64,000 nucleotides of DNA, from contig JAWODN010000076.1 in NCBI GenBank assembly GCA_046483285.1, positions 16,369 to 80,368 of the forward strand, given 5' to 3'. The stretch comes from Candidatus Aminicenantes bacterium. Its GTDB lineage: Bacteria; Acidobacteriota; Aminicenantia; Aminicenantales; Aminicenantaceae. Under the pieces are notes generated by a model that was not told the origin of the DNA, did no database searches, and saw only the letters and a list, made by a program, of their open reading frames with translations. Positions 1 through 64,000 of the stretch are shown in pieces (positions within the stretch are counted from its first letter, which is position 1; each line of letters starts with the position of its first letter). The translations under genes and the position numbers were made by a program.

Positions 1-100
1 CATTCCGATGGAATCAGTTTATTTATTTAATGACAGCAACTTACAAAACCAAGGGAATTTGGCCTGACTTTTGCTTCATAAACAGCAAAAGGAGGTTCTC

Positions 101-406
101 ATGAAACATGTATGGTCCAAAGTTTTTTTGGTGGCTCTGATGGCTGTATTATCAGCCGCTCTGATGACTTCCTGGACGGCTGCAGAAGAAACTTCAACCG
201 GTAAAATCAATATCAACACCGCCGGCTCTGAAGAGCTTCAGCAGCTTCCCAGAATCGGCCCCAAAGTGGCGCAGCGAATCATCGACTACCGCGAAAAAAA
301 CGGGAAATTCAGCCGGATTGAAGATCTTATGAAAGTGCGCGGGATCGGAGAAAAAACATTTGAAAATTTGAAAGATCTTATCACGGTGGGGTCCGAATCC
401 AAGTGA
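101..406 (+). CDS. comEA: ComEA-family helix-hairpin-helix DNA-binding (competence) protein, secreted
   Basis: ORF 71..406. The likely start is ATG 101, preceded by AAGGAGG (89-95). Hydrophobic N-terminus, then 'NINTAGSEELQQLPRIGPKVAQRIIDYREKNGKFSRIEDLMKVRGIGEKTFENL', the tandem HhH ComEA signature. Confidence 0.85.
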   Translation: MKHVWSKVFLVALMAVLSAALMTSWTAAEETSTGKININTAGSEELQQLPRIGPKVAQRIIDYREKNGKFSRIEDLMKVRGIGEKTFENLKDLITVGSESK

Positions 407-438
407 AGGAAGGGGGAGGAAACCCTCCCCCTTCCTTC
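405..438. terminator. Perfect 15-bp GC-rich hairpin between convergent comEA and xer genes
   Basis: 'gaaggaagggggagg' (405-419) pairs with 'cctcccccttccttc' (424-438), loop 'aaac'. There is no U-tract on either strand, so terminator function is inferred from position only. Confidence 0.45.
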
Positions 439-456
439 CGGATTCGAGGTTTGGCC

Positions 457-1341
457 TCAGGAGCGGGGATGGCTTTTTTTGTAGACCTTCATCAGCTGTT
501 TTAAATCCAGATGGGTGTATTTCTGGGTGGTGGAAAGACTTTCATGCCCCAAAAGCTCCTGAATCACCCGCAGATCGGCTCCACGGCTGAGAAGATGGGA
601 AGCAAAGGAATGGCGCAGTGAATGAGGACTGATCTTCCGCTTCACGGCTGTCCTCTGGAGATAAAAATGAACCATCCGCTGAATGGAACGCACACTTATC
701 CTCTGCCCGCGGTGGTTTAAAAACAAAGCACCCTTGTCTATTTCCCCTTCATGTATCCGGCAGCGGACTTGAATGTACTCCCGCAGAATTTCCCCGGCTA
801 TTTTTCCAAAAGGAACAAGCCTTTCTTTTTTCCCTTTCCCCTTCACTCTTATCAACCGCTCCCCGGTGTGAATATCATCCAGATTCATTCCTGCCAGTTC
901 GCTCACCCTCACTCCGGTGGCATACAGAAGCTCCATAATAGCCCGGTCCCGCACCCGCAAGGGATCCTTTCCGGCCGGGATGTCCAAAAAAACAACCGTT
1001 TCTTCTTCGGACAAAAATGAAGGGACATTTTTTTCCTGCTTTGGAGTGCTGACCGCTTTGGCCGGATTTTCATCCACCCATTTTTTTTGAAGACTGAACT
1101 GATAAAATGACCTGACTGCAGCCAGTTTCCGCGCAATGGTGGATTTCTTCAGGCGTTTCTGATAAAGCACCGCCAAAAATCCCCGAATGATGACATTATC
1201 GGCAGAATCATAAAAAAGATTCCGCTGCCGAAGGTAGGCCGAAAACTGAACAAGGTCCCTCCGGTAGTTTACCAGGGTGTGAAGGGAAGCGTTTTTTTCA
1301 TAGCGGAGATAATCCAGGAAAGAATTCAATTGTTTTTCCAC
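457..1341 (-). CDS. Tyrosine site-specific recombinase, XerC/XerD family
   Basis: 294 aa. C-terminal 'HSLRHSFASHLLSRGADLRVIQELLGHESLSTTQKYTH' holds the R..HxxR..Y catalytic motifs. The N-terminal SAM-like domain matches Xer recombinases. Confidence 0.85.
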   Translation of the reverse strand: MEKQLNSFLDYLRYEKNASLHTLVNYRRDLVQFSAYLRQRNLFYDSADNVIIRGFLAVLYQKRLKKSTIARKLAAVRSFYQFSLQKKWVDENPAKAVSTPKQEKNVPSFLSEEETVVFLDIPAGKDPLRVRDRAIMELLYATGVRVSELAGMNLDDIHTGERLIRVKGKGKKERLVPFGKIAGEILREYIQVRCRIHEGEIDKGALFLNHRGQRISVRSIQRMVHFYLQRTAVKRKISPHSLRHSFASHLLSRGADLRVIQELLGHESLSTTQKYTHLDLKQLMKVYKKSHPRS

Positions 1342-1357
1342 AGCTTACCTCCCCAAA

Positions 1358-3634
1358 CTATCCGGATTGCCCCCCGGACCCAGAGTTTTTTTTGCCTTCC
1401 GGCCCGGTTTTAGAATCTTCTTTTTCCAGGGTTTGCCGGAAAGAACATTCATCATTGCTGCAGTAGAGAAAAGAAGCTTTTCCCGCCGGGCTTTTTTTCA
1501 ACAAAAAATGTCTTCCGCATTCAGGGCAGGCTCTGGCAACCGGTTCGTCCCAGGATGCGAATTTGCATTTGGGATAACGGCTGCATCCGGTGAAAACTTT
1601 TCCTCTTCTGGTTTTCCTCTTGACTAATGTGCCTTCGCAGTCCGGACATTTGATTCCGGTTTCCTTGGTTTCTTTTTTGATATATTTGCATTGAGGATAA
1701 TTGGAACAGGCCGCAAAGCTGCCATAACGGCCTTTCCGCATAACCAGCTGTGATCCGCATTTGGGACAGCTTTCATCCAAGGGTTTAACTTCTTTTTTCT
1801 CCAGACTTTCCTTATAATCGCATTCCGGATATCCCCGGCAGGCTTTAAATTTCCCGTATCGTCCGGATTTGACCACCAGGGCCTTCCCGCACTTGGGGCA
1901 TTTTTCTTCAGTGGGAATGCCTTGCTTTCTTACCCCCTCTTTTTTTTCAGCCTCTTTTAGATCTTGATCCAGCAAAGCATTATATGATCTTAAATATTCT
2001 TGCCAGTCTGCTTTGCCTTCGCTGATCCGGTCAAGATTTTCTTCCAATTCGGCGGTAAATTTGACCTGGAGCAAATCCGGAAAATTTTCAACCAGATAGC
2101 CGTTGACGTATAATCCCACTTCGGTGGGGATAAAACGTCCTTTCTCACGCAAGACATACTCCCGGTCTTGGAGAGTGGCGATAATGGGAGCATACGTGCT
2201 GGGACGGCCGATCCCTTTGGACTCCAGCTCTTTCACCAGGCTTCCTTCGGTATAGCGGGGCGGCGGCTGGGTGAAATTTTGTTTGGTTTCCAATTCTTCC
2301 AGTTTGAGTTTTTCTCCTTTTTCTGCCGGGGGTAATATTTTATCCTTCTCATCCGAAGCCGGTGTCGAGCCTGAGTAAACAGCAAGAAAACCCGGGAATT
2401 TGATGACTTCTCCTTTCGCTGAGAACTGAAAATCGCCGGCCCGTATATCGAACTCAGTGACTTCTATCCGGGCCGGGCTCATCTGAGAAGCCATAAACCT
2501 GTTCCAAATCAGAGTGTAAATCCTGAAAAGATCCCGGCTGAGAAACGATTTGATTTTTTGGGGAGACAAATCCATGGATGTGGGCCTGATGGCTTCATGG
2601 GCATCCTGAGTTTTCTTCTTGCTTCTGTAACTGGGGGGGGATTTCGGTATATAATCCTTTCCATACCGGGAAGCGATATGATTCCGGGCGTTTTTTGCGG
2701 CTTCGCCGGATACCCGGAACGAATCGGTTCTCATGTAAGTGATTAGCCCGACTAAACCCCGGTCTCCGATTTCAAGCCCTTCATATAATTTTTGAGCAAG
2801 AGTCATGGTCTTTTTGACCGAAAACCGGTTCAATCGAAAGCTGTCCTGCTGAAGAGAGCTGGTGATGTGGGGAGGAGGAGGATTTCTTTTTTTCTGTTTG
2901 ACCTTTAAATCGTGAAGGATAAAATCGGATTTTTTCAATTCGCTTTCGATCTTCCGTGCTGTTTTTTCATCCCCCATCTTTATCTTTTTGCCGCTTTCTT
3001 TTTCCAGCTTGGCGGTAAACGAAGGCGGCCGGGAAGCATGAAGCAAGGCGGCGATGGTCCAGTATTCTTGGCTTTTAAAATCCCGTATTTCCTTTTCCCG
3101 CTCACAGATCAAACGCAGCACCACGGACTGAACCCGTCCGGCACTTAATCCCCGTCCGATCTTTTTCCAGAGTAAGGGACTTATCCGGTAACCCACTAAC
3201 CGGTCCAGAATTCTTCTGGCCTGCTGAGCGTTGATTTTGTCTTCATCCAAACCATGCTTATGCTTGAACGCCGATTGAACCGCATCTTTAGTGATTTCAT
3301 GAAAAAGAATCCGTTGTATATTGGAATTATAGTCTTTTAAAATTTCAGACAAGTGCCAGCAAATAGCCTCTCCTTCCCTGTCAGGATCAGCAGCCAGTAA
3401 AACAGAGTCGCTTTTCCGGGCCTCTTTCTGAAGCCCGGACACCAATTCTTTTCTTTTGGGAAGAATTTTGTACCGGGGGTGAAATCCATCGTTTATATCA
3501 ACCCCCAGCGTTGATTTCGGCAAATCCCTGATATGGCCCATGGAGGCTCTGACCTCAAAATCAGGCCCCAAATACCTGTTTACCGTTTTTGCTTTTGCTG
3601 GAGATTCCACCACCACTAAGTTCTTTGCCATCAT
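1358..3634 (-). CDS. topA: DNA topoisomerase I
   Basis: 758 aa. N-terminal Toprim 'LVVVESPAKAKT'. Four C-terminal C4 zinc ribbons of the type 'CPKCGKALVVKSGRYGKFKACRGYPEC'. Confidence 0.95.
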   Translation of the reverse strand: MMAKNLVVVESPAKAKTVNRYLGPDFEVRASMGHIRDLPKSTLGVDINDGFHPRYKILPKRKELVSGLQKEARKSDSVLLAADPDREGEAICWHLSEILKDYNSNIQRILFHEITKDAVQSAFKHKHGLDEDKINAQQARRILDRLVGYRISPLLWKKIGRGLSAGRVQSVVLRLICEREKEIRDFKSQEYWTIAALLHASRPPSFTAKLEKESGKKIKMGDEKTARKIESELKKSDFILHDLKVKQKKRNPPPPHITSSLQQDSFRLNRFSVKKTMTLAQKLYEGLEIGDRGLVGLITYMRTDSFRVSGEAAKNARNHIASRYGKDYIPKSPPSYRSKKKTQDAHEAIRPTSMDLSPQKIKSFLSRDLFRIYTLIWNRFMASQMSPARIEVTEFDIRAGDFQFSAKGEVIKFPGFLAVYSGSTPASDEKDKILPPAEKGEKLKLEELETKQNFTQPPPRYTEGSLVKELESKGIGRPSTYAPIIATLQDREYVLREKGRFIPTEVGLYVNGYLVENFPDLLQVKFTAELEENLDRISEGKADWQEYLRSYNALLDQDLKEAEKKEGVRKQGIPTEEKCPKCGKALVVKSGRYGKFKACRGYPECDYKESLEKKEVKPLDESCPKCGSQLVMRKGRYGSFAACSNYPQCKYIKKETKETGIKCPDCEGTLVKRKTRRGKVFTGCSRYPKCKFASWDEPVARACPECGRHFLLKKSPAGKASFLYCSNDECSFRQTLEKEDSKTGPEGKKNSGSGGQSG

Positions 3635-4746
3635 GCGTTCCTTTGAAAATATTTTCCCGGATATTGACTGACTATCCCCCGCAGCTCCAGGCTTAAAAGC
3701 AAAGAAAGCAGCTTGGATGATTCCATGCTGGTTTTAGCCGCAATCTCATCAATATGGGTGACATCATCCAAAGCGAGCGCGCTTAAAAGAGCCTGTTCAT
3801 CCGGACTCAAAGAAGGGATGCCCTGGCCGGAGCGGGGTTTATACCGAAACACTTTTTTCTTCACCTCGGGGGGGAGCTCTTCAGCAACATCTTCCCAATC
3901 CGAAACCAGCTTGGCCCCGTTTTTGATGAGCCAGTTGCTGCCCCAGCTGTTCGCGGAAGTGATGTTGCCGGGAACCGCCATGACTTCCCGGTTTTGTTCA
4001 AGAGCCAGACGGGCCGAAATCAAGGAGCCGCTTTTTTGGGCCGCTTCAATCACCACCACAGCCAATGACAAACCGCTGATCAGACGATTCCGCAGGGGGA
4101 AATGAAATCCCAGAGGAGCCGCATGAAAGGAAAATTCTGTGATCACGGCTCCATCTTCCTTTATTTTATTGAACAATTTCATATTCTCACGCGGGTAAAT
4201 GTTTCCCAACCCGGATCCCAACACAGCCACAGTGCGGCCTTTTTCCAATGCGCCCCAATGCGCCAGAGAATCAATGCCCCGGGCCATCCCGCTTACGATC
4301 ACCAGGCCCTTCTCCGCCAGATCCCGGGCCAGTTTTTTCACCACACCCCGCCCGTAAGGAGACGGTTTCCTCGATCCGACTAAAGAGACGGATGGCTCCT
4401 CCAGCACATGTCTTCTCCCGGCTCCGTAAAGAACACAGGGAGGGTCGTAAATCTCCCTCAAATATGCCGGATAATCAGAATCCGCAATAGTTAATATGAA
4501 ATAATCATTTGCGAGCGCACTGTCAAGTTCTTTTTTCGCTTTTTCAAGATTACCCGGAGAGCGAAGCTCTAAAACGGACTCTTCCTCAAGTCCCCATCCG
4601 CTGATTTGCTTGACCGGCAGATCAAACAGCTCTTCGATTCGATCGATATTATTAATGACCCGGCGGCTTGACACCAAGTCATCCGCAAATATGCGGTTGA
4701 AGGCTATCCAATGGATTAAGCTTTCCCGTTGCGTCACTCTTTGCAA
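3631..4746 (-). CDS. dprA: DNA-processing protein DprA (Smf)
   Basis: 371 aa. Contains 'VSGMARGIDSLAHWGALEKGRTVAVLGSGL..YPREN' and a C-terminal winged helix. Overlaps the topA start by 4 nt. Confidence 0.9.
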   Translation of the reverse strand: MQRVTQRESLIHWIAFNRIFADDLVSSRRVINNIDRIEELFDLPVKQISGWGLEEESVLELRSPGNLEKAKKELDSALANDYFILTIADSDYPAYLREIYDPPCVLYGAGRRHVLEEPSVSLVGSRKPSPYGRGVVKKLARDLAEKGLVIVSGMARGIDSLAHWGALEKGRTVAVLGSGLGNIYPRENMKLFNKIKEDGAVITEFSFHAAPLGFHFPLRNRLISGLSLAVVVIEAAQKSGSLISARLALEQNREVMAVPGNITSANSWGSNWLIKNGAKLVSDWEDVAEELPPEVKKKVFRYKPRSGQGIPSLSPDEQALLSALALDDVTHIDEIAAKTSMESSKLLSLLLSLELRGIVSQYPGKYFQRNA

Positions 4747-5606
4747 AAGCGGGAAGGAATGGCGAATACCGGAAATTGGCTAAGGGAAATGACCTTTTCC
4801 GTGGTGCTTCCCAGAAAAAACCGCTCCAGTTTTCTAGGTCCGCAGGTTGAAATCACCACCAGATCAAAGCTGTGACGTTGAACATAATCCACAATTCCGT
4901 CCGCAGCGGTTATGGACCTGGTCACATATTCGGAAACCCGCACCTTTTCCTTCCTGTCCTTTCTTTTTTTAAGCTTCTCCTGCAGCGATGCCATCATTTT
5001 CTCCAAAGTGTCTTCAGAAAACTGATAATCGTGCAGTTCCATGACATGCAGCAGATTCAATTCCGCTCCCAATCCTTCTGCAAGTTCGAAGGCGTAATCC
5101 CTTTCCACCTCTTCATGCTCCGAGAAATCCGTGGGAACCAGAATCTTCTTTATGTCGTGCTTCGGGGATTTTTTCTTGGTGATCAGCATGGGAACCGGAG
5201 AGCTTCTGAGAACCCTGGTGGTGACGCTGCCGATAAATAATTTTTCCAAGGCGGACATTCCATGTTTCCCCAAAACGATCAAATCAACATTTTCTTCTTC
5301 CGCGGTTTCAACAATTTTTTCATAGGGCTTGCCTTCTTTAACTATAGACGTAAAAGACAGATTTTTTTTCTCTCTTATTTTCTCAAATTCTTGTTCAGCG
5401 GTCTGTTTGATTTCGCCCACCCTGCGGACCAGATCTCCTTTCACGGACATGGCCGTATTATACAGAGCCTGAGAAAAATCCGGCACCACATGCAAGGCCA
5501 GTAAATCCGCATTAAAAGCACGGGCAAACATATCCGCGTAATACAGGGCTTCCCCGGCTTCTTCCGAAAAATCTGTCGCCCATAAAATCTTTTTAAGAAA
5601 AGGCAT
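4734..5606 (-). CDS. Universal stress protein, tandem UspA domains
   Basis: ORF 4734..5621. The second ATG (5606) is preceded by GGAGGAG. Two Usp repeats, 'ILWATDFSEEA..' and 'ILVPTDFSEHE..', each ending in 'GS(V/T)T..V'. Confidence 0.8.
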   Translation of the reverse strand: MPFLKKILWATDFSEEAGEALYYADMFARAFNADLLALHVVPDFSQALYNTAMSVKGDLVRRVGEIKQTAEQEFEKIREKKNLSFTSIVKEGKPYEKIVETAEEENVDLIVLGKHGMSALEKLFIGSVTTRVLRSSPVPMLITKKKSPKHDIKKILVPTDFSEHEEVERDYAFELAEGLGAELNLLHVMELHDYQFSEDTLEKMMASLQEKLKKRKDRKEKVRVSEYVTRSITAADGIVDYVQRHSFDLVVISTCGPRKLERFFLGSTTEKVISLSQFPVFAIPSRFCKE

Positions 5607-5629
5607 TTCTTTCTCCTCCATGTTTCAGT

Positions 5630-5770
5630 CTGACCTATACATAAAAAAATGGCGATGGTCTTGTCAATCTTTTGTTAACCGCGATATTCATCCTTTCTAT
5701 AATAAACACAAGCGTCACGTCTTTCTTTGCTGGTATTTCACTTATAATCGCCATTTTTTTACCCTTCGGG
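5630..5770 (+). repeat. Repeat family A, copy A4 (diverged interior)
   Basis: Left end 'ctgacctatacat-aaaaaaatggcgat' (arm 5643-5656). Right end 'atcgccattttttt-acccttcggg' (arm 5746-5759). The arms are perfect reverse complements with starts 103 bp apart. Confidence 0.7.
5638..5667 (-). promoter_or_regulatory. Predicted sigma70-type promoter inside repeat A4, firing into usp
   Basis: On the minus strand: TTGACA (5667-5662), 18 nt, TATGTA (5643-5638). The usp SD/ATG lies about 25-30 nt downstream. Confidence 0.45.
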
Positions 5771-5780
5771 AGACATGCCA

Positions 5781-5883
5781 CTTTGTCATGGCGAGGCTTG
5801 CGCCAGCAAGCCGTGGCAATCCCTTTCTGCCGCTTTGTCATGGCGAGCGGCCGAAGGCCGCGTGGCCATCCCTTTCTGCCTCG
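5781..5883 (+). repeat. Two tandem 51-52-nt REP-like hairpin units
   Basis: Unit 1 (5781-5832) is 'ctttgtcatggcgag-ggcttgcgccagcaagcc-gtggcaatccctttctgcc'. Unit 2 (5833-5883) is 'ctttgtcatggcgag-cggccgaaggccg-cgtggccatccctttctgcc'. Flanks are conserved, and the internal hairpin differs in sequence but stays a hairpin. Confidence 0.8.
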
Positions 5884-5920
5884 TGAAAGCGGAACCCACC
5901 GCCCAGACGAGGCAGTCAGG

Positions 5921-6000
5921 GATCCCTCGGTGCTTCGCACCGCGGGATGACAATGAATTATCGAATTGTCGTCATCTGCGGCAATCCCGGCCCGTGAATA
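5921..6000. repeat. GC-rich module E/B ('gatccctcg..gggatgac', hairpin, 'ctgcggcaatcccggcccgtgaata')
   Basis: Near-identical module order recurs at 32603-32672 and 57516-57594. The tail also recurs at 20905-20935. Confidence 0.7.
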
Positions 6001-6128
6001 AGCCAGGATTGAAGGCTAAATCTTCAAGGTCGCTTCAGCCACACCTGAATTCCATAAAGCCGTATTAACCTCATTCCGCTAATTAATCATAGCTCAAGTG
6101 AAATCCATATTCAAAGTCCTCGCCAGTC

Positions 6129-6285
6129 GCGGCACGGCTGGGAGGGGGCCCCCGCCCGCAGGCAGCGAGGACGGGGGAGGAAGCCGTGCCCGCTCAGCCT
6201 TCATATGGGCCGGCTTATCCATCATCCCGCCCCCATGGCCGCAGTTCAAAAGTGACACTCATCGTTTGTGTTGTATTATACACAT
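6129..6285. repeat. GC-rich module D plus flank F
   Basis: 'ccgtgcccgctcagccttcatatgggccggcttatccatcatcccgcccccatggcc' is the reverse complement of 21140-21195. The following 'gcagttcaaaagt..tcatcgtttgtgttgtattatac' matches 21294-21335 in direct orientation. Confidence 0.7.
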
Positions 6286-6698
6286 GATGAACTCATAAAA
6301 AAATGGGACTCGCGGGCCGCTCATCATTCAAGTTAGAAAATGACAAGTCATTGTCATCCTGAGGAGCGCAGCAACGTAAGGATCTTGTGCTGCTTCGCCG
6401 GATCGAGAATGTCAGTGTCTTCATATAAGAACCGTCACCTCCCTGGTAACAATGGCACAGCAAGCCGGCTAAAAAGACCGAATAGACTGAGAAGACTTAG
6501 ATAGACCCAGATGGACCAGATAGACTAAACAAACGCAACAAACGCAATGAACGCAATAAACGCGACCGCAGCGGGCATAGCGAGGCACTCTAAGACTCCC
6601 GTCGCTCCGCTCCGGGAATGACATGGGGATCATTGTCATCATTCGTGGTGTGCTTACACACATGATGAATTCATAAAAAAAATGAGGTTTGTCATCCG
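6286..6698. repeat. Rest of the gene-free mosaic spacer, made of short modules
   Basis: 'catgatgaa(c/t)tcataaaaaaa' occurs at 6283-6303 and 6661-6682. 'gtcatcctgaggagcgcagcaacgtaaggatc' is at 6353-6385 and its inverted relative at 6594-6622. An inverted, degenerate C-like 'gtctatctgg' stretch is at 6478-6535. Confidence 0.5.
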
Positions 6699-8009
6699 TC
6701 ATCCCGTGAAAAGAATGGTTCCGGACGAGGTGAAAACCCCGGCAACCGCCCCGGTAACCAAGCAGGCTAAGGTCGCGGCCAGAAGCGCACGCAGCCCCAG
6801 GCGGGAAAGGTCGCGGGTTCTTTCCGGAGCCAACGCTCCCACTCCTCCTATAAAAATAGCCAGGGAGGCGACATGAGCGAACCCGCACAAGGCATAGGAA
6901 GCGATGACAGCCGAGCGGGGATGCTCCAGCTCTCCTGCCGCCAAATAATCCGCCAGATGCTGATAGGCGACCACTTCAGTCGCCACCGTGCGCTCTCCCA
7001 GCAACCGGGCGATTTCAAGGGCGTCCGAAGGAGGGACCCCCAGTATCAGGGCAAAGGGATAAAAGACATATCCCAATATAGCCTGGATAGACCAGGAGAA
7101 GCGGATCCCCAAAATCTGATTCAAATATCCGCCCATCCATCCCAAAATTAAATCCAGCAAAGCCAAAAGCCCTAAAAAGGCGATAAGAAGGGAGATAATC
7201 CCACCCAAAAGCCGAAGTCCGCTGTTCGCTCCGCTTATTATGGCGGCGATAAGGTTGTCCTCTCTCTCATAGTGAGGCTTGACATCCAATCCCAGGGTTT
7301 TGGGGGTCCCGCTTTCCGGGACGATAAGCTTGGACATCATGACCGCGGCGGGAGCGGAAAGCAGGGAAGCGGACACCAAATGGCCGGCTATGGTGGGAAG
7401 CTGCCCCTGCAGCTGCATGACATATAAGGCCAGCACGGTTGAAGCGATCGTCCCCATTCCCGCGGCCAGCACAGTGGTCAATTCAGACCGGGTCATGTGC
7501 TTGAGATGAGGTTTTACCACCAGAGCGGATTCCACGCCTACGAATATATTGCTGGAGGCGCTGAGCGATTCCGCTCCGCTGATGCGCATCAATCGGGTGA
7601 ACACATATGAAAATCCGCGGATGATTCGCGGCATGATTTTCAAATGATACAATGCCGACACCAGGGCGGCAAAAAAAATGACCGTCGGCAGCGCTTGAAA
7701 CGCTAAAAAATAACCCAAGGACGTTTCTCCGGCTTCATTGGTGGTGCCGGGAGGAAGCGCCAAGCGCCCAAATATAAACTTCGTTCCGGCCGTGGCGCTG
7801 TCCAGGACCTGGACCACCATCCGGTTGACAAACAAAAAAAACTTGGCTCCAGCCGGGATAATGAAAATGAAAAGCGCTAAGGCAAGCTGCAGCGTGATTC
7901 CCCAGAAAACGACCCGCCAATTGACATTTTTCCGGTCAGAGGAACACAGCCAGGCGAAGCCGGCGATAACCAAGATTCCCAAAAAGCTGATAACATTGTA
8001 AATGCTCAC
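6699..8009 (-). CDS. nupC: NupC/CNT-family nucleoside permease
   Basis: 436 aa polytopic membrane protein. The N-terminus 'FLGILVIAGFAWLCSSDRKNVNWRVVFWGITLQLALALFIF' and overall layout match concentrative nucleoside transporters. Confidence 0.8.
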   Translation of the reverse strand: MSIYNVISFLGILVIAGFAWLCSSDRKNVNWRVVFWGITLQLALALFIFIIPAGAKFFLFVNRMVVQVLDSATAGTKFIFGRLALPPGTTNEAGETSLGYFLAFQALPTVIFFAALVSALYHLKIMPRIIRGFSYVFTRLMRISGAESLSASSNIFVGVESALVVKPHLKHMTRSELTTVLAAGMGTIASTVLALYVMQLQGQLPTIAGHLVSASLLSAPAAVMMSKLIVPESGTPKTLGLDVKPHYEREDNLIAAIISGANSGLRLLGGIISLLIAFLGLLALLDLILGWMGGYLNQILGIRFSWSIQAILGYVFYPFALILGVPPSDALEIARLLGERTVATEVVAYQHLADYLAAGELEHPRSAVIASYALCGFAHVASLAIFIGGVGALAPERTRDLSRLGLRALLAATLACLVTGAVAGVFTSSGTILFTG

Positions 8010-8257
8010 GAGATATCCTTTATCGTCCGGCGGATTCCATCCGGAATCTCAATCTGCTTTTGGTTCGATTTGTGTCCCCGCACAATCCTGATCCAGGAAG
8101 ACGGGCATTGAAAATAATCCGCCATAGCGTTGATCACATCCTGATTGGCTTTTCCCTTTTCCGGCGGAGAGGAAACTTTAACCTTGTACGCTCCGGGACC
8201 GGTTTTTTCTATCCCGGGCTTCCGGGCGCGGGTCTGAACCTTGACCTGTATACGCAT
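8006..8257 (-). CDS. yggU: DUF167 / YggU-family protein
   Basis: 83 aa with 'RIQVKVQTRARKPGIEKTG..YKVKVSSPPEKGKANQDVINAMADYF'. Sits next to yggT, as in many bacteria. Confidence 0.8.
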   Translation of the reverse strand: MRIQVKVQTRARKPGIEKTGPGAYKVKVSSPPEKGKANQDVINAMADYFQCPSSWIRIVRGHKSNQKQIEIPDGIRRTIKDIS

Positions 8258-8329
8258 TCGATGTCTCAGCTAAATTCGCGGTGTGCTGGCGATGACCGGC
8301 AGCCGCTTGGGGCCCGCTCACTATCAAAC

Positions 8330-8656
8330 TCAGAAAGAATAGGCGCCGTGCTGGTGCAGAATCTGCTGGGCATAGAGAGACATGGACTTCACCAGAAATG
8401 AATCGATAAACAGAATCAAAATGAACGCTAAAATAGGCGTTATATCCAGTCCCCCGAATTTATAAGGCGGCACCAGCCTTCTCAGCGGAGCCAGCACCGG
8501 CTCAGTCAGGTGGAAAAGAACCACCTTCACCTGGTAAAGAGAAGGGACATGAATCCAGGAAAGGACGGCCCGGATCACCAGGATCCAGATATATATCATC
8601 AAAATGACATGCAGAATCGAAGCCACCGCGTATAAAAAGTTAGCCAATAGTATCAT
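8330..8656 (-). CDS. yggT: YggT-family membrane protein
   Basis: 108 aa, hydrophobic, 'IRAVLSWI......VLFHLTEPVLAPLRRLVP..GGLDITPILAFI'. Confidence 0.8.
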   Translation of the reverse strand: MILLANFLYAVASILHVILMIYIWILVIRAVLSWIHVPSLYQVKVVLFHLTEPVLAPLRRLVPPYKFGGLDITPILAFILILFIDSFLVKSMSLYAQQILHQHGAYSF

Positions 8657-8662
8657 AATGAT

Positions 8663-9451
8663 TCACTTTCGAATGATATCCCTGTATGTATCGAACAGAT
8701 CCCTCAGCTGGTCTTCTGTGACAATATATCCGCTCATATAAATGGACAGATTGGACCTCTGGGAATCGTTGGTCTTCAAAAGAATATATTCCCTCAGCAG
8801 CCCGGTGGAATTCCCCGGCTGCAGCTGGATTTCCACGGACTTTGATTTCCCGGCCGGAATTTTCACAGGACCCTGGATTTCATCCCTGCCGCTCAAAAAC
8901 AACGCGTTTTTGTGAGACAGATTGACTTCCAATTCCAGCTCGCCGGTATTCCTGATGACGGCGTCCGCGGCTAATTTTTCCCCCTCCAGAACCAGTCCTA
9001 AATCAATGCTGTACCGGTCCAAACCGATGCGGGGGCGCGGAGGCACATCAATGGAAGCACTCACCGCCAACTGCACATGGGAACGCCGGGGGTCATTGGA
9101 ATGAACGTACACATATTTCGTCACATTCCCCGAGTAGCCGCGGGTGTTGAAGGTGACTTTTATTTCTCCCTTCTCCCCGGGAGAAAGTTTTTTTTGAGAA
9201 ACCAGGGCGGCCGCGCATCCGCATGAGGTCCGCACACGCTGAATCTCAAGGACGGCATCTCCTGTATTCTTGAAGGAGAACACATGAGTGACAACCTCAC
9301 CCTCTTTTATCCGGCCGAAATCCCATTTTTCCTGACTGAACGTGATTTCAGGTCCTTGGGCGGCGGCCGGACCCACGGAAAGAAAGGCTAAAAAACATAT
9401 CCAGCCCGGAAAAAAGATTCCTTTGTTCATGGCTATCCATCTCCTTTTCAA
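8663..9451 (-). CDS. Secreted protein with two DUF1573 domains
   Basis: Signal peptide, then 'WDFGRIKEGEVVTHVFSFKNTGDAVLEIQRVRTSCGCAAA', the DUF1573 hallmark. A second Ig-like repeat follows. The start may be ATG 9430. Confidence 0.8.
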   Translation of the reverse strand: MKRRWIAMNKGIFFPGWICFLAFLSVGPAAAQGPEITFSQEKWDFGRIKEGEVVTHVFSFKNTGDAVLEIQRVRTSCGCAAALVSQKKLSPGEKGEIKVTFNTRGYSGNVTKYVYVHSNDPRRSHVQLAVSASIDVPPRPRIGLDRYSIDLGLVLEGEKLAADAVIRNTGELELEVNLSHKNALFLSGRDEIQGPVKIPAGKSKSVEIQLQPGNSTGLLREYILLKTNDSQRSNLSIYMSGYIVTEDQLRDLFDTYRDIIRK

Positions 9452-9507
9452 TTCCTGACTGCAGCCAGGTCCGGTTTGCTCATTTGAAACGGTTCCCTTG
9501 CGGCATG

Positions 9508-9552
9508 GATCAGGGAAAACTCAGGGTAAATATTACCATTTTTTCCCTGATC
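9508..9552. repeat. Perfect 12-bp inverted repeat enclosing a smaller palindrome
   Basis: 'gatcagggaaaa' (9508-9519) pairs with 'ttttccctgatc' (9541-9552). The loop contains 'ggtaaatattacc'. Confidence 0.8.
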
Positions 9553-9613
9553 AGAAAAGCCGGCCCCGGCAATAAATTTCCCGGGAGGGGTGGTATGGGT
9601 GATATGGGGCGGG

Positions 9614-10129
9614 CTATGCGGTGTTATCCAGTGGAATAATTTCAGCCCGGCGGTTTTCCGCATCCAGGAGAGCCACGGTTTTTTTCCCGGCCAGCCAGCC
9701 TCCGGCCTCTCCCGGATTCACCACCAGGCAATGGCCTTCTTTGCGGATCTCGGGTTTATGGGTGTGCCCAAATATAATGACATCATAATTTCCGGAATTC
9801 AAAAAATCATGAAGCCGGCTGTCCGTATGAGTGAGTAAAAAATTCAGCCCCTTCCATTCAAAACAAAACGGTTCGGTTTGAATCTCCCCCCATCCCGCCA
9901 GTGTGCTTTTCAGTCCCTCCTTCTCACCGTCGCAATTCCCAAAAACAGCCTTGACCGGGCAGTTTAATTTTTTCAGTTCTCCGGCTGAAAAAGGGGCCAC
10001 AAAATCTCCGGCATGAATAACCAGGCCGCAAGACAACCTATTAAAAAGAGACACCGCTTTTTTCATTGCGTCACGGTTATCATGAGAATCCGACATAATC
10101 CCGATAAAGTCAGCCTTTTTCGTATCCAT
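9614..10129 (-). CDS. YfcE/MJ0936-family metallophosphoesterase
   Basis: 171 aa with the motifs 'SDSHDN', 'HAGDF', 'GNCDGE' and 'GHTHKP'. Confidence 0.85.
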   Translation of the reverse strand: MDTKKADFIGIMSDSHDNRDAMKKAVSLFNRLSCGLVIHAGDFVAPFSAGELKKLNCPVKAVFGNCDGEKEGLKSTLAGWGEIQTEPFCFEWKGLNFLLTHTDSRLHDFLNSGNYDVIIFGHTHKPEIRKEGHCLVVNPGEAGGWLAGKKTVALLDAENRRAEIIPLDNTA

Positions 10130-10257
10130 GTTTTTATCTTATCTCTAATCAGGCCTGCGGTAAAGGAATGCGAACAGATTCCCCCTCCTCGCTCCTGGGG
10201 CGTTTCTAATCCACGGAGAGGAAAGCCCCCGCGGGCCCTCCTGTAAAATACCCCGCC

Positions 10258-10287
10258 TTGACAGCCTCACGGATCCTTCTCTATAAT
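10258..10287 (+). promoter_or_regulatory. Consensus sigma70 promoter
   Basis: TTGACA (10258-10263), 18 nt, TATAAT (10282-10287). It lies about 120 nt upstream of ATG 10409. Confidence 0.55.
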
Positions 10288-10408
10288 TTCAAAAGGCTTC
10301 TCAACCTGAAAGAAGAAAAATAAGCGAGGCGGGACATCCGCAAAAAGCGGAATTTGCCGTTTATTCTTTCAGGAACCGTCCGAGTTGATTTTTTTCAGGC
10401 AGGTCATA

Positions 10409-11614
10409 ATGACATATCCAAAACGAATGCTAATCATCGCCTGGTGGTGGAGTGTTTTCTTTTCCGTCTTAATAACCGGCGGCGCCGCGGCCTCTCAGGA
10501 TATCGAATTGAAGGTGGTCACCGAAGTCGCCAATATCCGCACCAATCCTGATATCGGAAGCCCCATATTGCATCAAACTGAAAAGGGCAGCCTGCTGGAA
10601 TATCTGGACAGGTCCGGAGAATGGTTTCACGTCCGTTTGCAAACGGAAGAGGGAAAAATTCTGACAGGATACGTCCATAAGAGTTTAGTGGTGGGGCTGG
10701 ACCCCCTTCCGGTTGAACCGAAATCCAAGCCAAAAGAACAAAAAAAAGAGGAGATGGCACAAGAAGACCCTCCTGAAGTCGAAATCATTCGTCCGGAAAA
10801 AACCAGGACTCAGCAGGAAAGACGTCCCCCCCGGATAAAACCGGAACGTCCCCCGGTTTTATTCTCATTAAAAGGGGGTTTTCATTATTCCCTCGGCGGC
10901 GATCTCAACACAGGAGCAAAGGGCCTGGCGCATTATTACCAAAACCGCCTCAATGTCTCCAATCCCGTCCAGCCCGATCCCCATCATCTCAATTATTTAG
11001 TGGGTGCTGATATATCCATTCCTCTTTCATCCAGGTTCTACGTGGGGGTAGGAGGAGATTATTATTCCGGAGAAACCGGAAACACGCTGGAATTCGGGTC
11101 CGAAGGCAGTTCCGTCAATGTCATAACCCGCCCCGGTTTGAAAGCCGTACCCATAAGGTTAACTGCGGACTTTTTCCTGTTCCCTGTTTTGTATATTCGA
11201 GCCGGAGTGGAATATTATTTTGCCTCTTGTTCCTATTATTACCGTTTTTCCCAGGATGATTTTTGGCAGGAATGGACAGGCCGGGCTGAAGCCCGGGGCC
11301 CCGGCTTATTGGCTGGATTGGGATTCACTCAAAATCTGACCCGGAACCTGGATATCTTCGTTGAATCCACGGCGCGGTACGCCGGAATCAGTGGATTTAA
11401 AGGAACCAACTCGTATCAGGATTCAACCGGGGTTTCCTCTGAGGAAACGGGGGAGCTTTATTTTTACCAAGCCCAGGCCGGACCGGAAAAAAAGTTCCCT
11501 TTGCTTTTTATCCGCAACCGGAAACCATCGGAAGCCGGAGTCCTGGACCCGCAAAAAGCCGTAGTGGACTTTTCAGGTGTCTCGGCGGTGTTCGGCTTGA
11601 AATTACGCTTTTAA
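10409..11614 (+). CDS. Putative outer-membrane protein: signal peptide, SH3b-like domain, Pro/Lys/Glu linker, beta-barrel
   Basis: ORF 10385..11614 (TTG); ATG 10409 gives 'MTYPKRMLIIAWWWSVFFSVLITGGAAAS'. 'VANIRTNPDIGSPILHQTEKGSLLEYLDRSGEWFHVRL' is SH3b-like. The C-terminal half is Y/G/S-rich alternating sequence ending 'FGLKLRF' (terminal Phe). Confidence 0.6.
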   Translation: MTYPKRMLIIAWWWSVFFSVLITGGAAASQDIELKVVTEVANIRTNPDIGSPILHQTEKGSLLEYLDRSGEWFHVRLQTEEGKILTGYVHKSLVVGLDPLPVEPKSKPKEQKKEEMAQEDPPEVEIIRPEKTRTQQERRPPRIKPERPPVLFSLKGGFHYSLGGDLNTGAKGLAHYYQNRLNVSNPVQPDPHHLNYLVGADISIPLSSRFYVGVGGDYYSGETGNTLEFGSEGSSVNVITRPGLKAVPIRLTADFFLFPVLYIRAGVEYYFASCSYYYRFSQDDFWQEWTGRAEARGPGLLAGLGFTQNLTRNLDIFVESTARYAGISGFKGTNSYQDSTGVSSEETGELYFYQAQAGPEKKFPLLFIRNRKPSEAGVLDPQKAVVDFSGVSAVFGLKLRF

Positions 11615-12253
11615 CAGCAATGCGATATGCTGGGCATGCCCCCCCTTGAACAGGGGAACGGCAGCCGCCACTTCAAAATCAGCCGCTCTGCAAATCCGTG
11701 CAAATTCCTGTGGAGTGACCATGTGTATCCGGGTGGCGCTTTTTTTGATCTTTCTCCGCACCCGCCTTTGCCACTGGTGCAGCCGGTTCTTTTGGTAATA
11801 CGAACAAATCACCCAATGCGTAGTCACCCGGGCGTATTCCCGCAAAACCCGGCTGCGTTCGCCGTCTTGGTGGATATGATGGAAAAGGCGCATGGATAAA
11901 ATTCCCTGAAAGGCCCCGTCCCGGAACGGCATGCCCTCCAGGATGTCGCCGGTGACTCCAAGAGTCCGTTCCTCTCCCGCATACCTGCGGTTCGCCAGCG
12001 CCCGCTCAACCATGGCATGAGAGATGTCACTGCTCACCAGCTCTTCTGATTTCATTCTCAACAAGCCGGAAAAGCGACCGTATCCACAGGGAACATCCAA
12101 AATCAAGCCGGATCCGCCGCCTGCTTGTTCCAACAATCTCCGGATGATCCTGCGCTCACGCCGGTCCACCCATTTCTGATCCCAGCTCCGGTACCGCTTA
12201 CGTTCATATTCCCGAACTTCATGGGGTTGAAACGTATTTTTTTTGAGACTCAT
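11603..12253 (-). CDS. Class I SAM-dependent methyltransferase
   Basis: 216 aa with motif I 'ILDVPCGYGRFS'. Confidence 0.75.
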   Translation of the reverse strand: MSLKKNTFQPHEVREYERKRYRSWDQKWVDRRERRIIRRLLEQAGGGSGLILDVPCGYGRFSGLLRMKSEELVSSDISHAMVERALANRRYAGEERTLGVTGDILEGMPFRDGAFQGILSMRLFHHIHQDGERSRVLREYARVTTHWVICSYYQKNRLHQWQRRVRRKIKKSATRIHMVTPQEFARICRAADFEVAAAVPLFKGGHAQHIALLLKA

Positions 12254-13584
12254 TTTAACCCCTTCACCATCGCCGGATGGTCAAAAAACAAATATTTGGG
12301 GCTTCCGGACAGCTCAATCCCCACGCCCGGTCTTTGGATATTTTCCCCGTCCCTGCTAAGAATCCTCTGGGGTTTCCCGCTGAATTCCACCCTTGCCGGC
12401 GAGGACTCCGACCACGCCGCCACTAATTCCCGGGAATCTTTTTGGAAGCGGTACAGGTGAACCCGTCCGGCCACAGTTTTTTTTTGGAACACCGCCCCCG
12501 GCAGAATATCCATCAAGGTTTTCAACGCATAAAATGCGGGCCGTTTGCGCCAGCCTCCCCCGCGGGGATCGATCAGTCCGTAGCCCGGCGCCGCCAATTG
12601 CCACCAATACATTCTTTCCACAAAACCAGTGCATAGGGCCGGAATCATATACCTGACCATGTAGTCGGCCTGAGTTTCCTCACTGACATTGGGTTTGCCG
12701 GCTGCCGGAGAATATTTGCCGGTCCCTTTCAAAGGCCAATTGAATTCGGTAATCCAAATCCCGGTTGGATTTGGAGAACAGGCGTCCGCTACGGCCTTCA
12801 GCAAAACTATTTTTTGGACGGCATTCCAGCCGAACTGCCGGTTTTCCGGCGCACCCACCCGGTCCACATACAAAAGCGAGCTGATTTTATCAAAATCGAC
12901 CCGTTTTATGACCGGGGGATACAAATGAAACTCAAAATCAATAACCGCCGGCCCCACCATACGGATATCAAAATCCGCGGCTGCGGCCGCGGCTTCCCCG
13001 GCGAGTTGGGTATACTCCCTGTGGTCCCACACCCCCCATTTGGTCCGGTTCCAGGCGTGGCCGATTTCAAAATAGCGGCACCTGCCGGAAAAATTTTTGA
13101 AAACCAAATGGAGGAATTCCCTCCACTTCGCAGGCCGGACCACATCTTCCCGGCATTGCAGCAGACTCAGGACCACATCCAGCCCTTCGGCATGAAGCCG
13201 TGCCGCAAACTCCCGGTAATAGTCCAGGCGGTCTCTGTTCCAGGAAGGGATACGGACAAGTGTGCGCCGGATTCCCGCCTCCCGGAAAGCGGACAGCAGG
13301 CGCGCCCACCGCCCTGATTCAGGAGAAACCGCCACTCCCAATGGCGCAGAAAACGGCACCGGCCGGGCATGCAGCTCCCGCCGGAAACGGAAATACCGGC
13401 TGAGCGCCGGTCCCGCTTTCAGCCAATTCGCCCATAACAGCCGGAGATATCCGCCTCCATACCGAAAATGGCGCCGGAAACGTTCTTCCCGTGATGCGAC
13501 ATTATGGGGCTGGTCCGCATAGGGATTCCAACGGAATTCCGGACCGGAATCAAATGAATCAATCATAAACCCAACCCGGCACAA
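12250..13584 (-). CDS. Hypothetical protein, clan GH-A-like TIM-barrel glycosidase fold (tentative)
   Basis: 444 aa. 'GIWITEFNWP' resembles the nucleophile strand (xTE[FY]) and 'YFEIGHAWN' the acid/base strand of clan-A glycosidases. Assignment is from memory of motifs only. Confidence 0.45.
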   Translation of the reverse strand: MCRVGFMIDSFDSGPEFRWNPYADQPHNVASREERFRRHFRYGGGYLRLLWANWLKAGPALSRYFRFRRELHARPVPFSAPLGVAVSPESGRWARLLSAFREAGIRRTLVRIPSWNRDRLDYYREFAARLHAEGLDVVLSLLQCREDVVRPAKWREFLHLVFKNFSGRCRYFEIGHAWNRTKWGVWDHREYTQLAGEAAAAAADFDIRMVGPAVIDFEFHLYPPVIKRVDFDKISSLLYVDRVGAPENRQFGWNAVQKIVLLKAVADACSPNPTGIWITEFNWPLKGTGKYSPAAGKPNVSEETQADYMVRYMIPALCTGFVERMYWWQLAAPGYGLIDPRGGGWRKRPAFYALKTLMDILPGAVFQKKTVAGRVHLYRFQKDSRELVAAWSESSPARVEFSGKPQRILSRDGENIQRPGVGIELSGSPKYLFFDHPAMVKGLK

Positions 13585-13593
13585 AGGACCTCA

Positions 13594-14424
13594 TTAAATA
13601 CGCAGGGCCCGGGCCATTTTTTTTAACTTCAGTTTTTTTTTGGTTTTGATATACCAGGAAAAAACGGATTTGTTCACCCGGTACCATCCCCAAAACAGGG
13701 AGGAGGAATATCCTGGATAGCTCCGAATAAAGAAACGCTGATATGCCGCGGGAACCCCCAGCCGGATCAGGTTTTTCGCCCTCGACAAAAAACGGATCCG
13801 TTTGCGTTCTTTTATTCGGTTGGTATCCAACAAAAAAAAGCCGTATTCCCCGTTCCTTTTTTTTGAAACCAAGACATTTCCATCTGAAAGATCACGGTGA
13901 AGAACGCCTTTTTCATGGCAAACGTAAAGAAAAGCAGCCAGATGTTTCAGCAGGACCTTTATTTCTATTCCGGAGGGCTCCAAAAACAGCCCTCTTATTT
14001 CCACGGCATCCGGGATAAATTCGCAAAAAAAATAACCGTTTTCACCGAAATGGTTTTTTGGGGGCTCCAGGAAAGCCGCCGGAGGAGGCGTCGGGATACC
14101 CTTTTTCTGGAGAAAACAGCTTCCCCGCCATGCTTTTTGGGCTTTGGAAAGCTGGAAGCGGGCTTTGAGGCGATCGATTCCGCCGGCGCGGAACTCTTTA
14201 GTCACCATGCTTTTTTCTTCCTTTCCGGCTGCAAAAGAGATGACCCCCACCCGGTTTCTTCCTTCCAGCAGCAGCCTCATATCCGGATGGGACCAAAGGT
14301 TGCCCGGGGGACAGAACATCTTGATCCATTCCGAATGATCATAAGCTTTATGAATCCGGCCGGAGAATTTTCCGCAAGTCAGAATTCTACTGAATTCATT
14401 CTGTTCATCCACCATTTTTTTCAT
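13594..14424 (-). CDS. Lipopolysaccharide kinase (Kdo/WaaP) family protein
   Basis: ORF 13594..14664; ATG 14424 ('MKKMVDEQ') avoids overlap with the divergent Trm112 gene. Catalytic loop 'VLHRDLSDGNVLV'. Confidence 0.65.
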   Translation of the reverse strand: MKKMVDEQNEFSRILTCGKFSGRIHKAYDHSEWIKMFCPPGNLWSHPDMRLLLEGRNRVGVISFAAGKEEKSMVTKEFRAGGIDRLKARFQLSKAQKAWRGSCFLQKKGIPTPPPAAFLEPPKNHFGENGYFFCEFIPDAVEIRGLFLEPSGIEIKVLLKHLAAFLYVCHEKGVLHRDLSDGNVLVSKKRNGEYGFFLLDTNRIKERKRIRFLSRAKNLIRLGVPAAYQRFFIRSYPGYSSSLFWGWYRVNKSVFSWYIKTKKKLKLKKMARALRI

Positions 14425-14563
14425 ACTCCCGGGTAAAATATCACTCCCGGATTTTCCTGTCAAACCAAAGGATCCCCCGGCCCGCTCATCATCCGGATTG
14501 GTTAAAATAATCCAGAATAGACAAAGGGGGGATGGTTGAGCTAACATAATGAAATAGGAGTTA

Positions 14564-14755
14564 ATGATGACCCTAGATAAACATCTTCTGGACATTCTGG
14601 CCTGTCCCGTCTGTAAAACCGAGGTCAAAATCACCCGGGATAAAAACGGCCTTAAATGCACCAAATGCCACCGCGTTTATCCCATCAAAGATGATATTCC
14701 TGTGATGCTCATCGATGAGGCTGAGATTGACCCCGAAAAACAGGTTGAAGATTGA
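14564..14755 (+). CDS. Trm112/YcaR-family zinc-ribbon protein
   Basis: 63 aa: 'LLDILACPVCKTEVKITRDKNGLKCTKCHRVYPIKDDIPVMLIDEA'. Confidence 0.8.
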   Translation: MMTLDKHLLDILACPVCKTEVKITRDKNGLKCTKCHRVYPIKDDIPVMLIDEAEIDPEKQVED

Positions 14756-15782
14756 CCCGGACGGGCTGAAAAAAATTCTTATAATCCGTCTCCGCCGGAT
14801 CGGGGATATCGTCATGACCACGCCGGCGATTCACCATCTTCGCCGGACTTTTCCTCATGCAGAGATATCATATGTGGTGGAGTTTCCTTATGCGGATCTG
14901 TTGTCCGGGCATCCCGATTTGGATCAGGTTCTGGAGCTGCCTCCCCGCGCCGGTTTATCCCGGTTCACCTCTCTCATTCAGCGTATACGAAAAGGCAACT
15001 ATGATGCTGCGGTGGATTTTCACGGCGGTCCCCGGGCGGCGTGGATCACGCTTCTCTCCGGCGCCCGCTGGAAAATCGGTTACAAAGTCAAGTACAGGCA
15101 CTTTATCTACCATTCCCGCCTCTCCCGCAGTCCGGAAACCGGCCCTGTTCATTCCGTTGAAAACCATATCAACCTGGCGGCCTTGCTGGGAGGACAAAAA
15201 ACAAACATCCCAAGGCTCCGCATTGCCTCCCCGCAAATTCAAGAACACCGAAAAATCGAAACCTTTATCCAAAATTCCGGCCTGAGCCGCCAGAAGCTGG
15301 TCACGATACATGTTGGAGCCGGCAACCGCTTTCGGGACTGGGGGGAAGCAAATATGATTCAGCTGTGCCGTGAGCTGAACGCGTTGCCTGAAACGTCCGT
15401 GGTGATGGTAGGAGCCGGGGAAGAGACCGCTGCGGCGGAAAGAATCTCCGGCCGTTCCCGGAGTAACCGGAACAAAATATATTCCCTGGCCGGCCGGTTA
15501 AACCTGCGGGAATTGGCCGCCCTCATCGAAAGGTCCCGTGTTTTTGTCGGCCCTGACAGCGGACCTATGCATATCGCCGCCGCCACGGAAACACCCATTG
15601 TCGCCTGCTTCGGACCCACTCTTCCCGCTCATTTCGCTCCCTGGCGCTCACGCCACACCATCCTTCAGACCCAAATCGACTGCCGCCCTTGCCGCCAGCG
15701 AAATTGTGTCCACGGAGATTTCCGCTGCATCCGGTCCATTCCTCCGGAAAAAGTCTTCCGCGCCTGTCTGAAGTATTTATAA
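14715..15782 (+). CDS. Glycosyltransferase family 9 (LPS heptosyltransferase)
   Basis: 355 aa with 'KILIIRLRRIGDIVMTTPA' and 'GPDSGPMHIAAA'. The start is uncertain (ATG 14715 or TTG 14745); either way it overlaps the Trm112 3' end. Confidence 0.85.
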   Translation: MRLRLTPKNRLKIDPDGLKKILIIRLRRIGDIVMTTPAIHHLRRTFPHAEISYVVEFPYADLLSGHPDLDQVLELPPRAGLSRFTSLIQRIRKGNYDAAVDFHGGPRAAWITLLSGARWKIGYKVKYRHFIYHSRLSRSPETGPVHSVENHINLAALLGGQKTNIPRLRIASPQIQEHRKIETFIQNSGLSRQKLVTIHVGAGNRFRDWGEANMIQLCRELNALPETSVVMVGAGEETAAAERISGRSRSNRNKIYSLAGRLNLRELAALIERSRVFVGPDSGPMHIAAATETPIVACFGPTLPAHFAPWRSRHTILQTQIDCRPCRQRNCVHGDFRCIRSIPPEKVFRACLKYL

Positions 15783-15932
15783 TTCCGGAAATATAAAACC
15801 TTCGGTCCCTGTCCTTATTTGAACTTTTTGGCGGTCTGGTATATCATCTCTTGGATAATGATTCCGAACCCGGCCGGAGGGTCAATGGAAAGACAGGAGA
15901 CAGCAAAATGACAGTGCCGGGTTTCAGCATGG

Positions 15933-17111
15933 ATGGTCACTATGAATGAAAATGAGATAAAAAAACCTCTCATTTTACTGGCATTCGCTTTAATCTTATA
16001 TGCGCTTTTTTCTCTGCTGTCTATAACGCTGAGCCAGATTTTTTTAGGGTTCGCTCTGGTTTTCTGGGTTTATCTGCTGGCCAAAAAAGCCATACGTTTC
16101 GCTTTCCCTGGTTTTTTTTGGGGATTGATCGCGTACGCCGCTCTTTCCTTGCTGTCCTCGGCTATGTCCCATAATCCTTCGGTAAGCTTCGCCCATTCAC
16201 GCAAATTGCTTCTTTTTTTGGTCGTCCCGATGGCTTTCGCCGGTCTCCAGCATCGAATCCATATCTCCCGGGTCAAAGCCGCCCTCTTGGCCAGCGGGTC
16301 GATCAGTGTTGTTTTCTCGCTGCTTTATTTCGCATTACGGGCTCAGCCCGGTGAGCGGATCCGGGGGTTCATGGACCATTATATGACCCAGGCCGGCCTG
16401 CTGCTCTTATTCTGCGCTGTGGCTCTCAGTTTGTTTTTTTTCGAAAAAAGAAAGATCCGCTATGTCTGGGGATCGGTATTTGTTTTGGCCTCCGTCGCTT
16501 TGATTTTGACCCTGACCCGGAATGCCTGGGTCGGGCTGTTGGTGGTTTTCTTTGTTCTGCTGCTTCTCTATAAACCAAAGGCCCTCATTCTGCTCCCGGT
16601 CGGAATCGGCCTGTTTTACATAGCCAGCCCCGCCCATATCAAAAACCGGGCTTTGAGCATATTCAATCCCCAGAGCTATTCCAATGCCCAGCGCATCGAA
16701 TATATAAAGGCCGGCATCGAGATCATAAAGGATTATCCCTTCTTCGGAACCGGCCCTCACACCGTCCATGTGGTTTTCCAAAAACCGGAATACCGTCTTT
16801 CAGAAGACGCCCGTCAAAACGTCCATCTTCACAACAATCCCATTCAAATCGCCGCAGAAAGAGGCCTGCCGGCCTTAGCCGCTTGGATCATTTTTTTGGT
16901 ATGGGCTTTCATTTCCCTGGTCAAACTTCTAAAAAACAAAAATCCTGAGCTCTTTGCCCTGACATCAGCGGCGCTGGCCTCTCTGCTGGCCATGACTGTC
17001 GCCGGACTGTTCGAATACAACTTCGGAGATTCCGAAGTGGTGACTCTGTTTCTTTTTATTCTCACCCTGCCCTTCAGCCGGAAACGTGTCTTCAGAAAAT
17101 CGCAGCAATGA
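15933..17111 (+). CDS. O-antigen ligase (Wzy_C/WaaL) family membrane protein
   Basis: 392 aa polytopic protein with 'LTLTRNAWVGLLV' and 'GTGPHT..H.HNNPIQIAAERG'. Confidence 0.8.
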   Translation: MVTMNENEIKKPLILLAFALILYALFSLLSITLSQIFLGFALVFWVYLLAKKAIRFAFPGFFWGLIAYAALSLLSSAMSHNPSVSFAHSRKLLLFLVVPMAFAGLQHRIHISRVKAALLASGSISVVFSLLYFALRAQPGERIRGFMDHYMTQAGLLLLFCAVALSLFFFEKRKIRYVWGSVFVLASVALILTLTRNAWVGLLVVFFVLLLLYKPKALILLPVGIGLFYIASPAHIKNRALSIFNPQSYSNAQRIEYIKAGIEIIKDYPFFGTGPHTVHVVFQKPEYRLSEDARQNVHLHNNPIQIAAERGLPALAAWIIFLVWAFISLVKLLKNKNPELFALTSAALASLLAMTVAGLFEYNFGDSEVVTLFLFILTLPFSRKRVFRKSQQ

Positions 17112-18241
17112 AAAAAACTTTGAACCGCCGTTGGATTATATTTTCGCTTGTCGCGGTCCTGGGCGTGTATTCGTTTTGGGTGGTTTTCCAGGTCCTGCGC
17201 TATTCCCACCCCACTGATTTATCCTTCCGTTTCCCGAATGAAATCGTGGGAGTTTATCATGTCCATTCCCATTTTTCCGACGGCAAAAAAGACGTGAATG
17301 CCATCGCCGCTGCCGCCGCCGGCTGCAGGCTGGATTTTTTGATCCTCACCGATCATGGAAACCCTAACCTCCAAAGCCAGCAAGCCTCCGGGATTAAGGC
17401 CGGAGTCCTGGTCCTGGGAGGAAGCGAACTTTCCCTTAACCGGGGTCATCTCGTCGCCATGAATATTCAGCCGCCGTTCACACCCTTGTCCGGCACAGCT
17501 GAAATCGCCTCTTTCCAAATCGAACAAAAAGGGGGATTTTCCGTCATCGCTCATCCGTATTCAAAAAGCCGGTGGAGCTGGGGGAAGGAAAACAGATATT
17601 CCGGGATGGAAATCATCAACGCTGATTCAATGCTGAAATCCAGTTTCCCCGGCATCCTTCCTTATCTTCCCATCTTGCTTTTCAAACCGGAAGTCACCGC
17701 CATAAAAATGCTGCGTTATCCCCGCGCAAACCTGATGAAATGGGATGATATAAACCGGCGCCGTCCATTATACGGCTACTACGCCGCCGACGCTCACATG
17801 TTTTACAAAGCGTTGTTTTCCCTTCTGCGCCTGCATGTGCTTTTGGAAAAAAGTTTAGACTCCGATTTCAAAACGGCCTCCGCTCAAATTTATACCGCTC
17901 TTTCGCAAGGCCGTTTTTACAGCGGCATTGACGGAGCCGCGGACACTTCCGGATTCAGGTTTTGGGCTGAAAACCCGGACGGCCGCATCCCCATGGGATC
18001 CTCCGCTCCGCTGACTTCGGCAACACGTCTCCATATTGAGCTGCCGGCGGCTCAATTATGCCGCGTCCGCCTCATTCATAACGGCTCTGTTTTGCCTTTA
18101 CAACCGGAAAAACATATCCAATTCAAACCGGAAAACCCGGGATTCTACCGGGTGGAAGTCACCCTTAAAAAAAGCCTTCTTTCCGAAAACTGCCCTTGGA
18201 TTTTATCCAATCCCATTTACCTGAAGGAGACATTCCCATGA
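17108..18241 (+). CDS. PHP-domain (CehA/McbA-like) metallohydrolase with N-terminal membrane anchor
   Basis: 377 aa with 'GVYHVHSHFSDGK' and 'LILTDHGN'. Overlaps the O-antigen ligase stop by 4 nt. Confidence 0.6.
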   Translation: MKKTLNRRWIIFSLVAVLGVYSFWVVFQVLRYSHPTDLSFRFPNEIVGVYHVHSHFSDGKKDVNAIAAAAAGCRLDFLILTDHGNPNLQSQQASGIKAGVLVLGGSELSLNRGHLVAMNIQPPFTPLSGTAEIASFQIEQKGGFSVIAHPYSKSRWSWGKENRYSGMEIINADSMLKSSFPGILPYLPILLFKPEVTAIKMLRYPRANLMKWDDINRRRPLYGYYAADAHMFYKALFSLLRLHVLLEKSLDSDFKTASAQIYTALSQGRFYSGIDGAADTSGFRFWAENPDGRIPMGSSAPLTSATRLHIELPAAQLCRVRLIHNGSVLPLQPEKHIQFKPENPGFYRVEVTLKKSLLSENCPWILSNPIYLKETFP

Positions 18242-19206
18242 CATCCATACGCCCCCGGCGGGCCAGCCAGATTATCGAGGGGTTCAAAGAAAAAAAAGTG
18301 CTGGTATTGGGCGATTTGATGCTGGACCGGTACGTATGGGGACAGGTTGAACGCATTTCTCCCGAGGCTCCGGTTCCGGTCGTAGCCGTAAAAAAAGACA
18401 CCTCCTGCCTGGGCGGAGCCGGCAATGTCAGCCAGAACTTAAAAAGCCTGGGAGCGGAACCGCTGCTGGTGGGAGTGGTCGGGAATGACCCCTCCGGCGA
18501 ATGGATAAAGCAAAATGTTTCAGACAGCCGGGGAATTTTCACCCTTTCCGGCCGACCCACCACTGTCAAAACAAGAATCATCGCGCACCACCAGCAAGTC
18601 GTCCGCGTCGATCATGAAAACAGGAATATAATTCCGCCGGCATTGAGAAAAAAAATATCCGCCTTCATTCAAAAAGAAAAATATGAAGGAATCGTGGTTT
18701 CCGATTACAACAAAGGCCTTATCAGCAAACCGCTTATGAGCGGGCTGCTGGGTTATGCGCAGGAAAATCATATTCCGGTCTATATTGACCCAAAAGTGGA
18801 AAATTTCACAATTTTTTCTCCGGTCACTCTCATAACGCCCAATCACCTGGAAGCCTCAAAAATAGTCCACCGCCCCTGCGGAAGCGACCAGGAAATCGCG
18901 AAAGCCGGACAAAAAATCTTCAACCGCATCACCACCCGCTATTTGATCATTAAGCGCGGCGAGCAGGGCATGACTGTTTTCAGCAACACCCGGGACTGCT
19001 TCCACATCCCCACCATCGCCAAAGAAGTCTTTGATGTCACCGGGGCCGGAGATACAGTCATCGCCGCCGCCGCCTTGTCGCTTTTATCCGGCGCCACTAT
19101 TTATGAAGCTTCGGTTTTGGCCAACCTGGCGGCGGGTTTGGTGGTGGGAAAAATCGGAACCGCAACGGTAACATCTGCTGAACTCCTCCAGGCCCTGGAA
19201 GAATAG
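18238..19206 (+). CDS. hldA: D-glycero-beta-D-manno-heptose-7-phosphate kinase (RfaE domain I only, PfkB family)
   Basis: ATG 18238 overlaps the upstream stop (ATGA). Contains 'VLVLGDLMLDRYVWG.VERISPEAPVPVV' and 'DVTGAGDTVIAA'. There is no adenylyltransferase domain. Confidence 0.8.
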   Translation: MTSIRPRRASQIIEGFKEKKVLVLGDLMLDRYVWGQVERISPEAPVPVVAVKKDTSCLGGAGNVSQNLKSLGAEPLLVGVVGNDPSGEWIKQNVSDSRGIFTLSGRPTTVKTRIIAHHQQVVRVDHENRNIIPPALRKKISAFIQKEKYEGIVVSDYNKGLISKPLMSGLLGYAQENHIPVYIDPKVENFTIFSPVTLITPNHLEASKIVHRPCGSDQEIAKAGQKIFNRITTRYLIIKRGEQGMTVFSNTRDCFHIPTIAKEVFDVTGAGDTVIAAAALSLLSGATIYEASVLANLAAGLVVGKIGTATVTSAELLQALEE

Positions 19207-19212
19207 CCCGAT

Positions 19213-20682
19213 TCAGAGATCGAGTTCCAGTTGATTGAGCCGAGCCCGGCCGCGCTCTTTTTCAATTTTCTTTAAAACATCGGGGGTGATGTCGCCGGTG
19301 GGATATTCTCCGCTGAAGCACGCCCCGCAGAAATCCGTTAAATCCTTGTTCTCCAGATGCACCGCTTTTTTCAGTGCATCCAAGGACTGATAAATCACTT
19401 TATCCGCTTTTATCTTTTTCGCCACCTGCCCGGGATCCGAATCCCGGGCGATAAATTCACTGACCGTCTGCATATCAATTCCATAAACACAAGGAAACCG
19501 AAGCGGGGGGGAGTAGGAGGCAAAAAAAACCTTTTCAGCTCCGCATTCCCGCACCATTTCTATAATAGAGCGGGACGTGTTTCCCCGAACAATGCTGTCA
19601 TCCACCACTAAAACCTTTTTATCTTTAAATTCAGCGGCAATGGGATTGAGCTTCTGGCGGATAGAACTTTTCCGGGATTGATCCGACGGCATGATGAAGG
19701 TTCTCCCGATATAGCGGTTTTTCACCAAGGCTTCCCGGTAGGGGAGATTGAGTTTGCGGGCGATTTCAACAGCGGCGTCGCGTGCGGAATCCGGGACCGG
19801 AACCACCACGTCGGGCTGAATGTTTTGTTTTTTGATTTCCTCCGCAAGAAACCGGCCCAAATTAATCCGGCATTTGTACACATTAACATCATCAATAAAT
19901 GAATCCGGTCTCGCAAAATAGACCCATTCGAATAAACAGGGGGTTCTCCGTCCATGGGTCAGCACCTTGGAGTGAAAACGCCTCTCCTCATCGATAAATA
20001 TAACTTCCCCCGGCTTGATGTCCTTGATGGCGGAAAAATCCATCATGTTCAAGCTCACGCTTTCCGAGGCTATGGCATATTCCGGAATCATTCCTTTCCT
20101 TCGGGTTCCGTAAACCAGCGGCTTGATTCCGAAAGGATCCCGGAAAGCAATCATTCCCTGTTCCGCGATATAGGCGACCACCGAGTAGCTGCCCCTGACT
20201 TTTTTGAAAACATTCCGGACGGCTTCATAGATATCTTCCGGTTTCAGCGGGTGCGAGTCCTTCATGGCCAATTCTTGTGCGAAAATGTTCAAAATCACCT
20301 CGACATCGTTGTCAGAATTCACAATCCGGCGGTATTTATCAAAAAGGAGAGTTTTCAATTCCTGGTAATTTACCACATTTCCGTTATGAGCCATGATGAT
20401 TCCGTGCGGCGAATTGACGAAAAACGGCTGGGCGTCTTCACCGCCTCCGCCGCCTATAGTGGGGTAGCGGGTATGGCCGATCCCAATCTTTCCTTTGAGG
20501 CGGCGGGCGTTTTCAGCGCTAAATATATCATTGACCAGCCCGTTTCCTTTTTTGGTGTGGAACCGCCCGTCATAAGTGATCATGCCCGCCGCATCCTGGC
20601 CCCGGTGCTGAATGGCCAAAATTCCCTGATAAAGATCCTTGAAGACCTCTTCGTTCGCGATCAATCCGATAACTCCGCACAT
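19213..20682 (-). CDS. purF: Amidophosphoribosyltransferase
   Basis: 489 aa. Starts 'MCGVIGL' (Ntn Cys); PRTase motif 'VLVVDDSIVRGNT'. Confidence 0.95.
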   Translation of the reverse strand: MCGVIGLIANEEVFKDLYQGILAIQHRGQDAAGMITYDGRFHTKKGNGLVNDIFSAENARRLKGKIGIGHTRYPTIGGGGGEDAQPFFVNSPHGIIMAHNGNVVNYQELKTLLFDKYRRIVNSDNDVEVILNIFAQELAMKDSHPLKPEDIYEAVRNVFKKVRGSYSVVAYIAEQGMIAFRDPFGIKPLVYGTRRKGMIPEYAIASESVSLNMMDFSAIKDIKPGEVIFIDEERRFHSKVLTHGRRTPCLFEWVYFARPDSFIDDVNVYKCRINLGRFLAEEIKKQNIQPDVVVPVPDSARDAAVEIARKLNLPYREALVKNRYIGRTFIMPSDQSRKSSIRQKLNPIAAEFKDKKVLVVDDSIVRGNTSRSIIEMVRECGAEKVFFASYSPPLRFPCVYGIDMQTVSEFIARDSDPGQVAKKIKADKVIYQSLDALKKAVHLENKDLTDFCGACFSGEYPTGDITPDVLKKIEKERGRARLNQLELDL

Positions 20683-20691
20683 AATTATATA

Positions 20692-20840
20692 CCTGACCTA
20701 TTCATAAAAAAATTGCGATTTTTTTGCAATCCCTTTTTTATCAGCGATTAACATGATTTTTATAAAAAGTTCAAATGGAAAGTTTTTCATTTTCATATTT
20801 TTATTTTAATCGCCATTTTTTTACCCTTCGGGCGGGCCGG
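20692..20840 (+). repeat. Repeat family A, copy A1
   Basis: 'cctgacctattcat-aaaaaaattgcgat...atcgccattttttt-acccttcgggcgggccgg'. Arms are at 20706-20719 and 20809-20822. Near-identical to 57220-57370. Confidence 0.8.
20701..20729 (-). promoter_or_regulatory. Predicted promoter inside A1, firing into purF
   Basis: On the minus strand: TTGCAA (20729-20724), 17 nt, TATGAA (20706-20701). The purF ATG is at 20682, and a TATATAAT also lies immediately 5' of that ATG. Confidence 0.4.
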
Positions 20841-20947
20841 ATCTCACCGCATCTGCCGGGTTGCGGCTCGTCGCAGTGAAGTGCCACGGCTTCCTCGCCG
20901 CAACCCGGCATCTGCAGCAATCCCGGCCCGTGAATAGGTCAGGCAAG
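20841..20947. repeat. GC-rich module B with a 12-bp hairpin
   Basis: 'gccgggttgcgg' (20854-20865) pairs with 'ccgcaacccggc' (20899-20910). The tail 'ctgcagcaatcccggcccgtgaataggtcagg' is shared with 5975-6005 and 57570-57600. Confidence 0.6.
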
Positions 20948-21056
20948 CCTGACCTATTAGTTCGAAGATAACAAAAATAGTCCCTTTCGTCTATCTGGTC
21001 TATCTGGTTTGAAAAGAGCGAGAAAGGCGAGTCGTGCGAGAAAAGAAGAAGACCTC
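20948..21056 (+). repeat. Repeat family C, copy C1
   Basis: 'cctgacctattagttcgaagataacaaaaatagtccctttcgtctatctggtctatctgg..gagcgagaaaggcgag..gaagacctct'. Matches 34394-34482 directly and 28316-28387 inverted. Confidence 0.75.
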
Positions 21057-21139
21057 TGAAAAAATCAAACATGAACATTTTCATTTGTCGCGTGTGGCTA
21101 AACCGCCATGAATAATTCCTTAGAAAATCGTTTCTTTAT

Positions 21140-21294
21140 GGCCATGGGGGCGGGATGATGGATAAGCCGGCCCGTATGAAGGCTGAGCGGGCACGGTTCC
21201 TCTCCACAGGAGAGGAGAGCGAAGCCGGAATCGGAGCGGATGTCCTCGCTGGGGACATCCGCGTGGCGGCGATCCATCTCCCGCTCCCATGGCC
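21140..21294. repeat. Module D2: ~155-nt multi-stem palindromic GC-rich element
   Basis: Outer arms are 'ggccatgggggcgggatgatggat' (21140-) and 'atccatctcccgctcccatggcc' (-21294). Inner perfect 10-bp stem 'gcggatgtcc/ggacatccgc' (21236-21262). Inner 7-bp stem 'cctctcc/ggagagg' (~21198-21217). Confidence 0.7.
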
Positions 21295-21334
21295 GCAGTT
21301 CACAAGTAATTTTCATCGTTCGTGTTCTATTATA

Positions 21335-21408
21335 CCTGACCTATTCATAAAAAATGGCGATGATTTTGTCAATCTTCCGGGCGGAGCATTTTTGATTGTC
21401 ATTTTTTT
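21335..21408 (+). repeat. Repeat family A, internally deleted copy A5
   Basis: 'cctgacctattcataaaaaatggcgatgattttgtcaatctt..' resembles the A4 variant. The distal arm is degenerate ('tgtcattttttt'). Confidence 0.6.
21344..21372 (-). promoter_or_regulatory. Predicted promoter in A5, firing into module D2
   Basis: On the minus strand: TTGACA (21372-21367), 17 nt, TATGAA (21349-21344). A TATAAT (21334-21329) follows. No ORF lies downstream for ~650 nt. Confidence 0.45.
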
Positions 21409-21422
21409 AAAAACAGACTGGA

Positions 21423-22367
21423 CTAAACGTTTTCTCTCCAGTACTGAAGCAGGTCGGTGAGGGTTTTGGATAAAGGAATTTCAGCTTTCCAGCCGGTTTG
21501 GCTTTCAATTTTTTCCCGGCTTCCCCATAAATCAGGAATATCCGCCTTGCGCAGCTTGCTCTTGTCCACCTCCACATCAATTCTGCGGGATGACGATTCA
21601 ATCAAAACATCCAGGATATCTCTCAGGGCGGTTGAACGCCCCTGGGAAACATTATAGATTTCACCGCCGTTTCCCTTTTCCAGTAATGCGATATAGGCTT
21701 TGACCGTATCCCGGACATCGGAAAAATCTCTCTTCACTTCAATATTTCCCACATGAATAACCGGTTCTGTCTTGCCTTTTTCAATGCGGGCGATTTGATG
21801 AGCCCAATCGGAACAAACGAATTCCATGCTTTGTCCCGGACCGGTGTGGGGAAATGACCGGGCAATCACAACATCCAACCCTTCTATATGAGAATAAAAC
21901 CGGCAGAGCTGTTCTCCGCTGATTTTACTGTAGGCATAGGGATTGACCGGATCCACGGGATCATCTTCCCGTAAAGCCCGGCTCATGCCCGCTGAACCTC
22001 CGTAAACATCCGAAGAGCTGATAAAAAGCACCCTTGCCCCGGGAGCCGATCTTTTCACCTCCTCTAAAATTTGGAAGGTTCCCAAGATATTGGTTTCCAA
22101 GGTTTCCCGGCGGTGTTTCCAGGAATAACCGACATTGGAAACCGCGGCAAGGTGAAACACCCATTCCGGGCGGGCCGATTGCAAGGCCGCACGGACATCC
22201 TCCCGGGAACGGATATCCAAACGGCAGGCCCCGTTTTCACACCAAGGCTGAACCGATTCCGGCCCGCCGGGATAAGTGGTCCCAAAACATGGGCAGCCCC
22301 GTCCGTGAAGGGCTCTCAGCAGAAAGCGGCCGGCGAATCCCGAAGCGCCCGTAATCAAGACACGCAA
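21423..22367 (-). CDS. rmd: GDP-4-dehydro-6-deoxy-D-mannose reductase-like SDR (Rmd-like)
   Basis: 314 aa with 'VLITGASGFAGR', 'YAYSK' and 'FPHTGPGQSMEFVCSDWAHQIARIE', which parallels the Rmd 'FNHIGPGQS..' block (from memory). Confidence 0.7.
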   Translation of the reverse strand: MRVLITGASGFAGRFLLRALHGRGCPCFGTTYPGGPESVQPWCENGACRLDIRSREDVRAALQSARPEWVFHLAAVSNVGYSWKHRRETLETNILGTFQILEEVKRSAPGARVLFISSSDVYGGSAGMSRALREDDPVDPVNPYAYSKISGEQLCRFYSHIEGLDVVIARSFPHTGPGQSMEFVCSDWAHQIARIEKGKTEPVIHVGNIEVKRDFSDVRDTVKAYIALLEKGNGGEIYNVSQGRSTALRDILDVLIESSSRRIDVEVDKSKLRKADIPDLWGSREKIESQTGWKAEIPLSKTLTDLLQYWRENV

Positions 22368-22368
22368 T

Positions 22369-23331
22369 TTAAACCCTTTCTCTCCAATAATTCAATAAAT
22401 CCTCCAGGGATTGAGAAAAGCGGAATCGCGGTTCCCATCCCGTCACCCGGCGGAACTTGCTGCTGTCGGCAAGCAGAATAGGAACATCGGAGGGCCGAAG
22501 CCGGCTGGGATCCACTTTAACTTCAACCCGGGAATCCGTCATGGACAGCAGCATATCCAAAATGTCTTTAATTTTATAGGCGGTGCCGCTCCCGATATTG
22601 TAGACATCTCCGGGCTTCCCTTTCTCCAAACTCAACCAATACGCCCTGACCATATCCCGGACATCGGTGAAATCCCGCTGGGCTTCCAGATTCCCGACAT
22701 GAATCACCGGTTTCCGCCTGCCGGACTCGATTTCCGCGATTTGATGCGCGAAATTAGAGCAGATAAACACTTCTCCCCGGCGCGGACCGGTATGATTGAA
22801 ACCGCGGGTCCGGACAACCGGCAGGCCGTAGCTCTGGTGGTACTGATAAGCCAGAAGGTCTTGCGCGACCTTGCTGACGGCGTACGGACTTAAAGGACGC
22901 AGGGGATTCGTCTCTTTCATCGGGACTTCATCTTCATGAACCAGCCCATATTCCTCACTGGACCCGGCGATTTGAATCAGGGGTTTCAATCTTAAGCTCA
23001 GCGCGGCTTCAAACAGATTGATTTGACCGATGCTGTTTATGGAAAACGTTTCTGACGGGCATGTCCAGGAAGTGGGAACAAAACTTTGCGCCGCCAGATG
23101 AAATATCCGGTCGGGTCTGACCTGATCCAAACATTTTTTCATTGACACCGCATCTTTTAAATCAGCTTCCACCAGCTCCACTTTGTCCTGCAGGTGACTA
23201 ATATTTTCCCTGCGGCTCCGCCATCTTATCATGCCGTAAACCTGGACGTCCGGGTGCTCCGCCAGAATAAAATCAGCGAGGTGGCTCCCTGCGAAACCGG
23301 TGATTCCGGTGATCAAGACTTTCATGTTCAC
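22369..23331 (-). CDS. gmd: GDP-mannose 4,6-dehydratase (short form)
   Basis: 320 aa with 'VLITGITGFAGSHLA', 'YAVSK' and 'FNHTGPRRGEVF', a Gmd-type RRGE block. Confidence 0.75.
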   Translation of the reverse strand: MNMKVLITGITGFAGSHLADFILAEHPDVQVYGMIRWRSRRENISHLQDKVELVEADLKDAVSMKKCLDQVRPDRIFHLAAQSFVPTSWTCPSETFSINSIGQINLFEAALSLRLKPLIQIAGSSEEYGLVHEDEVPMKETNPLRPLSPYAVSKVAQDLLAYQYHQSYGLPVVRTRGFNHTGPRRGEVFICSNFAHQIAEIESGRRKPVIHVGNLEAQRDFTDVRDMVRAYWLSLEKGKPGDVYNIGSGTAYKIKDILDMLLSMTDSRVEVKVDPSRLRPSDVPILLADSSKFRRVTGWEPRFRFSQSLEDLLNYWRERV

Positions 23332-23413
23332 TCTCCTTCAACACAGAATAAGGTCACATTTTACAAGAAACCATCTGGTTTTACTAACCCGAATGATGAG
23401 CGGGCCGGGATTG

Positions 23414-24439
23414 CTATTTTCGGTTTTTATACTGCTCCTGGTAATAAGAACGAAACTCCTCACTCCGGTTTTTGATCTTTCTCCACCAGGCGATGTTGTT
23501 CCGGTACCACCGGACAGTTTCAGCCATACCGCCATCAAATGATGTTTGCGGAACCCAATCCAAGGCCCGGATTTTTTCGCAATCCAGGGCGTAACGGATA
23601 TCATGGCCGGGGCGATCGGAGACGAAAGTGATCAAATTATCCGGTTCATTGAGCAGCTCCAGAATTTTTCGGGCGGTGTCGATATTCTTAACCTCACAGT
23701 TCCCCCCGATATTATAGACCCCCCCAAATTCTCCTTTCAGCAAAATGGCTTCCATCGCCCTGCAATGATCGGTAACGAATAACCAGTCCCGCACATTTTC
23801 ACCTTTGCCGTAAAGAGGAAGCGCATGTTTCTCCAGGGCGTTGGTGATGAACAAAGGAATGAATTTTTCCGGATATTGAAAAGGGCCGTAATTGTTACTG
23901 GGCCGGGTGATGATGATGGGCAGTCCGTACGTGACCACATAGGCATGAGCCATCCTGTCCGCCCCGGCCTTGCTGGCGGCGTACGGAGATGAGGGATTGA
24001 CAGGATCGCTTTCCTTGAACAAACCTTCGGCCCGGCTGCCGTACACTTCATCCGTGCTGACATGCAAAAAAATCTCGACCTCAGAATGCCTAAGCGCTTC
24101 AAAAAGGACAAAGCTTCCGTAAACATCGGTCATAACAAAATCGCCGGCATTTATGATGGAACGGTCCACATGGGTTTCCGCGGCCAGGTGAACCACCATA
24201 TCCGCTTCTCTCATCAGCGTTTTCACCAGCTTCGGGTTGCGAATATCGCCGTGAACAAAAGTATACCGGGAATCATTTTCAATATCACGAAGATTATCCG
24301 GATTCCCGGCATAGGTCAGTTTATCCAAATTGATGATCCGGCTGTCGGGATATGTGTCCAGCCAGTAATGAATAAAATTGCTGCCGATAAATCCGCACCC
24401 TCCGGTAACCAGCATGGTTTTTCCCGCCAGGGTCCGCAT
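23414..24439 (-). CDS. rfbB: dTDP-glucose 4,6-dehydratase
   Basis: ORF 23414..24517; ATG 24439 ('MRTLAGKTMLVTGGCGFIGSNF') abuts the rfbC stop. Contains 'HVSTDEVYG' and 'PYAASKA'. Confidence 0.9.
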   Translation of the reverse strand: MRTLAGKTMLVTGGCGFIGSNFIHYWLDTYPDSRIINLDKLTYAGNPDNLRDIENDSRYTFVHGDIRNPKLVKTLMREADMVVHLAAETHVDRSIINAGDFVMTDVYGSFVLFEALRHSEVEIFLHVSTDEVYGSRAEGLFKESDPVNPSSPYAASKAGADRMAHAYVVTYGLPIIITRPSNNYGPFQYPEKFIPLFITNALEKHALPLYGKGENVRDWLFVTDHCRAMEAILLKGEFGGVYNIGGNCEVKNIDTARKILELLNEPDNLITFVSDRPGHDIRYALDCEKIRALDWVPQTSFDGGMAETVRWYRNNIAWWRKIKNRSEEFRSYYQEQYKNRK

Positions 24440-24440
24440 T

Positions 24441-24896
24441 TTATCCGTCCTTCCGGGTCCACGTGTAAGGGATATCATTCTCATGAGGATCCAGACGGTG
24501 CTCATCGGGATGCTCATAATTATACACTTCTGACGGGATGTTCACGATGACAGCTTCGCACCCGCTGACACACATCCATCCATGGCAGACACCGGAAGGA
24601 ATCCGGACCAGAAGAGGATTATGAACACCTAAATAAAATTGGTCGATTTTTCCCCGGGTCGGGGATGAATCCCGGGAATCATACAAGGCCAATTTGATCA
24701 TGCCGGCGAGGCAAACCACATGATCCGTTTGAATTCTATGGAGATGCCATGCTTTAACCACTCCGGGATAGGTGGTGGTCATATACACCTGGCCGAACTT
24801 TTCAAACATGTCGTCATCGCTGCGAAGGATTTCCATAAGCCGGCCGCGTTCGTCCGGAATAACTTTTAATTCTTTCACTACAACCCCGTCGATCAT
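24441..24896 (-). CDS. rfbC: dTDP-4-dehydrorhamnose 3,5-epimerase-like cupin (short form)
   Basis: 151 aa with 'DERGRLMEILR' and 'KAWHLHR.QTDHVVCLAG'. Confidence 0.75.
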   Translation of the reverse strand: MIDGVVVKELKVIPDERGRLMEILRSDDDMFEKFGQVYMTTTYPGVVKAWHLHRIQTDHVVCLAGMIKLALYDSRDSSPTRGKIDQFYLGVHNPLLVRIPSGVCHGWMCVSGCEAVIVNIPSEVYNYEHPDEHRLDPHENDIPYTWTRKDG

Positions 24897-24914
24897 TGTT
24901 TTCTCCTCCTTTTT

Positions 24915-25985
24915 TCACTTTATGGTGATTCGGCTTTGATCCCCCACCATAAAACGATAGACTTCCGGCCGCGGGGAGCATTTTTTGATCTTGACTTCCC
25001 GGCCGATCAAACTTTCATCTATCCGGCTGGGGATGTCGATGATTTCGGTCCCCTCCAGAACAATGCTGTTCTCGATCTCGGTCCGGATGATACGGCATCC
25101 CCTTTGAACAGCCGTAAAAGGCCCTATATACGAATCTTCGATCACCGTGCCGCTTCCCAGAATGGCGGGACCCCGCACTACGGCTCTTATCAGCTTGGCT
25201 CCCGGCTCAAGGACCACAGAACCGCTTAACCGGGAATCCCGGTCCACTTTTCCTTCAATCCGGGGAGGGAGGTTTTCCAGTATCAACCGGTTCGCCTCCA
25301 AAATATCTTCAATTTTTCCTGTGTCCTTCCACCACCCGGTGACCAGATGAGATTGAACCTGATATCCCTTTTCGACCAAATACTGTATGGCATCCGTGAT
25401 CTCCAGCTCATTCCGCCAGGACGGCTGAATGGCGTTTACCGCTTCGAAAATATGAGAATCAAACATATACACCCCGACCAAAGCCAGATCGCTGGGAGGA
25501 GACTTGGGCTTTTCCACCAAGTTGACCACCTTCCCGTCTTTCAATTCAGCGACACCGAACATTTCCGGATTGGGGACTCGGGTCAGTAAAATCAATGAAT
25601 TCGGTTGGTTGTTCCGGAATTTTTCCACCAGCGAACTTATTCCGCTTTTCAAAATGTTATCCCCCAAATACATCACAAAAGACTCTTCCCTTAAAAAATT
25701 CCGGGAAATTTTGACGGCGTGCGCCAGCCCCAAAGGGGCTTTCTGTTCTATATAAGTCAACTTGATTCCCCACCTGGACCCGTCTCCGGCGCTCTGCTTG
25801 ATCTCTTCCTTAGTGTCCCCCACCACGATGCCGATATCTTGGATTCCCGCTTCCTTAAGCGCCTCAATCCCGTAAAACAGAACCGGCTTGTTGGCAACCG
25901 GAACCAGCTGCTTCGCTTGGGTGTGAGTCAGAGGCCTCAACCGCGTTCCTTTTCCTCCACTTAAAATAAGTCCTTTCATGATCAC
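24915..25985 (-). CDS. rfbA: Glucose-1-phosphate thymidylyltransferase (long form with C-terminal left-handed beta-helix)
   Basis: 356 aa with 'GLILSGGKGTRLRPLTHTQAKQLVPVANKP'. The C-terminal part has hexapeptide-like repeats. Confidence 0.85.
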   Translation of the reverse strand: MIMKGLILSGGKGTRLRPLTHTQAKQLVPVANKPVLFYGIEALKEAGIQDIGIVVGDTKEEIKQSAGDGSRWGIKLTYIEQKAPLGLAHAVKISRNFLREESFVMYLGDNILKSGISSLVEKFRNNQPNSLILLTRVPNPEMFGVAELKDGKVVNLVEKPKSPPSDLALVGVYMFDSHIFEAVNAIQPSWRNELEITDAIQYLVEKGYQVQSHLVTGWWKDTGKIEDILEANRLILENLPPRIEGKVDRDSRLSGSVVLEPGAKLIRAVVRGPAILGSGTVIEDSYIGPFTAVQRGCRIIRTEIENSIVLEGTEIIDIPSRIDESLIGREVKIKKCSPRPEVYRFMVGDQSRITIK

Positions 25986-25988
25986 CTC

Positions 25989-28133
25989 TTAAAATTCCGC
26001 GCCTCCGAGAAAATCGGTGGTTTTTCCTATATTCCCCAAGGCTAAAGTGAACCCGAACTGAATTTCAGGTTTGTCCCGGAAATAAAAAACCCGCAAATCT
26101 GCCGCAAAATCCAGACACTGGTAATGATAGACCAAAGAAGCCGCCGAGTATAAAATTTCGCGCGTCTGGATATTGATATCAATATTCCCCCGGGTTTCCA
26201 GGGACAATGCGGGAATTTTCAATCCTCCCGAAAAACCGACCTGGTGGCGGGACGCCAGAGTGCCGGGCCTGTAAGGATTGATGCTTTTGTACCAGTTCGC
26301 CCGAAAAAACCAGTTGTCTTCAGGCCGGCCTAAAGAGGCCCCCATCCGCATTCTGGCAAAGGTTTTGAAATAAGGATTGAAGGCGGCCGACACGTCGACA
26401 CTGTACTGGCGGGACGGATAAAAACGCAGGTATCCGCTGACATCTGAAAATGCCGGGACTTCTCCGTCCACCTGGTACCGCTGCAACGGGCCGCTTTCCG
26501 GGTCAAAATAGTAGTTCTGACTGATCCCCAAAGTGAATATTTCCCGGGCGGAATTTTGCTCCTTGACTAATATCCGGTTGGTCAAACCATAGCTGAGATA
26601 ATGATTTAAATAAAAAAAACGGGTGGTGATGATGCGGTCCGGAGACGAAACCGGGCTTTCATACCTATAAGTCAAATTGGGTTCAATAATATGCTTCCAC
26701 CTGGGAAGACCGTCCGAATCAAAAAAAACCCTATAAAACACAGGCCCTGTGAACTCGGATTCATACACCAGGTTCTGGGTGAACAGCGGCTCAGGAACCA
26801 CCTCGTTTCGGTCCAAGGCGTAACTCTGAAAATAATAAGTGAGCTGAGAGGAAAGATTGCTGTTGATGGTCAGCCAGGGAAGAGCATTGAAAGGGAAATT
26901 CAACCTGGGGCTGAACGACAGGTTCTGCGCGCTTCTTTGAGTGCCGGCCTCATACGCTGTATCCCAACCATATTCCCATCTCTGGAAACTGGAGGAGAAG
27001 GACAAGTACAAAGGGGTGAACACTTTTATTTTGGAAGACGTGAAACTGATCTCAGGCAGGCTTTTCCTAATGACGGACCGGTCTCTCTCAGTGAAATAGG
27101 TTTCGAATCGCGATGCCCGCATATTAAAATTGAAATAGGACCAGGAGCGGCTCACATAAACTTGAGAGCTGCGGTTAGCCGCCACCGCCCGGTAAAAATT
27201 ATTGTCAAACTCTCTTAAAAAATCAAAGGAGCTCTGGTAATCCACATCCGCCACCAGCCGGAAATCATAAGGAAGGGGCTGCTGATGCTGAAAACGGAGA
27301 ATATAGGCGGTGCTGGTGTCATACAACTGGGCTTCTTCCTCCCTGAACCGGAAATAGAACAGATTCAACTCTCCGGCCATGTCCCCCGGCAGGATATAGC
27401 GGTGCTGCAGCCCTCCCCCCAAACCTTTATGGGAATAGTAATCAACATTGAAGGTGGCGTCCATGTTCCGCCTAATGTCCCAATAAAAGCTCTGGGACAA
27501 TTGGAACCCTTTGCGTCCGTTGTATCCCAGCTTGGGGATCAGAAATCCAGTTGAACGCTGAGTCTCGAGGGGATATCTCATATATGGAAGGTAAAAAACC
27601 GGAATTTTTTTTATGTAGAAAACCGAATTCCACATGGCCACATAATCTTCTTTTTTGAAATCGGCCCGGCCGAATTGAAATTTCCAACGGGGAACGGTTT
27701 GGGTGCACGAGGTGATCCAGGCATCTCTCAAATGGAAAAGACTGGCGCTTTCCCTTTCCACGGATCCGGCCTCATATGTGATGGAAGGCTGAACCAGGCC
27801 GTGAACCTCTTTCATCTCACCCCGGGATGAATCAAGGTTGAACATCACCTCTTCCATGCTGATCACTTCATTGGGAAGATGGATATGGACGCCCCCGGCG
27901 GCTACAATGTCTTTAGTTTCAGTATTCAGTTCAATCCAGTCGGCGAACACCTTGATGTCGCGGTAATGTATTTCCACGCTTCCCGAAGCTGTGATCCGGT
28001 TCCCGACCCTCTCTTTGGTGTGGGCGATGATTTCCACTTGGGAGTCCTGGAATGCCGCCGCCTCAGGTAAAGAAAGAAAAATCCAGAATCCCAGAAGGAA
28101 AAACAGGGGATATCGCCTTTGACATATGCACAT
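25989..28133 (-). CDS. lptD: LPS-assembly outer-membrane protein LptD (OstA)
   Basis: ORF to 28151; the second ATG (28133) has GGAG 5 nt upstream. N-terminal OstA motif 'RITASGSVEIHYRDIKVFADWIELNTETKDIVAAGGVHI', then a large Y/F-rich barrel ending 'FLGGAEF'. Confidence 0.85.
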   Translation of the reverse strand: MCICQRRYPLFFLLGFWIFLSLPEAAAFQDSQVEIIAHTKERVGNRITASGSVEIHYRDIKVFADWIELNTETKDIVAAGGVHIHLPNEVISMEEVMFNLDSSRGEMKEVHGLVQPSITYEAGSVERESASLFHLRDAWITSCTQTVPRWKFQFGRADFKKEDYVAMWNSVFYIKKIPVFYLPYMRYPLETQRSTGFLIPKLGYNGRKGFQLSQSFYWDIRRNMDATFNVDYYSHKGLGGGLQHRYILPGDMAGELNLFYFRFREEEAQLYDTSTAYILRFQHQQPLPYDFRLVADVDYQSSFDFLREFDNNFYRAVAANRSSQVYVSRSWSYFNFNMRASRFETYFTERDRSVIRKSLPEISFTSSKIKVFTPLYLSFSSSFQRWEYGWDTAYEAGTQRSAQNLSFSPRLNFPFNALPWLTINSNLSSQLTYYFQSYALDRNEVVPEPLFTQNLVYESEFTGPVFYRVFFDSDGLPRWKHIIEPNLTYRYESPVSSPDRIITTRFFYLNHYLSYGLTNRILVKEQNSAREIFTLGISQNYYFDPESGPLQRYQVDGEVPAFSDVSGYLRFYPSRQYSVDVSAAFNPYFKTFARMRMGASLGRPEDNWFFRANWYKSINPYRPGTLASRHQVGFSGGLKIPALSLETRGNIDINIQTREILYSAASLVYHYQCLDFAADLRVFYFRDKPEIQFGFTLALGNIGKTTDFLGGAEF

Positions 28134-28179
28134 TTTTCTCCAATGTAGCATAAGGTTTCTTCTTTAATCAACTCAATAC

Positions 28180-28315
28180 CCTGACCTGATCAATTCATAA
28201 AAAAATTGCGATATTTTTGCAATCTCTTTTTTATCAGCGATAAGCATGGTTTTTAGTGAAAGATCAAATGGAACATTTTTCATTTTTTTATTGTTTTTTT
28301 AATCGCAATTTTATT
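28180..28315 (+). repeat. Repeat family A, copy A3
   Basis: 'ccctgacctgatcaattcat-aaaaaaattgcgat...atcgcaatttt'. Arms are at 28199-28212 and 28302-28312. Confidence 0.75.
28194..28222 (-). promoter_or_regulatory. Predicted promoter inside A3, firing into lptD
   Basis: On the minus strand: TTGCAA (28222-28217), 17 nt, TATGAA (28199-28194). Confidence 0.4.
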
Positions 28316-28387
28316 AGAGGTCTTCTGCTTTTCTCGCCTTCTTCAGCCCAGATAGATCAAATGGACTGTTTTTGTTATTAAGTTAGG
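28316..28387 (-). repeat. Repeat family C, inverted copy C3
   Basis: The reverse complement reads 'cctaacttaataacaaaaacagtccatttgatctatctgggctgaagaaggcgagaaaagcagaagacctct'. Confidence 0.7.
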
Positions 28388-28389
28388 GG

Positions 28390-28418
28390 TTGCCAACCGG
28401 ACTCCTTCCATCCATAAT
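28390..28418 (+). promoter_or_regulatory. Predicted promoter for atpZ-I-B-E
   Basis: TTGCCA (28390-28395), 17 nt, CATAAT (28413-28418). It lies 37 nt upstream of atpZ. Confidence 0.4.
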
Positions 28419-28454
28419 AAAAACAGTTGTTTTTTTGGATGCGCAGAAATATCA

Positions 28455-28697
28455 ATGTCGGACCCTCATCACAACAAAGATAAAAAAACGTCTTTCCGGA
28501 ATATATTGGCCATGAGCAGCATCGGTCTGGTCCTGCCCTCTTCCATCGCCATCGGCCTTTTTGTTGGATATTATGCGGATAAATGGCTGGGCACCCATCC
28601 TTGGCTTTTGATTGTGTTTTTGCTTTTCGGGGTGGCGGCCGGTTTTGTTTCCCTGTTCCGCGAACTTCGCCGCTATCAAGACGATAACGGAGAATAA
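28455..28697 (+). CDS. AtpZ/AtpI-family small membrane protein
   Basis: 80 aa with two TM helices, 'GLVLPSSIAIGLFVGYYADKWLGTHPWLLIVFLLFGVAAGF'. Confidence 0.75.
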   Translation: MSDPHHNKDKKTSFRNILAMSSIGLVLPSSIAIGLFVGYYADKWLGTHPWLLIVFLLFGVAAGFVSLFRELRRYQDDNGE

Positions 28698-28753
28698 ACA
28701 GCGGGAATCCCCGCCTATACAATCCCGGAAAAGTGGTATAAAATAAAAGCTTC

Positions 28754-29152
28754 ATGAATGAACAACTGCAAATGGATGAAAGAATTCTGCGCCGCATCCC
28801 TGTAGAAATCGCAATAGTTGCTTTGGCTGCGGCTGTGGGGGTGTTTTTTATTTTCGGCTTCTCCGCTGCTCTTTTGGTTCTGGCGGGAGGCGGAACCGCC
28901 GGCATCGGGTTCATCTGGATGCGAGCTTCGGTGGACCGTTTTCTGGACCAATCGAAACCGCGTGCCATGAAAGCCGCCGTATTCCTGTACGGGCTCCGTC
29001 TTCTATTGATTATTCTGATCTTTTCAATTATAATTCTCTTTTTTTCTCAGGAAGTCTTAGCGTTCGCCGCAGGTTTTTCATCCATTGTGGTGGTCATTTT
29101 ATTTGAAGCCGCATCGGCATTAACACGACATAAGAAGAAATGGAAGCCTTAG
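28754..29152 (+). CDS. atpI: ATP synthase protein I-like membrane protein
   Basis: 132 aa hydrophobic protein immediately 5' of atpB. Assigned by position and hydrophobicity. Confidence 0.6.
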   Translation: MNEQLQMDERILRRIPVEIAIVALAAAVGVFFIFGFSAALLVLAGGGTAGIGFIWMRASVDRFLDQSKPRAMKAAVFLYGLRLLLIILIFSIIILFFSQEVLAFAAGFSSIVVVILFEAASALTRHKKKWKP

Positions 29153-29883
29153 AACACAGTTTATATATTGTCGAGATTGTCAATAAAATATTCAGTCCCC
29201 CTCTTGCCGCCTTGCTGGGGTGGCTGGGAATAGAAGTCCAGAACCCGGAACATTTGATTCCGGATTATGTGGTGATGTGTGTTCTGGTTTCTCTTATTTT
29301 GATTCTCTTTTTCGGCCTCGCCGCAAGAAATCTCAAAGAGGTTCCGTCCAAACTGCAAAGTTTTCTGGAAATGGTATACCAGATGTTTGAAAACCAGCTG
29401 AAAGATGTGGTGGGCGAAAAAGGGCCGAAATACACCTCCATGGTAGCCACCTTGGGACTCTTTATTTTTTTCTGCAACTTAATAGGCCTGGCACCAGGGA
29501 TGATGGCCCCCACCAGCAAACTCAATGTCACCCTTGCCTGTGCCCTGGCTGTCTTTTTTTACTACCACTGGCAGGGGATTAAAGCGCAGGGGCTGGGCCA
29601 TTATCTTAAACATTTTATCGGCCCCATTCCCGCCCTGGCGCCGCTGCTCCTGCCTATCGAGATCATCAGCCACTTCTCCCGGATTGCTTCTCTGTCTATT
29701 CGTCTGTTCGGAAATATTTTTGCCGAAGAACTGTTAATCGTGGTTATCGCCTCAATCATTCCGTACTTTCTGCCCCTGCCTTTCATGGCCGTGGCCATCT
29801 TCACCTCTTTCATCCAGGCCTTTGTTTTTGTCTTGCTTTCATGCGTTTATATTGCAGGAGCCGTGGCTCAAGAGGAAGAATAA
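29140..29883 (+). CDS. atpB: F0F1 ATP synthase subunit a
   Basis: 247 aa with 'SLSIRLFGNIFAEEL', which contains the essential Arg motif. Confidence 0.9.
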   Translation: MEALEHSLYIVEIVNKIFSPPLAALLGWLGIEVQNPEHLIPDYVVMCVLVSLILILFFGLAARNLKEVPSKLQSFLEMVYQMFENQLKDVVGEKGPKYTSMVATLGLFIFFCNLIGLAPGMMAPTSKLNVTLACALAVFFYYHWQGIKAQGLGHYLKHFIGPIPALAPLLLPIEIISHFSRIASLSIRLFGNIFAEELLIVVIASIIPYFLPLPFMAVAIFTSFIQAFVFVLLSCVYIAGAVAQEEE

Positions 29884-29903
29884 AAAATGAAAAGGAGAAA
29901 AAA

Positions 29904-30248
29904 ATGTCAAAATATCTAAAACCGTTATGCGTGCTCTTTTTTTTAGCCGTTATAATGAGCACTCCCTTGCTGGCCCAGGAAGCCGATGTGTCCGATAACC
30001 GTGCTTCTCTATTCAAGTTGACCCTGATTGTTGGAGGTGCCGTTATCACTATCGCTTCTTCTGCCGGTGCGTATTGCCAGGCCAAGGCCATTGCCAGCGC
30101 AGCAGAAGGCATCTCCCGGAATCCCGTGGGGGCGCCTCACATCCGTTTTCTTCTGATCTTTGGATTGGTTCTTATAGAAACCCTGGTCATTTATGCCCTT
30201 TTGATTTCGATTATCATTCTCATGGTGCAATGGGGGAATTATCTGTAA
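29904..30248 (+). CDS. atpE: F0F1 ATP synthase subunit c with N-terminal signal-like extension
   Basis: ORF 29841..; ATG 29904 follows 'aaaaggagaaaaaa'. Hairpin core 'GAYCQAKAIASAAEGISRNPVG..FGLVLIETLVIYALL'. About 30 extra N-terminal residues, 'MSKYLKPLCVLFFLAVIMSTPLLAQEA'. Confidence 0.85.
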   Translation: MSKYLKPLCVLFFLAVIMSTPLLAQEADVSDNRASLFKLTLIVGGAVITIASSAGAYCQAKAIASAAEGISRNPVGAPHIRFLLIFGLVLIETLVIYALLISIIILMVQWGNYL

Positions 30249-30276
30249 AATCAGCTGAAGCGAATCCCAGGATTAT

Positions 30277-31146
30277 ATGGTTCATTCCATTTTCAATATC
30301 ATCAAAACGACTTTCAAGCGATTCAGTGAAGACCGGTGCGGAAATTTTTCCATCATTATTTCCTATTTTGCTCTTTTGTGCTCTATTCCTCTGGTTGCTT
30401 TATTCGCTTTTGTCACCACAAAAATCCTGGGGGATCCGGAGATCGCTTTTCTCAGTCTGAACATTCTTTCGGATGAATTTTTCGCCGAATTGGATCCCCT
30501 TTTTTTTGAAAGAATTCAATATGTTTCCCACAACATTTCCAATCTGGGCTGGTTCGGATTAGCGGGGTCATTCATCGCCGCCAGCTTCCTTTTTTCCAAC
30601 TTGATTTACGCCATCAATTTTATTTTCAAAGCCAACTACCGGAAGTCGTTTTTTTATAACCGGCTGATGGAATACATGATCATGTTTGTCATCGGTATCA
30701 TCATGCTGATTTCCCTGTCCATAACCGCTATCTGGACCGCCCTTCACCGCGCCTTGAGGGAAAGCGAGATCATCGCCCAAAACATCAATCCCAAGGTGGT
30801 TTCCCTGGCAGATAATTTCTTTCTGCAGTATCTTCTTCCTTTTACTCTGACCTTTGTGGTCTTTTTCATCCTTTATAAATTCATCCCGGATATAAAAGTT
30901 TTTACCCAGGCCGCAGCTATCGCTGCTTTAGCCAGTACGCTGTTATGGGAAATATTCAAAAGAATATTCGCCTTTTATGTGGCTCATTTTTCCGCCGTCG
31001 GCATTGTTCTCTCTCAACTGCTTCAGGGAACCTTGACCTCCATCATATTTTTCATGTTGTGGATTTCGTTTTCTTTGGTCATCCTCTTCTGGGGAGCGGA
31101 ATTGGCCGCGGTCTTGAATGAGAGGCTGCATGAAAAACACACCTGA
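30277..31146 (+). CDS. YihY/BrkB (ribonuclease BN-like) family membrane protein
   Basis: 289 aa with six predicted TM helices. The N-terminus '[24 protein letters not shown]' is typical of the family. Confidence 0.8.
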
Positions 31147-32179
31147 ATCTCACTCCCTTACCCTGGCCACGCTGGCCGGTAAGCTTGAACGTGAATACGA
31201 AGGGAAAGGAAGCATAAAAATCACTGGATTTGCGAGCCTTGAGCGGGCTGAACCCGGGGATCTGTCTTTTCTCTCTCATAAAAAACACCGGCCGCTGCTG
31301 GAAAATTCCAGGGCATCCGCGGTCCTGCTTCCCCCCGGTGAAGATCGAGGCGGAATTCCTGCGATCCGTTCCCATCAGCCTCATCACGACTTTATCCGTG
31401 CCGTCAGAATGTTTTACCGGCCCTGCCGCCCCCGGCCCGGGATTCATCCCCGCGCGCACATCGCCCCCACCGCCGTCCTGGGAAAGAATGTTTCTGTGGG
31501 AGCTTGTTCCGTTATCGAGGATAACGTCCATATCGGGGACGGAACCGTCATCTTTTCCCATGTCTCCTTGTATCCCGGCGTCCGCCTGGGAAAAGACTGC
31601 GTCATCCATTCTCATGTTTCTGTCAGAGAAAACAGCTGTATCGGCAACAATGTGATTGTGCACAACGGAGCCGTGATCGGTTCGGATGGATTTGGATACT
31701 TGCAGGAAGAACACGGCGGTCACCGCAAGATTCCTCAGACCGGCCGGGTGATTATCCAGGATGATGTGGAAATCGGAGCCAATACCACTATAGACCGGGC
31801 TTCGCTCGATGAAACCATCATCGGAAAAGGAACCAAGATCGACAATCTTGTGCAAATCGCCCACAATGTCAAGATCGGAGACAACTGCATATTGATGAGT
31901 CAGGCCGGAATCGCCGGAAGTTCACGGCTCGGGAAAAATGTCATTGTCAGCGGGCAGGCCGGAATCGCCGATCATTTAAATATCGGAGATCATGTCATTC
32001 TCGCTGCCAAAACCGGAGTCACCAATGATATCCCCCCCCATTCCATCGCCGCCGGCTATCCTCATCTGGATATAAAAACCTGGAGAAAATCCTGGGCGTC
32101 CATACCCCGTCTTTTTGATCTCATCCGGGAGATCAGGAAAATGAAAAAACGTCTCGATGAGATGGAAAAGAAATTGTGA
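31130..32179 (+). CDS. lpxD: UDP-3-O-acylglucosamine N-acyltransferase
   Basis: Hexapeptide repeats, 'VIGSDGFGY' and '[12 protein letters not shown]'. ORF from 31118; ATG 31130 is preferred. Confidence 0.9.
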
Positions 32180-32183
32180 TCCC

Positions 32184-32516
32184 TTAAGATTTGATGTGTT
32201 TCAGGACGGCTTCTTCAATTTTTTCTTTGGGCAAAGCCCCCACCAGGGTTTCCTGAACTTCCCCGTCTTTGAACAAAAGCATGGAAGGAATGCTCATGAT
32301 CCCGTATTTTGAGGCGGTCTGATTATTGTCGTCAACATTCAATTTCACCACTTTCAATTCGCCTTCCCGTTCAGAAGCGATGCTCTCCAGGGAAGGGGTC
32401 ACCATATGACAGGGAGCACACCACGCCGCCCAAAAATCCACTAAAACCGGTATATCGGATTTGAGAACTTCATTTTCGAAGTTATTGTCATTAACGTTTT
32501 TAATATTTTCAGCCAT
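32184..32516 (-). CDS. trxA: Thioredoxin
   Basis: 'WAAWCAPCHM' is the WCxPC motif. ATG 32516 is preceded by GGAGGAG. The ORF-track start at 32597 lies inside repeat sequence. Confidence 0.9.
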   Translation of the reverse strand: MAENIKNVNDNNFENEVLKSDIPVLVDFWAAWCAPCHMVTPSLESIASEREGELKVVKLNVDDNNQTASKYGIMSIPSMLLFKDGEVQETLVGALPKEKIEEAVLKHIKS

Positions 32517-32602
32517 ATCTCCTCCAGATGTGTTCACATCATAACCTTTTGAAATCACTCCGGCTTTTCGGTTCATCGCACGTCCTGACCGAAGCACCTG
32601 CA

Positions 32603-32672
32603 GATCCCTCGTCGTTTCACTCCCCGGGACGACATTGAATTAAGGAATGTCGTGGTCTGCGGCAATCCCGGC
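32603..32672. repeat. Module E/B inside the predicted trxA 5' leader
   Basis: 'gatccctcgtcgtttcactccccgggacgac-attgaattaaggaatgtcgt-ggtctgcggcaatcccggcc'. Homologous to 57516-57585 and 5921-5990. Confidence 0.7.
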
Positions 32673-32695
32673 CTCTCATCATCCAAGTCAGTATT

Positions 32696-32725
32696 ATGAT
32701 AGTCTTTGTAAGCTTATATTGTCAA
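32696..32725 (-). promoter_or_regulatory. Predicted trxA promoter
   Basis: On the minus strand: TTGACA (32725-32720), 18 nt, TATCAT (32701-32696). This leaves a ~175-nt leader. Confidence 0.5.
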
Positions 32726-32737
32726 CCCGGATAGATC

Positions 32738-33583
32738 CTAACCCCAGCCTAATTTTTCATGGAGAAGATCGAAGTAATTTCTTTTTGGTGAAGAAATCAA
32801 AGACAGGGTGTGATCACTGATCCTGATTTTCACTTCATCGTTTTTCCGCATTTTGTTTCCTCTTTGGCCGTCCAGAGTCAAGAATGTCTTTTCACCTTCT
32901 GTTATGACTTTAATCCGGATTTCCGAATCAGACGAAATCACCATGGGCCGAAAAGTCAGAGTGTGCGGACAGATGGGAGCGAATATAACCGCCGGCATAT
33001 TGGGCTGAATGATCGGCCCTCCCGCGGCCAAAGAATAAGCGGTGGATCCGGTGGGGGTGGAAACAATGATCCCATCCAAACGGGGTATGGCAATCCTTTT
33101 ATCATTTATGTAAATCTCGCATCGGATCATCCGGGCCAACGCCCCTTTGTTGATGACAATATCATTTAAACATAAAAATATATTGTCCCGGTAAAAAACA
33201 TCCAGCATCCGCCGGCGGCTGGTGATTTCCCGGCTGCCCTTAAAATAGGCATCCAAGGTTAAAAGCATTTCATCCACGGGAACTTCGGTCAAAAACCCCA
33301 GCCGTCCTAAATTAACGCCCATCACGGGAATAGACCGCCTCGCCGCCAAGTGGGCGATGCTCAAAAGGGTTCCGTCCCCTCCCAAGACAATAATCAGCCC
33401 GGATTCATCCGGCACCATTTCGCGGGGAATGCCGTTTTGCCCTCCGATTTTACCGGCCGCCGCTTCTTCCAGGACACATTCTTTCCCTTGGGCCTGAAGA
33501 TATGACACCAAATCATTCAATACCTCCACCACATTAGGGGCATGGGGTTTGATGACAATACCGACACGATTGATTTTATTCAT
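32738..33583 (-). CDS. nadK: NAD kinase
   Basis: 281 aa with 'VLGGDGTLL', 'GVNLGRLGFL' and 'STPTGSTAYSLAAGGP'. Confidence 0.9.
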   Translation of the reverse strand: MNKINRVGIVIKPHAPNVVEVLNDLVSYLQAQGKECVLEEAAAGKIGGQNGIPREMVPDESGLIIVLGGDGTLLSIAHLAARRSIPVMGVNLGRLGFLTEVPVDEMLLTLDAYFKGSREITSRRRMLDVFYRDNIFLCLNDIVINKGALARMIRCEIYINDKRIAIPRLDGIIVSTPTGSTAYSLAAGGPIIQPNMPAVIFAPICPHTLTFRPMVISSDSEIRIKVITEGEKTFLTLDGQRGNKMRKNDEVKIRISDHTLSLISSPKRNYFDLLHEKLGWG

Positions 33584-34367
33584 TCCAGACCGCCTCCTTG
33601 ATCATGGCTTCCTCACTCGAAGTCCCCTTGTTTTCCATAGAAAGAGACCACCACGCGAAAAATTCCCGGTTGCCTTTTTGCCCCCGGGTGGATGATTTTA
33701 AAATCCCATTCAGGTGAAACCCCATATCAGCCGCACCCCGGATAACTTGGCCGAGGATATCTTCCTGAACGGATTTATCCCTGATCACACCTTTCTTCCC
33801 GATCCGTCCCCTGCCGGCCTCAAACTGAGGTTTAATCAAAGCCAGGACACAATCGCCGGACAACAAGGTTTTGACGGCAGGCAAAACTTTGAGCAGTGAA
33901 ATAAATGACAGGTCCATGACCACCATCTGGGGCTTTTCGTCAAAATCTTCAGGCTTCAGGGCACGCGCATTTTTTTTGATTATAATCAAACGTGAATCCT
34001 TGCTCAAATTCCAATCCAGCTGCCGGGTTTCCACATCGACGGCATATACTTTTCGTGCCCCTCTCTGCAGAAGACAGTCACTGAATCCGCCGGTGGACGC
34101 CCCCAAATCCGCAGCCACCAGACCCTTGACACTCAAGCGGAAAGAATCGAGCGCCTCCTCCAATTTCAATCCTCCTCTTCCCACAAAAGGCAATGTTTCC
34201 TTTATAGAAAGAGAGGCCTCTTCATTCAGCAGCTGACCGGGCTTTTCTATTTTCTCACCATTCTGCATCACCCGGCCGGCCATAATCAATGCCTGCGCCT
34301 TGTGCCGGCTTTCCGCCAGACCGCTGCGGACCAATAACTTATCCGCTCTTTCCTTGGGAGCCGTCAT
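33576..34367 (-). CDS. tlyA: TlyA-family 23S/16S rRNA (cytidine-2'-O)-methyltransferase
   Basis: 263 aa. S4 domain 'RADKLLVRSGLAESRHKAQALI', then FtsJ-like 'AADLGASTGGFSDCLLQRGARKVYAVD'. Confidence 0.85.
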   Translation of the reverse strand: MTAPKERADKLLVRSGLAESRHKAQALIMAGRVMQNGEKIEKPGQLLNEEASLSIKETLPFVGRGGLKLEEALDSFRLSVKGLVAADLGASTGGFSDCLLQRGARKVYAVDVETRQLDWNLSKDSRLIIIKKNARALKPEDFDEKPQMVVMDLSFISLLKVLPAVKTLLSGDCVLALIKPQFEAGRGRIGKKGVIRDKSVQEDILGQVIRGAADMGFHLNGILKSSTRGQKGNREFFAWWSLSMENKGTSSEEAMIKEAVWNE

Positions 34368-34393
34368 AGCCGCCGTCCTCGACGATACCTCAA

Positions 34394-34482
34394 CCTGACC
34401 TATTGATACGAAAATAACAAAAATAATCCATTTCGTCTATCTTATCTATCCGGCCTGAAGAGAGCGAGAAAGGCGAGGCGAG
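34394..34482 (+). repeat. Repeat family C, copy C2, followed by a D-like fragment
   Basis: 'cctgacctattgatacgaaaataacaaaaataatccatttcgtctatcttatctatccgg..gagcgagaaaggcgaggcgag', then 'gcggccatgggagcgg' (34494-34509). Confidence 0.7.
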
Positions 34483-34558
34483 ACCGTTCCCTCGCGGCCA
34501 TGGGAGCGGATAATGTTTCCGCCGACCTTTCATCAACAGTGATATTCATCGGGGTCCA

Positions 34559-36445
34559 TCAACCGGAACTTTTTTGATAAAACTCCCTGATCCTTTCTGC
34601 CAGGCCGGGGGGATCCAACCGGTACATTGATTTTATCTGCTCAACTTTCCCCACCGGATAAACTTCCACCGGCAAACCGATACGCAGGAAGCGGACTTTC
34701 TGACGACCCCTCCGGTCCAGAAGTTCCCGGACAGCACTCCCGAAACCTCCGGAGATCACCCCTTCTTCCGCTGTGATCACCGTCCCGCCATTACGCGTGA
34801 AATCAAGGATGAAATCTTCATCCAAAGGCGTGACAAAGCGCGCATTCACCACCGCCAGCCGGATTCCCTCTTTTTCCAGGCTTCGAGCGGCTTCCAGGCA
34901 GGGATAAACCATGCTTCCGTAGGCCAGAAGGAGATCCTCCCCCTCTTTCAAAAGTTCGCTTTGTCCGGGAGGCATGAATTTAAAATCCTTATCCAAGGGA
35001 CAGCCGGTGACCATGCCCTTAGGGAAGCGCACGGCGGCGGGATGTCCATATTGCAAGGCGGAGGCGATCATATGCTGGAGTTCATTTTCATCTTTAGGGG
35101 CCATCACCACGAAATGAGGCAGATGCCGAAGATACACAATATCATTGATTCCCTGGTGCGTGGGACCATCATCAGGAACAATCCCGGACCGGTCCAAAGC
35201 AAAAACCACCGGAATGTCCATAAGAGAAATATCATGATAGAGCTGATCGTAAGCACGTTGAAGAAAAGTGGAATATATCGCCACCACCGGCTGAAATCCT
35301 TCCAAGGCCAAGGCTCCGGCAAAATTCACCGCATGCTGTTCTGCGATTCCGACATCGAAAAACCGGTCCGGGAAACGGCGGCGGAAAGATTCCAATCCGG
35401 TTCCATCCGGCATAGCCGCCGTGATCGCCAGTAATTTTTCATTTTTTTCAGCTAATTTTTCACAAACACTTCCGAAAACTGAGGAAAAAGAAGGCCGCGA
35501 ATTTTTTATTTTGGTTTGCCCGGTTTGAATTTCAAACGGCTTGGCGCTGTGAAAACGGGATGGATTGTTTTCCGCATGGACATAGCCTTTGCCTTTTTTA
35601 GTGACACAGAGGACCAGCACCGGACCGTCATAATTCTTGGCTTCGTTAAAGACTTCTATCAAAGAGCCCAGGCTGTGGCCTTGAACCGGGCCGATATAAC
35701 GTATTCCCAATTCTTCAAATACCAGTCCTGGAAAAAATGTTTTTTTGACGGCATCTTCAATAGCCCTGCCGGCTTTTATCAGGGGCCAGCCAACCACAGG
35801 AATCGATTTCAAAAAAGTTTTGGCATGGTCTTTCAGCCGCAGATAATGCTGCCCGGAAGCCAAATAAGTCAAATATTTCGAAAGGGCTCCCACATTAGGT
35901 GATATGGACATTTCATTATAGTTGAGAACAATGATCATTCTTTTGCGGTGATGCCCGATCTGGTTTAAAGCCTCCCAGGCCATTCCTCCCGTCAAACCTC
36001 CGTCGCCCACCACAGCAATGACATGATGTTTTTCCTTTTTCTTACCCCGGGCAACCGCCATTCCCATCGCCGCGGAAAGAGCCGTGGAAGCATGGCCGGT
36101 ATTAAAAATATCATGCTCACTTTCCGCCCTGGAAGGAAATCCGCAAAGCCCTTCCATCTGACGGAGCTTTTGGAATTGGTCCCGCCGGCCGGTGATGATT
36201 TTATGCGTGTAGCACTGGTGTCCGACATCCCAGATAATTTTGTCCCGGGGAGAATCAAAAATATAATCCAAGGCCAAAGTCAACTCCACCATCCCAAGAT
36301 TTGAAGAAAGATGTCCGCCGGTTTGGGATACCACGCTTATGATTTCCTTCCTGATTTCTCTGGATAAGCGGAAAAGTTCTTTTACGGACAGTTTTTTGAG
36401 ATCTTCAGGACCGCTGATCTGTGCTAAAAGATTATCCTCGTTCAT
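34559..36445 (-). CDS. dxs: 1-deoxy-D-xylulose-5-phosphate synthase
   Basis: 628 aa with 'GGHLSSNLGMVELTLAL', 'GHASTALSAAMGMA' and 'VVGDGGLTGGMAWEALN'. Confidence 0.95.
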   Translation of the reverse strand: MNEDNLLAQISGPEDLKKLSVKELFRLSREIRKEIISVVSQTGGHLSSNLGMVELTLALDYIFDSPRDKIIWDVGHQCYTHKIITGRRDQFQKLRQMEGLCGFPSRAESEHDIFNTGHASTALSAAMGMAVARGKKKEKHHVIAVVGDGGLTGGMAWEALNQIGHHRKRMIIVLNYNEMSISPNVGALSKYLTYLASGQHYLRLKDHAKTFLKSIPVVGWPLIKAGRAIEDAVKKTFFPGLVFEELGIRYIGPVQGHSLGSLIEVFNEAKNYDGPVLVLCVTKKGKGYVHAENNPSRFHSAKPFEIQTGQTKIKNSRPSFSSVFGSVCEKLAEKNEKLLAITAAMPDGTGLESFRRRFPDRFFDVGIAEQHAVNFAGALALEGFQPVVAIYSTFLQRAYDQLYHDISLMDIPVVFALDRSGIVPDDGPTHQGINDIVYLRHLPHFVVMAPKDENELQHMIASALQYGHPAAVRFPKGMVTGCPLDKDFKFMPPGQSELLKEGEDLLLAYGSMVYPCLEAARSLEKEGIRLAVVNARFVTPLDEDFILDFTRNGGTVITAEEGVISGGFGSAVRELLDRRGRQKVRFLRIGLPVEVYPVGKVEQIKSMYRLDPPGLAERIREFYQKSSG

Positions 36446-36447
36446 TT

Positions 36448-37302
36448 TTATTTCACTTCCAAAAGCTTCAAAGCCATATATTGCAAAGCATGAGTGTCCC
36501 GGGATAACTTCTCCAATTCCTTGTTCGCTGAAAAGACATGACCGTTCAACCTTTTTTTTGCCGGAACAGATCCTTCCAAAAAAACCGCATTGGATCCTGA
36601 GCGGGTTTCCCGGGGAGAATCCAAAATGTCATCCCGTATCTGAAAAGCCAAACCGACATTCCGGCCGTAGGCCGTCAGGATTCTTAAATCCTCCTGGTCA
36701 GCCCCGCCCAGCCAGCCTCCTGCCCTTACAGCCGCGACAATGAGAGCTCCGGTTTTTTTTAGGATAAGCCGGTAATATTCTTTTTCCGCGAGTCTTTTGT
36801 CTTTGGCCGTAATATCCAGATACTGGCCCTCTATCATTCCACCCGCCCCGGCAGCCCGGCTGATTTCTTCAATCACCTGCAATCCTCTTTCCAAAAGCCC
36901 TTCTTGCCCCGAAAAATTTTTCAAAAGCGCCCTGGTCATGGTTTCGAAAGCAAGCGTTAAAAGGGCATCTCCCGCCAACACCGCCGTCCCTTCACTGAAA
37001 GCCTTATGGCATGAAGGTTTGCCGCGGCGGAAATCATCGTCATCCATAGCCGGCAAATCGTCATGGATAAGAGAATAGTTATGAATCAGCTCCAGGGCGC
37101 ACGCAAAAGGAAGGGCCCGCTCACGCGGACAGCCGAATAATTCTCCGGATATAATCAAAAGCAGCGGGCGGAAGCGTTTCCCCTCCGACATCACAGAATA
37201 TTTCATGGAACGAGCCATCCCTGAAGAAACTCCCCCCAGAATAGAGCCCAGTTCCAGATTAACGGTTTTGGTTAATTGTTCAAGTTTGTCTTCGATGCCC
37301 AT
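36448..37302 (-). CDS. ispA: Polyprenyl (farnesyl/geranylgeranyl) diphosphate synthase
   Basis: 284 aa with 'LIHDDLPAMDDDDFRRGKP' and 'FQIRDDILD'. Confidence 0.85.
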   Translation of the reverse strand: MGIEDKLEQLTKTVNLELGSILGGVSSGMARSMKYSVMSEGKRFRPLLLIISGELFGCPRERALPFACALELIHNYSLIHDDLPAMDDDDFRRGKPSCHKAFSEGTAVLAGDALLTLAFETMTRALLKNFSGQEGLLERGLQVIEEISRAAGAGGMIEGQYLDITAKDKRLAEKEYYRLILKKTGALIVAAVRAGGWLGGADQEDLRILTAYGRNVGLAFQIRDDILDSPRETRSGSNAVFLEGSVPAKKRLNGHVFSANKELEKLSRDTHALQYMALKLLEVK

Positions 37303-37307
37303 ATCTG

Positions 37308-37604
37308 TCAGAAAGGCAGGGATTCATTGCCGGATCCGGAAGGTTCCTCATTTTTCCCAGGTTCTTCGTCTTCATCTTCCGGTTTGCCCGGAAAGGTCTC
37401 CGTTTTCATCTCTCCCGTTTCGTCTTTTAATAGAATCTCTATCTTTTTTTCTGCTTTTTCAAGCTCATTTCTCAAATATTTTGCCAGTTGAATCCCCCTC
37501 TCAAATAAATTCAAGGATTCCGTCAGTGTCATCCGGCCTTTTTCCAGTTTGTCCACGGTCTCTTCCAACTCCTGAAGCGCCTTTTCAAAATTAAGTTCAC
37601 TCAT
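37308..37604 (-). CDS. xseB: Exodeoxyribonuclease VII small subunit
   Basis: 'FEKALQELEETVDKLEKGRMTLTESLNLFERGIQLAKYL', plus an acidic tail. Confidence 0.8.
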   Translation of the reverse strand: MSELNFEKALQELEETVDKLEKGRMTLTESLNLFERGIQLAKYLRNELEKAEKKIEILLKDETGEMKTETFPGKPEDEDEEPGKNEEPSGSGNESLPF

Positions 37605-37642
37605 AGCAAGCTCCTTACGCAGGTTTGCCTGAACATGTCAGG

Positions 37643-39010
37643 TCAACTGAATTCATCCGTCTCCGTATTTCCGGATTTATCGCCGCCGGCGGACAGGAAA
37701 ATGGATTTTGTCTTATCCACGGTTTCCACCCGGCAGCAGAATTCACCCCGGTGAAATGCCACCCTCATTCTTTGGCCGGGATCAACCCGCTCAATATTTA
37801 ACACGGGGGTTTTCCCGTCCGCTTTCCAACATAACGTATAACCTTTTTTCAATATATTCAAGGGACTTAAACTATGAAGCTGCGCGGCCAAATTCTCCCA
37901 GAGCCCCTTCCAATTATCCACTCTATGCCTTAATATATGAATGATCTTTTCTTCCAGCAGGCATGTCCTGGACCGGTTTTCCGCCAACACCCGCTGCTGG
38001 CTGCGAAGAACCTCCATGGAACGCAATTCCAGCTCATCCACTTTTTGAGCCAAGTGAAGCAGCCGCATTTTAAAATTTTGAAATCCCTGATGCCGGATCA
38101 GATGCATCACCTGATGCCTTTTTTCCTGGATAAAGTATAGAAAATGATGCCGGATCCCTTTTTCAAGGCTTTCGATCCGGTCGACAAAAGAATGTTCTTT
38201 CTCAATTAAAATTTCGGCGGCTCCCGAAGGCGTGGAGGCCCGCAGATCCGCAACAAAATCTGAAATGGTAAAGTCAATTTCGTGACCGACTGCTGAAATC
38301 ACCGGGATGCGTGAGCGGTAAATCGCGCGCGCCACTTTTTCCTGGTTAAACGCCCACAGGTCTTCAATGGATCCTCCTCCCCTTCCGACCACAATCACAT
38401 CCATATCGGGAATAGAATTAAAAAAATCCACCCCGGCCACAATTTCATCCGCCGCCCCTTCTCCTTGGACCCGCGCCGGGTATATCAGGATATGCAGACG
38501 GGCAAACCGTCTTTCCAGGGTTTGAAGGATATCCGTTACCGCCGCGCCGCGCGGAGAAGTCACAATTCCGACTTTATGGGGAAACAGGGGAATTTTTTTC
38601 TTTTTATCCGGTGAAAACAACCCTTCTTTTCCCAATTTTTCCTTTAACTGTTCAAAAGCCAGCTGAAGGGATCCCTTTCCTTTGGGCTCCATAATATTCA
38701 CCTGCAGCTGGTACCGTCCCCTTGGCTCATAGACGTTAATCCGGCCGAAGCAAACCACCTGGAGTCCGTCTTCTAATTTAAAAGGAATTTTGGCCGCGCT
38801 GGACCGCCACATCACCGCTCCTAAATGACTGGCTTCGTCTTTGAGACTGAAATATAAGTGCCCGGAGTGCGCTTTTTTAAAGTTGGAGACTTCTCCTTCC
38901 ACCCACACTGAGGGAAAAGCATCTTCCAGCAGCTTTTTGATATGACCGGTGATTTCTGATACAGAATATATTTTTTTTTCCGGCCCGGCCGTGTTTTTAT
39001 TCACTCCCAT
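37643..39010 (-). CDS. xseA: Exodeoxyribonuclease VII large subunit
   Basis: ORF to 39115; ATG 39010 gives 'MGVNKNTAGPEKKIYSVSEITGHIKKLLE..VWVEGEVSNF' (OB fold). Also 'VGRGGGSIEDLWAFN'. Confidence 0.9.
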   Translation of the reverse strand: MGVNKNTAGPEKKIYSVSEITGHIKKLLEDAFPSVWVEGEVSNFKKAHSGHLYFSLKDEASHLGAVMWRSSAAKIPFKLEDGLQVVCFGRINVYEPRGRYQLQVNIMEPKGKGSLQLAFEQLKEKLGKEGLFSPDKKKKIPLFPHKVGIVTSPRGAAVTDILQTLERRFARLHILIYPARVQGEGAADEIVAGVDFFNSIPDMDVIVVGRGGGSIEDLWAFNQEKVARAIYRSRIPVISAVGHEIDFTISDFVADLRASTPSGAAEILIEKEHSFVDRIESLEKGIRHHFLYFIQEKRHQVMHLIRHQGFQNFKMRLLHLAQKVDELELRSMEVLRSQQRVLAENRSRTCLLEEKIIHILRHRVDNWKGLWENLAAQLHSLSPLNILKKGYTLCWKADGKTPVLNIERVDPGQRMRVAFHRGEFCCRVETVDKTKSIFLSAGGDKSGNTETDEFS

Positions 39011-39800
39011 TCTCCTCAACGACCGACACTCTTTCCAAATGAAGGGTCCGCCCGGAGAGAGAATCCACTTCCCCATAAACCGCCGACAGAACAAATCCAT
39101 CTTTAGACGGTTCAAATTTCTGCGGCCTGGAGGTTAAAAACCTGTCCACGGCTTGGCCGCAGCGGATTCCAATGACCGAATTGTATCCTCCCACCATTCC
39201 GACATCGGTTATATATCCCGTTCCCTTAGGAAGAATCCTCTCATCCGCTGTGGGAACATGGGTATGGGTCCCCAATACGGCCGAAACCTTTCCATCCAGG
39301 TACCAGCCCAGCGCCTGCTTTTCCGAAGTGGCTTCAGCATGAAAGTCCACGATAATGACCGGGGTTTCTTCCCTTAAAATCTCGATTTTTTCATCAGCCG
39401 CCTTGAAAGGACAATCCACCGGTTCCATGAATACCCGGCCCTGAAGGTTTAAAAAAGCGGCCTTGACTCCGTTTTCATTTTTAAGAACAACCGCCCCCCT
39501 CCCCGGACAAGGCTGGGGGTAATTTTCCGGGCGAATCACACGCGTTTCAATATCCAGGTACTCCAGGGCATCTTTTTTATCCCAGATATGATTTCCCGAG
39601 GTCAACAAATCGGCTTGGGCGAGGAACTCCGTGGCGGTTTTTTCCGTCAATCCAATGCCTCCGGCCAAGTTTTCCCCGTTGGCTATGACAAAAGAGGGGT
39701 TATACTTCTTTTTTAAAGCCGGCAGATGCCTTTTGGCTCCCCGGCGCCCGGGTCTTCCGATGACGTCACCCAAGAATAAGAAGCTGATTTTATCTTGCAT
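38997..39800 (-). CDS. YmdB-like (TIGR00282-type) metallophosphoesterase
   Basis: 267 aa with 'FLFLGDVIGRPGR', 'ANGENLAGG' and 'DFHAEATSEK'. It lies downstream of rny, as in Bacillus. Confidence 0.85.
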   Translation of the reverse strand: MQDKISFLFLGDVIGRPGRRGAKRHLPALKKKYNPSFVIANGENLAGGIGLTEKTATEFLAQADLLTSGNHIWDKKDALEYLDIETRVIRPENYPQPCPGRGAVVLKNENGVKAAFLNLQGRVFMEPVDCPFKAADEKIEILREETPVIIVDFHAEATSEKQALGWYLDGKVSAVLGTHTHVPTADERILPKGTGYITDVGMVGGYNSVIGIRCGQAVDRFLTSRPQKFEPSKDGFVLSAVYGEVDSLSGRTLHLERVSVVEENGSE

Positions 39801-41361
39801 ATTCCACGGCTCTCATTTCACGGATTACCGTGACTTTAATCTGTCCGGGATAATCCAACTCATCCTTTATGGTTTTAGCTAATTCCTTGGCTGCAAGGGC
39901 GGCCTGATCGTCGGAGATTTTTTGACTCTCCACAATAATGCGGATTTCCCTTCCTGCCTGCAAAGCAAACGCCTTGGCGACACCCTGATAAGAGACGGCG
40001 ATATCCTCCAGCTTTTCCAGGCGCTTGATATACGTTTCCAATAATTCCCGCCGGGCCCCGGGCCTGGCCGCGGAAAGAGTATCGGCGGATTGAACCAGCA
40101 CCGCTTCCACCGAAGGAAAATCAATATCACGGTGATGAGACGCAATTGCCTGGCACACGGCTTCCGATTCTCCATGTTTTCTTGAAAGAGCAACGCTCAA
40201 TTCCGTATGAGTGCCCTCCACTTCTCTATCCACCGCTTTACCAATATCATGCAGAAGGCCGGCGCGCAGAGCCACTCTTTCATCAGCGCCCAGCTCCCTG
40301 GCCATCAAAGCCGAAAGATAAGCCACTTCCTTGGAGTGCTGAAGCACATTCTGACCGTAACTAGTCCGGTATCTTAACTTACCCAATAGTTTTATCAGCT
40401 CCGGATGGAGATCCTGAATGCGCAGCTCCAACGCAACGGATTCACCTTCTTCTTTGATATTGGCATCCAGTTCTTCCCTGACATTCCCGACAACCTCTTC
40501 AATACGGGCAGGATGAATGCGTCCATCCACGACCAGTTTTTCAATGGCCAGCCGCGCCATTTCCCTCCGGATCGGATCAAAACTGGACAGAATGACCGCT
40601 TCAGGGGTATCATCAACAATAATATCAACCCCGGTGGCTAATTCCAGGGCGCGGATATTGCGCCCCTCGCGGCCGATTATCCGTCCCTTCATGTCATCCG
40701 ACGGCAGGTCCACCACGGCCACCGTTGTTTCCACCACATGTTCGGCGGCAGACCTCTGGATAGCCTGGCTGATGATATCACGGGCCATCTGCTGGCTTTT
40801 TTCTTTGGTTTCCTCTTCGATTTTTTTAATAGTCTGAACGGATTCCAGCTTGGCTTCATCCTCAATTCTTTTCTGCAGTTCCAGTTTAGCTTCCCCTTGT
40901 GTCAATTGGGCAACACGCTCCAGCTCGCTGAGAATCTCCTGAAACTTTTTTTCGTATTCATTTTCTTTGTTTTTAAGCTCTCTTTCTTTGGCGTATATGC
41001 GTTGCTCTTTGTTGGAAATATCCCGCTCTTTTCTTTCTATGTTCTGGTATTTCCGCTCCAGATTTTCTTCCTTTTGCAGCAGCCGCCGTTCCAAATCACT
41101 GAATTTCTTGCGTTGGCTGCGGGTCTGTCTTTCAAAATCCTGTTTAAGATTAATGAATTTTTCTTTAGCTTCAATTGAAGCTTCCCGTTCAATTTTCCGG
41201 GCTTCTTCTTTGGCCTCTTCAACAACATCCTGTGCTTCTTTCTTGGCGGTGAGAAGAGTCCGGGCTCCGGACCTGTTTTTCAAAAGGATGAAAACCAAAA
41301 AACCACACAGCAGGGCAAACCCCGCCGCCACTATTATTAAAACTTGATTCACTTTGACCAC
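39790..41361 (-). CDS. rny: Ribonuclease Y
   Basis: GTG start at 41361 with GGAGG upstream. TM anchor, K/E coiled coil, KH domain ('GRIIGREGRNIRALE') and HD domain ('LLHDIGKA'). Confidence 0.95.
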   Translation of the reverse strand: MVKVNQVLIIVAAGFALLCGFLVFILLKNRSGARTLLTAKKEAQDVVEEAKEEARKIEREASIEAKEKFINLKQDFERQTRSQRKKFSDLERRLLQKEENLERKYQNIERKERDISNKEQRIYAKERELKNKENEYEKKFQEILSELERVAQLTQGEAKLELQKRIEDEAKLESVQTIKKIEEETKEKSQQMARDIISQAIQRSAAEHVVETTVAVVDLPSDDMKGRIIGREGRNIRALELATGVDIIVDDTPEAVILSSFDPIRREMARLAIEKLVVDGRIHPARIEEVVGNVREELDANIKEEGESVALELRIQDLHPELIKLLGKLRYRTSYGQNVLQHSKEVAYLSALMARELGADERVALRAGLLHDIGKAVDREVEGTHTELSVALSRKHGESEAVCQAIASHHRDIDFPSVEAVLVQSADTLSAARPGARRELLETYIKRLEKLEDIAVSYQGVAKAFALQAGREIRIIVESQKISDDQAALAAKELAKTIKDELDYPGQIKVTVIREMRAVEYAR

Positions 41362-41544
41362 CTCCTGCTCGGGGCGTCAAAGGAGATGAAAGTTAGGAGA
41401 TCAGATTACATTCTTTGGTGATGAGATTTGAACCGCAGCAGCAGTTTATCTGAATAGTTTATATGTCCGTCTAATTGATCATTCTTTCCTTTTTTCCTGC
41501 AAACATTCTCTTCTATAATATGTTCAATTTTCTTTGTTATGCCT

Positions 41545-41874
41545 TTATTTAGCTTCCTGCTCCATGATTTTGAGAATATCTTCATTTTTAAAAAAACGAT
41601 CCTCCAAACTTTCAATTTCATTCTCCATGTGCCCGATCGCTTCGTTTAATTTATCTAACTTCTTTTGACAAAGAAAAAATTCGTCCGCAATATTCAGTGC
41701 AGCTAAAACAGCGATTTTCACCGCATCCGCGGATTTAGACTTAACCGCCACCTCACGCATCTTCTGATCCACATAAAAAGTGAGATGGTTTATATATTTT
41801 TCATCTTCATCTCCTTTTACACGGATCTTGAATTTCCGGTCGAAAATTTCAATTTCAACTATTCTATCAATCAT
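41545..41874 (-). CDS. zapA: Cell division protein ZapA
   Basis: 109 aa with 'IEIFDRKFKIRVKGDEDEKYINHLTFYVDQKMREV' and 'AVLAALNIADEF'. Confidence 0.8.
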   Translation of the reverse strand: MIDRIVEIEIFDRKFKIRVKGDEDEKYINHLTFYVDQKMREVAVKSKSADAVKIAVLAALNIADEFFLCQKKLDKLNEAIGHMENEIESLEDRFFKNEDILKIMEQEAK

Positions 41875-42131
41875 ATCCCTAATTGATCTATCTGATTAAT
41901 AATCTGCTCTATTCTTCCCTTCAAGTCTTCTCTTTCGCTTTCAAGCTTCTGCAAATTTTCATTCAATTCATCGGCCTTCCCGGCTTTTTTCAACAGCTGC
42001 TTGTTTTCTTCCTTTAAATCTTCAACCTTTTTTTTCAGCTTGTCATTCTCTCCGGCAAGACGGTTAATATAATCAACAACCTGAGAAACTTTCCCTTCTA
42101 AAATTTTAATTCTTTCTAATTCACTTGTCAA
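41871..42131 (-). CDS. zapB: ZapB-like coiled-coil protein
   Basis: 86 aa, all heptad-rich ('LEGKVSQVVDYINRLAGENDKLKKKVEDLKEEN'). Overlaps the zapA start. Confidence 0.55.
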   Translation of the reverse strand: MTSELERIKILEGKVSQVVDYINRLAGENDKLKKKVEDLKEENKQLLKKAGKADELNENLQKLESEREDLKGRIEQIINQIDQLGI

Positions 42132-44185
42132 TGTCCCCCTCCTTCTCCTTTTACTTGAATAGAAAATTTTTCTTTGAGCATATGGATAATCTTTTGCATG
42201 TTTTCATCCGGCTCATTTTCATTTGCGTTTCTTTCCGGATAACGGAAAATGACCTTCAGGGACAGACTGACTCCTTCTCCGGATGATAATGTTCCCACAT
42301 GCCGGTCATAAACATCAAATGAATCCAAGCCCAAAAGATTTAAATTCCGGATGGCCGTTTTTATCTCCTGATATCGAACACCTTGATCGTCAATAAGAGT
42401 GATTTCCCGTATTATCCCTTGATTCATGCGCAAGGCATTATATCTTTTCGGCAGGTAGGGCTTATTGAGAAACAAATTCAGATCCAGCTCAGCGGCATTC
42501 ACGCTCTTATTCAATCCCAAAGCCATATGGATTGAATGCTTGATGGTTCCGAGGTGTCCAATACGTTCTCCTTTTATTCCTACAGCCGCTGAATATCCAG
42601 GCTCATACAAAGGAAAGTCGGTTTCCTCGAAATCGCAGGGACCGGCTCCAACATGCTTCAAAATGGCTTCCACCGTTCCCTTCACATGAAAAAAATCAAC
42701 CTCATGTGATTTTCTCTGCCAATGCCCTTCATCCAGCCGCCCGAAGCCGGCAAACGCCAGAGTTGGTTTTTCTTTAATCTCTCCCGATTCCCAAAAAAAA
42801 CGCCGCCCGATTTCAAACAGATGAAGAGTGCGGATTCCCTGGCTGAAATTCAATTGCATATTTTCAAGAAGCCCGGCCAGCAAAGTGTTTTTAAGAAATG
42901 AAGTGCGGGGCGAAACGGGATTCAGAACCGCCACAGCCTCGTCCCTGTCCGCAAATAATTCTTGGAAACGCGGTGTCATGAAACCGTCATTCACCACTTC
43001 ATCGAATCCTTGATGGTATAAGATTTGACGGAGACTTTCTTCGGTTTTGTTCCATTTCTCATTGCGGGGACGGTAGAAATTCACCTGCGGGAAGCGGGGG
43101 GGGATGTGATCATACCCATAATACCGCCCGATTTCCTCAATCAAATCCGCCTCTCTTTCCACATCCGGCCTGTGAAACGGAACATGAATCATCCAGCTTT
43201 CCTTTTGGTGGGGGTCAATCATAAATCCGGCCCGCTGAAAGACGGAAAGAATAAATTTCTCTTCCACCTCTGCCCCTAAAACTTCGTTCACTTTCCGGTG
43301 GCGGAGAATCACGGTTCGGGCTCTGCGCGGTTTAGGGTAAACATCCATCACGCCGCTTGACGCATTCCCCCCCTGTTGAGTCAAAAAAAAAGAGAGCCAT
43401 TCGACGGCACGGGGGAGGGCGTCGATATCCGTTCCTCTTTCATAACGAAAAGAGGTTTCTGTTTGAATCCCAATGGATTCCCGGGCTTTGCGGACAGTTT
43501 CCGGATCAAAAAAAGCCGCCACCAGAGCCACGGATTTTGTTTTTTCGGAAACGGATTTATCCGGGTCATCCTGAATTCCGGCCAGAGAAACGGTTTTCTC
43601 TTCATCCGCAATCACCAGCATTTCTTTAGAAAGCTTAACTTCCCGGCCGTCACGCAAAACCAGACTTTCCTGGGGCCGCGCATTCCGGATAATGAGCTGC
43701 TTTCCCTTAATTTTATCAAGATCAAAAGTGTGAACGGGCTGACCGGCGGCAAGTAAATTATAGACAACGGCGTCATTTACCGAATCAACCGGGGAAACCC
43801 CCAGCGTGCGCAGTCTTTCCTGCATCCATCCCGGAGAGGGCCCCACCTTGACGTCATGAACGGTCTTTCCGCAGCACCGCGGACAAAGAGCTTCGTTCCG
43901 TATTTGGATATCCAATTCAGTGGAAACGGAATCCGGACTTTCCTTGAACACACAATCCCAATTTTTCCACGGGAGATTTTTTGCCGCCGCCAGTTCACGA
44001 GCGATCCCCAGGTGACTCAACAAATCAAAGCGGTGTGGAAAGGTTTCCAATTCGACGACAGTGTCCCCGTTTGTTTTTTCCCAGTTGACAACAGAAAGTC
44101 CTAAAGAATCGAAAATGTCCATCAATTCTTCCGGCGAATAGGAAAAATCAATAAAATCCTTTAGCCAAGAAATGCTGATTTTCAT
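42128..44185 (-). CDS. pheT: Phenylalanine--tRNA ligase beta subunit (lacks the OB-fold tRNA-binding B2 domain)
   Basis: 685 aa. 'MKISISWLKDFIDF' (B1) runs straight into '..FPHRFDLLSHLGIARELAA' (B3). B5 and the FDX-ACB C-terminus are present. Confidence 0.9.
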   Translation of the reverse strand: MKISISWLKDFIDFSYSPEELMDIFDSLGLSVVNWEKTNGDTVVELETFPHRFDLLSHLGIARELAAAKNLPWKNWDCVFKESPDSVSTELDIQIRNEALCPRCCGKTVHDVKVGPSPGWMQERLRTLGVSPVDSVNDAVVYNLLAAGQPVHTFDLDKIKGKQLIIRNARPQESLVLRDGREVKLSKEMLVIADEEKTVSLAGIQDDPDKSVSEKTKSVALVAAFFDPETVRKARESIGIQTETSFRYERGTDIDALPRAVEWLSFFLTQQGGNASSGVMDVYPKPRRARTVILRHRKVNEVLGAEVEEKFILSVFQRAGFMIDPHQKESWMIHVPFHRPDVEREADLIEEIGRYYGYDHIPPRFPQVNFYRPRNEKWNKTEESLRQILYHQGFDEVVNDGFMTPRFQELFADRDEAVAVLNPVSPRTSFLKNTLLAGLLENMQLNFSQGIRTLHLFEIGRRFFWESGEIKEKPTLAFAGFGRLDEGHWQRKSHEVDFFHVKGTVEAILKHVGAGPCDFEETDFPLYEPGYSAAVGIKGERIGHLGTIKHSIHMALGLNKSVNAAELDLNLFLNKPYLPKRYNALRMNQGIIREITLIDDQGVRYQEIKTAIRNLNLLGLDSFDVYDRHVGTLSSGEGVSLSLKVIFRYPERNANENEPDENMQKIIHMLKEKFSIQVKGEGGGH

Positions 44186-44186
44186 T

Positions 44187-45215
44187 TCAAGAAAACTGCC
44201 TTATAAACCGGATGTCATTTTGATAAAAGAGCTTTATCCCCGGCACACGGTGCCTCAACATGGCTACCCTGTCGATTCCCAGTTCAAAAGAAAAACCTGA
44301 ATATTTTTCCGGATCAATATTCATATTTTTAAATACCTGGGAATGAACCATCCCTCCGCCGGCGATTTCAATCCATCCCCGCCCCCCGCAGGCCGGACAG
44401 TCATGTTTTTTCTCTTCGCAAAGGAGACAGCCCATGTCCACAGCCGCTGAAGGCTCAGTGAAGGGACAAAACCTGGGACGGAACCGAATTTGGATTTTTT
44501 CAAGGAACACTCCCTTGAGAACGCACTCCAGCACCCCCTTTAAATGCGCGAAAGTCACTCCTTTCCCGGCAACCAAACCGTCGACTCGAAAAAACACGGG
44601 CAAAGAGCTGGCATCCGTTTTTCCCCTGCGATAGATTTTCCCCGGAATGATCACCCGGACCGGGGGCAGCTTTCTCTTCAGCACCCGGTTCAGCACAGGC
44701 CAGGTCTGCGTCCTCAGAAAACGGTTTTCACTTAACTGAAAATCCGCCGGTTCATCCTGAAGCGGCTGAAGGGGTGGAACATTTGAGACGCCAAAATCAT
44801 AATGATCCGTTTCCATTTCCGGGCAGGTTTCGGTGTCAAACCCCATCTCCAGGAAAATTTCTTCCATCTCCCGAAAAACCAGCCGCAGGGGATGAGCTCC
44901 CCCCCGATAACGGAATGCTCCCGGCAGGGTTAAATCCATTTTCTTTTGCCGTTTTGCCTTTTCAGTTAATTTTTCATCCGCAGCCTGGAGGCGGCCTTCC
45001 ATTTCAACAAGAAGTTGATGGATATCTTTTTTGGCTTGAGGCTTTTCCCCAGGGCTCAGCTTTTCGATTTCTCTTGCCAGCCCGGCGAACCGTCCTTCCT
45101 TCCGGGAAAAGAACTGATCCCGCACTTCAGAGAGAGCTTCCCGGTTTTTGACCCGCCCAAGGGCCTCCTCAAATTCTTTTTGAAAATTCTTTATCTTTTT
45201 GGCCGCGATTCCCAT
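44187..45215 (-). CDS. pheS: Phenylalanine--tRNA ligase alpha subunit
   Basis: 342 aa with class II motifs 'HPL..V..E....F..MGF' and 'FRPRFCPFTEPSAAVD'. Confidence 0.95.
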   Translation of the reverse strand: MGIAAKKIKNFQKEFEEALGRVKNREALSEVRDQFFSRKEGRFAGLAREIEKLSPGEKPQAKKDIHQLLVEMEGRLQAADEKLTEKAKRQKKMDLTLPGAFRYRGGAHPLRLVFREMEEIFLEMGFDTETCPEMETDHYDFGVSNVPPLQPLQDEPADFQLSENRFLRTQTWPVLNRVLKRKLPPVRVIIPGKIYRRGKTDASSLPVFFRVDGLVAGKGVTFAHLKGVLECVLKGVFLEKIQIRFRPRFCPFTEPSAAVDMGCLLCEEKKHDCPACGGRGWIEIAGGGMVHSQVFKNMNIDPEKYSGFSFELGIDRVAMLRHRVPGIKLFYQNDIRFIRQFS

Positions 45216-45229
45216 CCTACACCATGCGG

Positions 45230-45586
45230 TCAGACTCCGGCTTGTTTGACTTTTTGCGCAATTTCTCCAAATGTTCCCGGTGCGTTAACAGCGAGGTCCG
45301 CCAACACTTTCCGGTCTAATTCAATATTATGAGTTTTAAGACCGTGTATAAACTGATTGTATGACAATCCGTTTTGTTCGGCGGCGGCTTTAATCCTTAT
45401 AATCCAGAGGCGGCGGAACTCCCTTTTCCGGGTGCGCCTGTCCCGGTATGAATACAGAAGAGCGCGTTCAACGGCTTCTTTGGCCGTCCGGTAATTATGA
45501 CTTCTGGTCCCCCAGAACCCTTTGGCTGATTTAAGAATTTTTGTCCGTCTTTTTCTTTGTCTGGTTCCTCTTTTTACTCTCGGCAT
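45230..45586 (-). CDS. rplT: 50S ribosomal protein L20
   Basis: '[26 protein letters not shown]'. Confidence 0.95.
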
Positions 45587-45606
45587 TGTCTTCTCCTCGT
45601 ATGGAA

Positions 45607-45645
45607 ATCCTCCCGGAAATTTTCGCCGGGGGATGTCTTTTTTTT
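45607..45645 (+). terminator. Intrinsic-terminator-shaped hairpin plus T8, oriented antisense to the rpmI-rplT operon
   Basis: 'atcctcccgg-aaattttcg-ccgggggat' (45607-45634), then 'gtc' and tttttttt (45638-45645) on the plus strand. Its function is unknown. Confidence 0.4.
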
Positions 45646-45737
45646 AATACCGCCTGATCCTTACATTAAAATAGTTTCAACGCGGTCTTGGCGGAAAAAT
45701 CGCGTTAGTCCCGCTTCGTTCATCGCACGGATCCTGT

Positions 45738-45938
45738 TTAAAAATCATAAGGAAGCATCAGTTTAATCCGCTTCCGGTCCACCCTGTCAATAAGAGTGGG
45801 CTGCCGCAAGTCCCGCTTTCTTTTTGCATTTTTCTTGGTGAGAATATGGCTTTTGTATGCTTTTCTATGAACTATTTTATTGCTGTTTGTCACTTTAAAT
45901 CTTTTTTTAGCTCCTTTGTGTGTTTTGAGTTTAGGCAT
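45738..45938 (-). CDS. rpmI: 50S ribosomal protein L35
   Basis: '[17 protein letters not shown]'. Confidence 0.95.
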
Positions 45939-46497
45939 TTTTTTCTCCTGTTTTCACGGGGGCCAACAAAGTGGATACAGCCCAGGGCTGATGCCTGATT
46001 TTGGCATCTTGTGTTCCCAAGTCTTTAACATCCTCCAGGACTCTGTCAATTATACCGCGGCCCAATTCCGGCTTGGCTTTCTCGCGGCCACGAAGCATGA
46101 CTGTGATTTTAACTTTGTTCCCTTCTTTTAAAAATCTCTGCACATGACGCATTTTGAAATTATAATCATGAGCGCTTATTTTCGGCCTGAATTTTATTTC
46201 TTTGATCTGAATCTGCTTTTGATGCTTTTTTGCTTCCTGCGCCTTTTTGTGCAGCTCATAAAGATATTTTCCATAATCCATGGTCCGGCATACCGGAGGG
46301 TCGGCATCAGGCGCGATCTCAACCAGATCCAGGTCCTTCTCCTGTGCGAGGGCTAAGGCCTCTTTGATATCCATTATTCCGACTTGTTTTTTATTCTCAT
46401 CAATCATCCTGATTTTTTTAGCACGGATTCTTTCATTTATCCTGTGTGGTTTTTGGTTTCTCTTTTTCGAAGTAAATCTCCCTCGTCTTCTGATGAT
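45931..46497 (-). CDS. infC: Translation initiation factor IF-3 with non-canonical ATC start
   Basis: The ORF track begins at internal ATG 46407, but the frame stays open back to the thrS stop. It reads TAA-AGGAGG-tcc-ATC-ATC and then '..[40 protein letters not shown]'. '[14 protein letters not shown]' is the conserved IF3 N-terminal block. Confidence 0.9.
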
Positions 46498-46506
46498 GGA
46501 CCTCCT

Positions 46507-48261
46507 TTAAAGATTAACAGTTAACTCTTTATTTTCAATCAATTTTAAAGTTTTTGCAACCAGCCGGCCGAATTCCATCTCGCCCTTATCACCCTGGGTA
46601 TGGATTCGGACGGAAACGGTTTGATTCTCCACTTCCTTATCTCCGACAACCAGAATAAGGGGTGTTTTGTTTTTTTCCGCATCCCGTATTTTGTAACCGA
46701 CTTTTTCACGCCGGGAATCAATGGCAGATCTTATCTTCTTTTTTTTAAAAGTCTGGTGTAACTCTTCGGCATAGGAATAATGACGGTCCGCAATGGGAAT
46801 AATGCCAACCTGAACCGGCGCCAGCCAAAGGGGAAAATTTCCTTTGTAATGTTCAATAAGAATCCCAAAAAACCTCTCCAGGGACCCCAGAAGAGCCCGG
46901 TGAATTAAATAGGGGCGGTGGGCATTTCCATCTTCACCGATATACGTCAGGTCAAAACGTTCCGCCAGGTTAAAATCCAGCTGAATGGTGGTGCACTGCC
47001 AGGAGCGGTTCAACGCGTCCTTGATTTTAATATCAATTTTAGGTCCGTAAAAAACCCCCTCCCCTTCATCGATCTGAAAATTCAGCCCCACCTGATTCAA
47101 AGCTTTTTCCAGCGCCGAGGTGGCGGTGCTCCAGTCTTCTTTCGCGCCGCAATATTTTTCAGGACACGTGGAAAGAAACACATCATATTCTGTAAATCCG
47201 AATGTCGCCAATACTTTCAGGGCAAATGAGATGGTCCGCTCAATTTCCTTTTCCAGCTGGTCGGGACGGCAGAAAATATGGGCGTCATCCTGTGTGAAAC
47301 CCCGCACCCGCAGCAAACCATGTAAAACCCCGCTCCTCTCGTAACGGTATACGGTCCCCAGCTCCGCCCAACGGAGGGGGAGTTCCCGGTAGCTTCTCTG
47401 AGCCGAATTATACACCATAATATGAAACGGGCAATTCATCGGTTTCAGCTGATATTCTATGCCTTCGCTTTCCAGGGGAGGATAGAGCGCTTCATAGAAT
47501 TCCGTGTGACCGCTGGTTCTCCACACATCCAGTTTTGCCACATGAGGACTGTATATCAATTCATAATCATGCTGAAAATGCTCCCGGCGCCAAAATTCTT
47601 CTATAGTCCACCGCACAGCCGCCCCCTTGGGGTGCCAGAGAATCAAGCCGCCGCCGAGGCTTTCATGAAAACTGAACAGGTCCAATTCGATTCCCAATTT
47701 GCGATGGTCCCGCTTTTTCGCCTCTTCCAGCATTTGAAGATGGGTGTTGAGAGCCTTTTTGGTAAAAAAAGCCGTTCCGTATATCCGTTGAAGCTGAGGG
47801 TTTTTTTCATCCCCTTTCCAGTAAGCTCCGGAAGACGATAAAATTTTAAAATGCCGGATCTCCTTGGTCGAAGACATATGAGGACCCCGGCAAAAATCAA
47901 TAAAATTCCCTTGCTGGTAACAAGTGACCGTATCTCCCGCCCTCTCTTTGATCAGTTTAACTTTGAGATCTTGACCCAGCTCCTGAAACAGGTTTAGGGC
48001 CTCTTCACGGGAAAATTCTTTTTTGACTATAGGAATATCTTCGCGGCTTAGCTCCTTCATCTTTTTTTCAACGGCCTCCAGGTCTTCCGGAGTGAAAGGA
48101 GCCTCCCGCAGAAAATCATAGTAAAATCCATCTTCGACCGCGGGACCGATACCGGTCTGGGTCTCCGGAAACAACTCCAATACCGCGTGAGCAAGGAGAT
48201 GAGACGCACTGTGCCGCAGTATTTCCAGTTTTGCCGCTTCACCTTCTTGTTTTTGTTCCAT
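46507..48261 (-). CDS. thrS: Threonine--tRNA ligase (no N-terminal TGS domain)
   Basis: 584 aa. It begins in the editing domain ('LEILRHSASHLLAHAV', 'CRGPH'). The class II core and anticodon-binding domain are present. Confidence 0.95.
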   Translation of the reverse strand: MEQKQEGEAAKLEILRHSASHLLAHAVLELFPETQTGIGPAVEDGFYYDFLREAPFTPEDLEAVEKKMKELSREDIPIVKKEFSREEALNLFQELGQDLKVKLIKERAGDTVTCYQQGNFIDFCRGPHMSSTKEIRHFKILSSSGAYWKGDEKNPQLQRIYGTAFFTKKALNTHLQMLEEAKKRDHRKLGIELDLFSFHESLGGGLILWHPKGAAVRWTIEEFWRREHFQHDYELIYSPHVAKLDVWRTSGHTEFYEALYPPLESEGIEYQLKPMNCPFHIMVYNSAQRSYRELPLRWAELGTVYRYERSGVLHGLLRVRGFTQDDAHIFCRPDQLEKEIERTISFALKVLATFGFTEYDVFLSTCPEKYCGAKEDWSTATSALEKALNQVGLNFQIDEGEGVFYGPKIDIKIKDALNRSWQCTTIQLDFNLAERFDLTYIGEDGNAHRPYLIHRALLGSLERFFGILIEHYKGNFPLWLAPVQVGIIPIADRHYSYAEELHQTFKKKKIRSAIDSRREKVGYKIRDAEKNKTPLILVVGDKEVENQTVSVRIHTQGDKGEMEFGRLVAKTLKLIENKELTVNL

Positions 48262-48434
48262 ACGTATTCTTTATCCTTTTTTTTAAGCAGGTTGAATCAT
48301 ATCAAAAAGCCGGCCGTTTCACCGGAAGCTGAAGCCGGTTTTCAGGTCCTTCCGGATGTTTTGAAAAATTATTATGCGCCCCCTGAGGGAAAATAGGTCC
48401 TTTTTTTTGGCTTCTTGAATACACCGGGTAGAAT

Positions 48435-48509
48435 TGGTAGGCGCGGAGGGGATCGAACCCTCGACTTCTTCCGCGTCAAGGAAGCACTCTGCCACTGAGC
48501 TACGCGCCT
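48435..48509 (-). tRNA. tRNA-Val (anticodon GAC), CCA encoded
   Basis: Minus strand, hand-folded: AGGCGCG-TA-GCTC-AGTGGCA-GAGT-G-CTTCC-TTGACGC-GGAAG-AAGTC-GAGGG-TTCGATC-CCCTC-CGCGCCT-A-CCA. The acceptor stem is 7/7 paired, and TTCGATC is the T loop. Confidence 0.9.
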
Positions 48510-48811
48510 TTTTATACTCCCGGCTTTTCGGCCCTGAATAATAATTCAGTGCTTTACCTGTCCCTTAGAAATTGTTTCCCCATGGCAAAACAGAAGGACA
48601 CATGCCGCGCCTCCTGCAATAGCAGCCGCCTCCCTGCCGGGGAATAACTCGAGTTTATATTAATAGTTTAGCTGTTTTCTGTCAATAGAAAACCAAATTT
48701 CCCGCGGGGGGGCTGCCGCAGGGATGATAATCCAGGCTAAGCGGCATGAACCCAAAGGAACAATTTCAGCTGTGCCAAAGATGGAGAGGCTTTCCCAACA
48801 GCTTAAAAAAA

Positions 48812-48840
48812 TTGCATTTAACCCTGGAAAGTATTATACT
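48812..48840 (+). promoter_or_regulatory. Predicted sigma70 promoter for the 48.9-54.3 kb operon
   Basis: TTGCAT (48812-48817), 17 nt, TATACT (48835-48840). GAAGGAG lies 10 nt before ATG 48899. Confidence 0.5.
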
Positions 48841-48898
48841 GATTGTTTCTTTTTTGAAAATTCTTCGCAATTATCGATCGAGAAGGAGACGATAAACT

Positions 48899-50203
48899 AT
48901 GAAAAAAGCCATCATTATGGGCGCAGCGGGAAGAGATTTCCACAATTTTAACGTTTATTTTAGAAATAATGACAATTATCAAATCGCGGCTTTCACCGCC
49001 ACTCAAATTCCTGATATTGAAGGCCGCAAATACCCGCCTGAGCTGGCGGGAGAGAAATATCCCGATGGAATCAGAATCGATTCGGAAAAAAATTTATCCG
49101 AACTGATAAAAAAACACCATGTTGATGTGGTGTTTTTTTCCTACAGCGATGTCCCGCACGAATACGTTATGCATAAAGCTTCTGAAGTTCAGGCGGCCGG
49201 AGCCAGTTTTTCTTTACTGGGTCCGAAAGAAACCATGATTGACAGCAAGAAGCCGGTGGTTTCGGTCTGCGCTGTCCGGACCGGATGCGGCAAAAGTCAG
49301 ACCACCCGGAAAATCGCCCGCTTATTAAAAGAAAAGGGGCGAAAGGTCGTGGCTGTCCGCCACCCTATGCCGTACGGAGATTTGGCGAAGCAGGCCGTCC
49401 AGCGCTTCGCCGGCTACCAGGACATGATCAAGCATAACTGCACCATAGAAGAGATGGAAGAATATGAACCTCACATCCAGCATGGCATTATCGTGTACGC
49501 CGGAGTCGATTACGGCGCTATTTTGAAACAAGCGGAAGAGGAAGCCGATGTCATCCTCTGGGACGGGGGAAACAATGACATCCCTTTTTACAAATCCGAC
49601 CTGGAAGTGGTGGTGGTGGATCCTCACCGTCCCGGACACGAACTTCGTTATTACCCCGGTGAAACCAACTTCCGCCGCGCCGATGTCCTGGTGGTCAATA
49701 AAATGGACACAGCCGAAAAGAAAAACACCAGCATCGTTCTGGAAAATATTAAAACCTACAATCCGGACGCTGTTATCATTCAGGCCAATTCCAAGATTCA
49801 AGTTGAACAGGGAGATCAGATCAAGGGAAAAACCGTGCTGGTGGTGGAAGACGGGCCCACTCTGACTCACGGGGAAATGAAGTATGGAGCCGGAATTGTG
49901 GCGGCGGAAAAGTATGGCGCCGGTGATATTATCGATCCCCGCCCTTATGCGGAGGGAAGCATAAAGGCCACATTTGAGAAATACAGCCATTTGGACCGGG
50001 TTCTCCCCGCCATGGGTTATGGAAAGATACAAATGCAGGAACTGGCAAAAACCATCGACAAAAGCAAATGTGACTTGGTGATCAGCGGGACTCCTATTGA
50101 TTTGGGCCGGCTGATTCAAACCAATAAAACCATTCTGCGGGTGGCTTATGAGCTGGATGAAATCGGCTCACCCGACTTGAATGAGGTCTTGAGAAAATTT
50201 TAA
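48899..50203 (+). CDS. P-loop NTPase of the 'predicted GTPase / cyclic 2,3-diphosphoglycerate synthetase-like' family
   Basis: 434 aa. Walker A 'VRTGCGKSQTT'. N-terminal Rossmann-like 'AIIMGAAGRDFHNFN'. Family assignment is from memory of similar sequences. Confidence 0.6.
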   Translation: MKKAIIMGAAGRDFHNFNVYFRNNDNYQIAAFTATQIPDIEGRKYPPELAGEKYPDGIRIDSEKNLSELIKKHHVDVVFFSYSDVPHEYVMHKASEVQAAGASFSLLGPKETMIDSKKPVVSVCAVRTGCGKSQTTRKIARLLKEKGRKVVAVRHPMPYGDLAKQAVQRFAGYQDMIKHNCTIEEMEEYEPHIQHGIIVYAGVDYGAILKQAEEEADVILWDGGNNDIPFYKSDLEVVVVDPHRPGHELRYYPGETNFRRADVLVVNKMDTAEKKNTSIVLENIKTYNPDAVIIQANSKIQVEQGDQIKGKTVLVVEDGPTLTHGEMKYGAGIVAAEKYGAGDIIDPRPYAEGSIKATFEKYSHLDRVLPAMGYGKIQMQELAKTIDKSKCDLVISGTPIDLGRLIQTNKTILRVAYELDEIGSPDLNEVLRKF

Positions 50204-51162
50204 TGAAACCAAAAATCGCTCTCATCGCCTTCGGCGGAAACGCCATCCTCCCCCAAAAACAGCGGGGGCTGCAGTCTGAGCAAATGAAAAATGCGCAGAA
50301 GGCGGCCCGCCTGATGATCGATGTGGTGAAGAAAGGATATGAGCTGATCATTGTGCATGGCAACGGCCCTCAAGTCGGCAATCTTCTCATTCAAATGGAG
50401 GAGTCTATCAATAAAGTCCCGCCGTTTTCTCTTGAAATTTGTGACGCCATGACCGAAGGCAGCATGGGTTATATGCTGGAAAAAAACCTGGTGAACGCGC
50501 TGCGGAAAAGCTCGCTGGATAAAGATGTGGCCACCATCATCACCCAGGTGGTGGTGGATAAGAAAGATTCTGCTTTTCAAAATCCGACTAAACCCATCGG
50601 CCCTTTCTATTCCAAATACCGGGCCCAGATGCTGAAACGGCAAAAAAAATGGGTTATGGTGGAAGACGCCGGAAGAGGCTACCGTAAAGTGGTCCCTTCC
50701 CCCCAGCCCATCGATGTGGTGCCCAAAAGAATTATTCGAGACCTGGTGCATTCAGGCCGGATTGTCATAGCTGCCGGGGGAGGCGGCATTCCGGTTGTCA
50801 TCAACGGACGCGGATTCTTCCAGGGAGTTGAAGCGGTTATTGATAAGGATTTCGCCTCCAGCCTCATCGCCTATGAAGCTCAGGCGGATCTGTTTATCAT
50901 CCTGACTGATGTTCCCCGCGTCTGTCTGAACTTTGGAACACCGGAAGAAAAGCCTCTTTCTAAAATCACGGTGGATGACGCCAAACGGTTCATGAAAGAA
51001 GGGCATTTCCCTCCAGGCTCAATGGGACCCAAAATCAAAGCTTCCATTGAATATATAGACCGGGGAGGACGGGAAGTTCTTATCACCTCCGCCAGTCATT
51101 TAAAGGCCGCCCTCATCAATCGCTCAGGAACCCGCATCGTGGCTTCCTCTCAGGGGGAATGA
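50203..51162 (+). CDS. arcC: Carbamate kinase
   Basis: 319 aa with 'IALIAFGGNAIL', 'IVHGNGPQVGNLL', 'GYRKVVPSPQP', 'AAGGGGIPVV', 'VIDKDFAS' and 'GSMGPKIKA'. The start overlaps the upstream stop (TAATG). Confidence 0.9.
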   Translation: MKPKIALIAFGGNAILPQKQRGLQSEQMKNAQKAARLMIDVVKKGYELIIVHGNGPQVGNLLIQMEESINKVPPFSLEICDAMTEGSMGYMLEKNLVNALRKSSLDKDVATIITQVVVDKKDSAFQNPTKPIGPFYSKYRAQMLKRQKKWVMVEDAGRGYRKVVPSPQPIDVVPKRIIRDLVHSGRIVIAAGGGGIPVVINGRGFFQGVEAVIDKDFASSLIAYEAQADLFIILTDVPRVCLNFGTPEEKPLSKITVDDAKRFMKEGHFPPGSMGPKIKASIEYIDRGGREVLITSASHLKAALINRSGTRIVASSQGE

Positions 51163-51163
51163 T

Positions 51164-52060
51164 ATGCCCGGCGGACTGATTTCCTTAAAGGATTTCTCTC
51201 CTTATCAATTCAGTGCGTTGCTGGATCTGGCCCTGGAGATCAAAAACAAGCCGGCCCGTTATTACCGGCGATTGGAAAATCAAGCCGCCGGGTGGGTGGC
51301 CGGCCCGGAAAAGTCTTTCCCAATCGAACCTTCTTTTCAACCGGCGGTGGCCGGATTGGGGGGTGATTACATTCCCTGTCCCTTCCCTTCACCTCGGTAT
51401 AACAGCCTGTTTATCCTTAAACACCTGGAAAAATGGGTGAGCTGTGTCTTGGCTGGTGCTTTTCCTCATTCGCAAATAATGGAATGGGAGGGAAAATTAA
51501 TCATTCCCGTCATCAACACCGGCTCGGACACATTCAATCCCTGCCGGGCTTTGGCGGACCTGTTCACTTTAAAAGAATTCAACCTGGATTTAAACAGTCT
51601 GCGTTTGGCTTACATCGGAGGCCGGACTCCGGTTCTGAACAGCCTCATCCAAGGCCTGGCCAAGACCGGCGCTCATTTGCATATCGCCTGCCCAAAAAAT
51701 TTAAAGCCGGATGAGAATATTCTGGACCCGGCCGGGAAAGAAGGAAAGGAAACCGGATTTTCGCTGACTGTGGGACATGACCCTGGTGAAGCCGCTTTGG
51801 ATGCGGATGTTCTCTATACGGACTGCGGATGGCAGGAAAACGCCAGCGGAACCGATGCCGAGAAATTTCGGATAACTTCCCAGTTAGTCAGAAATGCGGG
51901 AAGCCGGGTGATTGTTCTTCATGGCCACAGTCTTGCCGCCGGCGAAGAAATAGAACGCAGCGTGATAGAAGGATTTCAATCCGCCGTGCTCAAACAATGG
52001 GAAAATACACTTCATATTCAGAAAGCGATTATGGTATCATTATTAAAGATGAAGAAATAA
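51164..52060 (+). CDS. Aspartate/ornithine carbamoyltransferase-fold protein with degenerate substrate-binding motifs
   Basis: 298 aa, colinear with OTCases. However STRTR is replaced by SFPIE, HPxQ by NPCR, SMG by GWQEN, and HCLP by HGHS (by-eye alignment to E. coli ArgI). Confidence 0.7.
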   Translation: MPGGLISLKDFSPYQFSALLDLALEIKNKPARYYRRLENQAAGWVAGPEKSFPIEPSFQPAVAGLGGDYIPCPFPSPRYNSLFILKHLEKWVSCVLAGAFPHSQIMEWEGKLIIPVINTGSDTFNPCRALADLFTLKEFNLDLNSLRLAYIGGRTPVLNSLIQGLAKTGAHLHIACPKNLKPDENILDPAGKEGKETGFSLTVGHDPGEAALDADVLYTDCGWQENASGTDAEKFRITSQLVRNAGSRVIVLHGHSLAAGEEIERSVIEGFQSAVLKQWENTLHIQKAIMVSLLKMKK

Positions 52061-52062
52061 CA

Positions 52063-54288
52063 ATGGTTAAAGGAAGCGAACACACAAAAATCACTAAAGA
52101 CGACATGAATTTCGTCATTGACGAATTGTCGAAAAATCACAAAGCTCCTTCTCTGCAGGAATTGATAAAGAAAGTCGCCTTCAAAAAGAATGCGAATCAA
52201 TTGAACCAAGAAGTTAAGATATATGATTCCGCCTGCAAATATGAAGTGGGAGATCTGATCTGCAAGCAATACGACGAATCTCTTATGGTCAGCAGCAAGG
52301 GAAGCGAGCCGTTCAAGGGAAAAATCGTCCTGGAAGTTACGAACAAGATCCCGTTTGACAGTTTCAACTGTGAAATGCTCGAAGTGGACTACACGGGTGG
52401 TGGAACTTTCCGCAGACACATTGATTATATGAAAAAAACCAAAACCCAGGTTATGCTCCCGTCTGCGGCGAATGGAAAAGAGGCTGAACCGGAAATCCTT
52501 CCCCGGGAAGAGGACCCCCGCTTGCATGAATTATCCATGACCGATAAGGACCTGCGTCAGCTGGGAAAAAATCTTGAAGCGGCTCTTTCGAAATCCGGCA
52601 AGTTTTTTTCTTGGAACCACCACTGGCAGCTGACTGAAAAACAGGTTGAAGTAAGCAAAAAAACTATTGATAAAATTGAAACCGGCTTCAAGAAAAGCCG
52701 AAAGTCCGCTTCAACTGAGGAATTAGCGGCCGCTCATCTTAATGTTCAGCCGGGAGACGACCGGATGGACTTATCTTGTTTAAGTCTCAATTATGTTTTA
52801 AGCCGTTCCCGGAAACGCAATTTTTTGTTCGTCTCCCCTGAAGGATGGGGCCGGTGGTTTCTTCGCGATATTCTTCAATCCTTTTTAAAAAACAATCCTT
52901 TGTCGGCACCAAAAATTGCGGTTCCGGAGCTGAAAGACAAGGCTCTCCACAAAGCCCCGGACAAAAAGTTTCCTCTCAAGGTCTATCTTTCTTGGAGAGA
53001 AATTCTCGGCGGCGGAGTCATTGTTCCGGAGGAATTCAAAAGAGAGCTTTCCGCCGCCCGCGAATTCCGTTTTTTTGATGTCGAGAATAAAAAAGAATAC
53101 ACCGTTTATTATTATCCCGATAACCATATCTTTTTGGGATTGGATGAATATTACCAGGAATACAATGTTCCTCAGGGAGCCAGCATCACTTTGGCTAAAG
53201 AAGGCATCAACCGTTTTCGATTTTGGCTGAAAAAATCTAAAAAGAAAGTGATCCTTCCGGTGCTGAAGTATGATCCTGAAAACGACCGCTTCGCCGAAAC
53301 CGGAAAAGAAATAACCACTTATCTTCATCCCAATAAAATTATCTTTTTGGCTCATGGAACTCTAAAAAAAGTTCTTTCCTTATATCCCCAGCGGAAGGGA
53401 AAGGACCTCCGCGAACTGCTGGTCTTGATTTTCCGTCATTTTGGACTGGAAGGCGAAGCCTTGACTCTGCATTATCTGAGAGCGTTCCATCTGGCCACCA
53501 TGCTCGCAAACACCACCACCGGAGACGTCAGCGAGACTTTACAGTCATCCCCGGAATTCATCCCCTCGGAAAAGAAAAAAGGTCTGTTTCTGTATCATGA
53601 CAAATTAAAAAGAAAAGCCCAGCTCAAAAAAGAAACTGAAGCGGAAATGGAAGAAAAAGAAGAGGCCTGGGAAAAAGATGAGGAAAAAGAAGACACTGAA
53701 GAGGGGCTCCCGGAAATCGGAACGGTAGGCGAAGTCGTTTCTCCAGAAATTATCCTTGAAGAGAAAAAAGAAATCGAGCTTCCCGAAGAAGAGGGAGAAC
53801 GGGCTGTTCCTTCTGGAAAAACCGTTCCCGCCGAAGTTGCGGTTCCTGAACCTGAAGCCGAACTCGAGGATGAAGCCGAACTGGACGCGGCGGTGGAGGA
53901 AAAAGAAAAACCGGATGAAAAAGAAAGCATCAAAAAGAAAATTGAGCTTGAAAAAAAGCCCCGGCGCCAGAAAGGCGGAAAACGTTATATTGAAGAACGC
54001 ATTGAACAGGAAGAATCCGAATGGGAAGCTTTTTATGCCCTCAAAGCCGGAGAAGAATTCGAAGATGATAAAATGGAAGAGCTTCCGGGAGCAAAAAAGC
54101 AAGAAAAAGAGAAACCTTACGGTGAGCCTGCGGAAGAGGAGAAGTCTTCATCCGGGCTGTTCGCAGAAAAGCTGAAATCCGCTTTAGGGCAAAAAGAAGA
54201 AAAACCCGGTCCCGGAAAGAAAAAATCCAAACAAAAAAAGTCCTCCCCCAAAAAAGCGTCCGGAGATGATTCCAATAAGGCAGAATAG
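52063..54288 (+). CDS. Hypothetical 741-aa protein with a long K/E-rich acidic C-terminal tail
   Basis: The ORF track starts at 51829, inside the previous gene. ATG 52063 lies 2 nt after that gene's stop. The last ~220 aa are low-complexity E/K/P. Confidence 0.6.
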   Translation: MVKGSEHTKITKDDMNFVIDELSKNHKAPSLQELIKKVAFKKNANQLNQEVKIYDSACKYEVGDLICKQYDESLMVSSKGSEPFKGKIVLEVTNKIPFDSFNCEMLEVDYTGGGTFRRHIDYMKKTKTQVMLPSAANGKEAEPEILPREEDPRLHELSMTDKDLRQLGKNLEAALSKSGKFFSWNHHWQLTEKQVEVSKKTIDKIETGFKKSRKSASTEELAAAHLNVQPGDDRMDLSCLSLNYVLSRSRKRNFLFVSPEGWGRWFLRDILQSFLKNNPLSAPKIAVPELKDKALHKAPDKKFPLKVYLSWREILGGGVIVPEEFKRELSAAREFRFFDVENKKEYTVYYYPDNHIFLGLDEYYQEYNVPQGASITLAKEGINRFRFWLKKSKKKVILPVLKYDPENDRFAETGKEITTYLHPNKIIFLAHGTLKKVLSLYPQRKGKDLRELLVLIFRHFGLEGEALTLHYLRAFHLATMLANTTTGDVSETLQSSPEFIPSEKKKGLFLYHDKLKRKAQLKKETEAEMEEKEEAWEKDEEKEDTEEGLPEIGTVGEVVSPEIILEEKKEIELPEEEGERAVPSGKTVPAEVAVPEPEAELEDEAELDAAVEEKEKPDEKESIKKKIELEKKPRRQKGGKRYIEERIEQEESEWEAFYALKAGEEFEDDKMEELPGAKKQEKEKPYGEPAEEEKSSSGLFAEKLKSALGQKEEKPGPGKKKSKQKKSSPKKASGDDSNKAE

Positions 54289-54322
54289 ATCAGATTAGGG
54301 ATAAAGTCTTGTCATCCCCCGG

Positions 54323-55117
54323 CTATAATATGATGCGCGTCGAGCCTTCCTTGCGGGTCACTCCCATTTGATCCAGCAATTCCAGGAGGGGAATCACGAA
54401 TTTTCTGGATAATCCGGTCAGTTTTTTAAATTCCGCAACCGTCAGGGTTTTCTTGCCCGGTATCTTAAGGGAAGTGATGATATCCTCCAGCCACCGGGAA
54501 TGAAAAAGAATCCCTTCTTTACCGTCGATCACTTTTTTCTTCTCCAATAACATCTCCAGAAAACGGTTGAATGTTTCGGCCGACACTTCAAAATGCTGCT
54601 GAAGTTCCGTTATGCTTTTCCGCCGGAATTCTCCTTCCGCGCACATGGTTTCCAACTCGGAAAGCAAATTTTTCTGCCGCTGGGTCAGTTCCGGTTCCAC
54701 CCTGACGGCTGTTAAGAGGCTTTTATCACTCCGAATTCTGCCTGAACGGATCATTCTCCGGAGAACCAATTCGATAAGCCGGTGCGGCAAGCAGAAATCC
54801 CGGAAAACTTGTTCTTTTCTTATCCCGCCGGTCCCGAAGTCCCGCTCCTGTGCGTTCTTTATGAAAGAAAACAGGCTGTCTTCAATCTCCTCCAACGCCT
54901 TTTTATCCATCACCACCAACGGAGAGTAAACCAGAATGCGCAAACGGCCTTCCGCTTCCAAGTGTTGACAGACATCACAGACGGAAACCAAGGAAATTCC
55001 CATGGTATCCTGAATTTCTTTTCCGGTTAATCCCAACCGGCCTTTCTCGCGGACACGTCTCAGAATATTTTCCTTTATATCCGTATATTTTTCGGCCATG
55101 GTCATCGACATCCCCAT
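54323..55117 (-). CDS. Stand-alone SelB C-terminal-like protein (tandem winged helices, no GTPase)
   Basis: 264 aa ending 'LTVAEFKKLTGLSRKFVIPLLELLDQMGVTRKEGSTRIIL', which matches the SelB last winged helix. A preceding 'ILFHSRWLEDI' block and an N-terminal WH ('GLTGKEIQDTMGISLVSVCDVCQHLEAEGRL') are also present. Confidence 0.7.
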   Translation of the reverse strand: MGMSMTMAEKYTDIKENILRRVREKGRLGLTGKEIQDTMGISLVSVCDVCQHLEAEGRLRILVYSPLVVMDKKALEEIEDSLFSFIKNAQERDFGTGGIRKEQVFRDFCLPHRLIELVLRRMIRSGRIRSDKSLLTAVRVEPELTQRQKNLLSELETMCAEGEFRRKSITELQQHFEVSAETFNRFLEMLLEKKKVIDGKEGILFHSRWLEDIITSLKIPGKKTLTVAEFKKLTGLSRKFVIPLLELLDQMGVTRKEGSTRIIL

Positions 55118-55124
55118 TCATTCA

Positions 55125-57203
55125 TCATACAGACTGATTCGCCGGTTTCAAACTCATGCGGGCCAATTCGGGATTAACCGAAAGCAGGATGACTTCCAAT
55201 CGATCCCCCAGCTCAAATGTTTTTCCGGTACGGCGTCCCCTCAGGGTTTTTTCACTCTTGCGAAAATAGTAATCATGGTCAAGATCCTGATACTGAATGA
55301 TTCCTGATACAAAATAGTCATCCAACTCAACCACCAGCCCGGATCCGGTAATATCAACAATAAATCCGGCCAGCGTATCTCCGACCTTTGATTTGAGCAA
55401 GCGGTATATCCTCCAATTGATCAATTCTTTTTCCGCTTCATCCGCCCGTCTCTCTGTCTCTGAACATTGCGCCGCGGTTTCCGTCAGGCCGTTGTCTTTG
55501 CTTTTTTTGTCTTGAAGAACGAATTTCAGAATCCTGTGGACGACAAGATCCGAGTACCGGCGTATCGGAGAGGTGAAATGGGTGTAATGACTTTTTCCCA
55601 ATCCGTAATGTCCTTTGTTTTCCACGGAATAGATGGCCAGCCGAAGGCTTCTCAGCACCTGGATGGTGATAAACTTTTCTTCTTCCCGGCCTTCAAAATG
55701 GTCCATAACACGTTGAAGATCGCGGCGGGTTATGGCATCGGGAGGGGGAAGCGAAATTCCAAAATGCTTCAGAATTTCCCTGAGTTTATTCAAATCATTC
55801 GGATCCGGCGAGGGATGAATCCGGTAAATAAACGGCTGCCGGCTGCCGTCTAAATATTCAGCCACCGTTTGATTGGCTGCCAGCATAAATTCTTCAATCA
55901 ATTGATGGGCCTCATTCTGAAAAAAAGGCACCACCTTGTGCAGAGCCCCCTTTCGATAAATCAACTCGGGCTGGGGATGATCGAAATCCATGCTGCCGGA
56001 AGACATTCGATTTTGCCGCAGCCGGGAGGCCAATTCACGCATGTCCAGCAAATCGGAAACCAAAGAAGAATAATTCCGCCGTTCTTTTTTATCTCCTTGG
56101 AATATTTTATAAACCGATGAATACGTCATCCTGGCCGCCGTTTGAATAATTGAAGGAAAAAATTCCCGGCTCTGCAGGCGCCCCTCTCTGTCAAATTCCA
56201 TCATCACCGACATGGTTAATTTTTCCTCTTCCGGTCTCAGGCTGCATATCTCATTGGAAAGCTTCTCCTGGAGCATCGGTATCACGGCATCCGGGAAATA
56301 GACGCTGGTGCCTCGGTCAAAAGCTTGCCTGTCCAACGGGGTCCCCGGCCGCACATAATGGGAAACATCCGCAATATGAACTCCCAGCGAAAAACCGCCG
56401 TTTTTACGGCGCTTTATACTGACCGCATCATCAAAATCGCGCGCGCTTTCTCCGTCAATGGTCATGGTGTCCCAATTGCGCAAATCACGGCGGCCGTACC
56501 TTTCTTTTTCTTGGATGGTTCCGGGAATGGAATGGACTTGATCATAAACGTCTTCCGGGAAATCCCGGGGAAGCCCATGCTTCCGGATTATGACTTCACT
56601 GTCAACCCCGGGGTCGTCGGGAAAACCGAGCACCTCAGTGATCCGCTGACGCTCCCGGTCCACTTCAACGATCATTCCGGGATTCAGTTCCTTTCCGCCT
56701 GTTTCGACAGGGAGTTCTTCCAGAGAGGGACTCTCAAACGGAAGATAAGATGAGCGTCCCTTGAATTCCTTATATATTCCCAATACGGTTTTTTTCCGTT
56801 TCTTGACAATCCTGATGATCCGCCCTTCCGGTTTTTCTCCCTTTTTTAAATAAACAACCTCAACCACATCTCCCTGAATCGCGCCTCCGGAAAAACGTCC
56901 GGGAATAAAGATGTCCCGAAGACCGGTTTTTTTGGGTTTGACAAATCCGAATCCTTTAAGAACAGTGATTAATTCACCGCGGATGGTGCGCTTATCCCCT
57001 TGCAACACAAACTTTTTTTTGTTTTGCGAAATGATGCCTTTTTTAAGAAGTTCCCTCAAACTTTTTTTCAGTTCGGCTTTTTCTTTCGGGCGCACATGCA
57101 GTTTGGCCGCTAATTTGGCGTAGCTCAATCCTTCCCGGTGCTTTTGCAGCAGATGCAGTATGTGGTCAATCATGATTTTTCTCTTTCTTGGTGTATTATA
57201 CAC
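55125..57203 (-). CDS. rnr: Ribonuclease R
   Basis: 692 aa. N-terminal HTH/cold-shock-like domains, RNB motifs ('DFDDAVS', 'HYGL..YTHFTSPIRRY') and a C-terminal S1 domain. An alternative start at ATG 57173 ('MIDHILHLL') is possible. Confidence 0.9.
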   Translation of the reverse strand: MYNTPRKRKIMIDHILHLLQKHREGLSYAKLAAKLHVRPKEKAELKKSLRELLKKGIISQNKKKFVLQGDKRTIRGELITVLKGFGFVKPKKTGLRDIFIPGRFSGGAIQGDVVEVVYLKKGEKPEGRIIRIVKKRKKTVLGIYKEFKGRSSYLPFESPSLEELPVETGGKELNPGMIVEVDRERQRITEVLGFPDDPGVDSEVIIRKHGLPRDFPEDVYDQVHSIPGTIQEKERYGRRDLRNWDTMTIDGESARDFDDAVSIKRRKNGGFSLGVHIADVSHYVRPGTPLDRQAFDRGTSVYFPDAVIPMLQEKLSNEICSLRPEEEKLTMSVMMEFDREGRLQSREFFPSIIQTAARMTYSSVYKIFQGDKKERRNYSSLVSDLLDMRELASRLRQNRMSSGSMDFDHPQPELIYRKGALHKVVPFFQNEAHQLIEEFMLAANQTVAEYLDGSRQPFIYRIHPSPDPNDLNKLREILKHFGISLPPPDAITRRDLQRVMDHFEGREEEKFITIQVLRSLRLAIYSVENKGHYGLGKSHYTHFTSPIRRYSDLVVHRILKFVLQDKKSKDNGLTETAAQCSETERRADEAEKELINWRIYRLLKSKVGDTLAGFIVDITGSGLVVELDDYFVSGIIQYQDLDHDYYFRKSEKTLRGRRTGKTFELGDRLEVILLSVNPELARMSLKPANQSV

Positions 57204-57219
57204 ATGATGGATTACTTAG

Positions 57220-57370
57220 CCTGAATTATTCATAAAAAAATTGCGATGTTTTTGCAATCCCTTTTTTATCAGAGATTAACATGATTTTTATTGAAAGTTC
57301 AAATAGAAAGTTTTTCATTTTCATATTTTTATTTTAATCGCAATTTTTTTACCCTTCGGGCGGGCCGACT
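57220..57370 (+). repeat. Repeat family A, copy A2
   Basis: 'cctgaattattcat-aaaaaaattgcgat..atcgcaattttttt-acccttcgggcgggccg'. Arms at 57234-57247 and 57337-57350 are perfect complements. Confidence 0.8.
57229..57257 (-). promoter_or_regulatory. Predicted promoter inside A2, firing into rnr
   Basis: On the minus strand: TTGCAA (57257-57252), 17 nt, TATGAA (57234-57229). A second TATAAT lies at 57200-57195. Confidence 0.4.
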
Positions 57371-57700
57371 CTCACCGCATCTGCTTTGTTGCAGGGCATT
57401 CGCAGTGAAGTGACGACCTTTCATTTATTTAATGTCATCCTGAGCGGAGCGAAGGATCCCGGACTGCTTCGAATTGGCAATTCATTGTCCATACGGCCTG
57501 GCGAAAGCACTCACAGATCCCTCGTCGCTCCGCTCCTCGGGACGACATTGAATTAAAGAATTGTCGTCGTCTGCGGCAATCTCGACCCGTGAATAATTCA
57601 GGCTAAGCGATTCATCCATATTACAGGCAGGTCAGCCCGCTTGTCTCGTCTTTATTGCTTTTCCCGCTTTAAGCTTTTCTCGCTTGTATTTTTCAGCCGG
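57371..57700. repeat. GC-rich mosaic (modules B, E+, E-, hairpin, B tail, C-like)
   Basis: 'gtcatcctgagcggagcgaaggatc' (57434-57458) faces inverted 'gatccctcgtcgctccgctcctcgggacgac' (57516-57546). Hairpin 'gacgaca..tgtcgtc' is at 57541-57568. 'ctgcggcaatctcgacccgtgaata' ends at 57594. Confidence 0.65.
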
Positions 57701-57710
57701 ACAAACCAGA

Positions 57711-59435
57711 TTAATTCGGGGCGATCCAGAAAGGCATCAGCGCCCAGCCGAACTCATGTTCCAGTTTTTGGAAAAGGGAGTAAATTTCGCCGGCGGGACC
57801 GGGGATTTTGTGAAGAAAGCCGTTTCCGGCCATAAACCGGCCGCTCATAAGAGCGTCCCAGAGAGAAATCTTCCTCGGCCACACCTGCAGCCTCACCTCT
57901 TCTTCCAGGGGGATTCCGGCTTTTTCTTTTGCAATTTGGATGGCTTGGGAAAGCCCTCCCAATTCATCCGCCAGACCTAATTCCACAGCCTGGGCGCCGG
58001 TCCATACCCGCCCCTGACCCAGATCGTCCACTTTTTCCTTGCTCATGTTCCGCCCGGCGGCGACTTTAGTTATGAAGTGCTGGTAGACTTGCCGGATATG
58101 CTGATCTAAAAGCTCACGCTCTTCCTGTGTCGCCGAACGGAAGGTGGTGAACATGTCGGCCCGGTCGCCGTACTGGATTTTTTCGGCGGTGATGCCCAGT
58201 TTCCGGTACAGGCCGGCGAAATTGAACTTGGCGAAAATGACCCCGATGGATCCGGTCAGGGTTTGGGGATGGGCCACAATGGAATGGGCCGCCATGGAAA
58301 CCTGGTATCCTCCGGAGCCGGCCAGATCCGACATGGAAACGATGACTGGTTTCTTTTTTTTCGCCAAAGAGACCTCCCGCCAAATTGTATCAGAGGCCAC
58401 CACCGAACCGCCCGGGCTGTCGACCCGGAAGACAATTGCGGCGATGGAGTCATCATCCTTGGCTTTTCGGATCCATTCGGAAACTGTGCGGCTGCCCATA
58501 ACCGAATAGGCGCCTTTTCCCGTGACGATGGGGCCGGTGCCGTATATCAACGCGATTTTTCGGCCTCTATTGAGGCCCAGGGACGAAGGAGAAATTTTCA
58601 CATATTCGGCATGGCTGATCCGGTTGAATTTTTTATTTTCTCCCTTGAGAAGTTCCCGGAATTCATCTTCGTACAACAGGCCGTCAATCAGACTCGATTC
58701 TTGGGCGGCATTTCCTTGAAAGACACCCTGGTTAAGAAGATTTCGGATGTGTTCAGAAGGCTTTCCGCGGGCCTGGGCCGCGACGTCTACATAATGATCA
58801 TAGATGTTCTTGTAGATGGAATCCAGCATTTCCCGGTGCGCGGATGTGAATTCATCTTCGATGAACATGTTGTAAGCGGTTTTATACTCGCCGATTTTTT
58901 CCACTTCGGCTTCAATCCCCAGGTTTTTCAGGGCTTGCTTGAAGAAAGGCACGTACCCGCCGATTCCATTAACGATCAACATGCCTTCGGGATGAAGAAT
59001 GATCTGATCGCATGCGGTGGCCAGGTAATATTCCTTGTCGAAATCAAAAGATTCATCGATATAGGCAAAGGCTTTCTTGCCGGAGCGGCGGAAATCTAAA
59101 ATCAAATTCCGGATCTCATCGGCTTTGGCCCAGTCACACTGCATCAATCCCAGCCGCAGGATGACTCCCTTGATCCGGGTGTCTTTTTTGGCCTTGCGGA
59201 GATTCCACCAGATGTCGTGCATTGACAAGGGAAGGCGCTCTGTCATGAAGGAAAAAATATTAGGGGCTGCTCTTTCATGGATTTCGCCTGAAAGAGGGAT
59301 TTCCAGATAGGAATCGGATTGGACGCTGGGGGCCGTTCGGAATTGATAAAACAATAGGGATATGACGGCGATGCTGATGATGACGATAAAAATGAGAATG
59401 ATAATCCAAACATATGTGCTTCGTTTCATCTTCAT
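57711..59435 (-). CDS. sppA: Signal peptide peptidase SppA, 67K type (tandem S49 domains)
   Basis: 574 aa. N-terminal TM helix, then two ClpP/crotonase-like halves, the second with 'MSDLAGSGGYQVS'. Confidence 0.9.
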   Translation of the reverse strand: MKMKRSTYVWIIILIFIVIISIAVISLLFYQFRTAPSVQSDSYLEIPLSGEIHERAAPNIFSFMTERLPLSMHDIWWNLRKAKKDTRIKGVILRLGLMQCDWAKADEIRNLILDFRRSGKKAFAYIDESFDFDKEYYLATACDQIILHPEGMLIVNGIGGYVPFFKQALKNLGIEAEVEKIGEYKTAYNMFIEDEFTSAHREMLDSIYKNIYDHYVDVAAQARGKPSEHIRNLLNQGVFQGNAAQESSLIDGLLYEDEFRELLKGENKKFNRISHAEYVKISPSSLGLNRGRKIALIYGTGPIVTGKGAYSVMGSRTVSEWIRKAKDDDSIAAIVFRVDSPGGSVVASDTIWREVSLAKKKKPVIVSMSDLAGSGGYQVSMAAHSIVAHPQTLTGSIGVIFAKFNFAGLYRKLGITAEKIQYGDRADMFTTFRSATQEERELLDQHIRQVYQHFITKVAAGRNMSKEKVDDLGQGRVWTGAQAVELGLADELGGLSQAIQIAKEKAGIPLEEEVRLQVWPRKISLWDALMSGRFMAGNGFLHKIPGPAGEIYSLFQKLEHEFGWALMPFWIAPN

Positions 59436-59558
59436 GTCTCCAAAAAAGTTTTGACCATCATTTCGGCCGGGTTCGTCTCTTTATAGTAAGAGATGAGCGG
59501 GGGATGAGTAAAGAAAAATATTCAGGTCCGTCCAGTCCGTGCCGCCCTTGGCGCTGGT

Positions 59559-59587
59559 TTGAATATGGGTTCCACTTGAGTTATTAT
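59559..59587 (+). promoter_or_regulatory. Predicted promoter for the ABC-2 exporter genes
   Basis: TTGAAT (59559-59564), 17 nt, TATTAT (59582-59587). Confidence 0.4.
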
Positions 59588-59717
59588 TTATCCGCAGGCC
59601 GGGTGTTGCGGCGATACGGGATTCAGGTGCGGCTGAAGCGGCCCGGAAGATTCAGCCTTTCAACCTGGATGATGTGCGGGCCTGGATAAGTGAAAATTGA
59701 AGGGAAAGGATACGAGC

Positions 59718-60620
59718 ATGAATGCTCTGGTTGTGGACCATGTCACCAAGAGTTTTGGAAAATTCAAAGCCGTTGATGATCTGTCTTTCACCATCCCCAA
59801 AGGGAGTGTTTACGGAATGCTGGGACCCAACGGGGCCGGAAAAACCACCACCATTCGTATGGTGATGAATATTATTATTCCGGATGAAGGTTCAATCATT
59901 GTGCTGGATAAGAAAATGGATGAATCCATGAAAGAAGCGGTGGGATATCTGCCTGAAGACCGGGGCCTTTACCCTAAGATGAAGATAGGAGAGCTGCTGT
60001 ATTTTCTGGCTGAACTGAAGGGTGTCACCAGGGATAAGGCCCGGGAAAATATCCACATGTGGCTGGAGCGTTTTGATTTGACCGGATGGAAGGATAAAAA
60101 AGTCGAAGAATTGTCCAAGGGGATGCAGCAAAAAGTGCAGTTCATCGCCACGTTGGTCCATCAGCCGGATATCATTATCCTGGACGAACCCTTCGGAGGA
60201 ATGGATCCCGTCAATACCAAGCTCATGAAAGACATCATGCTGGAGATGAAAGCCCAAGGTGTGACCATTATTTTTTCCACCCACAGGATGGAGCAGGTGG
60301 AGATGATCTGCGACAACATCTGTCTGATCAATAAAGGCCGCCGGGTATTGGAGGGGAATCTCGCCCGGATAAAAAACCGGTACGGAAAAAACACCGTGGT
60401 CCTCGGATACGAAGGCGATGCGGGGTTCATAAGGAATATCCCCGCGGTTGAAAATATCGATGATTATGGGAAATTCATGGAAATCAAGCTTAAAGAAGGG
60501 AGCGATCCTCAAGAATTACTAAAGACGGCGGCAGAAAGAATCAGAGTCAATAGATTTGAAATCAAGGAACCCACACTGAACGCCATTTTTATTGAAAAAA
60601 CGGGGGAAAGAAATGCGTAA
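59718..60620 (+). CDS. ABC transporter ATP-binding protein (ABC-2/NatA-like)
   Basis: 'GMLGPNGAGKTTT', 'LSKGMQQKV' and 'IIILDEPFGGMD'. ATG 59718 is preferred over TTG 59697. Confidence 0.9.
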   Translation: MNALVVDHVTKSFGKFKAVDDLSFTIPKGSVYGMLGPNGAGKTTTIRMVMNIIIPDEGSIIVLDKKMDESMKEAVGYLPEDRGLYPKMKIGELLYFLAELKGVTRDKARENIHMWLERFDLTGWKDKKVEELSKGMQQKVQFIATLVHQPDIIILDEPFGGMDPVNTKLMKDIMLEMKAQGVTIIFSTHRMEQVEMICDNICLINKGRRVLEGNLARIKNRYGKNTVVLGYEGDAGFIRNIPAVENIDDYGKFMEIKLKEGSDPQELLKTAAERIRVNRFEIKEPTLNAIFIEKTGERNA

Positions 60621-61887
60621 AATTCTGGCTGTGGTGCGCAGGGAATACATTCAAATCGTGAGGACCAAAGGATTCATCATCGGAACCATACTCGGCCCCG
60701 TGGTCATTGGTTTGTTTATTTTAGTTCCGATGGCGGTTTCAATGATGTCCATAGAAAAACAAGAAACCATCGGGATCATTGATGTTCAAGGCGATGTTTT
60801 TAATGAATTGGATGAAAAACTCAGCATGAAGCTGAAAGACGGCCGCCGCCGTTTTGTGCTGGAGCGCTTCCGGGATGGAGATGACTTGGAAAGCTTGAAG
60901 GAGGCCTTGAATCAAAAAGTTATGCAGGAAGAATTGTCAGGGTATATTTTTATTCCTGAAGATATAGATACCGGGGGACAGGCGGAATATATCGCCAAGC
61001 ATGTTTCGGATTTCGACAAAATCCGAAGCCTTCAGGAAGCGCTGAACAGCGTGGTGGTGGCCAAACGCCTGGAGACAGCCGGCCTCGATCCCGGTGAGGT
61101 GTCCGCCTACATGCAGAGGGTGAATTTCAGCACCAAGAAGGTGACGGAACGGGGATTGGAAGAAGAAACCGGAGGGACCTTTCTCATCTCCTATATCCTG
61201 GTTTTGATTCTGTACATGACTCTTTTGTTGTACGGCCAGATCATCCTCCGGGGCGTGATTGAAGAAAAGAGTTCACGGGTGGTGGAAATCGTTCTGTCTT
61301 CGCTCAGACCTTTCCAGTTGATGGCCGGCAAGATATTAGGAATCGCTGCGGTGGGGTTGACTCAATACGCCATATGGGTTTTGTTCGGCCTGGGTTTAAC
61401 CCGGTTCAGCGGCACACTGATGGCGGGGATTTTTCCACAGGCGCAGGGATTCAGTCTCCCCAGGATTCCCCCCTATGTTTTTATTTATTTCGTTGTTTTC
61501 TTTCTGTTGGGATACTTTTTATATGCCACTCTCTATGCGGCCATCGGTTCATTGGTCAATTCCGAAAAAGAGGCTCAGCATCTGGTGGGGCCTGTGACCA
61601 TGGCCCTGGTCATACCCATCTTGCTGATGATTTTTGTCATGCGAAGTCCGGACAGCACTTTGTCGGTGGTCTTGTCCCTGATTCCTTTTTTCTCTCCTAT
61701 TCTCATGCTGATGAGGGTGGCCACACTGCTGCCGCCTTTTATTGAAATTTTCGCTTCGATTGTCTTGATGTGCCTCACTATCCTTTTTATGATCTGGCTG
61801 ACATCCAAAATTTACCGGGTGGGATTGTTGATGACCGGCAAACGCCCCGGGCTCAGAGAGATCGCCAAGTGGGTCCGTTACAGGTGA
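60613..61887 (+). CDS. ABC-2 family permease (NatB-like)
   Basis: One N-terminal TM helix, a large extracytoplasmic loop, then 5 TM helices. ATG 60613 overlaps the upstream stop (ATGCGTAA). Confidence 0.8.
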   Translation: MRKILAVVRREYIQIVRTKGFIIGTILGPVVIGLFILVPMAVSMMSIEKQETIGIIDVQGDVFNELDEKLSMKLKDGRRRFVLERFRDGDDLESLKEALNQKVMQEELSGYIFIPEDIDTGGQAEYIAKHVSDFDKIRSLQEALNSVVVAKRLETAGLDPGEVSAYMQRVNFSTKKVTERGLEEETGGTFLISYILVLILYMTLLLYGQIILRGVIEEKSSRVVEIVLSSLRPFQLMAGKILGIAAVGLTQYAIWVLFGLGLTRFSGTLMAGIFPQAQGFSLPRIPPYVFIYFVVFFLLGYFLYATLYAAIGSLVNSEKEAQHLVGPVTMALVIPILLMIFVMRSPDSTLSVVLSLIPFFSPILMLMRVATLLPPFIEIFASIVLMCLTILFMIWLTSKIYRVGLLMTGKRPGLREIAKWVRYR

Positions 61888-61974
61888 CCGGCGGAATGTT
61901 TAAATCTTAAAAACGGCTTTATTTCCTGCGCCTCTTATCTGCGGCCGTTCCGGGCCGTGAAGAGGTCAGACCAG

Positions 61975-62003
61975 TTGACTCTGTGCTTCAATTGCGATTA
62001 AAT
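61975..62003 (+). promoter_or_regulatory. Possible promoter for the SucCD-like genes
   Basis: TTGACT (61975-61980), 17 nt, TTAAAT (61998-62003). Confidence 0.35.
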
Positions 62004-62076
62004 AGACATGGACAACCCGGATATTTCAAGATGAGTTTCCGGAGCATGCTGAGATGAATTTTTTACGGACGATGGA

Positions 62077-63654
62077 ATGGCCAGATTATACGAATACCAG
62101 AGCAAATCCCTCCTGAAATCAGGAGGCCTGCGGATACCCCAAGGACGGGTGGTGTCTTCTCCTGAAGACGTCCGTGCCGCCGCTGGTGAGATCGGCAGGC
62201 CGGTTGTGTTGAAAATTCAGGTCTGGAGCACAGGGCGGGCCGGGATAGGGGGGATTCAATTTGCTCAAACCCCTGAGGAAGCCTTTAAAAAGACTCAAGA
62301 TCTATTGGGCATGGAAGTTCAAAACTTGGTGGTGGAGAAACTTCTGGTTGAGGAAAGGCTTGATATTTCCGAGGAATACTTTGCAGGATGGGTGATCGAT
62401 GATGAGAAAAAGACCCCCTTGCTGATTTTCAGTAAATCCGGCGGGACCGGGATCGAAGACATCGCCCGCAGGTCTCCCGGAAGTCTGGTCCGCATTCCGG
62501 TTGATGCCCGGATGGGAATCAAGGAATACCAAATCCGCAACACTCTCAGGAAGTTGAACTTGAGCGGAAGAAAACTCATCCGGTTATCCGCGGCTCTGGC
62601 TCAATTTGCGGCGGTCGCCCGCAAATATGATGCCCGCTCGGCGGAAATGAATCCCATGGTCATGACCGGAAACGGCCATGTCTATGCCGCGGACTGCCAT
62701 TTCACTGTGGATGATTATGCGGTCTACCGTCATCCGGAATTAGGAATTGAGGTGGCGCGCGAATTTGACCGGCCGGCGACGGAATTAGAAAAAATAGCTT
62801 ACAGGGTGGAAGAAAAAGATCATCGGGGAACCTTTTATTTTTTTCAGATGAGGGACCGGATTCAACCTGAAGACAACGCCATCGGTTTCAACGGAGCCGG
62901 CGGAGGCGGTTCCATGATGTCCATGGATGCCGTTTTGAATCAGGGGTTTTCCCTGGCCAATTTCTGCGATACCAGCGGCAATCCTTCAGCGGCCAAAGTT
63001 TACCGTGCTGCAAAAATCATATTATCTCAACCCGGCATAAAGGGTTATTTTGCTTCCGGTTCCGGCGTGGCCAGTCAGGAACAGTACCATTCCGCGCGGG
63101 GTCTGGTGAAGGCTTTTCTGGAAGACCATCTGGATATTCCCGCTGTTATCCGGCTGGGGGGCAATTATGAAGTCAAAGCCATAGAAATCCTTCATGATCA
63201 TCTTGACACCATTCCCGGCCGGGTGGAAGGATACGGGAGGGACGACTCTCCTGAATTCTGCGCCACCCGGATGAAGGAGCTGGTCGATGATTCCGGTGGC
63301 CGCATTCATGAAGTCAAGCTGATGGAGGAGCCGGATATTCCCTCCCAGGCTTACGTGTTCCGGACGTTGACCGGAGAGGTCCGGATAGACCACCGCCTCT
63401 GTCCGGAATGCTCAAGTCAAGGATGTGTGGAGGCGTGCGTTCCGGGTATACTGAAATTAGAGAAGGGCCTGCCGGTGTTGGCGGTGGAGCCGGACGCCGC
63501 CGCTAAAGGAAAATGCACGGAATGCCTGGCGTGTGAAATTTTTTGCCGGTTTCATGAGCGCCGGGCTGTTTTTATTCATCTCCCGGTGCCGGGATTAATG
63601 GAGTACCGGAAAAAGTCGGCTGAAAAGACGGAATCTCAAGGACGGGGAAGCTGA
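62077..63654 (+). CDS. Succinyl-CoA synthetase beta-like (ATP-grasp) subunit fused to a C-terminal 2x[4Fe-4S] ferredoxin domain
   Basis: 525 aa. 'ARLYEYQSKSLLKSGGLRIP', 'VVLKIQVWSTGRAG' and 'NGAGGGGSMMSMD' parallel SucC. The C-terminal ~100 aa add 'CPECSSQGCVEAC' and 'CTECLACEIFC'. Confidence 0.75.
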   Translation: MARLYEYQSKSLLKSGGLRIPQGRVVSSPEDVRAAAGEIGRPVVLKIQVWSTGRAGIGGIQFAQTPEEAFKKTQDLLGMEVQNLVVEKLLVEERLDISEEYFAGWVIDDEKKTPLLIFSKSGGTGIEDIARRSPGSLVRIPVDARMGIKEYQIRNTLRKLNLSGRKLIRLSAALAQFAAVARKYDARSAEMNPMVMTGNGHVYAADCHFTVDDYAVYRHPELGIEVAREFDRPATELEKIAYRVEEKDHRGTFYFFQMRDRIQPEDNAIGFNGAGGGGSMMSMDAVLNQGFSLANFCDTSGNPSAAKVYRAAKIILSQPGIKGYFASGSGVASQEQYHSARGLVKAFLEDHLDIPAVIRLGGNYEVKAIEILHDHLDTIPGRVEGYGRDDSPEFCATRMKELVDDSGGRIHEVKLMEEPDIPSQAYVFRTLTGEVRIDHRLCPECSSQGCVEACVPGILKLEKGLPVLAVEPDAAAKGKCTECLACEIFCRFHERRAVFIHLPVPGLMEYRKKSAEKTESQGRGS

Positions 63655-64000
63655 TGTCAATTTTGGCGGACCATCATTCCAGAGTGCTGATTCAGGGAAT
63701 CACCGGCCGGGAAGGGCGTGTCCGGACTCGTCTGATGATGGATTATGGAACCCAGGTGGCGGGAGGAGTGACTCCCGGAAAGGGCGGCCAAGACGTGTAT
63801 GGGCTGCCGGTATTTGACAGCGTGGAACAGGCCCGTGAAGAATTGGGACGGCTGGATATCAGTGTGATCTTTGTGCCTGCGGCTTTGGTTAGAGACGCCG
63901 CTTTGGAGGCGATCGATGCGGGTATCCAGCTGGTGGTTCTGATTCCCGACCGGGTTCCCATTCACGATGTTCTGGAAGTCGCGCGGTTCGCCCATGAGAA
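63654..64000 (+). CDS. Succinyl-CoA synthetase alpha-like CoA-binding subunit (5' part, runs off the window)
   Basis: Not in the ORF track because there is no stop in the window. The ATG overlaps the upstream TGA (TGATG). My translation is 'MSILADHHSRVLIQGITGREGRVRTRLMMDYGTQVAGGVTPGKGGQDVYGLPVFDSVEQA..ISVIFVPAALVRDAALEAIDAGIQLVVLI'. Confidence 0.85.
   Translation, partial: MSILADHHSRVLIQGITGREGRVRTRLMMDYGTQVAGGVTPGKGGQDVYGLPVFDSVEQAREELGRLDISVIFVPAALVRDAALEAIDAGIQLVVLIPDRVPIHDVLEVARFAHE

Follow-up and report, generated by a model that had tools for sequence, protein, structure and literature searches.

An AT-rich repeat 5' of purF, lptD, rnr and usp in an Aminicenantes-type genome is probably one half of a non-autonomous transposable element

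Results

Repeat copies in the window

The window, that is, the whole 64,000-nt stretch of DNA analysed here, carries copies of an AT-rich repeat (family A), four of which have as their neighbours the starts of minus-strand genes identified with Pfam. These genes are purF (19213-20682, ATG at 20682), downstream of copy A1; the RNase R gene rnr (55125-57203, likely ATG at 57173), downstream of A2; the LptD gene (25989-28151), downstream of A3; and a tandem Usp gene (4734-5621), downstream of A4. The relatives of the window LptD are named Aminicenantes or Acidobacteriota, and an exact look-up with the window purF protein returned no identical record.

The first-pass annotation had described these copies as a portable promoter cassette flanked by two inverted arms. 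All five copies, A1 to A5, were found again at its coordinates or close to them, the paired arms are reverse complements and the cassettes do point at nearby start codons, which lie around 22-66 nt from the proximal arm. The arm AAAAAAATKGCGAT has 9 matches in the window with at most 1 mismatch, versus 0.42 expected, and none of 100 shuffled sequences reached 9. The arm starts had been given as 103 bp apart in all four full copies; this holds for A1, A2 and A3, but in A4 the offset is 104 (5643/5747). Furthermore, the cassette is dispersed, portable and intergenic, located just 5' of start codons, as had been proposed, but it is only the AT-rich half of a unit of around 250 bp. It cannot be taken as the whole repeat, because it is nested in larger inverted repeats at 20692-20943, 57220-57602 and 5629-6007.

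All the features of A1 to A5 given below are on the minus strand. A1 is a complete composite of 252 bp (20692-20943) located directly 5' of purF, with the layout of the family consensus. It comprises the proximal outer terminal inverted repeat (20692-20704, CCTGACCTATTCA on the plus strand), the proximal arm TAAAAAAATTGCGAT (20705-20719), which is the putative inner part of the terminal repeat, an AT-rich interior of 89 nt (20720-20808), the distal arm ATCGCCATTTTTTTA (20809-20823), a mini hairpin CCCTTCGGG (20824-20832), a GC-rich long hairpin module (20833-20930) and the distal outer terminal inverted repeat (20931-20943, TGAATAGGTCAGG on the plus strand). The mini hairpin and the GC-rich module were delimited with the family alignment and covariation counts. 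The two outer repeats match at 13 of 13 positions (20692-20704 and 20931-20943). A1 is a mixed copy, with a distal arm of the G/C type and a proximal arm of the T/A type, and its flanks are TATA and CAAG, so that a target-site duplication is not preserved.

A2, 5' of the RNase R gene, is a composite of 383 bp (57220-57602) with outer repeats at 57220-57232 and 57590-57602, arms at 57233-57247 and 57337-57351, a mini hairpin at 57352-57360 and a GC module (57361-57589) that is split by a nested, unrelated palindromic repeat; its inverted repeat reaches 27 nt (57206-57232 and 57590-57616). The cassette A3 (28186-28316), 5' of lptD, has a proximal outer repeat (28186-28198) and two arms (28198-28212 and 28302-28316, the distal one with one mismatch), and lacks both the GC module and the distal outer repeat. 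A4 is a divergent composite (5629-6007) 5' of the usp gene, whose interior is just 61% identical to the nearest family member. It consists of a proximal repeat TCTGACCTATACA (5629-5641), arms at 5642-5656 and 5747-5761, a mini hairpin (5762-5770), a GC-rich part with internal duplications (5771-5994) and a distal repeat-like end (5995-6007). A5 is an internally deleted copy (21335-21410) just 3' of the stop of the epimerase gene (21423), with an outer repeat at 21335-21347, an arm at 21348-21361 and a degenerate distal arm at 21396-21410. Foreign repeats are nested inside A2 and A4, and none of A1 to A4 has preserved a target duplication. The window copies A1 to A5 thus appear to be older, partly decayed insertions, which may or may not drive purF, lptD, rnr and usp at present.

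Architecture of the full element

The element begins with a 13-nt outer repeat CCTGGATTATTCA, followed by a GC-rich hairpin of 109 nt and a mini hairpin; next comes the A cassette (two arms around some 90 nt of AT-rich sequence), and the outer repeat TGAATAGGTCAGG closes it. In the direction of the downstream gene the family consensus reads TAAAAAAATGGCGATTAAAATnAAAAATAAAAACAAGAAAAAnGTTnnAATnATCATTCTTGAAAAAATCTTGTATATCGCTGAAAAnAAAnTAATAATAAAAACATCGCCATTTTTTTA, then TGAATAGGTCAGG. The second copy of the outer repeat, CCTGGATTATTCA, was found upstream of the distal arm in 65 of 99 copies, 107-110 nt away in around 50 of them. The sequence between this repeat and the distal arm is rich in GC and conserved, and it ends with a mini hairpin of 2-3 bp and TA. 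This module also occurs in a short variant of 49-50 nt, which is a deletion between two GCAGATGC direct repeats, and in a long variant of around 245 nt with the same basal stem. The outer repeats are imperfect 13-nt terminal inverted repeats that match at 10 to 13 of the 13 positions in 54 of 63 copies.

In the symmetric copies, which have no GC module, the outer repeat runs straight into the arm, and the two together form a terminal inverted repeat of 28 nt. The distal arm of the commonest form is 111 bp inwards from the left tip, and by comparison with the symmetric form it would be a part of the terminal repeat as well. The GC module starts directly after ATTCA, and the module together with the mini hairpin ends directly before TAAAAAAAT; these boundaries mark it as a hairpin unit of its own, inserted into the left terminal repeat.

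The length of the element is 148-255 bp, and greater with nested inserts. It is non-coding, with no conserved open reading frame and only spurious overlapping ones. A mini-ORF running from the proximal repeat into the target duplication (ATG AAT AGG TCA GGT TAA) was considered and rejected as a by-product of the palindrome and of the TAA or TAG of the YTAR motif.

Family size and hosts

We scanned one genome per species, requiring both arms and allowing a free gap of 75-105 nt. Among the matches listed there are at least 96 loci, nearly all of them in around 15 metagenome-assembled genomes (MAGs) with the label Candidatus Aminicenantes or Acidobacteriota, or in MAGs that carry the label 'uncultured Eubacteriales' but are evidently related. 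Several loci show synteny with the window, their proteins being 60-77% identical.

Regarding the gap between the arms, the 98 copies among the matches listed have 84 nt (2 copies), 88 nt (3), 89 nt (19), 90 nt (61), 91 nt (9) or 92 nt (4), which corresponds to 98-106 bp from start to start, with a mode of 104. The arm spacing does not vary freely, but it is not invariant; two copies depart by 6 bp from the modal spacing, which is around half a helical turn.

A profile search with nhmmer added 13 further copies in the same DNA. They are truncated at the 5'-end or mutated in one arm without compensation in the other, and the partial copies among them retain the promoter-proximal end. A metagenome scan with purF gave 80 unrelated loci from various phyla (553 kb, 69-75% identity, GC content of 30-67%), which served as a negative control, and the same profile had no match in them. 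Within one genome the interiors can be 100% identical between different loci.

By extrapolation there would be around one copy per 12-13 kb, that is, a few hundred copies per genome. Many copies are located at contig ends, and family A accounts for many contig breaks in MAG assemblies and explains why the intergenic regions of these uncultured organisms are long and full of repeats. The annotation of such genomes gains a masking model for these repeats.

Evidence of transposition

Perfect 4-bp direct target-site duplications flank 31 of 63 copies, versus 5.4 expected (maximum 15 in 20,000 shuffles). Their consensus is YTAR, and the perfect cases include TTAA (10), CTAA (7), CTAG (3) and TTAG (1), among others. 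We considered whether the YTAR flanks are a mere extension of the inverted repeat; this is excluded by 17 non-palindromic direct duplications (CTAA, TAAA, TTAT, ATAG and others), with no inverted-only case.

Empty and filled sites were also found. Locus L025 reads ...ACTATAC-TTAA-TTCAATTATGAGC, and the corresponding locus L059, from a genome whose proteins are around 90% identical, reads ...ACTATAC-TTAA-[251 bp]-TTAA-TTTAATTATGAGC. In the window sucC overlaps sucD and in L042 the two genes adjoin, but in L075 a truncated copy and a full one lie between them. The xseA-xseB junction is empty in the window and filled in L067. In the 34 pairs of orthologous intergenic regions compared, the element was present in one genome only in 5 cases and in both in none. 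Its orientation can differ within one intergenic region, as in L026 versus L033, L049 versus L095, and A3 versus L177. At the last of these loci (9253-9503), from a relative of the window, the window subfamily is represented by an intact copy of 251 bp. Its arms are TTGCGAT, its ends match at 13 of 13 positions and its target duplication is TTAG; it is located between lptD and the atp operon and faces the latter, whereas A3 of the window faces lptD.

The spacer between the epimerase gene and purF is 22, 23 and 77 bp in three close relatives, versus 740 bp in the window, where it contains A5, other repeats and A1. These relatives have 77-80% LptD identity and are collinear with window positions of around 17-37 kb. 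Therefore, A1 and A5 are lineage-specific insertions at an operon junction and not the ancestral purF promoter. Insertions inside such tight junctions (sucC-sucD, epimerase-purF) may rewire transcription.

[quoted passage not shown] Since 4-bp YTAR duplications are a hallmark of IS5 (PMC10359306), the likely mover is a DDE transposase of IS5-like target preference, presumably encoded elsewhere, and the target motif is the one feature that points to an IS5-derived group. The 1.4 Mb of DNA searched contained neither an autonomous element nor a transposase with family A ends. Where two outer ends were 0.6-3.5 kb apart, the genes between them were housekeeping genes or one for a lipoprotein, never one for a transposase; no multi-copy protein was found among the loci, and tblastn with an approximate IS5 InsH query gave no match.

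Candidate outward promoter and orientation

The first-pass annotation had assigned an outward promoter to every copy. A hexamer AATAAT or GATAAT, ending 6 nt short of the proximal arm, is present in 55 of 95 unique copies, with TTG(T/C)AT 17 nt upstream of it. The main family thus has a sigma-70-like, outward candidate promoter, TTGyAT-17-rATAAT, whose predicted start would be at around the first base of the proximal arm. The window subfamily has GATTGC where the main family has rATAAT, and its candidate is TTGCAA or TTGACA, then 17-18 nt, then TATGAA or TATGTA; in A1 the hexamers that had been named are a -10 TATGAA at 20701-20706 and a -35 TTGCAA at 20724-20729. These hexamers are in the sequence, but neither TATGAA nor TATGTA has the last T of a -10 box. 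A standard sigma-70 scan called nothing in the A1 or A2 regions, the hexamers of the family are moderate (8-9 of 12 matches), and in one subfamily (L002, L010, L037 and others) a -10 cannot be recognised where it usually lies. The gene rnr has its own extended -10, TGTGTATAAT, at 57197-57206, outside A2.

The orientation of the copies relative to the genes is not random, as the first-pass reading required: 68 copies are on the same strand as the downstream gene versus 23 on the opposite strand, and in tandem gene contexts 31 are aligned versus 6 anti-aligned (p=4e-5). The start codon often follows 2-40 nt after the outer repeat. Around 25% of the copies face the 3'-end of a gene and cannot promote a protein gene, and around 10 copies are located between convergent genes. 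The integrity of the hexamers does not differ between the copies facing a gene (32/68) and those facing a gene 3'-end (10/23). The element may plausibly carry an outward sigma-70-type promoter. In that case, a co-oriented insertion would supply the next gene with a promoter, with a leader rich in U and, just before the start codon, with a stretch rich in AGG, and family A would be a candidate portable promoter for a phylum without genetic tools.

The GC-rich hairpin module

An alignment of 52 distinct copies of the GC module supports 31 pairs, with 95.8% of the positions paired. In 14 pairs both sides have changed; none of 500 shuffles reached the observed value and slid controls were far lower. 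RNAalifold gave -40.3 for the gene-sense strand versus -13.2 for the antisense strand, the mean minimum free energy was -51.0 versus -36.5 kcal/mol respectively, and there were 224 G-U pairs versus 18 A-C. These comparisons indicate clearly that selection acts on the fold of the module as a single strand, the gene-sense one.

Rfam, searched with gathering cut-offs and at E<=1, assigned the element to no family: the only match in the window was a tRNA, the element gave nothing at E<=1 and the long cargo (around 245 nt) gave one chance-level match. This strand-specific, covarying hairpin is a candidate new RNA family, and the obvious guess is that it would cap the 3'-end of upstream transcripts. 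In contrast to the module, the cassette showed no conserved interior structure with RNAalifold, only the arms, whose predicted pairing probability in read-through RNA is around 0.95 on either strand.

Discussion

What the arms are

The first-pass annotation had regarded the arms as covarying. Both arms have indeed changed together, but at one position and as a single change inherited at the level of a subfamily. This one variable position is G-C in 90 copies, T-A in 7 and mixed in 1 (A1) of the 98 copies among the matches listed; since all 7 T-A copies belong to one subfamily (that of the window, CAYRTV and CAZDJZ), the joint change is best counted as one inherited double change. Such a change is equally expected for a protein site that is present twice and for a hairpin.

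In the family alignment the arms are nearly invariant, whereas the interior is divergent. In the symmetric copies no sequence separates the arms from the outer repeats, and related repeat families share the common ends CCTG....ATTCATAAAA; therefore, the most economical reading of the sequences is that the arms are the inner, probably transposase-binding part of the terminal repeats. In lineages where the element is still transposing the arms would be kept invariant and the interior would be free to diverge, and a terminal-repeat role would also account for both arms changing together in one subfamily.

Other readings of the element

The first-pass annotation had preferred an operator acting by DNA looping, in which the arms are half-sites around ten helical turns apart, bound by a regulator and with one of them inside the promoter spacer, the whole family forming a regulon. 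The narrow spacing with its mode of 104 bp (around 9.9 turns), the near invariance of the arms next to a divergent interior and the joint arm change in one subfamily are what such an operator would show. However, the terminal-repeat origin accounts for the arms, the joint change is equally expected for a transposase site, and spacings of 98 and 102-106 bp occur. The interior has no A-tract phasing at 10-10.5 bp, its power peaking near 12.5 bp, and in the main family the proximal arm would lie at around +1 to +15, outside the spacer. A quarter of the copies face no gene, the insertions are polymorphic at every orthologous site compared and the downstream genes are functionally unrelated; a regulon is unlikely because of these unrelated functions and because the element was never present in both genomes of an orthologous pair. 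Thus, with polymorphic insertions, no phasing and half-sites that coincide with the inner portion of a 28-nt terminal repeat, we found no support for the looping operator, and we regard it as very improbable. Another possibility lies at the RNA level, where the arms would pair in read-through transcripts (A7-UGGCGAU ... AUCGCCA-U7) as a hairpin with a U tract, acting as an insulator or terminator. This hairpin would terminate transcription or be cleaved in an RNase III-like manner, as for Correia repeats; transcripts initiated in the cassette would hold the proximal arm only and escape, and the GC hairpin of the sense strand would cap the upstream mRNA. The high pairing probability of the arms, an A-tract/U-tract symmetry like that of bidirectional terminators, the strand-specific fold of the adjoining GC module and three mutated arms that retain G-U pairing on the sense strand all speak for it, as does the fact that RNase III acts on the repeats of Correia and that SPRITE elements are terminator-like (PMC10969869). 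On the other hand, the loop of 90 nt is far beyond those of known intrinsic terminators and a terminator scan calls nothing; the arms pair equally well on both strands and so give no strand signal, the interior has no conserved structure, plain mismatches occur in the arms (G-A in A1, U-U in A3, A-G in L033 and L004) and no U tract follows the GC hairpin. We consider this role unlikely, although it could coexist with a MITE as a reason for the conservation of the arms.

The element might also be a purely selfish MITE without a promoter, with outward hexamers arising by chance in AT-rich DNA. The orientation bias would then result from a strand-biased insertion or from the harm done by the opposite orientation, through the strand-specific GC hairpin or antisense effects. 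The equal integrity of the hexamers in gene-facing and other copies, the failure of the promoter scan to call the window copies and the subfamily without a recognisable -10 (L002, L010, L037 and others) agree with this, and the operon insertions (sucC-sucD, epimerase-purF) would be tolerable if read-through continues. Nevertheless, many copies persist 2-40 nt before start codons, where they put around 250 bp, including a very stable hairpin, between the gene and any older promoter; the partial copies found with nhmmer retain the promoter-proximal part, and the distance between rATAAT and the arm is constant in 55 of 95 copies. We therefore hold a MITE devoid of any promoter to be somewhat doubtful. 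A further idea, to which we give a low probability, is that of a mobile unit of terminator or insulator plus promoter, or of a MITE that carries, as its GC-rich cargo, a family of functional RNAs not described before. In the first case the upstream transcript would be capped by the 109-nt GC hairpin or by the alternative cargo of around 245 nt, the arms would form a hairpin with a U tract that depends on read-through, and the internal promoter would restart transcription. If this were true, transposition would re-cut operons into new transcription units across the candidate phylum.

Comparison with known elements

The MITE reading, which we prefer, makes the element one of a known kind, and the remark of the first-pass annotation that it knew of no described element of this sort does not stand: its features are those of a MITE, and MITEs that bear promoters, Correia among them, are already well documented (PMC10969869). 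In the collection of papers searched there was no mention of MITEs in Aminicenantes or of the family A sequence. Repeat family A thus appears to be undescribed, although the kind of element is already known, and it reveals no new regulatory principle.

Correia elements (CREE/NEMIS, of Neisseria) duplicate TA on insertion, whereas family A duplicates 4 bp of YTAR, and we take the repeat of family A to be unrelated to the 26-nt Correia repeat, with no sequence similarity between them. As target duplication and sequence both differ, family A does not belong to the Correia family; it differs also in its host phylum and in the 109-nt strand-specific GC-rich hairpin within its left terminal repeat. 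Both, however, are short and non-coding, enclose an AT-rich interior between long terminal inverted repeats and are present in hundreds of intergenic copies that are often directly upstream of genes, with outward sigma-70-like promoters (a candidate one in family A) and repeats that can pair in mRNA (PMC10969869). Promoters are documented for Correia and for other MITEs (PMC10969869). The IS5 family and its derived MITEs share with family A the 4-bp YTAR duplication (PMC10359306) and terminal inverted repeats, but neither a transposase gene nor a full-length insertion sequence with family A ends was found in the DNA searched. Correia is the closest to family A in behaviour and IS5 in transposition chemistry.

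The looping operators of lac (O1/O3) and gal (OE/OI) resemble family A in having two identical sites around 100 bp apart around a promoter, but the sites of family A are inverted terminal repeats of a mobile element and its copies are unlikely to be a regulon. Finally, REP/BIME and ERIC of enterobacteria and SPRITE, BOX and RUP of pneumococcus are likewise dispersed intergenic repeats that form hairpins in transcripts. REPs are of 20-40 nt and make no target duplications, whereas family A has transposon-type ends, duplications and an AT-rich, promoter-like cassette. All these repeats also cluster and nest inside each other, as do the repeats in the intergenic regions of the window.

Modules within the element

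The GC-rich hairpin of the MITE is a module of 109 nt, which is found in the window at 20833-20930 and, as two halves, at 57361-57589, in L067 at 6388-6501 (L-numbers denote loci of other MAGs or contigs) and at 50 other loci. Compensatory change is strong in this module (14 of the 31 pairs) and it folds on the gene-sense strand only, with 224 G-U pairs against 18 A-C; tandem G-A mismatches lie within its GCAGAUGC repeat. It matched none of the Rfam families. We consider the module a candidate for a new structured RNA, with the MITE as its carrier.

The basal stem of the hairpin, CGAGTCGA/TCGGCTCG, houses an alternative cargo of ~245 nt in at least nine copies, upstream of the distal arm, the arm on the GC-module side of the cassette (L010 3226-3480, as well as L036, L039, L055, L094 and L014). 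The landmarks of this cargo are, in order, …GCGACATTGAAGATTTAGCC…GACCCACGGACGGGGGGAGTT…GAATGGCGTTAAAAATCT…, complementary segments are visible in it at long range, and its sole match in an Rfam search was at chance level.

Regarding genes between element ends, two copies in inverted orientation (L030 5295-5410 and 7377-7492) flank one 637-aa gene, at which the proximal ends of both point. Several other loci have housekeeping genes (enolase, TrkH, sulfatase) flanked by element ends.

Insertion sites and host labels

In the empty/filled pair L025/L059, the TTAA target of the insertion in L059 falls in an arm of an inverted repeat (21 nt; L025 2826-2880 and the L059 flanks), whose arms are GGGGGACACTATACTTAATTC … GAATTAAGTATAGTGTCCCCC and whose loop contains the start codon of the downstream gene. 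We also found short "solo" palindromes formed by the two outer repeat tips alone, such as CCTGACATGTTCAGG and CCTGAATAGTTCAGG, both in the window (37628-37642 and about 48533-48549) and elsewhere (L033 6007-6021, L013 5520-5534, L047 5556-5570 and L076 868-898). In other genomes these sites hold the full element or other inserts; the palindromes could be footprints, collapsed elements, or an ancestral palindrome that received the cassette.

Typical copies were present on short contigs (~3 kb) binned into unrelated taxa, namely MAGs labelled Desulfobacteraceae (L038) and Methanosarcinales (L046) and many MAGs labelled "uncultured Eubacteriales". Mis-binning or mislabelling is the probable cause. 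L008 (Peribacteria) matches the pattern by chance.

Neighbouring repeats

Several further repeat families share intergenic regions with element copies in the window. One, a palindromic GTCATCCTGAGCGGAGCGAAGGATC-type module, occurs at 5898-5966, 32580-32648 and 57430-57561, and is nested within the GC hairpin of A2, the copy 5' of the RNase R gene. The CCTGACCTATT…AACAAAAATAG…TCTATCTGG family is at 20948-21034, 34394-34480 and about 28330-28400, and the CCCATGGCCGCAGTTCA…GTATTATAC family at 6225-6281 and 21279-21335. Another family (L063 509 and 772, L094 2000, L051 3456) has the outer end of the element and its A-run (CCTGGACTATTCATAAAATATGTATGCAT) in common with it, and a different interior, which suggests that several MITE families are served by one transposase.

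In the stretch that separates A2 from the start codon of the RNase R gene, the minus strand has an extended -10 box, TGTGTATAAT (57197-57206), which may be the real rnr promoter. This box is part of a repeated motif, TTCATCATGTGTATAATAC, found again at 6270-6283, adjoining a degenerate arm at 6290-6309.
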